A stretch of DNA of 32,000 nucleotides, from assembly GCF_000018105.1 (NCBI RefSeq), contig NC_009925.1:4680001-4712000 (forward strand), read 5' to 3'. Under the pieces are notes generated by a model. The model saw only the letters and a list, made by a program, of their open reading frames with translations. It had not been told where the DNA came from and made no database searches. This DNA comes from Acaryochloris marina MBIC11017 (GTDB lineage Bacteria > Cyanobacteriota > Cyanobacteriia > Thermosynechococcales > Thermosynechococcaceae). Positions 1-32,000 of this stretch are shown here, piece by piece. Each line of letters begins with the position of its first letter. The first letter of the stretch is position 1. The position numbers and the translations under genes were made by a program.

Positions 1-244
1 CCACCAAAGTATTGGGAGGCCAAAATCGCTCACCAGCCTCCAGCTGCTTTTTCACTTCTTTTAGTAAATCTGCCCATTCCAGGGTGGTTTCACTGGGAGC
101 CGGTAAGTAGAGCAATAACTTGCCATCTTCAGCTTCCATATGGAGTTGGACTTCGGCAACCCGAGGCGACTCCTGTTCGGATTCTGATTCGCTGTTAGGG
201 GGAGAAGTGGCGGCAAGTGAAGCCCTAAGCCGTTCTGGTTCCAT
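1..244 (-). CDS. Partial CDS (N-terminus only, continues past the left edge); possible MinC-like septum-site protein
   Basis: The minus-strand frame from the ATG at 242-244 stays open to position 1. It reads MEPERLRASLAATSPPNSESESEQESPRVAEVQLHMEAEDGKLLLYLPAPSETTLEWADLLKEVKKQLEAGERFWPPNTLV. An acidic/Ser-rich leader followed by a pattern like 'VQL..EDGKLLLYLP...W.DLL..VK..L..GERFW' matches my memory of cyanobacterial MinC N-termini. It is missing from the ORF track because it has no stop inside the window. It starts 12 nt downstream of the stop of the preceding gene. Confidence 0.45.
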   Translation of the reverse strand, partial: MEPERLRASLAATSPPNSESESEQESPRVAEVQLHMEAEDGKLLLYLPAPSETTLEWADLLKEVKKQLEAGERFWPPNTLV

Positions 245-256
245 AAACGCCCTTTT

Positions 257-1105
257 TTACTTGCGTGACTGTTCGGCCGATTTGTTCTTTGGAACGACAT
301 TAAGTCGCTGACTGATAATTGTCATGCCACCATCTTGCACCAAAATGGCAGAAATCCACTCGCTCATGGGCTTATTTCCTGCCGTACCGACCTTAAACAG
401 GCCACCAGCGGGTAACAGCTCTAGCTTAAGCTCGGGCTGCTTCAGATAGTTTTCCATCGTGATCGCTTCTTCTAGGGCTAATCCCAATAATGGGTTATCC
501 CCCAGAGGCTCATCCACAATCACATCAAATTCAAATTTTTCGCCAACCCCCACTTCCTGGGGAAGGTTGACCTGCACTTTAGGCGGTTTCCGTCCTGAAG
601 TCAGCTTGCTTTGTTCAGCTAGAATCTCTTGCTTGGCAATCTGTTGTCCGACCCAATGCTGACGGGAGTGAAGGGTAGAGTGCAATTTTACAGGCCCCTG
701 ATCTAGGGCCTGAGTACCGGTGATGGTTGTTTTGGTCTCAACGGTATAGCCTTGAGGGGTTTTCTCCCAGGCCACTAACTCAGTTTTATAGGATAAATCC
801 TGGTAATCTTCCCAAAATGTGGCAATCACCTGCTTCAAAGTTTTCCGATTCAGACCATCGCCACTCGTAAAATTGAAACTGTAAAAGCCCAGCAGTTTGG
901 ACAGATCTTTTTGGTTCGCCGCCATATCGACTTGAGCGAGCTGCTCTGTCAGGGCAGGTGGAGCATCCGGATCTAGTTGAGCTGTGTCTGGAGCCACGCT
1001 TTCAGCATAGGCAAGCTGAGGCAAGCCCCCCATTCCTAAAGCACATAGGCAGACCGTAGACAATCCAACCCCCAACTGACCCATAGCACGGCGGCCCCTA
1101 TTCAT
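257..1105 (-). CDS. Secreted/periplasmic conserved hypothetical protein
   Basis: Long ORF 257-1189. The most plausible start is the ATG at 1103-1105, giving MNRGRRAMGQLGVGLSTVCLCALGMGGLPQLAYA, a basic n-region plus hydrophobic core plus AYA cleavage-like site. Alternative starts are ATG 1159 and TTG 1189. I recognise no catalytic motif. Confidence 0.6.
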   Translation of the reverse strand: MNRGRRAMGQLGVGLSTVCLCALGMGGLPQLAYAESVAPDTAQLDPDAPPALTEQLAQVDMAANQKDLSKLLGFYSFNFTSGDGLNRKTLKQVIATFWEDYQDLSYKTELVAWEKTPQGYTVETKTTITGTQALDQGPVKLHSTLHSRQHWVGQQIAKQEILAEQSKLTSGRKPPKVQVNLPQEVGVGEKFEFDVIVDEPLGDNPLLGLALEEAITMENYLKQPELKLELLPAGGLFKVGTAGNKPMSEWISAILVQDGGMTIISQRLNVVPKNKSAEQSRK

Positions 1106-1357
1106 CGGGCGGCGAGACTGAGAAGCAACGGATTGCAAAATGCGGATAAAGTTGTACATGGAATGGTGGTATGTAATGACAAGAACCAAGTCACTCTTTC
1201 AGATAGGGTCCCCTGAACTGATAGGAGAGGCTGCATCACCAGTGAGTGGTTCGCTTTGCCACGTTTCCCTGAAAGTAGCATCTCAATTCTAGATTAACTT
1301 TCCTATAGAAGGCGAAAACGCTAGAATTCTCAACTTCCACCTACAAGGATAGCAACA

Positions 1358-2458
1358 GTGAGCAATTCCGAATCGGTTGCCATAACAGAACAACCCCAGC
1401 GGTTCCTAATCGCTGCTAGCGGGACAGGCGGGCATTTATTCCCCGCGTTGGCCGTTGCAGAAGTCCTTGAAGCAGAGCAATTTCAACTGGAGTGGCTAGG
1501 GGTAAGCAATCGATTAGAAACCCAGCTCGTTCCTAAAAAATATCCCTTACGGACGGTCCCTATTGAAGGACTCCAAACTCGGATAGGTCCAAAGACTCCC
1601 ATTCTCCTAGGAAAGTTAGCCGTGGCGGTTTGGCAAACCCGTCAACTTCTAAAGCGCGGCCAATTTAAGGGTGTGCTCACTACGGGAGGCTATATCGCTG
1701 CCCCGGCCATTTTGGCCGCGTGGTCCCTAGGGTTACCGCGAGTGATTCATGAATCGAATGCCATTCCGGGGAAAGTGACGCGATGGCTCAGTTCGATCTG
1801 CACGGGGGTGGGGTTGGGATTAGAAGATGCCACAACATACTTGCCCAAAGACAAAACTGTAGTGGTGGGTACGCCTGTCCGTCCTGCGTTTTTGACTCCT
1901 TGTGAACTGGATTTACCGATTCCGCCAGAGGCCACGCTGATTGTGGTGGCAGGCGGCAGCCAAGGCGCTGTCTCAGTCAACAAATTGGTACGAGCCTGTG
2001 CACCAGCTTGGTTAGAGACGGGAGCTTGGATCGTCCATCTCACGGGAGCCCAAGATCCAGATGCTCAATCTTTTCAGCATCCCCATTATTTGTCGATGCC
2101 GTTTTACGACAATATGGCTGGTTTATTGCAGCGGGCTAATTTAGCCATTAGTCGGGCAGGTGCAGGGACCTTAAGCGAACTTGCGATCGCATCCACTCCT
2201 GCCCTCCTAATCCCTTACCCCTATGCCGCTGAGGACCATCAAGCGTTCAATGCGGCCGCTTTTGTTAAAGCGGGAGCTGCCGAGATGTATCGTCAGGATG
2301 AACTAACAGAAGAACAACTGAAACAGACCGTGCTCCAATGGATACAGGAACCTCAAGTCTTAGAGGAGATGGCTGTAAAGGCTTACAGCTTAGCAGTCCC
2401 CAATAGCACAGAGCGCTTCGCCCAGCTCATTCTTGAGCAGATCGAAGCGTCTCCATGA
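1358..2458 (+). CDS. murG: UDP-N-acetylglucosamine--N-acetylmuramyl-(pentapeptide)-pyrophosphoryl-undecaprenol GlcNAc transferase
   Basis: 366 aa with a GTG start. The N-terminal AASGTGGHLFPALAVAE glycine-rich loop, the GT28 two-domain length and the C-terminal GAGTLSELA motif are all typical of MurG. Confidence 0.9.
   Translation: MSNSESVAITEQPQRFLIAASGTGGHLFPALAVAEVLEAEQFQLEWLGVSNRLETQLVPKKYPLRTVPIEGLQTRIGPKTPILLGKLAVAVWQTRQLLKRGQFKGVLTTGGYIAAPAILAAWSLGLPRVIHESNAIPGKVTRWLSSICTGVGLGLEDATTYLPKDKTVVVGTPVRPAFLTPCELDLPIPPEATLIVVAGGSQGAVSVNKLVRACAPAWLETGAWIVHLTGAQDPDAQSFQHPHYLSMPFYDNMAGLLQRANLAISRAGAGTLSELAIASTPALLIPYPYAAEDHQAFNAAAFVKAGAAEMYRQDELTEEQLKQTVLQWIQEPQVLEEMAVKAYSLAVPNSTERFAQLILEQIEASP
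2183..2190. repeat. HIP1 octamer GCGATCGC
   Basis: Exact match read in the sequence. Confidence 0.95.
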
Positions 2459-2493
2459 AATAAATAGGTAACGTATCGCTAGAAGCCCAGCGT

Positions 2494-3474
2494 CTAGATC
2501 ATTTTTAGGTGGGGATAAGCCGCAACTAAATCATCCGCACTGAGGGTGTCGGACTCCGCTTGGGGGGTCCATAACACTTCTAGGGCTAGGAGCTGGTCAC
2601 TGGAAACAGAGCCTACTTGATTGAGAGCCTGGCGAAGATCTTGATCCGATTTAATATCTGGGAGCTTTTGCTTGCCCTGGGCAGCTACCACTAGGGTAAC
2701 GACAATGTATTCACCAGGGGCCTGAGTCAGGGTATCTGGTGTCTTGGTTAATGTGCCAATGGTGTCTTGGATCTGCTGTTTCACATTCGACAAGGTTTCT
2801 GCTTGGAACTTGCTCCGCTCGGTTAAAGCTAAATGGTTAAATTTAGCCTCAGCAGAGACCAGGCGGGTTTGCTCCGATTCAGCACTGGCGTAAACCCAAT
2901 ATTCAGGGTGGCGTAACAGGGCTAAATTCGTTTCTTGCAGAACCTTCGCGAGACCTGTGCTAGATCCAGTATTGCCAGTTTGGGCAATCCGGTCGAGGTC
3001 CGCTTTCAGACCCCGGGCTTCGGCTAATAAACCCACTTGAATTTTGCTGACTGTAACAGAGGGGTTGGCAGCGTTTTGGTCATAACTGTTGCCTCTTAAG
3101 CTGATGCCCTCTCCATCCCCAGCAATATTTCGGAAGCTAGACACCAAAAAGTTAGCTACGGCAATCAGGATCAGGATGGAAAATAAGCCACCGCCGCCAA
3201 ATCCAAAGAATGGGATGAGAAAAGGAAAGCCAAATCCACCGCCATAGCCGCCTCGAGCGTAACCGCCCCGAGAATAGCCACCTGAATAGCCCCGGGAAGG
3301 GCTGCTGCGATAGGAGCGAGACGGTACAGAACGACGGAAGCTCCCTCCGCTAATACGACCACCCGTGCGGGCTGCTAAGGCAGCATCGGCATTGCTGAAG
3401 ACTAGGACACCAACGAGCGCGATCGCAACGAGTAGACGGGAAAAAGTTTTATAAATGGGACGTTTTTTATTCAT
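2494..3474 (-). CDS. DUF1517 family membrane protein (cyanobacterial/plastid type)
   Basis: Signal-anchor, then a GGRISGGSFRRS..SYRSS..GYSGGYSRGGYARGGYGGGFGFPF Gly/Arg/Tyr-rich stretch, a Gly-rich TM segment, and a soluble C-terminal domain of about 200 aa. This is the characteristic DUF1517 layout. ATG 3472-3474 is preferred over the GTG at 3483. Confidence 0.8.
   Translation of the reverse strand: MNKKRPIYKTFSRLLVAIALVGVLVFSNADAALAARTGGRISGGSFRRSVPSRSYRSSPSRGYSGGYSRGGYARGGYGGGFGFPFLIPFFGFGGGGLFSILILIAVANFLVSSFRNIAGDGEGISLRGNSYDQNAANPSVTVSKIQVGLLAEARGLKADLDRIAQTGNTGSSTGLAKVLQETNLALLRHPEYWVYASAESEQTRLVSAEAKFNHLALTERSKFQAETLSNVKQQIQDTIGTLTKTPDTLTQAPGEYIVVTLVVAAQGKQKLPDIKSDQDLRQALNQVGSVSSDQLLALEVLWTPQAESDTLSADDLVAAYPHLKMI
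3419..3426. repeat. HIP1 octamer GCGATCGC
   Basis: Exact match read in the sequence. Confidence 0.95.
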
Positions 3475-3679
3475 CTTTCGCACTGAGGGCTTACATTAAC
3501 GCAATCTTGGGAAGAATCGTAGTGAATAGGACTGACCCGATAATCGGTATGACAACCAGAATTATTCTGACAGTCATCGGCAATCCTCTGCCCCAAACCT
3601 TGCTTTGTCTTAAGTTTAGTTCTTCTATTTAGTCAAGGGGGAACCCCAACAGAGGGATTACCGAAAACCAACCGTAACC

Positions 3680-4705
3680 CTAATAGCGAATCCTTGGATC
3701 AACATAGGCATTGACGATATCAATGACGATGCTAGACATTACAGTGATGACCGAAACAAAGACGATAATTCCTTGCACTGTTGGATAATCTCTTAATGAA
3801 ATTGCATCATAAAGTCGATTCCCTAAACCTGGCCAAGAGAAAGTAACTTCCGTTAGAACAGAACCACCCATCATTGCAGAAATTGTAAGTCCCAAAACAG
3901 TGATGACCGGAATTAATGCATTTCTCAATGCATGAAATACTAGAATTCGCCATTCAGGGATTCCTCTTGCCCGTGCAGCCTCTACATAGTCTGCTGTGAG
4001 TGATTGTTTGAGATTAACTCGAACAATACGCTCAAAAATACCGCTTAAGAAAATACCAAGGGTTAGGCTGGGCAAGGCCAAATGATAAATCGCAACGCCA
4101 AATGATTGAAAATCTCCTGCTAATAAGCTATCGACTGTATAAAGACTGGTAGGGCCTTGCGGTGCACTTAGGCGAGTTGAGAAACGAGTGCTATCAGGAA
4201 ACCATCCAAGTTGAACAGCGAAGAATAATTTAAATAACATCCCTACCCAAAACATTGGTAAGGCATAAGTACCAATTCCAAATATTCTTCCCCAAAAGTC
4301 ATAACTAGTATCGGGTTTAGATGCCGAAATAATCCCTACAGTAACTCCCAAAACAAACGCAACAGTGAGACTACAAAGAGCAAGCTCTAATGTTGCTGGA
4401 AAATGCTGCTGAATAATATTCCATACGGGCTCTCCACGACTACTTAGTGAAGTTCCTAAATCGAAGTTTAGTAAATCCTTCATATAGTTCGTATATTGAT
4501 GCCAAAGAGGTTGATCTAATCCTAATTGACTACGTATGGCTAACTTCTGAGCTGCTGGGGCTTTCGGTCCTAGAATGGCATCAATAGGATCCCCAGGTGT
4601 TGCTCGCATGAGCAAGAATACGGCAGTAGTCACTGTCCATATCATCAAAGGTGCCAACAATAATCGGGCGACCAAATAGGAGCGAAGTGCACGAGAGCGA
4701 GACAT
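3680..4705 (-). CDS. ABC transporter permease, DppB/OppB (peptide/nickel) type
   Basis: 341 aa, polytopic. N-terminal YLVARLL..P.....TAVFLLMRATPGDP and C-terminal AYVDPRIRY are hallmarks of binding-protein-dependent family-5 permeases. A GGAG sits 7 nt upstream of the ATG. It lies 8 nt after the stop of the SBP gene. Confidence 0.85.
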   Translation of the reverse strand: MSRSRALRSYLVARLLLAPLMIWTVTTAVFLLMRATPGDPIDAILGPKAPAAQKLAIRSQLGLDQPLWHQYTNYMKDLLNFDLGTSLSSRGEPVWNIIQQHFPATLELALCSLTVAFVLGVTVGIISASKPDTSYDFWGRIFGIGTYALPMFWVGMLFKLFFAVQLGWFPDSTRFSTRLSAPQGPTSLYTVDSLLAGDFQSFGVAIYHLALPSLTLGIFLSGIFERIVRVNLKQSLTADYVEAARARGIPEWRILVFHALRNALIPVITVLGLTISAMMGGSVLTEVTFSWPGLGNRLYDAISLRDYPTVQGIIVFVSVITVMSSIVIDIVNAYVDPRIRY

Positions 4706-4713
4706 AGTGACTC

Positions 4714-6414
4714 CTAGGTCGCTGAACGGCTAAGAGAGGCAAAAGGCATCGCTTGAGTTGGTTCCAGCCGCACGCCTTGGATATCAGGTCGGGCAAAGGC
4801 ATACTCCTTCCGTTGCCATAGGGGAATAAAGGGAACATCCTGAGCCAGCAGATCCTGAATCGCCTCAAAGGTTTTCTGGCGTTTGTCAGGGTCTTGTTCC
4901 TGGCGCTGTTGATCAATCAGCTGATTCATTTTTTCACTGAAATAAAATGACCCTTGTCCAACGGTCGCGCCTTCTTTACAACCTTCCTCCACATTCCCTT
5001 CTGAACAGTCTAAGAAAGGATGGATATAGGTATCAGGATCATAGTAGTCCCCACTCCAGTCCAGCATAAACATCGGGTAGGTGCCTTTATCCAAGTTGTT
5101 ATAGGCCGTTGCTGATTCGATGCTTTTGAGTTCCACCTTGGCTAAATCTTTCAGCTCTTTCTCAATAAAAGCTTTGATCGTCGTCGCTGCAGGGCCATCG
5201 CTGGGGACATTCGAGCGATACCAAAATTCCACTTCTAGAGGCTTTTCTGTGGTGTACCCCGCCTTATTCAGCAGCTCTTTGGCCTTGTCTACATTATCCT
5301 GATCATCCCCTTGAAACACTGGCTTGCTAGCCTCAAAAATACTAGGGACCAAGCTATAGAGCGGGTCAACCTGGCCATTAAACACTCGATTTTGGATCAG
5401 TTGCCGATTAATCGTCAGCGCCAACGCTTGGCGAACCTCTGGTTTCTTCAAGGTTTCATCCCGAAGATTTAGGCTGACATAGGTGATGTTACTACCGGGT
5501 CCGGTAATGGCCTGCCAGTCTCCTTTATCAGCTGCTTTCGCTAATAGCTCAATTTGTTCGGGATTCAAAGACTGATAGGCAATATCCACGGATCCGGTGC
5601 GAAAGGCGTTGAACAAGTTGGCACTGCTGGTAAAACTTTGAATATCAATCCCTGGATTTGTGGGTTTGTCTCCCCAATATTTGTCAAAGCGGTCTAACCG
5701 GATAGAGTCGCTGCGATTGTCTACCAGCTGGTAAGGTCCTGTCCCTACAAAGGTAGAAGGATTAAACTTTCCAGGCCCAATTTCATAAGCTTTGGGAGAA
5801 ACAGCCACTAACCCCGAGAAGGCTAACAAGTCTGTAAATGCGGCAAACGGTTTTTTCAACTGGATCTCCAGCTCGGCAGCCGATTTCGCAGTGACAGAAT
5901 CCACCACGTCAGATAATAGGAACGCTGGCTGCCCCCCATTCTGGATAAAGCGATTGAGAGAAAACTCCATCGCCTTGGCGTCAAAAGGGGTGTCGTCATG
6001 GAAAACAACATCTGTCCGCAAAGGAATGGTGTAGACCAAACCATCCTCACTGACTTTAGGAAGCTCTGTAGCCAACTGCGGTGCCAGTTCTGTTGTGCCG
6101 CTTTTGTATGCATATAGACGGTCTCCCATGTTGTAGAGGAGATTACCTGAAAAGAGTTCTAGGGCATCGGCTGGATCTAAGGTTCTGACTTTCCCCGTTG
6201 TGCCTAACGCTAAGCGAGTGTCTGCTCCAGTTGTGGATGGACTGGGTCCTGAATTGCGAGGCTGGCAACCCACAATCAATAATAGGCAACAACAGAACAG
6301 ACTGAGATAGAACCTTGCCCCTCGCCATCGCCATCTCTGAGCCAGATAGTTGAGGGATTTCAATACAAGATGCGTCAAAAAGTTGGAAGGAGTCAACAAG
6401 GGCTTCTCTCGCAA
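4714..6414 (-). CDS. ABC transporter substrate-binding lipoprotein, family 5 (peptide/nickel)
   Basis: About 560 aa, with a lipobox-like LLLIVGC, and the size and sequence character of SBP_bac_5 proteins (..YKSGTTELAPQLA.., ..GTGPYQLV.., ..KYWGDKP..). The start is uncertain: only TTG candidates lie upstream of the lipobox. Confidence 0.85.
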   Translation of the reverse strand: MREKPLLTPSNFLTHLVLKSLNYLAQRWRWRGARFYLSLFCCCLLLIVGCQPRNSGPSPSTTGADTRLALGTTGKVRTLDPADALELFSGNLLYNMGDRLYAYKSGTTELAPQLATELPKVSEDGLVYTIPLRTDVVFHDDTPFDAKAMEFSLNRFIQNGGQPAFLLSDVVDSVTAKSAAELEIQLKKPFAAFTDLLAFSGLVAVSPKAYEIGPGKFNPSTFVGTGPYQLVDNRSDSIRLDRFDKYWGDKPTNPGIDIQSFTSSANLFNAFRTGSVDIAYQSLNPEQIELLAKAADKGDWQAITGPGSNITYVSLNLRDETLKKPEVRQALALTINRQLIQNRVFNGQVDPLYSLVPSIFEASKPVFQGDDQDNVDKAKELLNKAGYTTEKPLEVEFWYRSNVPSDGPAATTIKAFIEKELKDLAKVELKSIESATAYNNLDKGTYPMFMLDWSGDYYDPDTYIHPFLDCSEGNVEEGCKEGATVGQGSFYFSEKMNQLIDQQRQEQDPDKRQKTFEAIQDLLAQDVPFIPLWQRKEYAFARPDIQGVRLEPTQAMPFASLSRSAT

Positions 6415-6546
6415 ATACAGAAAGACAGTAGGGGCTAGATATGTAAATCATCGAAGATGATTGATCCGGCTCTACTGTCTTGCCATTTTATAGTGAGAGG
6501 GCAAAATATGACGCGTCCCTACTCAGGAAATTTTCTAGGCGAAGCC

Positions 6547-7251
6547 CTATTTCTTGTCTTTATCCTGATCCGCAGATGCTAAGGCAATAGGCTCTTGACC
6601 CACACTGACTCTAACTTTCATGCCAGATTGTTCAAGGACAACCACTGGGGCTGCAGGATTACTAAGGTTAATTGACTTCACCAAAACTTGGCCATTGGCG
6701 ATGCGTTCACCAACCCCCACAGTTCGGGTTGATTTTTCGCCGGGTGCCTTCAGAATGGCCTTAGGCCGACCTCCCAAATTAATCACCCCTGTTACTTTTA
6801 CCCCTTGAGCCACCTCTGGTTTGGGCAAGGTAGGCAAGACAATCTTGCCAGGAGTCGTACTGGGTTTAGTAGATGGTGATGTAGAACTTGCTGTTGGCGC
6901 CGTTGCTTTCGGTGCAGTCCCCTTTGGTACATTCACCGTTGATGGGGGCTGAGTCGAACGAGGCGAGGAAGTATTCGGTACAGCTGGTACAATCTCGGCG
7001 AAAGGATCGGTACGACCACTCTTCACCACCCGTAACCGTTCATCAGGATTGGTGGGGCGAGTTAAGACTACCTTAGCCGCGGGGGGAGAAGGAATTTCCG
7101 GTGAGGCATCGGGGAAAGACTGTTCAGTAGGAGTCTCGGACGCCTGTTCAGCTTCAGGCTCATCACCCCCAGCTCCCCCACAACTTGCTATCCCCATGGA
7201 TAACAGGATCAAAGTTACCCCTAATATTGTTTTTCGCATCCGTTTCTCCAT
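6547..7251 (-). CDS. Lipoprotein with a Pro/Ser/Thr-rich linker and a PilP-like C-terminal beta domain (function uncertain)
   Basis: Lipobox SMGIASC, a long low-complexity P/S/T/A linker, then VKVTGVINLGGRPKAILKAPGEKSTRTVGVGERIANGQVLVKSINLSNPAAPVVVLEQSGMKVRVSVG. That last stretch resembles the PilP/secretin-interacting fold pattern. ATG 7249-7251 is preferred over GTG 7263. Confidence 0.55.
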   Translation of the reverse strand: MEKRMRKTILGVTLILLSMGIASCGGAGGDEPEAEQASETPTEQSFPDASPEIPSPPAAKVVLTRPTNPDERLRVVKSGRTDPFAEIVPAVPNTSSPRSTQPPSTVNVPKGTAPKATAPTASSTSPSTKPSTTPGKIVLPTLPKPEVAQGVKVTGVINLGGRPKAILKAPGEKSTRTVGVGERIANGQVLVKSINLSNPAAPVVVLEQSGMKVRVSVGQEPIALASADQDKDKK

Positions 7252-7445
7252 CGTCTTAAGCACTATTGTTCACTACTAGAGAGCTGTCATTCTTACGATT
7301 TGGTGAGTGATCTGGTTGAGTTTTCCCCGGCACTGTCAGCTCAGGATATGGAAGAGACTGCTTACCAAACCAACATGTGGCCGCAGGAGAATCATCTCTT
7401 GCTAGCAATACAAGCTAGGATCGAAGCAGTTGAAATCCAATCGTT

Positions 7446-9074
7446 TTGAGCGAAAACAACTATTCAACAACTCAAACGCCTAAGTCACAGGGCAAGGTTT
7501 TTATCATTGGTGCTGGCCCTGGGGAACATAACTATCTTACGGTTATGGGACAAAACCTGCTTGCTCAGGCTGACGTCATCCTCTATGATGCCCTGATCAA
7601 TCCTGAATTATTAAACCTCGTAAAGAAAACTTGCTTAAAAATCCCAGTTGGTAAGCGAGGTAAGGGTCCTAGCACTCCCCAAACAGAGATTGATCGCCGG
7701 TTAGTGGCGTATTGTTGCCAGGGATATCAAGTTGTCCGTCTTAAAAGTGGTGATCCCTTTGTGTTTGGACGCACCACGTCTGAAGTCCTCGCCTTACACG
7801 CAGCAGGTTGTGCGGTTGAAGTGTTGCCGGGGATTTCTTCTGCCCTAGCAGCACCTTTATTTGCTGGCATTCCCCTTACTGATGCCCAATTGGGCCAGCA
7901 CTTTACGGTATTGAGTGCCCATGCCCCAGAGCGTCTGGACTGGTCTGTTTTAGCCCAACTCGATACCTTGGTGATTCTGATGGGGGCGCGCCAGTTAGAA
8001 ACCATCGTCCATCACCTGAGACACCATAGCCAGCCCGAACAACATCCGATTGCCATTATTCGTTGGGGAGGTCGGCGTCAGCAGCAAGTTTGGACTGGCA
8101 CGTTGGGGACGATTGTGGCCCAAACCCAAGGAGAGTCCCTATCGCCTTGTGTAATCGTGGTGGGCAAAGTCGTTAATCTCCAACCAACCCTGGGACTTTC
8201 TTTCCCGACCAACAGTGAATATGCTCATAGAAGTGATTCTGCACAATGTTCCATGGGTGCTACTTCTCTTCAGTCAACTTTACCGTTAGCAGGTAAAACG
8301 ATCTTGGTGACGCGAGCCGTTGCCCAATCCAAGACCTTTAGTCAATCTCTTATGTCGATGGGGGCGACAGTCGTGGATATGCCGGCATTGGAAATTGGCC
8401 CGCCTTCGTCTTGGAAGGCGTTAGATGGTGCGATCGCATCTTTAGATCGCTTTGACTGGCTGATCTTGACGTCTGCCAATGGCGTTACTCGCTTCCTAGA
8501 CCGTCTATTCCATGCCGGCTTAGATACGAGAGCACTCGCTTCCGTCAAGATTGCAGTGGTCGGTCGAAAAACAGCCAAAACTTTAGAACAGCAAGGATTA
8601 AAGGCGGACTATATCCCACCTAACTTCGTTGCGGATGCTTTAGTAGAGCATTTCCCAGGGGAAGCACTGACGGGGCAGACCCTGTTATTCCCCAGAGTTG
8701 AAAGTGGTGGACGAGACGTTTTGGTCAAACAATTGACCCAAAAAGGGGCAACAGTGGTGGAGGTGGCTGCCTATCAATCACGATGTCCAGCAACCATTGC
8801 TCCCCAGGCCCTCCATGCCTTGCGAACTCAAACCGTTGATATCGTCACCTTTGCCAGTTCTAAAACGGTTCGCTATTTTTATCAGCTTCTGCAGCAAGCG
8901 GTTGGAGAGGGTAAACCCCAGGCATGGCTTACTCCCCTCAAGGTCGCCTCCATTGGTCCTCAGACTTCATTGACCTGCCAAGAGCTGCTGGGACGAGTCG
9001 ATATTGAAGCGGAGGAATATACCTTAGACGGTTTAACGCAAAGTATTGTTGACCACTATCAGACTCAAGATTAG
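7446..9074 (+). CDS. cobA: Bifunctional uroporphyrinogen-III C-methyltransferase / uroporphyrinogen-III synthase fusion
   Basis: The N-terminal half has GKVFIIGAGPGE...YDALI...VVRLKSGDPFVFGR...VLPGISSA (SUMT/CobA tetrapyrrole methylase motifs). After a Ser/Thr-rich linker, the C-terminal half has LAGKTILVTRA...WLILTSANGV...IAVVGRKTA...TFASS (HemD two-lobe pattern). The only start upstream of the GAGPG loop is the TTG at 7446. Confidence 0.85.
   Translation: MSENNYSTTQTPKSQGKVFIIGAGPGEHNYLTVMGQNLLAQADVILYDALINPELLNLVKKTCLKIPVGKRGKGPSTPQTEIDRRLVAYCCQGYQVVRLKSGDPFVFGRTTSEVLALHAAGCAVEVLPGISSALAAPLFAGIPLTDAQLGQHFTVLSAHAPERLDWSVLAQLDTLVILMGARQLETIVHHLRHHSQPEQHPIAIIRWGGRRQQQVWTGTLGTIVAQTQGESLSPCVIVVGKVVNLQPTLGLSFPTNSEYAHRSDSAQCSMGATSLQSTLPLAGKTILVTRAVAQSKTFSQSLMSMGATVVDMPALEIGPPSSWKALDGAIASLDRFDWLILTSANGVTRFLDRLFHAGLDTRALASVKIAVVGRKTAKTLEQQGLKADYIPPNFVADALVEHFPGEALTGQTLLFPRVESGGRDVLVKQLTQKGATVVEVAAYQSRCPATIAPQALHALRTQTVDIVTFASSKTVRYFYQLLQQAVGEGKPQAWLTPLKVASIGPQTSLTCQELLGRVDIEAEEYTLDGLTQSIVDHYQTQD
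8429..8436. repeat. HIP1 octamer GCGATCGC
   Basis: Exact match read in the sequence. Confidence 0.95.
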
Positions 9075-11551
9075 GCCTCATTCCATACCAACATTTCCGG
9101 GAAATTCCCAGAAATGGTAAACCCCACCCAATACCAAGGGTGACTAAACGGACAAACATCTTGACCTGACTCCTGGGCTGCGGCCTGGAGTTCAGCTTCA
9201 ATTCGTTCAAGGGTGTTTTTTTGTGAGCTGTCCAATTCTAATGTGTTGCCCAGGGTAATCCACCATTGAATCGCATGCCGGTAGGTGAGGTTGCGAAGCC
9301 AGTGCTGAGCCTGACGCAAGGCATGAACAGGATTGCCGTTTTGGTGCAATAGATGATGGACCTGGGTCATCAGCATGATTCGGGAACAGTGATTGACCTC
9401 CCACAAGCTGTTGAGCACATGCTGCACCCCTAATGAGAGCAGGCATGTTTCTAGATCTGGAATAGACCCTGGCAACGGTTTAAGGTTTTGGGGACCACCC
9501 GAGAGGCAAACCGTTGCATAGGATTGCCAATCCAATGCAAATAAGTCCTTTAGAGTCAATTGCTGGCCATTGGCTAGAACCCAAGCCGGTAAAGGGAGCG
9601 TTGAACGATTTGTAGCCGTCACTCCCGTAAAATGAATACTCCCTCCCGAGACCTTGAGCGCCGCCAAGACCGTCTTCTGAGTCAGCTGGAGTCCTCCCAA
9701 TTGAATATGCTGTCGGTAGGATCGAGCGATGGCCAGGGTCTCTAATTCTGTGAGGTTATTATCTTTCTCCTCATTAGAGCCTTGGGGCGGAACAATGGTT
9801 AATAGATGGTCTTGGGGGGAAGACTTTGCGGTCAGTAAATTGAGGCCAATATGCAAACTGGGGAGGAGCGTAATGCTAATCTCTTCTGGGAAAAGGGCCG
9901 CCATCGGTAGGTGACGCCATTGCTCAGGTCGCACAAGAATCAGTTCTTGAATACCGGATAATGCGTTTTGGCATAAAGCCTCAATGGCTAAAATCTCTTT
10001 CAGTTGGGTTAAGAGTTGGACCCCTTGCCCTTTCAACCAAAAATTAGCCCCCAACCCTAAAACTGAATCCGAATTTTTCTGGGACAGATGCTGGGCTTTA
10101 TCCCAGTTTTTTTGCCACAACTGCAGGCAAAAATGCTGATCGATCAGAGCAGTATCTAGATCCGTCAGGTGAGCCGATTCTGATTCCAAGGAGTGGGCAC
10201 AAAACAGCACAGGGTCTTGGTTGGATTTGAGAATAAAGGTATACAGGTGGGCGGGACTGAGATGCCAATAGAGAATGGCTCGCTGAGGATTGAGGAGGAG
10301 GGTAAGGTCCGTATATTGATGCTGAACTGGATCGTGATCAGGACCAGATTGCCAATATCCTAAGGTGCGATCTTTGCAGCGTTCTGCCCACAGAATCGCG
10401 TCTTTCAATTGATTCTGCTGGACCAGCCAGTCGACCTGCATCTGTTGAAAACCAGCAAATTGTTCTTCTAGCTTTCGATCCTGCTCAGGGGATAGATTGA
10501 CATCCCGCTTGATGGTTTGTAGCTTGATGGCACCTTCAAGAAGCATGGAGTGAACGGCAGCCGTTTCTTGCAAATGGAACCGCACTTGCAGTAGAGATTG
10601 CCAGATGGTTAAGTGATGCTGAGGAAAGGTTTGGAAATCCAGCAAATCTAGGGCTCTTAGATAGCTTAATTTTGCTGCTTTCCACATTTTGGTTGGCGAC
10701 GGATCTTGCCAAGCCTGTTGAGCTTGAAAATCCCCTTTGCGCTGATGAAGACTGCCACAGCCTAGGGCATAATCATCAGCATCACACCACAGGGCATCAA
10801 TACCTTGATTCCAAATCGCAATGCCAGCGTCTGCCCCCTGAAGATGAAGCATCGCCATCCCCAGATCGTCCCAAGCTTGCCACAATTGTTTATCGGTCCA
10901 GCGCAGGGCTTGCTCGTAGCTATGAATCGCGTCTTTGAAATTACCCAGCTGAATTAAAATGCTGGCCCGGTTATTCCAGGCTTGGTACAAATCGGGTTGA
11001 TGCTCTAGGGCTTGATCAAAACTTGCGATCGCATCCTCAGATCGCTGTAAATTGAATAAAACCAGCCCCCGTTGATACCAAGCCTGGGCATGGTTAGGCT
11101 TAAAGGCCAAGACTTTATCATAGGCGGCTAAGGCAGCATCAAAATCTTTGGCTTTGGTGCAAGCCAGGGCGCGTTTTTGCCAAAAGTCATAATCTTTACC
11201 AGAGATTGCGTCAGCGGTGGCAGGCGGTACGGCCTCTGTTTTGACTGGCATAGGCGGGGCTTCTGGCTTGCCCTCGGCTTTGGCTAATAAAGACTCTAAG
11301 GGAATCATTTTGAGTTTGGCCTCTGGGCTGCCAAAGAGGCGTTGAGCATTATGGTTCGCCGTGATTGCCTCCCCATAAAACCCTAATTTCTGCAGCACAT
11401 TGCCACATTGCAGCCAGGCATCTGCGTTCCTAGGGGTCAGAGCCAGACCTTGATGAATACAATTCAGGGCATCAATATACTGATTCTGTTGGAGATACGT
11501 TTTTGCCTGCTCCAGCCAAGTCAGGGAATCTGAGAAATCAGGGCTCGTCAT
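9071..11551 (-). CDS. TPR-repeat protein with a C-terminal CHAT (caspase-like) domain, apparently lacking the catalytic dyad
   Basis: 826 aa. The N-terminal 300 aa show repeated A..Y..AL...P....AW.n.g..L TPR signatures. The C-terminal 190 aa align to the CHAT consensus (..IHFTGVTA.., ..TVCLSGGPQ.., ..LNSLWEVNH.., ..SHPWYWVGFTISGN). Confidence 0.8.
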   Translation of the reverse strand: MTSPDFSDSLTWLEQAKTYLQQNQYIDALNCIHQGLALTPRNADAWLQCGNVLQKLGFYGEAITANHNAQRLFGSPEAKLKMIPLESLLAKAEGKPEAPPMPVKTEAVPPATADAISGKDYDFWQKRALACTKAKDFDAALAAYDKVLAFKPNHAQAWYQRGLVLFNLQRSEDAIASFDQALEHQPDLYQAWNNRASILIQLGNFKDAIHSYEQALRWTDKQLWQAWDDLGMAMLHLQGADAGIAIWNQGIDALWCDADDYALGCGSLHQRKGDFQAQQAWQDPSPTKMWKAAKLSYLRALDLLDFQTFPQHHLTIWQSLLQVRFHLQETAAVHSMLLEGAIKLQTIKRDVNLSPEQDRKLEEQFAGFQQMQVDWLVQQNQLKDAILWAERCKDRTLGYWQSGPDHDPVQHQYTDLTLLLNPQRAILYWHLSPAHLYTFILKSNQDPVLFCAHSLESESAHLTDLDTALIDQHFCLQLWQKNWDKAQHLSQKNSDSVLGLGANFWLKGQGVQLLTQLKEILAIEALCQNALSGIQELILVRPEQWRHLPMAALFPEEISITLLPSLHIGLNLLTAKSSPQDHLLTIVPPQGSNEEKDNNLTELETLAIARSYRQHIQLGGLQLTQKTVLAALKVSGGSIHFTGVTATNRSTLPLPAWVLANGQQLTLKDLFALDWQSYATVCLSGGPQNLKPLPGSIPDLETCLLSLGVQHVLNSLWEVNHCSRIMLMTQVHHLLHQNGNPVHALRQAQHWLRNLTYRHAIQWWITLGNTLELDSSQKNTLERIEAELQAAAQESGQDVCPFSHPWYWVGFTISGNFPEMLVWNEA
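11025..11032. repeat. HIP1 octamer GCGATCGC
   Basis: Exact match read in the sequence. Confidence 0.95.
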
Positions 11552-11618
11552 ACCAAATTTCTCCCTTACCTTGATACCCTGAAGGGGCAGTCAGCCTGCA
11601 GCGCTTTTTCGATGTCAT

Positions 11619-11647
11619 TGAACCAATCCTTGCTGAATTCAGTCTAA
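11619..11647 (+). promoter_or_regulatory. Candidate ECF-type (autoregulated) promoter: TGAACC-N17-GTCTAA
   Basis: TGAACC (11619-11624), a 17-nt spacer, then GTCTAA (11642-11647), about 50 nt upstream of the sigma-factor GTG. This resembles the generic ECF -35 'GAAC' / -10 'GTC/CGTC' architecture. It is a pattern match only. Confidence 0.3.
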
Positions 11648-11695
11648 AGGATAGAGAAGAGCTGCCGGTAATAAATTATTGAAAACAAGTTAAAG

Positions 11696-12259
11696 GTGAG
11701 TACCGAACAACTGTCAACCGACGATTCAGACCATGCCTTAATTCAAGGCTGTTTGCGGGGCAGTACCCAAAGTTTTCGGGTTCTGTATCGTCGCCATCAG
11801 GCCCGAGTGCGGTCCACCCTCATGTCTTTATGCGATCCAGAGGTGTTAGATGACCTCGTTCAGGATGTGTTTTTTCGAGTTTGGAAAGGATTACCCAAAA
11901 TGGAAGGTCGGGCCAAATTTACGACTTGGCTCTATCGCATTACTTGGAATGTGGCCGCAGATTATCGACGGTCAGCAGCCCAGAAGCGGACGCGTTGGCA
12001 AGCCCTGATCCATCAACTCCCCAGCCAGTCCACAGAGCCCAATTGGCAGCATCTTCACCATCAGGATTTGATTAAACGTGGCATGGGTCAACTGAGTTTT
12101 GAACATCGCAGTGTGATTGTGCTCCATGACTTACAAGATCTTCCCCAGCAAGAGATTGCCGAGATGTTTGAGATTCCCGTAGGCACCGTCAAGTCTCGTC
12201 TATACCACGCCAGAGCGGCCCTCCGAAAATTTTTGCAACATGAAGGGATTTCCCTATGA
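11696..12259 (+). CDS. ECF (group 4) RNA polymerase sigma-70 family factor
   Basis: 187 aa. Region 2 is DLVQDVFFRVWKGL...FTTWLYRITWNVAADYRR. Region 4 is LPQQEIAEMFEIPVGTVKSRLYHARAALRK. There is no region 1 or 3, which is typical of ECF sigmas. Confidence 0.9.
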   Translation: MSTEQLSTDDSDHALIQGCLRGSTQSFRVLYRRHQARVRSTLMSLCDPEVLDDLVQDVFFRVWKGLPKMEGRAKFTTWLYRITWNVAADYRRSAAQKRTRWQALIHQLPSQSTEPNWQHLHHQDLIKRGMGQLSFEHRSVIVLHDLQDLPQQEIAEMFEIPVGTVKSRLYHARAALRKFLQHEGISL

Positions 12260-12747
12260 ACCACCCTCCCGATCCTGATCTGAACGGATCTGATGCCCAT
12301 CAAGATTCATTCCCAGATGACGCTCCGTTGGTGAATTTTCTCCAGCGGTATCAACCAGATGTACCCGACGCATCCCCAGACTTGGAAGATAGGATTCTCC
12401 ATGCTGTTTTGGATGAAGTCACCCAATCCCCTTTAGGTCAAACATCAGGGGAGCAAGGGGGATGGAAGTTGTCCCGATGGGGGATTCCAACGGCGATTGC
12501 AGCCACCATCGCTCTGTTCTGGGGCGGATCACAACTTTGGCAAACAGCCCAACAACCTGTTCCACCCGATGGAGAGTTGGAAGCCTTTGTCGCCGAAAGC
12601 TGGTCGGGCGCCTTTGACCCCTTCAATGACGAGGACACCGATTTATTGACGGATCCCTGGGATTGGTGGGGGCAGCCGCCTTCCACATCCGTTATTGCTG
12701 AAGCCCAAACCGTTATGTGCAAGAGGTCCAGACCATGTCAAGAATAA
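12256..12747 (+). CDS. Putative anti-sigma factor (single-pass membrane protein)
   Basis: Its ATG overlaps the sigma-factor TGA (ATGA at 12256-12259). It has an acidic cytoplasmic N-terminus, one TM segment (WGIPTAIAATIALFWGG) and an extracytoplasmic tail. The assignment rests on position and topology only; there is no HxxxCxxC zinc motif. Confidence 0.5.
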   Translation: MNHPPDPDLNGSDAHQDSFPDDAPLVNFLQRYQPDVPDASPDLEDRILHAVLDEVTQSPLGQTSGEQGGWKLSRWGIPTAIAATIALFWGGSQLWQTAQQPVPPDGELEAFVAESWSGAFDPFNDEDTDLLTDPWDWWGQPPSTSVIAEAQTVMCKRSRPCQE

Positions 12748-13205
12748 CCAAAGGAGTTGTTATTTGCTTCGCCCTGATTGGAGTATGTTCCCTGGGGCAA
12801 TGGGTGGGAAATACCTTGCAGCCTAGTGTGGCTCAAGCCCCTGAGCGTCCGCAAAGACGACGGCCTGGACTCTTCCGAGACTTGCAGCTTTCGCGGCAAC
12901 AGCGTCGAGAGATTCGCGCGATTCGTCAAAAATATGGTCCCCAAACCCGAGAAAAGGCTCAGTTACTGCGACAAACCCGGAACGAGTTAAAAGCCATGAT
13001 TGCCGGGGAAGCTCCTGAAGCGGAAGTGCGTGCCCAATTTCAGTCCTTAGAGGCATTGACTCAGGAGACCTTGAACCTGCGGTTTGAGAATATGATGGCG
13101 ATTCGCAAAGTCCTCTCACCAGAGCAACGGCAGCGGTTAGAGCAAAAGCTAGCAGAGCGACGGCGGCAGCGACGGCAGCAGCGACGACTTAATCCTGAGG
13201 GCTAG
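12735..13205 (+). CDS. Periplasmic Spy/CpxP-like (LTXXQ-motif) protein
   Basis: The ATG at 12735 is preceded by AAGAGG. It has a signal peptide (VVICFALIGVCSLGQWVG), then a helical Arg/Gln/Glu-rich protein with two LTXXQ-like motifs (LSRQQRREI, LSPEQRQRL). The C-terminal RRRQRRQQRR tail is encoded by an imperfect CGACGGCnGCAG tandem. Confidence 0.6.
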   Translation: MSRITKGVVICFALIGVCSLGQWVGNTLQPSVAQAPERPQRRRPGLFRDLQLSRQQRREIRAIRQKYGPQTREKAQLLRQTRNELKAMIAGEAPEAEVRAQFQSLEALTQETLNLRFENMMAIRKVLSPEQRQRLEQKLAERRRQRRQQRRLNPEG

Positions 13206-13737
13206 CCTCGGGGCGCAGCACTTTGGTGATCTCTTGGACGACGGATTCGCAGACCGACTCAACGGACTGATCCGGCTTAAGCAAGATGTGAACATCGGCT
13301 TGTCGATAGAGGGGCCGCCGTTGAGTTAGCAATTCTTCTAAAACTTGTTGGGGATTTGGTTTTTGCAGCAAAGGCCGGGACTGGTCTGCCTGAAGGCGCT
13401 GCCATAGCTGTTCGGCTTCTACATCCAGCCAGATGACGAGGCCATGTTGCAAAAAGCTCCAGTTCTTTTTATCTAGAACAATTCCGCCGCCTGTGGCCAC
13501 CACGAGGTTGGTGTGAGCAGCCACTTCGGACAAGACTTTAGATTCAACTTGGCGAAAATGGTCTTCTCCCGATTCAGCAAAAATATCGGTAATCGCTTGC
13601 CCCGTGAGTTGGGTAATTAGGTCATCCGTATCAACAAAGCCGTAGCCTAGTTGTTTCGCTAAGGCCCGGCCTGTTGTCGATTTGCCACACCCCATCATGC
13701 CGACGAGGTAAAGATTGACCCCTTTAAGGTTGAGCAT
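13189..13737 (-). CDS. aroK: Shikimate kinase
   Basis: 182 aa, with the P-loop LVGMMGCGKSTTGRALA, then FVDTDDLI and ATGGGIV motifs. Confidence 0.9.
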   Translation of the reverse strand: MLNLKGVNLYLVGMMGCGKSTTGRALAKQLGYGFVDTDDLITQLTGQAITDIFAESGEDHFRQVESKVLSEVAAHTNLVVATGGGIVLDKKNWSFLQHGLVIWLDVEAEQLWQRLQADQSRPLLQKPNPQQVLEELLTQRRPLYRQADVHILLKPDQSVESVCESVVQEITKVLRPEASPQD

Positions 13738-13739
13738 TG

Positions 13740-14792
13740 CTAATCGCGCTTAGCTGCACGGTGATCTTTAAAGGACCGATAGGCTTTTTCAGAATCGTAG
13801 AGATGGCATTCTTCTGAAATTTCTTTCATCAAGGCCCAGTTGAATTCGCGCTCATACACGTACTGACCCCAATTGTCCTTCAGGCTTTGATGGGCCATGC
13901 GTAAATTGTAAGAAGGAATCGCGGTAGATACATGGTGAGGAATATGGACATTGATATCGTGGCAGAGAAACTCAACCCAACCTGGATATTTGCAGTGCAC
14001 TGAACCCACCAGCTGAGCTTCTGCAGCGTTCCAGACTTCTGTGGGTTGAAACGGAATATCGGAGGCGGTGTGGTGAACGATAGTGAAGGTGCTCATCCAG
14101 AAGTGGTAGACCATCCAAGGAATCAACCAGAACTTGACGAAGCCCCAAATGCCAGTGAAGTAGATCAGAGTCGGGAATGCGATCGCAGCGAACACTACCA
14201 CAACGCCGATAGAGAGCTTGACATCACCTTTATCTTTCTCATCAAAGGTGGTCCAGTTGAAGTGGAGATTGGCCCAATGAACAATGGAACCCACCCACCA
14301 AAAATAACCGCGAATCAGCTCATAAACCGTTCGAATTACCGGATCAAGGCTTTCATACTCAGCCCCATCAAAGGGCCGCCAGGCATTATCCACATCCAGC
14401 TCATTGGTATGGGTATGGTGGAAGTTGTGCAAAATCCGCCAGCAGTGAAAAGGATAGATCAGCGGCATCATAAATAGATGACCCACTACATCATTGACCC
14501 AGCGCTTCTTAGCAAAAGAGCGATGCCCGGCATCATGACCAATCACAAAGAAACCCGTTAGTGCTGTGCCCGTAAAGATCCAGGCTAGGGGCAGCAAATA
14601 CCAAGGAGAATTAACAATTGCGACATAACCTAGAGCCACCATCAGCACATTGATGATCGCCCCTGTCCAAGCCTTTACTGCATTTTGCTTAAAGCATTCC
14701 TTGGGCAGAGATTTGATAACATCTTGAAGGGTTATGTCCGGATCGGTGAGTGTCCGCAGTTGAGGGTCAGACTTGACAAGGGATGCAGTCAT
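13740..14792 (-). CDS. desA: Acyl-lipid delta-12 (omega-6) fatty acid desaturase
   Basis: 350 aa. The three His boxes are [18 protein letters not shown] and [10 protein letters not shown]. It is near-colinear with my memory of Synechocystis DesA (LPKECF..KAW, [13 protein letters not shown], [25 protein letters not shown], IPSYNLRxAH). Confidence 0.9.
14179..14186. repeat. HIP1 octamer GCGATCGC
   Basis: Exact match read in the sequence. Confidence 0.95.
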
Positions 14793-15149
14793 AGCTGAAT
14801 TAGGAATCTCCTGAGCTGAAATACGTGATCAAGCACCCTATGGCAGGGGACCAAGCAGGGTGTAATGCTTCAAGCTTGGACGGTTAAATCCATAAGAGGC
14901 TATATTGCAAGGCATTTGAGGGTTGAATTAATCGCAAGATAAATCAATATTTCTCAAAAGCACTTTACACAACTAAACCTCTGTTTTTATAACATGATTT
15001 GGGGATCAATCGGTGTTTTTGTTAGGGGATTCCTAGGACGGCAACCCGTTTATAGACAGTGACTTTAGCGAACCCTTTCCTGAGTGAATTACCATAGGAA
15101 CGGTCTCCCTTTTAACCTCATCCAGCCTCTTACTTCGTTACATAACTTT

Positions 15150-16514
15150 ATGAGCTTAGATTCGCGCCGATACCACATCACTACCTATGGCTGTCAGATG
15201 AACAAAGCTGACTCTGAGCGGATGGCTGGGGTTTTGGAAAACATGGGCTACCAATGGTCCGAGAACCCAGATGACGCCAATCTGATTCTCTGCAATACCT
15301 GCACGATTCGAGACAATGCAGAGCATAAGGTCTATTCTTATCTGGGTCGGCAGGCGAAGCGCAAACATGCGCAACCAGATTTAACCCTAGTTGTTGCGGG
15401 CTGTGTGGCCCAACAAGAAGGAGATGCCTTGCTGCGCCGGGTGCCCGAACTTGATTTGGTTATGGGACCTCAACATGCCAATCGGTTGCAGGATTTATTA
15501 GAACAGGTGGCCAGCGGTCAACAGGTGTTGGCAACGGAGCCCATTCATATCGTTGAAGATATTACGAAGCCCCGTCGAGATAGTGCTGTCACTGCTTGGG
15601 TGAATGTGATTTATGGATGCAATGAACGCTGCACCTATTGCGTCGTTCCTAATGTGCGGGGAGTCGAACAATCCCGTACGCCAGAGGCGATTCGAGCCGA
15701 AATGGTGCAGCTCGGAGAACAAGGCTTCAAAGAGGTCACCCTCCTAGGACAGAATATCGACGCCTATGGTCGTGATCTACCCGGCACAACCTCAGAAGGG
15801 CGGCATCAGCATACCCTGACGGATCTCCTCTACTTTGTCCATGATGTGCCGGGTATTGAAAGAATTCGCTTTGCCACCAGCCATCCTCGCTACTTTACTG
15901 AGCGTTTGATTCAGGCTTGCTATGAGTTGCCCAAGGTTTGCGAACATTTCCACATTCCCTTTCAATCGGGGGATAACGATGTTCTCAAGGCCATGTCCCG
16001 AGGCTATACCCACGAGAAATACCGCCGCATCATTGATAATATTCGCGCGATCATGCCGGATGCCTCCATCAGTGCCGATGCAATTGTCGGCTTTCCGGGT
16101 GAAACTGAAGAGCAGTTTATGAACACCATGCAGTTGGTCGAAGATATTGAATTCGATTTGCTGAATACAGCCGCTTATTCTCCTCGCCCTGGGACACCTG
16201 CGGCCTTGTGGGATAACCAGCTTAGCGAAGAGGTTAAAGCCGATCGGCTGCAGCGATTAAATCGTTTAGTTGGGGTGTGTGCGGAGTTGAGATCGCAACG
16301 TTATGCCAACCGCATCGAAGAAGTCCTCGTCGAAGACCAAAATCCCAAAGATCCTACACAAGTCATGGGACGCACCCGCGGTAATCGTCTCACTTTCTTC
16401 CCTGGCAATATTGAGCAATTACGGGGAGAAATTATCGCCGTCAAAGTCACAGAAGTGCGCTCTTTCAGTCTGACCGGAGAACCACTATCATCTGTGGCAA
16501 CTGCCGTTCGCTAG
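15150..16514 (+). CDS. miaB: tRNA-i6A37 methylthiotransferase (radical SAM)
   Basis: The UPF0004 N-terminus is [12 protein letters not shown], the radical-SAM cluster motif is [12 protein letters not shown], and a C-terminal TRAM domain is present. ATG 15150 is preferred over the GTG at 15084 in the ORF track, because conserved sequence starts right after it. Confidence 0.9.
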
Positions 16515-16547
16515 GTGAAGTCTGTCCCCTAGATCATAGCATTGGTT

Positions 16548-16721
16548 TTAATGCGCTAAAAACTCCTCAACTTTTTTGGCACTCAAGATTTTTCTGTGCT
16601 GCCTTAATGCTTCTGAGGCACGTCTAAACTCTTCATCTGTTAAGGGATCTACTCCTTCTTTTAGCCGGAGTTCAATATAGGCATATACTTCTTCGGCACC
16701 CATATTATTGAAGTTTTTCAT
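16548..16721 (-). CDS. Small helical hypothetical protein (51-61 aa depending on start)
   Basis: An ORF in a locally AT-rich spacer between miaB and dprA. Candidate starts are TTG 16733, ATG 16721 and ATG 16703. The predicted product is charged and helical (EEVYAYIELRLKEGVDPLTDEEFRRASEALRQHRKIL). I recognise no family. Confidence 0.35.
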   Translation of the reverse strand: MKNFNNMGAEEVYAYIELRLKEGVDPLTDEEFRRASEALRQHRKILSAKKVEEFLAH

Positions 16722-16785
16722 GAATTTCTTCAATGGAAAGTTTTATCGTTTAAATCCTCGCTCAGATCACATCTACTGCATAGTA

Positions 16786-17916
16786 TTAGGAATTGGGCGC
16801 ATATCTCATCCCTGGGAGTTGATTAACTAGCCCTTGTAACTCTAACTGCAAAATTTCACCCGATACTTCTCCTGCTGATAGTTCAACGGACTGAACGATC
16901 AAATCAAAAGGAACAGATCCATCTCCTGACTGCTGGCAAAGCTGACTCACTGTTTTTAGGATTTCTGCTTGTACAGATGGGAGGGTCGAAGGGATCTCTG
17001 AAATGCTCGGAGCAGGAGCTGATGACAAGGGCGGCATAGCTCCTAACTGGTCTAGCAACTGACCAATCCCTAAAATGAGTTGGGCACCTCGCTGTACCAA
17101 TCCTAAACAGCCCATTGCCCGCGGATTATCTAAAGAACCGGGTAGAACATAAATGTCGCGATTGTACTCATTAGCCTGATAAGCCGTAATTAAAGCCCCC
17201 GATTTCGTTGGAGCTTCCATCACCAATAACGCACGACATAGGCCCGCTACAATCCGATTACGACGGGGAAAATGGGCTCGATTAGGTTGTGTACCGGATG
17301 GGTACTCGCTCAAGAGCAAACCCTGTTGCTCAATTTTTTGATACAAGCCTTGGTTTCGGGGTGGGTAAATCATGTCTACCCCCGTCCCTAAAACGGCAAT
17401 CGTGCGTCCTCCACCCTCGATACACCCTAAATGAGCCTGGGTATCAATTCCTTCCGCCATCCCAGACACAACCGTAATTCCCCGCTTTGCTAGGGCATAG
17501 GCAATCTTTCTAGTCCACCGTTTGGCATATTCAGATGGATCTCGGGTTCCTACAATCCCCACCATTGGGGTACTTCCCTGATTTTCGGAAAGCTGCACTT
17601 GGCCTCGATAGTAGAGCAATGGTGGCGAATCCGCAATTTCCGTCAGCATGCGGGGATATGCCTGATCAGCCATGCACCAAAAACTGGGGTTCTTCTGTAT
17701 ATGCTGAGCTAACAGATCCGTCGGATTTGTTGATTGTCTATGCTTCTGAATGGTCTTCAGGGTTTGTGCCCCAATTCCCGTTACCGCTCCAAGGGTGCCG
17801 GAATCTGCCGACCACGCCGAGGATAAAGTGCCGAACCGTTGCTGCAAACGCTTGAGCACAACTGGACCGATACCTGGTATCAGAGACCAAGCCAACCAAT
17901 AGGGGCGTTCTTCCAC
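16786..17916 (-). CDS. dprA: DNA-processing/protecting protein DprA (Smf)
   Basis: 376 aa with a GTG start. It has an N-terminal SAM-like region (IPGIGPVVLKRLQQRFG), a Rossmann core (VGIVGTR..S.YA...T..IA..LA..GITVVSGMAEGID..AH) and a C-terminal winged-helix region. Confidence 0.9.
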   Translation of the reverse strand: MEERPYWLAWSLIPGIGPVVLKRLQQRFGTLSSAWSADSGTLGAVTGIGAQTLKTIQKHRQSTNPTDLLAQHIQKNPSFWCMADQAYPRMLTEIADSPPLLYYRGQVQLSENQGSTPMVGIVGTRDPSEYAKRWTRKIAYALAKRGITVVSGMAEGIDTQAHLGCIEGGGRTIAVLGTGVDMIYPPRNQGLYQKIEQQGLLLSEYPSGTQPNRAHFPRRNRIVAGLCRALLVMEAPTKSGALITAYQANEYNRDIYVLPGSLDNPRAMGCLGLVQRGAQLILGIGQLLDQLGAMPPLSSAPAPSISEIPSTLPSVQAEILKTVSQLCQQSGDGSVPFDLIVQSVELSAGEVSGEILQLELQGLVNQLPGMRYAPNS

Positions 17917-18044
17917 CTTCTCAGAAACTACCGATACTGTTTACGCACCTAAAATATCGCGTTTGTTCACCTAAAATAACGACTCTGATGGTGCACCAGA
18001 TCGCGAAGGCTGAGACCAAAGCAAAAAACCTCGGCTCTAAAATC

Positions 18045-18614
18045 TTAGGCGGCTTCAACTGGCTTAACTGCTTGTTTTGAGAAACCCTGCTTCGTCAATT
18101 CTTGGTTCAGCAACAAGCTATTCTCTACTCGGTCTACAAACATAACGCCTGTTAGATGATCCATTTCATGCTGAATGACCCGCGCCAGCAGATCTGTCGC
18201 CACAATCACTTGCGGCCTACCTTGCTCATCTTTATAAGCAACTTCAATTTGGGCTGGCCGTCGGACATCTAAATATACCCCAGGGATACTCAGACAACCT
18301 TCCTGACCTAACGCTAAGTCATCGCTGTGGCGACGAATTTTAGGATTAAGCAGAATAATGGGTTGATTAGCCGGTTCTTCCGGGTCAGTATCCACTACGA
18401 TTAGCTGCTTGCCTACGGCCACTTGGGGCGCTGCCAGACCAATACCGTCAGCGCTGTACATCGTTTGCAGCATTTGACGGGCCAATTCCCGGATTTCATC
18501 ATCCACCTTGGACACTCGCTTGGCTGATTGTCTAAGCACGCGATCACCAAGGGTGTGAATATTTAGAGGAGGATTTTTAAGTTTGCGCTTTTCAACCAGA
18601 ACTTCAGAAGACAT
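18045..18614 (-). CDS. def: Peptide deformylase
   Basis: The three metal/catalytic motifs are present: GIGLAAPQV, EGCLSIPG and HEMDHL. ATG 18612-18614 is preferred over the TTG at 18620. Confidence 0.9.
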   Translation of the reverse strand: MSSEVLVEKRKLKNPPLNIHTLGDRVLRQSAKRVSKVDDEIRELARQMLQTMYSADGIGLAAPQVAVGKQLIVVDTDPEEPANQPIILLNPKIRRHSDDLALGQEGCLSIPGVYLDVRRPAQIEVAYKDEQGRPQVIVATDLLARVIQHEMDHLTGVMFVDRVENSLLLNQELTKQGFSKQAVKPVEAA

Positions 18615-18738
18615 AACCAAGCGTATAGGGTGGAACGATAAAAGACGTAGAGAATTTCTCTATCCTTCAATTGTACTCAATCCAGGCTAGACCCTCAAAA
18701 CTGCTAAAGCTCAAGCTACCCCATTTATCCTGCAAATA

Positions 18739-18780
18739 GTAATAGCCGGGTGTATTGAATTCAACACACCCGGCTATTAC
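18739..18780. repeat. 42-nt near-perfect palindrome centred on GAATTC
   Basis: GTAATAGCCGGGTGTaTTGAA|TTCAAcACACCCGGCTATTAC gives 21-nt arms with one mismatch. It lies between the mini-ORF (18842-18955, minus) and the def promoter region. Confidence 0.8.
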
Positions 18781-18841
18781 CTAAGAAGGTCAAGGGAAAT
18801 GGATTATTGATGTTTTAATCGCAGTTCCTATCTCCCTTGAC

Positions 18842-18955
18842 TTAGGGTCTACGCAATTGATCGCGATTGTGTAGCAAACGCAACAGAAAATGGATGGACA
18901 AAAGATACAGAGATGCAATGGTCAGCAGCAGGACGGGGACAGGAATAGTTGGCAT
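18842..18955 (-). CDS. 37-codon hydrophobic mini-ORF (hypothetical single-TM peptide)
   Basis: ATG at 18953-18955 and TAA at 18842-18844. The product is MPTIPVPVLLLTIASLYLLSIHFLLRLLHNRDQLRRP, one TM helix plus a basic tail. I see no clear Shine-Dalgarno sequence. It is flanked on the 3' side by two nested inverted repeats. Confidence 0.25.
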   Translation of the reverse strand: MPTIPVPVLLLTIASLYLLSIHFLLRLLHNRDQLRRP

Positions 18956-19402
18956 GGCAGACGGAGTGTAAGAAGGAAAAAGTAGATTTAGAATTAGCAG
19001 TATCAACGCAATGAGGTTGACCTAGCCTACTTTTTTAAGCATGCGAAAACTCTACGATTAATAGGATAGGTTCCTATAAACCGCAGCACGGCAACCTAGG
19101 GCAGGCCATTCTTTAAGCACAGGTGCACTAAAAGAATCTCATTACAAAACGGACAAGTTAACTGGCAAAAAAGCTCACTTAACTTATTACTCCCAACACC
19201 CAAGGTATACAGAAAAATCACGCAGAAACGTTACACAGTTTCTAGGCGTTTAGCTCTCTAAACAATCGGAAAAAGGTAGTGTGAGCCTCTTTTCCTTTCG
19301 GAGAGTATGAATATCAGTTTTTCTAATCCCTTGAATTCTAAGTTAACACAGCTCTCTAGGAATTGTCAGTCCCATTCCTGAGAATTATTAATAATAGTTA
19401 AC

Positions 19403-19441
19403 AATCCCTGAAAATGTTCTTGGTTAACATTTTCAGGGATT
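19403..19441. repeat. Perfect 16-bp inverted repeat with a 7-nt loop
   Basis: AATCCCTGAAAATGTT (19403-19418), loop cttggtt, then AACATTTTCAGGGATT (19426-19441). No U-tract follows on either strand, so it is not a canonical terminator. Confidence 0.8.
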
Positions 19442-19630
19442 GAATTTATACAGAAATATTATTCTTGAGAATAAAATAAGATGTTTCCTAGACTCGATGC
19501 TTGCCGTTTTTATGCAGATAGAGCTATAAGATTATTTAATGAGTAAGGCAAACACTGCTCAGTTAACTTGAAAAGCCGATAGACACTCGATCTTTCCCTA
19601 GCCCTATCAAGCCCAGGTAAGAAGACCTAG

Positions 19631-19671
19631 AACAAAAAGAGCACCCATTGCTCATTAGCAAATGGATGCTC
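19631..19671 (-). terminator. Rho-independent terminator of petBD
   Basis: The minus strand reads GAGCATCCATTTGCT-aatg-AGCAATGGGTGCTC, about 14 bp with one bulge and one G-U pair. TTTTTGTT follows immediately. It sits 45 nt after the petD stop. Confidence 0.65.
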
Positions 19672-19716
19672 AGAAAATTAATACCCCTATTGCTTATAAA
19701 GCTGAGGGTTCAGAAC

Positions 19717-20202
19717 TTAGAACAATCCCAAGGTCAAAGACTTGTCAATGGGAAGTGTTGCACCAATTCCTAACCATAGGGTGAAGACTACGCTAAATAG
19801 GAAGACGCTAGTCGCAATGGGTCGACGGAATGGGTTCTGGAACTTATTCACGTTTTCAATGAAAGGAATAAGCATGAGTCCCAAAGGAATTGTGGTCTGA
19901 ATGAGGACGCCCAACAGCTTGCTGGGAACTGTCCGCAGAATCTGGAAGACAGGATATAGATACCATTCAGGCAGAATTTCTAAGGGGGTGGCGAAGGGAT
20001 TAGAAGGTTCACCAATCATGGCTGGGTCTAAGACCGCTAAGCCAATGACCAGGGAGATCGTGCCCATAATCACCACAGGGAAAATATAGAGCAGGTCATT
20101 AGGCCAGGCGGGCTCACCATAATAGTTATGGCCCATGCCCTTTTTAAGCTTTTCCTTTAACTGTGGATCGCTTAGATCAGGTTGTTTAAGTATTTTTGCC
20201 AT
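19717..20202 (-). CDS. petD: Cytochrome b6-f complex subunit IV
   Basis: 160 aa, [45 protein letters not shown]...[13 protein letters not shown]. This is a very highly conserved sequence. Confidence 0.95.
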
Positions 20203-20319
20203 GGTTGCGAGTGTTCTCCGTTCTATTTTTGGGTCAGCAGGTGAGGGTTCTCACAAAGACTTACGTCAAAAGTCTGAGACTCCGAAAACAGAAAACCCGA
20301 TTCAGAGCCTAAAAAGTGT

Positions 20320-20967
20320 TTACAAAGGACCAGAAATACCTTGCTTCCGAATCATCAAGAAGTGAAGCAGCATAAACACTGCAATCAACCAAGGTAGAAC
20401 AAAGGTGTGCAAACTGTAAAAACGTGTAAGGGTAGATTGACCAACGCTAGTGCCACCACGTAGCAGCTCAACGATGGAAGAACCAACTACAGGAATTGCT
20501 TCAGGAACACCTGACACAATTTTGACGGCCCAGTAACCAACTTGGTCCCAGGGCAGAGAGTAGCCTGTTACACCAAAAGTAACGGTAATCACAGCGAGGA
20601 CAACGCCAGTGATCCAGGTCAGCTCTCGGGGCTTTTTGAATCCGCCAGTTAGATAAACCCGGAAAACGTGGAGAATCATCATCAAGACCATCATGCTGGC
20701 AGACCAGCGATGGATGGAACGTATCAACCATCCAAAATTTACTTCGGTCATGATGTACTGAATGGAGTTAAATGCCTCGGTGACCGTCGGTCGATAGTAG
20801 AAGGTCATCGCAAATCCAGTGGCAAACTGGATGATAAAGCAAACTAAGGTAACTCCACCCAGGCAGTAAAAAATATTGACGTGAGGCGGCACGTACTTGG
20901 TGGTGACGTCATCGGCAATCGCCTGAATCTCAAGGCGTTCCTCAAACCAGTCGTACACTTTGCTCAT
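20320..20967 (-). CDS. petB: Cytochrome b6
   Basis: 215 aa, [38 protein letters not shown]...[13 protein letters not shown]...[11 protein letters not shown]. It is canonical cytochrome b6 and lies 117 nt upstream of petD. Confidence 0.95.
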
Positions 20968-21175
20968 AAAGCTAGGGGTTCCAAAAAAATGTATCGCTCT
21001 TCATAAAAAATGTAACACAGTGCCTATACACCTTTCAGAAAATCATGGCGGTATTTTCCTGGCTCGCCGCAATTAAACTTATTTTTGAGAATTACGGAAA
21101 ATAAAATCAACGTTACAAAGCGCTTTTGAGGAGCTGGAGGGGCAAGATAAAGCCGAATATCGTTAGAATTTACAA

Positions 21176-22408
21176 ATGATTAAACGTATTGTTAGCTATA
21201 TATTTATTCTGCAATTTGCCCTCTCCCTAGCGATTGCCCCTCCTGCCATCGCCTTAACTGAAGAGCAATTGCTCTATAACGAAGCTTGGCGTCTAGTGGA
21301 TCAAGCTTATGTGGATGACTCCTTCAACCATCAGGATTGGCGGACGGTGCGTCAAAAGGCATTAACCACCCAAATGCCGGATCGGGAGTCTACCTACAAG
21401 GCTATCCGCGACATGCTAGATAGCCTTGGCGATCCGTTTACTCGCCTGTTACAGCCAAAGCAATACCAGAGCTTAAAGACCAGTACGTCTGGTGAACTCA
21501 CTGGGGTTGGCTTACAAATCATTCAAAATGAAGAATCAGGCTATTTAGAAGTACTGGCTCCTATTGAAGGATCACCGGCTGCTAGTGCAGGGGTGCAAGC
21601 GGCAGATCAAATTCTCAAAATTGACAATATTCCAACTACGGACCTGTCCCTAGATGAAGCGGCTGAGCGCATGCGTGGTCCCATCGGGTCAACGGTAAAG
21701 TTAAAGGTGGAACGTCCTGATCAGGGCGTATTGCTGTTTCCCATCAAACGCGATCGCATTGCCATTAATCCGGTATTTGCTGAATTGCGTCCTCAACCCA
21801 ACGGTCAAGATATTGGTTTTATCCGTCTACGCCAATTCAACGCCAATGCTACCCAAGAAATGCAGGCAGCGATTACCCGCCTTGAAGCTGAGGGGGCTGA
21901 AGGCTACATTCTAGACCTACGGAATAATCCGGGAGGCCTTTTGCAAGCTGGGGTTGAGATTGCCCAGATGTGGCTCGACCCCAGCCCCATCGTCTACACC
22001 GTTGATCGCCAAGGGATTCGCAATAGCTTTGACTCTAAAGCCGGTTCCCTAACGGACGCCCCTCTGATTGTTTTAGTCAATCGGGGTAGTGCCAGCGCCA
22101 GTGAAATCTTGGCAGGGGCTTTGCAAGATAATGGTCGTGCCCAATTAGTAGGTGAGCAAACCTTTGGCAAAGGTTCGATTCAATCTCTGTTTAATCTGTC
22201 GGATGGCTCCGGTCTAGCGATTACCATCGCAAAATATGAAACTCCTAGTCATCGCAACATTAATAAGGTGGGGATTAAACCCGATAAAATCGTTGCCCTC
22301 AAAACCCTGCGAAGTGACCAAGTGGGGACGGATGCGGATACTCAATATCAGCAGGCCCTCAAACTTCTGGCAGAACCAGCGGTGATTGCCAGTGCAACCT
22401 CTACCTAG
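21176..22408 (+). CDS. Carboxyl-terminal processing protease (S41; CtpA/B/C family)
   Basis: 410 aa. It has a signal anchor, a PDZ region (GVGLQI...VLAPIEGSPAASAGVQAADQILKID) and an S41 catalytic region (LDLRNNPGGLL, VLVNRGSASASEILAGAL, TFGKGSIQ). The paralogue cannot be assigned by eye. Confidence 0.9.
   Translation: MIKRIVSYIFILQFALSLAIAPPAIALTEEQLLYNEAWRLVDQAYVDDSFNHQDWRTVRQKALTTQMPDRESTYKAIRDMLDSLGDPFTRLLQPKQYQSLKTSTSGELTGVGLQIIQNEESGYLEVLAPIEGSPAASAGVQAADQILKIDNIPTTDLSLDEAAERMRGPIGSTVKLKVERPDQGVLLFPIKRDRIAINPVFAELRPQPNGQDIGFIRLRQFNANATQEMQAAITRLEAEGAEGYILDLRNNPGGLLQAGVEIAQMWLDPSPIVYTVDRQGIRNSFDSKAGSLTDAPLIVLVNRGSASASEILAGALQDNGRAQLVGEQTFGKGSIQSLFNLSDGSGLAITIAKYETPSHRNINKVGIKPDKIVALKTLRSDQVGTDADTQYQQALKLLAEPAVIASATST
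21750..21757. repeat. HIP1 octamer GCGATCGC
   Basis: Exact match read in the sequence. Confidence 0.95.
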
Positions 22409-23663
22409 TCGGACCTATCATGATCCCTTACATGGGAGTATTACCTTAACGGCCCAAGATCCGGTTGAATCTCTGTTGATTCAGTTGATCGATACCCCTG
22501 AATTCCAAAGATTACGGCGTATTCGCCAACTGGGAACCGCTAGCCTTACCTTTCATGGTGCTGAAGGCTCTCGGTTTACCCACTCTTTGGGGGTGATGCA
22601 TGTCGCCCGGCTGGCCTTTGATCGGTTAATTCAGACTTATCCTCAATTATTGCCCTACCGTGCCCTCGTTCTTTGCGGAGCTTTGTTACATGATATTGGT
22701 CATGGCCCCTACAGCCATACTGGCGAGGATATATTTAATAGCCATCATGAGACCTGGACGCGCACCATTCTGAGGGAGTCACCCCGGATGCGCACCTTGC
22801 TGGATCAGTTTGACCCAGATTTAGCATCTCAGTTGGAACAAGTCTATTTAAAGACTTTTGAATTACCTATTGTTAGTCAGCTCGTGTCGAGTCAGTTAGA
22901 CTGTGACCGTCTCGACTACCTTTTGAGAGATAGCTATTTCACGGGGGCGTCTTATGGCCAGCTCGATTTAGATCGCATTCTGATGGCGCTGGATTATGAC
23001 CCCCAAACCCAGCAGTTAGTTGTGGAGCAAAAGGGGCAAGCCGCCATTGAGCATTATTTGGTGGTTCGCTACTTTATGTATGCCCAGATCTACAATCATC
23101 CCAAAAATTTGGCATCGGCTTGGGGCTTAGTGCAAGCCTTTCGGCGGGCCAAAGAACTGTTGAAGGAAGGAAAAATTAGCGCCGATCAAACCGTGAGAGC
23201 CTGGTTGTTTCAGACGGACGGTAATTTATCGCTGCAGGATTATCTCGCTGCGGATGATATTGTTTTCACCTACCATCTGCACCTGTGGCAGCAGAGTAAT
23301 GACGCTATTTTGAGTAATTTATGTCGCCGCCATCTCAATCGAGATTTGCTGAAGGCGATGGATATTACCGATCTGACCGCAGCTCAACAACAAGACTGTT
23401 TAGCCCATAGCCAGAAATTGGTTCAGGCGCAAGGCTGGGATCCTAACTACTATACGGGGCTGCAAGTTGCATTGACTCGCGGCTATACCTTGTACCAACG
23501 AGGCATTAATTTACTCACGGGGCAAGGGCTGGTGGAAATTAGTGAAGTGTCGGTCCTTGTCCAAGCCTTAATTCAACCGTTTCGACGAGCGTGGATTATT
23601 TATCCCCTAGGGATTGAGAATGATCTCAAGCAGATTCCTGTTTTACAGGAGCAACGGCAGTAA
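22386..23663 (+). CDS. HD-domain phosphohydrolase (COG1078, SAMHD1-like family)
   Basis: YHDPLHGSI at the N-terminus, RFTHSLGV, the LLHDIGHGPYSH metal motif and DCDRLDYLLRDS. The start is TTG 22386 or GTG 22392, and the CDS overlaps the 3' end of the protease gene by about 20 nt. Confidence 0.8.
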   Translation: MPVQPLPSRTYHDPLHGSITLTAQDPVESLLIQLIDTPEFQRLRRIRQLGTASLTFHGAEGSRFTHSLGVMHVARLAFDRLIQTYPQLLPYRALVLCGALLHDIGHGPYSHTGEDIFNSHHETWTRTILRESPRMRTLLDQFDPDLASQLEQVYLKTFELPIVSQLVSSQLDCDRLDYLLRDSYFTGASYGQLDLDRILMALDYDPQTQQLVVEQKGQAAIEHYLVVRYFMYAQIYNHPKNLASAWGLVQAFRRAKELLKEGKISADQTVRAWLFQTDGNLSLQDYLAADDIVFTYHLHLWQQSNDAILSNLCRRHLNRDLLKAMDITDLTAAQQQDCLAHSQKLVQAQGWDPNYYTGLQVALTRGYTLYQRGINLLTGQGLVEISEVSVLVQALIQPFRRAWIIYPLGIENDLKQIPVLQEQRQ

Positions 23664-23908
23664 CAGCAGCTCTACTAAACATAGCTGAAATGGTTCAGCA
23701 TTGGAGTGAATCATGACATCCATTTCCAGGCGAAGATATCTCTAAAAAAAATGGGTAACATGTTTAAATCACATACCTGCGTACAAGCAATCAATATGTG
23801 GTTCTAGGGTCATGTTAGGCTTAACCCGGATTAAGTAGATGATCTTGAGATATAGTTTTATTTCTGCTCGATAAATTATTTTGAAGTTGTTATTCCCTTA
23901 AAAACACC

Positions 23909-24325
23909 ATGGATGCTGACCAGGAAACAAAGACGACTGCCAACTTGGATGTAAGTACCGAAACCTCTGGAAGCTTGTCTCCTCTTTCTGCGGACGACTC
24001 CACTTCGATTGATGTTAATGAGATTGGCAAGCAGTTAAGAGACTTTGTGGATACGTTCCCCAAACAGGTGGGAGAAACCTATTCCATTTATAAAAAACCT
24101 CTAAATCTGTTCTTAGTCATTTCTGCTGCAGCCGTTGCTGCAGCGGTTGCAAATGGCGTTTTAGACGTTCTCAATTCAATTCCTTTCGTTGCGCCACTGC
24201 TCGAACTGATTGGTCTAGGCTATTCCGCTTGGTTCGCCTGGAATTACTTAACCTATGCCGAAAAACGACAGCAGTTGGTAGAAGACTATCGTCAGCTCAA
24301 AGCTAAAGTTACGGGGCAAAGCTAA
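23909..24325 (+). CDS. curT: CAAD-domain / CURT1-family thylakoid membrane-curvature protein
   Basis: 138 aa. It has an acidic N-terminus, two adjacent TM helices and an amphipathic tail. IPFVAPLLELIGLGYSAWFAWNYLTYAEKRQQL matches the CAAD/CURT1 signature (..P...PLLELiGlGYsgWF..rYLL....R.eL). Confidence 0.7.
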   Translation: MDADQETKTTANLDVSTETSGSLSPLSADDSTSIDVNEIGKQLRDFVDTFPKQVGETYSIYKKPLNLFLVISAAAVAAAVANGVLDVLNSIPFVAPLLELIGLGYSAWFAWNYLTYAEKRQQLVEDYRQLKAKVTGQS

Positions 24326-24373
24326 AGTTTCAAGTGGGTCTTGCTAACCCACCTCTTTAGACTTGATAGATTT

Positions 24374-24406
24374 GTGAGGCTGTAAATGCAGCCTCACTTG
24401 TTTTTT
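24374..24406 (+). terminator. Rho-independent terminator after curT (the hairpin also lies just 3' of convergent rnhA)
   Basis: GTGAGGCTG-taaatg-CAGCCTCAC followed by TTGTTTTTT. Confidence 0.7.
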
Positions 24407-24417
24407 GGGGCCGATGC

Positions 24418-25191
24418 CTAGGAGTTAAGACGCTCTAACTGCCACAGAATCTGGTTGCCTTCCCGACGGACACGGGAGATTAGCCAATTGCGCCACACCC
24501 ATTCATCCCCTCTGCTAGTGACCGCGTTGGCGTGGACCGCCATTAGATCTGCTAATTCAGAACTGCTGATTAGATAACCCTCTTTCGCAATGTGATCGGC
24601 AATTTCCAACGTTTCGACTAAATCCTGCAGATGAGAGATCCTCGATTCACTGGCAGGATGTTCTGCATGATCGGGAGGATGTTGATTCACTTCGGGAGAG
24701 TCTGGCATGGTACTGGGGGTAATTTGGTGAAGGTCAGGGGTTTGATACTGGGAAAAAGCACGAGCGATCTGATCACATCGCTCATTGCCTTCATGGCCTC
24801 CATGAGCGCGGATATATCGCCAGTCTATGGTCGCATCATTAAGTTGATCGAGCTGTTGCCACAAATCTTGATTCAGAACCGCTTTACCTTTAGCTGTTTT
24901 CCAGCCTTTACGTTTCCATCCTGCCAACCACTTAGTAATGCCATTTTTGACGTATTCGCTGTCAGTATAGAGGGGAATGGTCTTAGGTAACGGTTGGTCT
25001 TGCAACAATTCCAAGATTGCGATCGCAGCCTGCAATTCCATCCGGTTATTCGTCGTTTGAGGCACAAACCCGCCAATTTCATGGCAGGATCCATCTTTGA
25101 AGTAGATGACACTGCCCCATCCGCCTGGACCAGGATTCCCTGAACAAGCGCCATCAGTATAGATACTGTCAATATCAGAAAAAGCCGGCAT
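24418..25191 (-). CDS. rnhA: Ribonuclease HI with a C-terminal extension of about 105 aa
   Basis: Residues 1-150 are IYTDGACSGNPGPGGWG, NNRMELQAAI, LYTDSEYV, WRYIRAHGGHEGNERCDQIA (DEDD carboxylates and the basic protrusion WKRKGWKT). Residues about 150-257 have no RNase H counterpart. Confidence 0.85.
   Translation of the reverse strand: MPAFSDIDSIYTDGACSGNPGPGGWGSVIYFKDGSCHEIGGFVPQTTNNRMELQAAIAILELLQDQPLPKTIPLYTDSEYVKNGITKWLAGWKRKGWKTAKGKAVLNQDLWQQLDQLNDATIDWRYIRAHGGHEGNERCDQIARAFSQYQTPDLHQITPSTMPDSPEVNQHPPDHAEHPASESRISHLQDLVETLEIADHIAKEGYLISSSELADLMAVHANAVTSRGDEWVWRNWLISRVRREGNQILWQLERLNS
25019..25026. repeat. HIP1 octamer GCGATCGC
   Basis: Exact match read in the sequence. Confidence 0.95.
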
Positions 25192-25283
25192 GGTCCGTCA
25201 TCATCAAAGCAAACGTCGCTCCTATCCTAGGTGATTGGTCGCAAGGATAACAGAACTGATTTTTAACAGAGGAGATCCACCCC

Positions 25284-25859
25284 ATGCCCCCCTTGATTGT
25301 GGCTACCCAAAACCCTGGCAAATTGAAAGAGATGCAGCAACACCTGGCCGATTTGCCCTGGGAGTTACAGCTAATGCCCCCGGATCTAGAGATTGAAGAA
25401 ACCGGCACCACCTTTCGGGAAAATGCCATTCTCAAGGCAACTCAGGTGGCAAAGCACTTGGGGCAATGGGCGATTGCCGATGATTCAGGCTTAGAAGTTA
25501 TGGCTCTGGATGGAGCCCCCGGTCTTTACTCGGCCCGATATGGCAAAACCGATATAGATCGGATTCAACGTCTGCTGACAGAACTCCAGGGAAAGACCGA
25601 TCGCAGTGCTCAATTCGTTTGCGTAATTGCGTTGGCCCGACCGGATGGCAGCGTAGCCTGTCAAGCAAAAGGCGTTTGTCCGGGAGAAATTCTGCAGGCT
25701 CCGCAAGGCGAGGGGGGCTTTGGCTATGATCCCATTTTCTATGTTCCCTCTCAGCAGCAAACCTTTGCCGAACTCTCGGCAACTGCCAAACGCCAGATCA
25801 GCCATCGGGGGGAAGCCATCAAGGTCCTGATGCCCCAGCTATTGGCTTTGGAGACTTAG
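25284..25859 (+). CDS. rdgB: Non-canonical purine NTP pyrophosphatase (XTP/dITP diphosphatase, HAM1/RdgB family)
   Basis: 191 aa, with ATQNPGKLKE, ETGTTFRENA, ADDSGLEV..L.GAPGLYSARY, GEGGFGYDPIF and SHRG. Confidence 0.9.
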   Translation: MPPLIVATQNPGKLKEMQQHLADLPWELQLMPPDLEIEETGTTFRENAILKATQVAKHLGQWAIADDSGLEVMALDGAPGLYSARYGKTDIDRIQRLLTELQGKTDRSAQFVCVIALARPDGSVACQAKGVCPGEILQAPQGEGGFGYDPIFYVPSQQQTFAELSATAKRQISHRGEAIKVLMPQLLALET

Positions 25860-26410
25860 GGGGAAATAACTAAATGCCACTCAGCATCCGTCTGTTTAAG
25901 GGTGGGCTGTGGGGTATCTCCCACCACATAAGGCCCCCAGTATTTTTGCGATCCATCGAGGGCAAAGGCCATCAAGACATCGCCTTGATAGAGCTGCATG
26001 GGACCTGAAGGCAAGGAGACTTTGAGGCCACCAATACTGCCTTCTTGGGGGGCAAAATCCCAATGAACTGGCTCTTTGAAGTGGGGTGTGTCAGGGGGGC
26101 TGGGATGGTTGGGATTGAGATGACTGCGCAGCACCACGCGAATAGGAAATTGGGTTTGATTACTGATGCGGAGGACATCGGAACGAGGGTCAATGGATAG
26201 GTGCGGTTCTTTGTTGGCAATGACCTTGGGCTGGTCTTTGGCCATCGCATCTGGAACTGTCGGTTTTACTTCCAACACCGGCGGCGCTTTTTCAGCGGTG
26301 ATTGATGGTTCAATCCAAATACTGAAGTAAAGCTGCGTTAACAATAGAGCCCCTGAACCACCTACGACTGCAGCTAGCACCATTGGTACGATCCCAGATT
26401 TTGAAGCCAT
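25856..26410 (-). CDS. Membrane-anchored hypothetical protein
   Basis: 184 aa, with an N-terminal TM anchor (IVPMVLAAVVGGSGALLLTQLYF) followed by a soluble domain. Codon usage resembles the neighbouring genes. I recognise no motif. Confidence 0.6.
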   Translation of the reverse strand: MASKSGIVPMVLAAVVGGSGALLLTQLYFSIWIEPSITAEKAPPVLEVKPTVPDAMAKDQPKVIANKEPHLSIDPRSDVLRISNQTQFPIRVVLRSHLNPNHPSPPDTPHFKEPVHWDFAPQEGSIGGLKVSLPSGPMQLYQGDVLMAFALDGSQKYWGPYVVGDTPQPTLKQTDAEWHLVISP

Positions 26411-26489
26411 CCTTTTTTGGCCTCCGTATGTTATTGATGCATCATCCTATCGCATTTTCTTCCCCTACACATCTATGAGGAGGAATGCG

Positions 26490-27260
26490 TTACCGTACTA
26501 GCAGTCCTGCCCAAGCGAGGGCCATCCCCATGGCAGCGACTGATCCAATCAACGTATTAATCCCATTCACCACTTCATTGGTCAGCCACTTGAACTGTGA
26601 TTGCACCGTGGCTCCAATCACACTTTCTAAATTAGTCGCAATAAAAGCCGCAATTACGCACCAGACCACGCCAATCCAGTCGATTAAGCCTACTGCCCAA
26701 GCCAAAAGAGCAATCACGACCGAAGCTAGCATACCGGCGACGGTCCCTTCTAAACTAACGGCCCCCTCGGTTCCCCGGGGCACGAGCCGCAAGGTTGTAA
26801 TCAGAAAGGTGCGATTGCCATAGGCTTTGCCAATTTCACTGGCCGTTGTATCAGAAAGCTTCGTACTAAAACCGCTCACATAACCCAGGCACAGCAAAGG
26901 CCGGTAGGGTAGGGGAACCACTAAGGTAGCCAGAGCACATAGGGTTGAGCTGGCGGCAGACCCCCAAACATTCTCAGGGCCTCTAGCCCCAGACCGTTTC
27001 TCTGCAATACCAGCGGCTTCTTTTTCCGCCATGCCGATTTTCGTTACAGCGGATCCAGCCAAAAAGTAGAATAGAACGACCCCATAGCCTGGCCAACCCA
27101 AAACACCCCAGACGATTACCCCTAAAATCCAGGCATGGACTAATCCTGTAGGTGTTAAAAGCTTGGAGACGAGTTTCCAGCCCACCAAGCCTAACCCTGT
27201 ATTTAACAAGGCAGCGAGGAGCCAGGGATTCAACTCTCCAATGGCATCAATCAAAGTCAT
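26490..27260 (-). CDS. DUF92/TIGR00297 integral membrane protein (family of the plant phytyl-phosphate kinase VTE6)
   Basis: Polytopic, with LFYFLAGSAVTKIG..EK...G.AEKR.G.RG..NV and DTTASEIGK......FLITT...VPRGTEGAVSLEGT.AG. These match conserved DUF92 blocks. Confidence 0.75.
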   Translation of the reverse strand: MTLIDAIGELNPWLLAALLNTGLGLVGWKLVSKLLTPTGLVHAWILGVIVWGVLGWPGYGVVLFYFLAGSAVTKIGMAEKEAAGIAEKRSGARGPENVWGSAASSTLCALATLVVPLPYRPLLCLGYVSGFSTKLSDTTASEIGKAYGNRTFLITTLRLVPRGTEGAVSLEGTVAGMLASVVIALLAWAVGLIDWIGVVWCVIAAFIATNLESVIGATVQSQFKWLTNEVVNGINTLIGSVAAMGMALAWAGLLVR

Positions 27261-27280
27261 TTTTGGGAACTATTGAAACT

Positions 27281-27733
27281 ATGGATACACAACCGCCCAC
27301 CACTGACTTCATCCTATTCCACCTGGCTTTTCCTGTCACGAACATCCCAGAGACGAAAGCCTTTTATCAGCAAGGCTTAGGCTGTGAGCTAGGTCGCGAA
27401 AGTCCCCAATCTCTGATCATGAGTCTCTATGGCCATCAGTTAGTGGCCCATGTCACCCGTCAACCGCCAGAACCCCAAAAAGGCATCTATCCACGGCATT
27501 TTGGACTGGTCTTCTCTCAGCAATCCGCTTGGCAAGAATTGGTTGATCGAGCTGAAAAGCATCAACTTAAGTTTTACCAACCGCCTCGCTTACGCTTTCA
27601 GGATCAGGCTCTAGAGCATTTCACCGTTTTCCTAGAAGATCCGTTTCACAATCTGTTGGAGTTCAAGCATTACCGCAATTCAGAGGTGATCTTTGGCGGC
27701 CATGAGTATAAACAAATTGGGGATATACCTTAG
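27281..27733 (+). CDS. VOC (glyoxalase/bleomycin-resistance/dioxygenase) family protein
   Basis: 150 aa from ATG 27281. FHLAFPVTNIPETKAFYQQGLGCELG and later HFGLVF are typical paired beta-alpha-beta-beta-beta module signatures. The longer GTG-27152 form in the ORF track would overlap the divergent DUF92 gene by over 100 nt. Confidence 0.7.
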   Translation: MDTQPPTTDFILFHLAFPVTNIPETKAFYQQGLGCELGRESPQSLIMSLYGHQLVAHVTRQPPEPQKGIYPRHFGLVFSQQSAWQELVDRAEKHQLKFYQPPRLRFQDQALEHFTVFLEDPFHNLLEFKHYRNSEVIFGGHEYKQIGDIP

Positions 27734-28641
27734 GTTTTTGAACTTTGGGCTTGAAGGCGCTGGGCCAGATAACGACGCCATCGACTCCAGCCAAATATCG
27801 CGACAAACCCGATAATAATCGCCACGATACTAATCACACCGGCTTCCGGACCAAACGCTCCTCCCGTAATCCAAACCGGGCCAGTTACCCTATGGTCAAT
27901 CCAATGAAAGCTGGTAAACCCACTGACAGGGAAGCCAAACACCACGCCTTCAAAGAAGTTCCAACCTGCATGAATGCCAAGGGGTAACCAGAGTTGCTGG
28001 GTAACGAGCCAGGCAAACGCCAGCCAGAGGCCAGCGAGAAAAATAATAATGGTGGAGAGGGCACCAGCATTGGCATTACCGATGTGGCGGGCGGCAAAGA
28101 AGATGGACGTTAAAACAATGGCCAAGGCTAAATTGAGCCCTTCCTTGATATTTTGCAGGTAATAGCCCCGATAGGTTAGCTCTTCTTGCCAAGAGGGGCA
28201 TAGCCCAAGAACTAATAAACCTGCCAAGGTCTCAGCGACAACGGTTCCCATCGAGTCTTGTTGCCACCGATAGCCAATGAACTTCAGCCAGCCAGCTTGG
28301 TATTCGATGGTATAAATCCCCCCCATCAACACCCCAGCCAGCAAGAATCCAAATAGTAAATCCCACAACATCCAGATATTCACTTCTAAGCCGATGGAGT
28401 CGAAGGAGTGGCGGTCGAGGTAACGACGGGCTAAGTAAATGGAAAGGGTGGTTGCGGCAACGAATAGCAGCTTGTCGAAGATAAAGGCTTGTTGAGTGGC
28501 ATCTGAGACATTCCGAAAAAAAATAAAGTGAAGAAAGATGTAGAGAACAAGCTCTAGCCCATTCTGGACAACGATTCGCCAGCCCGCTCTTAGCCTACGG
28601 GGGCGTCGACCAAAAAATATAGTTCGAAGTTCAATACTCAC
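27730..28641 (-). CDS. CPBP family intramembrane glutamic endopeptidase (CAAX protease/Abi type)
   Basis: 303 aa, polytopic, GTG start. Motif 1 is WQEELTYRGY (EExxxR), motif 2 is FFAARH (FxxxH) and motif 3 is GIHAGWNF (HxxxN). Confidence 0.8.
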   Translation of the reverse strand: MSIELRTIFFGRRPRRLRAGWRIVVQNGLELVLYIFLHFIFFRNVSDATQQAFIFDKLLFVAATTLSIYLARRYLDRHSFDSIGLEVNIWMLWDLLFGFLLAGVLMGGIYTIEYQAGWLKFIGYRWQQDSMGTVVAETLAGLLVLGLCPSWQEELTYRGYYLQNIKEGLNLALAIVLTSIFFAARHIGNANAGALSTIIIFLAGLWLAFAWLVTQQLWLPLGIHAGWNFFEGVVFGFPVSGFTSFHWIDHRVTGPVWITGGAFGPEAGVISIVAIIIGFVAIFGWSRWRRYLAQRLQAQSSKT

Positions 28642-28709
28642 AGGGCGTACCGGGTCTGTGGGGCGAATATTGAAGATATTTTGATGTATAAGGTCATAAA
28701 TATGGGGCT

Positions 28710-29825
28710 TTATCCTGTAATAACCAGATTATCGCGATGCACGACAGTTTCTGCTCCGGCATATCCAAGCACCTGGGGAATATCCTCCGATTGACGCCCC
28801 TGTATGCGCTGCAGCTCATCACTACTATAGTTGACCAAGCCTCGGGCAATTTCTACGCCGGCAGAATCATAGAAGCAAACGGCTTCTTGGCTTTGAAACT
28901 CGCCTTCAACAGCTGTAATACCTGCTGCTAGCAAAGATTTTCCCAGCGTTGTAATGGCTTTTGCCGCGCCATCGTCCAAAATGAGTTTGCCCGTCGGTAC
29001 TAAGGCATGAGCGATCCAATGTTTGCGGGCATTGTGGGGGCGAGGATGGGGTTGAAATTGGGTGCCGAGGGATTCTCCCGCTAAGATGCGAGGAATATTC
29101 TCAGGGGTTTTGCCTTGGGTAATCACGGTACGAACACCGGCATTGGTTGCGATCGCAGCTGCAGAAATTTTGGTAGCCATCCCACCCGTTCCCCACTGGG
29201 ACCCTTGGGCACCTGCATTGACATTCAGTGCTGCCAATTCCTCCATCCGTTCGACGGTGACAATGGGCTGGGCATCGGGCTGGATACGCGGATCCGCCGA
29301 ATAGAGGCGATCTACATCTGTGAGAATAAAAAGCCAGTCCGCCTGAACTAATCCTGCCACTAGGGCCGATAGGGTATCGTTGTCGCCAAACCGGAGCAGC
29401 TCATCTACGGCTACCGTATCGTTTTCATTCACAATCGGTATCACACCTAATTTGAGCAGCTCTTGCAAGGTATTGGAGGCGTTGATATACCGACTGCGAT
29501 CCGCTAAGTCACCACGGGTCAGCAGGACCTGGGCAATAGGCTGCTGCAAACTAGTAAAAAAATCATCGTAGATGCGCATCAATCGCCCTTGACCGACTGC
29601 TGCAACGGCTTGCTTAAGGGCAATGGCTTTAGGTCGTTCGGCTAAACCCAAACGGGCACAGCCAATTCCGACGGCTCCAGAGGAGACAAGAATCACTTGG
29701 TTACCTTCTTGTCGCAGTTGGCTAAGGACTTCCACAAGGGAGGCAATGGTTGCTAAAGCCAAATGCCCAGTGTCTGGGTTGGTTAAGCTGGAAGTGCCAA
29801 TTTTAAGAACTAAGGTTTGCGACAT
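28710..29825 (-). CDS. proB: Glutamate 5-kinase with a C-terminal PUA domain
   Basis: 371 aa, with [41 protein letters not shown] and TGGM.TK, plus a PUA tail (GKLILDDGA...G.F......V). Confidence 0.95.
29149..29156. repeat. HIP1 octamer GCGATCGC
   Basis: Exact match read in the sequence. Confidence 0.95.
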
Positions 29826-30123
29826 ATAGTCTCTGGTCGTTTCTGGGGAAGACTAGGCCCACAGATACCTAGATTAAAAGAATACAGGTATCATGCCTTA
29901 CCTATATCAATTTCAATCATGTCATTTCTAACATTGCCTTGAAGCTAAAGACCGAATTAAATTGAGAACATATGGATTCGCTCGTCCCATAGTGGTAATG
30001 GATAGCCTAACTCTAGCTAATGGTGAATAACCATCTTTCTATAGATGATTTGAAACGTTTTGGCGTCCAAATAACATCATCCTTCAATCCTGAATACAAC
30101 AGCTCTGCAAAAATGTTTCCTGT

Positions 30124-30141
30124 ATGTACATTTATGTACAT
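30124..30141. repeat. Two palindromic ATGTACAT octamers 10 bp apart (operator-like)
   Basis: ATGTACAT at 30124-30131 and at 30134-30141, separated by TT. They sit in the AT-rich spacer about 450 nt upstream of the hydrolase ORF. Confidence 0.3.
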
Positions 30142-30588
30142 TCCAAAATCAAAGAGGTCTTATGCATTTTTGGTGGAAGAAATTGAGTTCTAAGGTAAGT
30201 TATGGCTGACTAGGCGATACATCGGACCGCTAAGCAACCGGTTATTTGAGAAGTTATTTACCCTAACTCCCATCTCAGATCACCAAAAGAGGGCAAGTCC
30301 CAATTAGATGCATCCATTGTTAATGGTCTCATCCAGTGAACCTAGTTATCTTAATCTCAAAGCTTGCTGAAGACTCGCATAATATCAGGATTTTTCCTTG
30401 ATAATTAGCCGATATCTGTTACGAACACAGCCATGCCTGAACCCTTTACCCTGACAGTCGCTTCTATGATCACAATAAATTCAAGTCACAAACTCAGAAA
30501 AGAGATAATGCATCGTGAAAATTGAGGCTAAAGGCCAAATTCCATATCTGATGATTTCTGTTTTATATTCAACATCTGGTGCTAAAAC

Positions 30589-31500
30589 ATGAATAAGCAA
30601 GGTAAATGGTTGAGAGAACCAAAGAATGGCCTTAACGTGGTGTTTATTCATGGGATTCACTCAAGCGATGATTGCTGGAGATCCAAAAACGGGACTTACT
30701 GGCCGAATTTACTAAAAGCTGAAGGTGAATTAGATGATATAGGAATCTACTTGTTTTCCTATCAAACTGGATTCAATGCAGGTTCCTATAGTTTGGGGGA
30801 CATCGTTGACTCTTTATATGAGCATATAACTAATTTTGATCAGGTCTTGGATAGCGATCGAGTTATCTTTGTGTGCCATAGTATGGGAGGTATTATCGCA
30901 AGGCGATTCCTGGTTAGAGAAGAATCGAACTTAATTGATAAAGGACTAAAACGCATTGGTTTGTTTCTGGTGGCATCTCCCTCATTAGGTTCTGATTATG
31001 CCAATATGCTTGCCCTTGTATCAGAATTTTTCGGGTATACACAAGCAAAGACTTTGAAATTTTCCCAGAATAATGTCTGGCTCAATGATTTGGACAATGA
31101 TTTTATTAACCTCAAAGATGCGAATAGATTAAATATTAAGGGGCAAGAACTCATTGAAGCTTTACCCATTAAAATCATTCGTTTCTTTGGCTTCAAAAAA
31201 CAAATTGTGGAACCATTCTCAGGCGCAAGATATTTTGGCAGATCCTATAAAGTAGCTGGTTCAGATCACATCACAATCGCCAAGCCTGAGGATAAATATG
31301 CAGACCAGCATCGCTTACTGATTAATTTCATCAAGGATTTTGAAAAACCCTACAATTTATCTAAAACCCAAGCATCAGAGACACAAGACCTATCAAATCC
31401 CACAAAAAGAGATCAAGAAAATCAAATTAGATTGCAGTTCAATAATGAGATATCTGGTGGGGTAGTAAACCAAGCAGAAACTATCAATATTCAGAATTGA
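30589..31500 (+). CDS. Alpha/beta-hydrolase (lipase/esterase-like, PGAP1/lipase-class-2-like nucleophile elbow); probable N-terminal effector module of the downstream NB-ARC ORF
   Basis: VVFIHGIHSS (oxyanion-loop region), VIFVCHSMGGIIARRF (Ser nucleophile elbow) and AGSDHITIAKP (candidate catalytic His). The C-terminal N/Q/G-rich linker is ISGGVVNQAETINIQN, followed by TGA at 31498-31500. G+C is clearly lower than in flanking genes. Confidence 0.75.
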   Translation: MNKQGKWLREPKNGLNVVFIHGIHSSDDCWRSKNGTYWPNLLKAEGELDDIGIYLFSYQTGFNAGSYSLGDIVDSLYEHITNFDQVLDSDRVIFVCHSMGGIIARRFLVREESNLIDKGLKRIGLFLVASPSLGSDYANMLALVSEFFGYTQAKTLKFSQNNVWLNDLDNDFINLKDANRLNIKGQELIEALPIKIIRFFGFKKQIVEPFSGARYFGRSYKVAGSDHITIAKPEDKYADQHRLLINFIKDFEKPYNLSKTQASETQDLSNPTKRDQENQIRLQFNNEISGGVVNQAETINIQN

Positions 31501-32000
31501 CTAAAGTCGTCCGACTGGGACCGGACAGAGTTAAATCCCAATATTCATATCCCCAATAATCTTCCCCGTAGTGGTGTGATTGCTTTCGAGGGTCGGGAGG
31601 ATCTGCTTACTCAACTCCAAAGCCAGCTCAAGAACAATGAGCTAAGTGGTATCACTGGAGTCAGAGGCATGGGTGGAATCGGGAAAACAGAGCTTGTCCT
31701 CCAGTACGCGATCTCCTGTTTTAACCAACAACTCTATCCTGGGGGTGTTTGTTGGCTTCGGGCGAGAGATCAAGAAATTGCTACTCAAATTATCAGCTTT
31801 GCCAAGGCTAATCTGGGCATCAAACCACCCGATAAACTAGAAACTAAGGAGAAAGTGAAATTCATATGGCAACGATGGCCAGAAGGAGATAGCCTCGTTA
31901 TTGTGGATGATGTCACAGACTATGCTGCTATCGATCCCTATCTACCACCTGCCTCACAGAAATTCAAGATCCTGATTACCACACGCATCAATCTCGGTTC
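31501..32000 (+). CDS. NB-ARC (STAND/AP-ATPase) NTPase domain protein, partial; start unresolved, in frame with the preceding ORF across one TGA
   Basis: The frame starting at 31501 stays open to the window end. It reads ..NLPRSGVIAFEGREDLLTQLQSQL..ITGVRGMGGIGKTELVLQYA (P-loop), ..SLVIVDDVTD (Walker B) and ..FKILITTR (RNBS-B-like). The only in-frame start candidates before the P-loop are non-ATG (GTG 31576), and none has a visible SD. Confidence 0.8.

Follow-up and report, generated by a model that had tools for sequence, protein, structure and literature searches.

Our analysis suggests that two consecutive open reading frames of Acaryochloris marina, encoding an alpha/beta-hydrolase and an NB-ARC-TPR protein, form a single recoded gene expressed by programmed stop-codon readthrough that an RNA pseudoknot would stimulate; we put the probability of this reading at about 0.65. 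The argument draws on comparison among loci, which establishes conservation of the module, a bias in the stop context, covariation in the pseudoknot, coding constraint in a downstream ORF that has no conserved start, and natural variants in which a sense codon replaces the stop. The window (the whole stretch of DNA analyzed, 32,000 nt) contains, on the forward strand like all features described below, an effector ORF of 303 codons at 30589-31497, which begins at ATG 30589, stops at TGA 31498-31500, and was assigned to the alpha/beta-hydrolases by Pfam, alignment, and AlphaFold with Foldseek. Its 303-residue product ends in ..ISGGVVNQAETINIQN. The frame after the TGA, the same as that of the hydrolase, is open from codon 31501 to 32000 and encodes NLPRSGVIAFEGRE, GMGGIGKT (31666-31689), LVIVDDV (31894-31914), and ILITTR. 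By translation and Pfam, 31501-32000 is the N-terminal part of an NLR-like NB-ARC-TPR ORF that leaves the window and comprises 680 further codons after the TGA in the extended contig (L001). Translation confirmed the first-pass annotation of this DNA, which had placed the two halves in one frame with a single TGA between them. That annotation had offered three explanations: a nonsense mutation or sequencing error, readthrough at the TGA, or a genuine split into two genes. Readthrough is now the best supported of these, on grounds that a single sequence could not have revealed: the stop belongs to a nucleotide element that is conserved and includes a covarying pseudoknot.

Orthologs with 78%, 68%, and 57% hydrolase identity have a stop at the same codon and in the same frame. 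Among 105 distinct loci, the junction codon is UGA in 96, UAG in 8, and a sense codon in 1, with no UAA; the loci are phylogenetically related, so these counts overstate the number of independent events. All named loci are cyanobacterial, and they span many genera and include complete genomes. More than 100 independent assemblies share this stop, frame, and downstream sequence, which puts the arrangement far beyond chance. A genome scan whose pattern excluded the stop returned 70 loci, all named ones cyanobacterial, and UGA or UAG was present exactly 7 nt upstream of the pattern match in 70/70. A looser metagenome scan gave 34 true matches, of which 33 have a stop and one has UGU, and copies found independently of the pattern, three by fuzzy matching and two by BLAST on Acaryochloris plasmids, also have the stop. 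Seen in one genome, a lone in-frame stop in a continuous effector-NTPase frame resembles a nonsense mutation, and a few loci (L006, L066, and L070) are decayed downstream, as would be expected of a pseudogene or of an error in an ordinary fusion gene. However, recurrence of the stop at one position in 105 distinct loci refutes the mutation or sequencing error proposed earlier, and the downstream ORFs are long, intact, and under coding constraint, reaching 1045 codons; we assign this explanation virtually no probability.

The base following the stop is similarly skewed, being C in 93, G in 9, A in 3, and U in none of the 105 loci. By comparison, ordinary ORFs in these loci end in TAA (170), TGA (96), or TAG (90), and only 63/356 are followed by C. 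The junction thus has the features of a weak termination context, strongly unlike the background, and the A. marina copy, with UGA-C at 31498-31500, fits these stop and +4 counts as the proposed readthrough site. One study reports that +4U lowers readthrough in bacteria (PMC5289835).

Downstream of the stop, an 8-nt spacer (CUAAAGUC, 31501-31508) leads into a predicted H-type pseudoknot at 31509-31539, to which pairing and covariation both point. Stem 1 would join 31509-31513 (GUCCG) to 31522-31526 (CGGAC), and stem 2 would join 31517-31520 (GGGA) to 31536-31539 (UCCC), giving 5 + 4 bp, with an A-rich loop 3 (AGAGUUAAA) at 31527-31535. Stop, spacer, and pseudoknot together make up an element of roughly 42 nt. 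The spacing is identical throughout an ungapped alignment (A2) of 93 distinct elements. Most sequences were gathered by a search in which three stem-1 pairs were fixed, together with three bases on the 5' side of stem 2; in the genome scan, the remaining two stem-1 pairs were limited to Y/R, which allowed C-A mismatches, and none was seen. No search pattern included the 3' arm of stem 2. Over the 93 sequences, pairing occupies 98.2% of pair cells, versus 17-54% when the partners are slid. Pairs 13-28, 15-26, and 20-42 covary, so that both stems are represented. The pseudoknot is a comparative prediction: nested minimum-free-energy folding of 48 nt yielded a different fold that was no better than shuffled sequence (z = -0.86). 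Rfam searches around the junction at permissive E-values returned chance-level matches and no family, and a partial survey of the literature on readthrough, pseudoknots, cyanobacteria, NLRs, Bell, and STAND found no description of the element.

A conserved junction could also be maintained at the DNA level, through recombination or gene conversion between NLR paralogs that serves effector exchange and involves no RNA signal. Effector exchange ahead of a constant motif-stop-element-NLR unit has indeed occurred, and several copies of the element occur per genome, some in tandem and some on plasmids. Compensatory changes that preserve two helices nevertheless argue for selection on RNA structure and not on DNA identity. 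In addition, the effector swap in L068 has its boundary away from the element, about 30 codons ahead of the stop, and a recombination site needs no leaky stop in a fixed frame. We regard a purely DNA-level junction as improbable.

The NB-ARC profile (Pfam cut-off 23.5) scored 43.9 bits against the part of the downstream half inside the window and 63.4 bits against the complete ORF, and both Walker A (GMGGIGKT) and Walker B (LVIVDDV) are present. Extension of the contig identified the sensor half, which had been anticipated beyond the window as TPR, WD40, or other repeats, as TPR: TPR_12 and TPR_10 matches past the window edge in L001 constitute a C-terminal repeat sensor. PADLOC matched no Avs model and gave weak TPR or unrelated hits, and neither PADLOC nor NCBIfam returned a named defense family or assigned the Bell-like ORFs described below to any family. 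The effector is in frame with the NB-ARC domain but separated from it by the UGA, so that readthrough would be required to place both on one polypeptide.

Between the TGA and the P-loop, there is a single canonical in-frame start, the GTG at 31576-31578, which is residue 26 after the stop; the first ATG encodes the Met inside GMGGIGKT. This GTG is the start used in public gene calls, falls within the conserved pre-NB-ARC segment, and is not conserved in orthologs. In loci that have a canonical in-frame start, the first one is found 0 to 62 codons past the stop; it is the Met inside the P-loop in 7 loci, and in 13/50 loci it comes no earlier than 12 codons before Walker A. In the region that precedes any canonical start, differences are distributed over the three codon positions as 322/298/583, and 457/962 differing codons are synonymous. 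These patterns indicate coding constraint upstream of any possible start of the NTPase ORF, in which no start codon is conserved. In a HMMER search of 1.84 billion proteins, all-in-one NLR relatives aligned from residues 13-17 after the stop, internal to the match and upstream of GTG 31576. Because the relatives align there internally, the residues preceding this GTG belong to the conserved protein body. The segment NLPRSG..F.GRE, which the first reading had recognized as the usual junction ahead of the P-loop, is conserved in NLR-like relatives and likewise matches internal positions of all-in-one proteins.

These data bear on the alternative that the two genes are translated separately, with the NLR starting at a downstream GTG or TTG or at a noncanonical codon and the pseudoknot acting in translational coupling, in control of NLR initiation, as an mRNA processing or stability site, or as a protein-binding site. 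Public gene calls annotate two genes, many loci have a GTG or TTG 0-45 codons past the stop (here GTG 31576), and ordinary adjacent or overlapping partner genes accompany the non-cyanobacterial hydrolase relatives; two-gene effector/NLR pairs are, moreover, a known architecture (Dyrka 2020). On the other hand, the start position is not conserved and may fall as late as the P-loop, while the candidate starts are preceded by sequence that carries the coding signature and the homology to the interiors of all-in-one NLRs. Separate translation also leaves unexplained the shared frame of the NLR, the missing UAA and +4U, and the continuous ORFs of the sense-codon variants. We consider it unlikely. 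A scan for promoters and terminators found no promoter-like or terminator-like site between the two halves. The genuine split suggested at first is true only in a formal sense, and the accompanying proposal that the halves form one functional effector-NTPase unit is supported.

In two loci, a sense codon replaces the stop while the pseudoknot is intact: UGU (Cys) in L104, where a continuous ORF of 1003 codons results, and UAC (Tyr) in L117, where the continuous ORF encodes 944 aa. A Cys variant is often seen in selenoprotein families, and it could, along with a stem-loop closely following UGA, suggest that the stop encodes a nonstandard amino acid such as selenocysteine under the control of a SECIS-like hairpin. 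The site is not exclusive to UGA, however, since UAG is found in eight loci and Tyr in one, and it lies in a disordered linker; the covarying second helix makes the structure a pseudoknot, unlike the SECIS hairpin. Selenocysteine decoding is, to our knowledge, not known in cyanobacteria, and we judge this explanation highly improbable. Two other forms of recoding were rejected: frameshifting, since the downstream ORF occupies the zero frame, and bypassing (hopping), because there is no conserved pair of take-off and landing codons. A tRNA scan found no tRNA in the window and, therefore, no local suppressor tRNA.

The effector half matched the Pfam profiles Abhydrolase_6 (39.2 bits; curated cut-off, 26.3) and DUF676 (30.5 bits; curated cut-off, 20.3), so that, with profiles for each half above the curated cut-offs, both domain assignments made at first sight hold. 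The predicted nucleophile Ser98 (VCHSMGG, codon 30880-30882) and His227 (SDH, codon 31267-31269) are invariant in 35 hydrolase sequences (alignment A5). At position 191, relatives carry a nearly invariant Asp (D191, in ELIED), whereas the A. marina copy has Ala (31159-31161); of the other candidates for the catalytic acid, E190 is invariant and D226 nearly so. The AlphaFold model has a pLDDT of 75.6, with residues 269-303 below 50, and Foldseek retrieved generic esterases, lipases, and PlaB only, with TM scores of 0.4-0.5. A sequence search of the PDB with the hydrolase gave no match. These data show a generic alpha/beta-hydrolase fold and do not establish the earlier label of a lipase-like, membrane- or lipid-attacking enzyme; in addition, D191 is Ala here. 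The accompanying remark that NB-ARC systems with an effector of the lipase class had yet to be characterized overlooked the fungal PLP-1, which has a patatin-NB-ARC-TPR architecture.

The element is always located between an effector ORF and an in-frame STAND NTPase ORF, and it is common to many effector types and two NTPase types across the cyanobacteria. The effector ahead of it may be a hydrolase, a TIR or CHAT protein, or a Bell-like protein of about 145 aa; many homologs are hydrolase-NB-ARC fusions without the element. Two all-in-one proteins, P0125 and P0184, contain weakly similar stretches that could be decayed relics of the element and were not counted. A profile of the post-stop peptide found no match in a word-indexed set of 5.8 billion proteins, a result limited by the index.

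In A. marina, the effector terminates in an N/Q/G/V/I-rich motif (IRLQFNNEISGGVVNQAETINIQN, 31426-31497) that is predicted to be disordered from AlphaFold pLDDT. Related motifs terminate both hydrolase and Bell-like effectors, and the motif travels with the stop, the pseudoknot, and the NLR when the effector domain is exchanged. Its composition fits the published description of BASS motifs (Dyrka et al. 2020), as does its position at a Q/N/G/V/I-enriched effector C terminus that is collinear with and adjoins an NLR gene. The post-stop sequence of A. marina, LKSSDWDRTELNP.., has neither a copy of the motif nor a start codon, and the matching motif at the N terminus of a separately initiated NLR, as in BASS pairs, is absent here. 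We regard the C-terminal motif as a candidate amyloid-type (BASS-like) signaling motif.

Under the readthrough model, a majority of ribosomes would stop at UGA 31498 and release free hydrolase with an N/Q/G-rich tail, and a minority would decode the weak UGA-C by a near-cognate tRNA. With the stop codon in the A site, a pseudoknot 8 nt downstream would sit at the mRNA entrance of the ribosome, where we propose that it impedes termination or promotes near-cognate decoding. Ribosomes that read through would continue in frame, and their product, of about 984 aa, would join effector, motif, NB-ARC, and TPR in the classical three-part layout of an NLR-like receptor. We infer the occurrence and efficiency of readthrough, the inserted amino acid, and any joint action of the two products from the conserved features described above; we know of no demonstration of pseudoknot-stimulated stop-codon readthrough on bacterial ribosomes. 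More tentatively, one gene may supply both partners of an NLR pair: an abundant free effector with an amyloid-type motif, and a rare readthrough sensor with the same effector and motif ahead of NB-ARC-TPR. The ligand-bound sensor would oligomerize, and its motifs would nucleate the pool of free effector, which would polymerize and become active. Such a gene would be a bacterial, single-gene parallel to fungal HET-S/NWD2 and to the stoichiometry of viral Gag/Gag-Pol. The stop-pseudoknot cassette would serve as a transferable junction for the exchange of effector modules.

If readthrough occurs, we would know of no earlier example, in bacterial cellular genes, of a conserved signal that makes stop-codon readthrough depend on RNA structure, and this one would be present in many copies throughout a phylum. 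Hundreds of cyanobacterial pairs annotated as "hypothetical protein" and "tetratricopeptide repeat protein" would need reannotation, and Bell-type and hydrolase effectors that have a C-terminal motif and no matching NLR N terminus would be accounted for. The signal would also offer a testable handle on how sensor-to-effector ratios are set in NLR-like receptors, and it could serve cyanobacterial engineering as a compact 42-nt cassette with which to adjust protein ratios.

The proposed arrangement resembles the gammaretroviral (MuLV) gag-pol signal, in which a leaky stop, an 8-nt spacer, and an H-type pseudoknot yield a major short product and a minor extended one. Shortening the spacer impairs readthrough at gammaretroviral signals, and some alphaviruses carry a sense codon at the readthrough site (PMC13517186), as do the variants described here. 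The MuLV signal, however, belongs to a eukaryotic virus, operates on 80S ribosomes with eRF1, and uses UAG and a larger pseudoknot, whereas the cyanobacterial element resides in bacterial genes on chromosomes and plasmids, has only 5 + 4 bp, and is a signal predicted from sequence comparison. Context-dependent near-cognate decoding of UGA by bacterial ribosomes has precedents in bacteriophage Q-beta A1 and in the leaky UGA codons of E. coli and B. subtilis; we know of no conserved downstream RNA structure that these require, in contrast to the covarying pseudoknot conserved here across a phylum. Such leaky decoding reaches a few percent on bacterial ribosomes (PMC13517186). Bacterial SECIS elements similarly redefine an in-frame UGA through an RNA structure immediately downstream, but the cyanobacterial element also uses UAG, forms a predicted pseudoknot, and lies in a linker instead of at a catalytic residue. 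The all-in-one hydrolase-NB-ARC proteins (for example, P0020, P0045, and P0051, the last from Mesorhizobium waimense) fuse the same hydrolase family directly to NB-ARC, with 38-43% identity over 99% of the fused query, through a junction that has no stop and no pseudoknot-encoded peptide. Bell/BASS effector and NLR pairs of filamentous bacteria (Dyrka et al. 2020) and the fungal HET-S/NWD2 and SesB systems share the effector repertoire (Bell-like, alpha/beta-hydrolase, TIR, and CHAT), and in Bell/BASS pairs an effector with an N/Q/G/V/I-rich end lies directly upstream of, and collinear with, an NB-ARC/NACHT-TPR gene. The NLR relatives P0122 and P0132 carry the same motif family at their own N termini. 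An NLR of the published pairs starts at a codon of its own and repeats the motif at its N terminus; the element-bearing NLR ORF, by contrast, does neither and follows in frame after the effector, the stop, and the predicted pseudoknot.

The hydrolase ORF runs for 303 codons from ATG 30589, carries VCHSMGG and SDH, has a C terminus reading ..ISGGVVNQAETINIQN, and closes at TGA 31498-31500. The frame after the TGA stays open up to the window edge and encodes, in order, NLPRSGVIAFEGRE, GMGGIGKT, LVIVDDV, and ILITTR. Pfam, with every match over its curated cutoff, places Abhydrolase_6/DUF676 in the first half and NB-ARC in the second. Both ORFs, their motifs, the single TGA, and the domain assignments of the first-pass annotation are borne out. 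The sensor, which that annotation expected beyond the window, is TPR, because in the longer contig L001 (AP026075.1, where 10001 corresponds to window 30589) the downstream frame extends 680 codons past the stop with NB-ARC and TPR repeats. An Acaryochloris marina protein annotated as "esterase/lipase family protein" matches the window hydrolase at 100% identity. Between the TGA and the P-loop, GTG 31576 is the sole canonical start in frame; public gene calls open the second gene there or even at the Met within the P-loop. The G+C content is 32 to 45% in this locus and its 760-bp upstream spacer (window ~30090-32000; L001 9500-13000) and 48 to 53% in the housekeeping genes that flank them (proB, an Rce1-like protease, and a methyltransferase); the low value fits an acquired island. 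A second STAND-type pair lies about 4 kb past the window end (L001 15695-19605), composed of a 364-aa AAA_16-like gene and, after a 2-nt gap, a 937-aa nSTAND1 gene; the stop-pseudoknot element is absent from this pair.

Alignment of orthologs at the TGA, the check proposed in the first-pass annotation, utilized five stand-alone hydrolase relatives taken by protein similarity only (78, 68, 57, 58, and 61% identity). Each of the five has a stop (UGA in four, UAG in one) at the equivalent place, with an NTPase ORF beginning in the same frame after it. The NTPase is of the NB-ARC-TPR type in three relatives and NACHT-like, with a glycine-rich membrane region, in L007; L006 is a decayed copy of the L007 type, its downstream frame being broken after 43 codons. 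Approximately 40 nt 3' of the stop are conserved as nucleotides, even where the pre-stop linker cannot be aligned. A pseudogene or a sequencing error is excluded by this conservation of the stop, which leaves such readings a negligible probability and rules out the nonsense mutation or sequencing error offered as one option in the earlier note.

The stop also has a characteristic context. Among 105 distinct contexts, we counted UGA 96 times, UAG 8 times, UGU once, and UAA never; the +4 base was C in 93, G in 9, A in 3, and U in none, and the -1 base was U in 84, C in 19, and A in 2. Ordinary ORF ends within the same loci gave TAA 170, TGA 96, and TAG 90, followed at +4 by A (126), T (101), G (66), or C (63). 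The commonest last sense codons across all loci are UUU, AUU, AAC, ACU, or UCU, and this bias at the -1 base and last codon may be part of the signal, acting via P-site tRNA or last-residue effects. A change from UGA to UAG (found in L005, L015, L016, L035, L040, L060, L097, and L107) requires two substitutions, through UAA or the sense codon UGG; neither intermediate was found among extant copies, though UGU and UAC variants occur.

The ungapped alignment of 93 distinct 48-nt elements, with the stop in columns 1 to 3, shows an 8-nt spacer followed by stem 1 (columns 12-16/25-29; 31509-31513 with 31522-31526 in the window) and stem 2 (columns 20-23/39-42; 31517-31520 with 31536-31539), the loops being 3, 1, and 9 nt and the last one A rich. 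Standard pairs occupy 98.2% of pair cells in these elements, which come from phylogenetically related loci, versus 17 to 54% with partners slid by 1 to 3 columns. The search patterns fixed three stem-1 pairs and the GGA of stem 2; the 3' arm of stem 2 lay outside every pattern. Pair 13-28 is UA in 55 elements, CG in 33, and UG in 5, with no mismatches; pair 15-26 is CG in 55, UG in 31, UA in 5, and GC in 1, with one mismatch; and pair 20-42 is GC in 70, CG in 11, GU in 6, and AU in 4, with two mismatches. Since the compensatory changes switch encoded residues (Ser/Thr versus Pro/Ala), the constraint acts on RNA. Nested minimum free energy folding of the element was not significant. A DNA recombination junction would leave the covariation unexplained, and we consider it improbable.

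Does the downstream ORF have a start of its own? Among loci having a canonical in-frame start, the first lies 0 to 62 codons past the stop; it is the Met of GMGGIGKT in L003, L004, L005, L068, L016, L040, and L051, and in 13 of 50 loci it is at most 12 codons from Walker A, or later. When the comparison was limited to codons lying, in both sequences of a pair, between the pseudoknot and the first possible start, substitutions at codon positions 1, 2, and 3 numbered 322, 298, and 583, and 457 of 962 differing codons were synonymous. When the 166 residues after the stop were used to query 1.84 billion representatives, 3,889 matches were returned, and nearly all of the best N-terminally extending ones begin at query residues 13 to 17, just past the pseudoknot-encoded peptide and internally in the matched protein; NIHIPNNLPRSG, upstream of GTG 31576, is therefore conserved protein body. 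The pseudoknot-encoded peptide is missing from ordinary fusions. These sequence patterns suggest that the downstream ORF is translated from upstream. Independent initiation of the NLR-like protein, with the pseudoknot as a regulator, is unlikely, as it leaves unexplained the shared frame, the avoidance of UAA and of U at +4, the missing starts, and the sense variants.

Two such variants retain an intact pseudoknot: L104 has UGU at the stop site within a continuous 1,003-codon hydrolase-NACHT-like ORF, and L117 (P0229, 944 aa), close to the Moorena UAG loci, has UAC. Decoding of the stop as selenocysteine conflicts with the UAG and UAC cases and is very improbable. In many relatives the hydrolase is simply fused to NB-ARC, NACHT, TIR, or AAA. 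Two more distant stand-alone relatives have ordinary out-of-frame partner genes; in one, annotated Gammaproteobacteria, a 10-nt gap precedes the partner, and in the other the two genes overlap by 28 nt. Thus, the in-frame stop does not come with the hydrolase family in general. In L118, an EACC1 (PF19953) gene (138-497) directly precedes the all-in-one caspase-NB-ARC-TPR protein P0125, whose linker NLSEQERLRTNP bears a weak similarity to the peptide that the pseudoknot encodes and may be what a decayed element has left behind.

The genome search used the pattern AGTCGYCYGANNNGGANCRGRCARAGT, from which the stop codon was left out. In one-genome-per-species contigs it matched 70 stretches, the named ones all cyanobacterial (Nostoc, Scytonema, Brasilonema, Moorena, Symploca, Fischerella, Tolypothrix, Xenococcus, Coleofasciculus, Acaryochloris, and others). 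In all 70, a stop lies exactly 7 nt 5' of the match, closing an ORF of 130 to 390 codons and followed by an in-frame ORF of up to 1,045 codons. A looser metagenome pattern with unforced stems matched 36 stretches, 33 with UGA or UAG and one (L104) with UGU; the other two, with unpaired stems and no stop, were discounted as apparent chance matches. Copies missed by the pattern, three found by fuzzy matching and two by BLAST (Acaryochloris plasmids), likewise have UGA and an intact element. The element occurs once in the window (0.00 expected in shuffles). Several genomes carry tandem, putatively recoded effector/NLR genes, two within 8 kb (L009 204 and 6421; L026 2900 and 7868; L079 4003 and 9648; L087 6329 and 10408; L112 5186 and 8112), and three or four copies, on separate contigs, are present in Brasilonema sp. 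CT11, Iphinoe sp., and B. angustatum. In decaying copies (L006 6685-8308, L066, and L070), stops or frameshifts disrupt the NTPase frame, or the upstream ORF is cut short, with the stop and pseudoknot still intact.

The upstream ORFs (n = 56) encode alpha/beta-hydrolase (14), TIR (2), CHAT (1), and EAD9 (1) domains; the remainder are ~140-aa proteins starting MEPLTAGAIA.., which matched no Pfam, NCBIfam, or PADLOC family and agree with the Bell domain as published in size and in having a hydrophobic N-terminal helix with an acidic residue at position 2-3. NB-ARC-TPR accounts for 34 of 42 downstream ORFs. Short N/Q/G/T/V/I-rich motifs form the C termini of most upstream ORFs, one hydrolase subclass lacking them; the STGYQT..GGT..IGG.HYH family is C-terminal in hydrolases as well as Bell-like proteins. 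In Acaryochloris, either a Bell-like effector (L068, L115, and L116) or the hydrolase (L003 and L004) precedes the same motif-stop-pseudoknot-NLR unit, homology beginning ~30 residues ahead of the stop. The former three loci are paralogs of the window NLR on mobilizable or conjugative plasmids (L115 is pMB04 of Acaryochloris sp. 'Moss Beach'; L116 is an A. marina S15 plasmid); their effector is 142 aa, with C-terminal motif, stop, and pseudoknot as in the hydrolase loci, and PGAP starts the plasmid NLRs 29 or 16 codons past the stop.

The structural model predicted for the hydrolase (pLDDT 75.6) shows an alpha/beta fold and, at residues 269-303, a disordered tail; as to fold, it agrees with the "lipase-like" ORF of the first-pass annotation. 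The lipase identity is tentative: Foldseek returned only generic serine hydrolases, esterases, lipases, and PlaB phospholipase (TM 0.4 to 0.5). S98 and H227 are invariant in relatives; the near-invariant D191 (Asp in at least 90%) is Ala in the window copy (31159-31161, ELIED to ELIEA), a change shared by the protein match P0011. D191 may be the catalytic acid, so the window copy could have altered or lost activity, and for both reasons "lipase" is a guess.

We favor pseudoknot-stimulated readthrough, and we infer the readthrough product from sequence. The signal would consist of a leaky stop, placed in the weakest context, then an 8-nt spacer and an H-type pseudoknot whose loop 3 is A rich. 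The majority of ribosomes would terminate, releasing free effector, and a fraction would read through to make an effector-motif-NB-ARC-TPR receptor; more speculatively, oligomerized receptor could nucleate the motif and recruit the free effector pool. Bacterial UGA readthrough without stimulation is already 1 to 6% (PMC13517186). Deletion of the repressor TrcR in Anabaena increases stop codon readthrough (PMC10272220), and readthrough could therefore be condition dependent.

Rfam has no family for the element, and in the literature that could be searched, which took in the principal papers on STAND and NLR systems of bacteria and a 2026 survey of RNA structures across 202 cyanobacterial genomes, we found no account of it. 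Dyrka et al. (2020) list the same effector set, with stop codons or readthrough unmentioned; the NLR relatives P0122 and P0132, with the STGYQT.. motif family at their own N termini, represent the classical two-gene architecture of that study. The layout is the same as that of structure-stimulated readthrough in gammaretroviruses, where spacer length is critical (PMC13517186). This kind of signal is already known from viruses, while a multicopy bacterial form of it, situated where effector and sensor join in immune-like genes, appears to be new.
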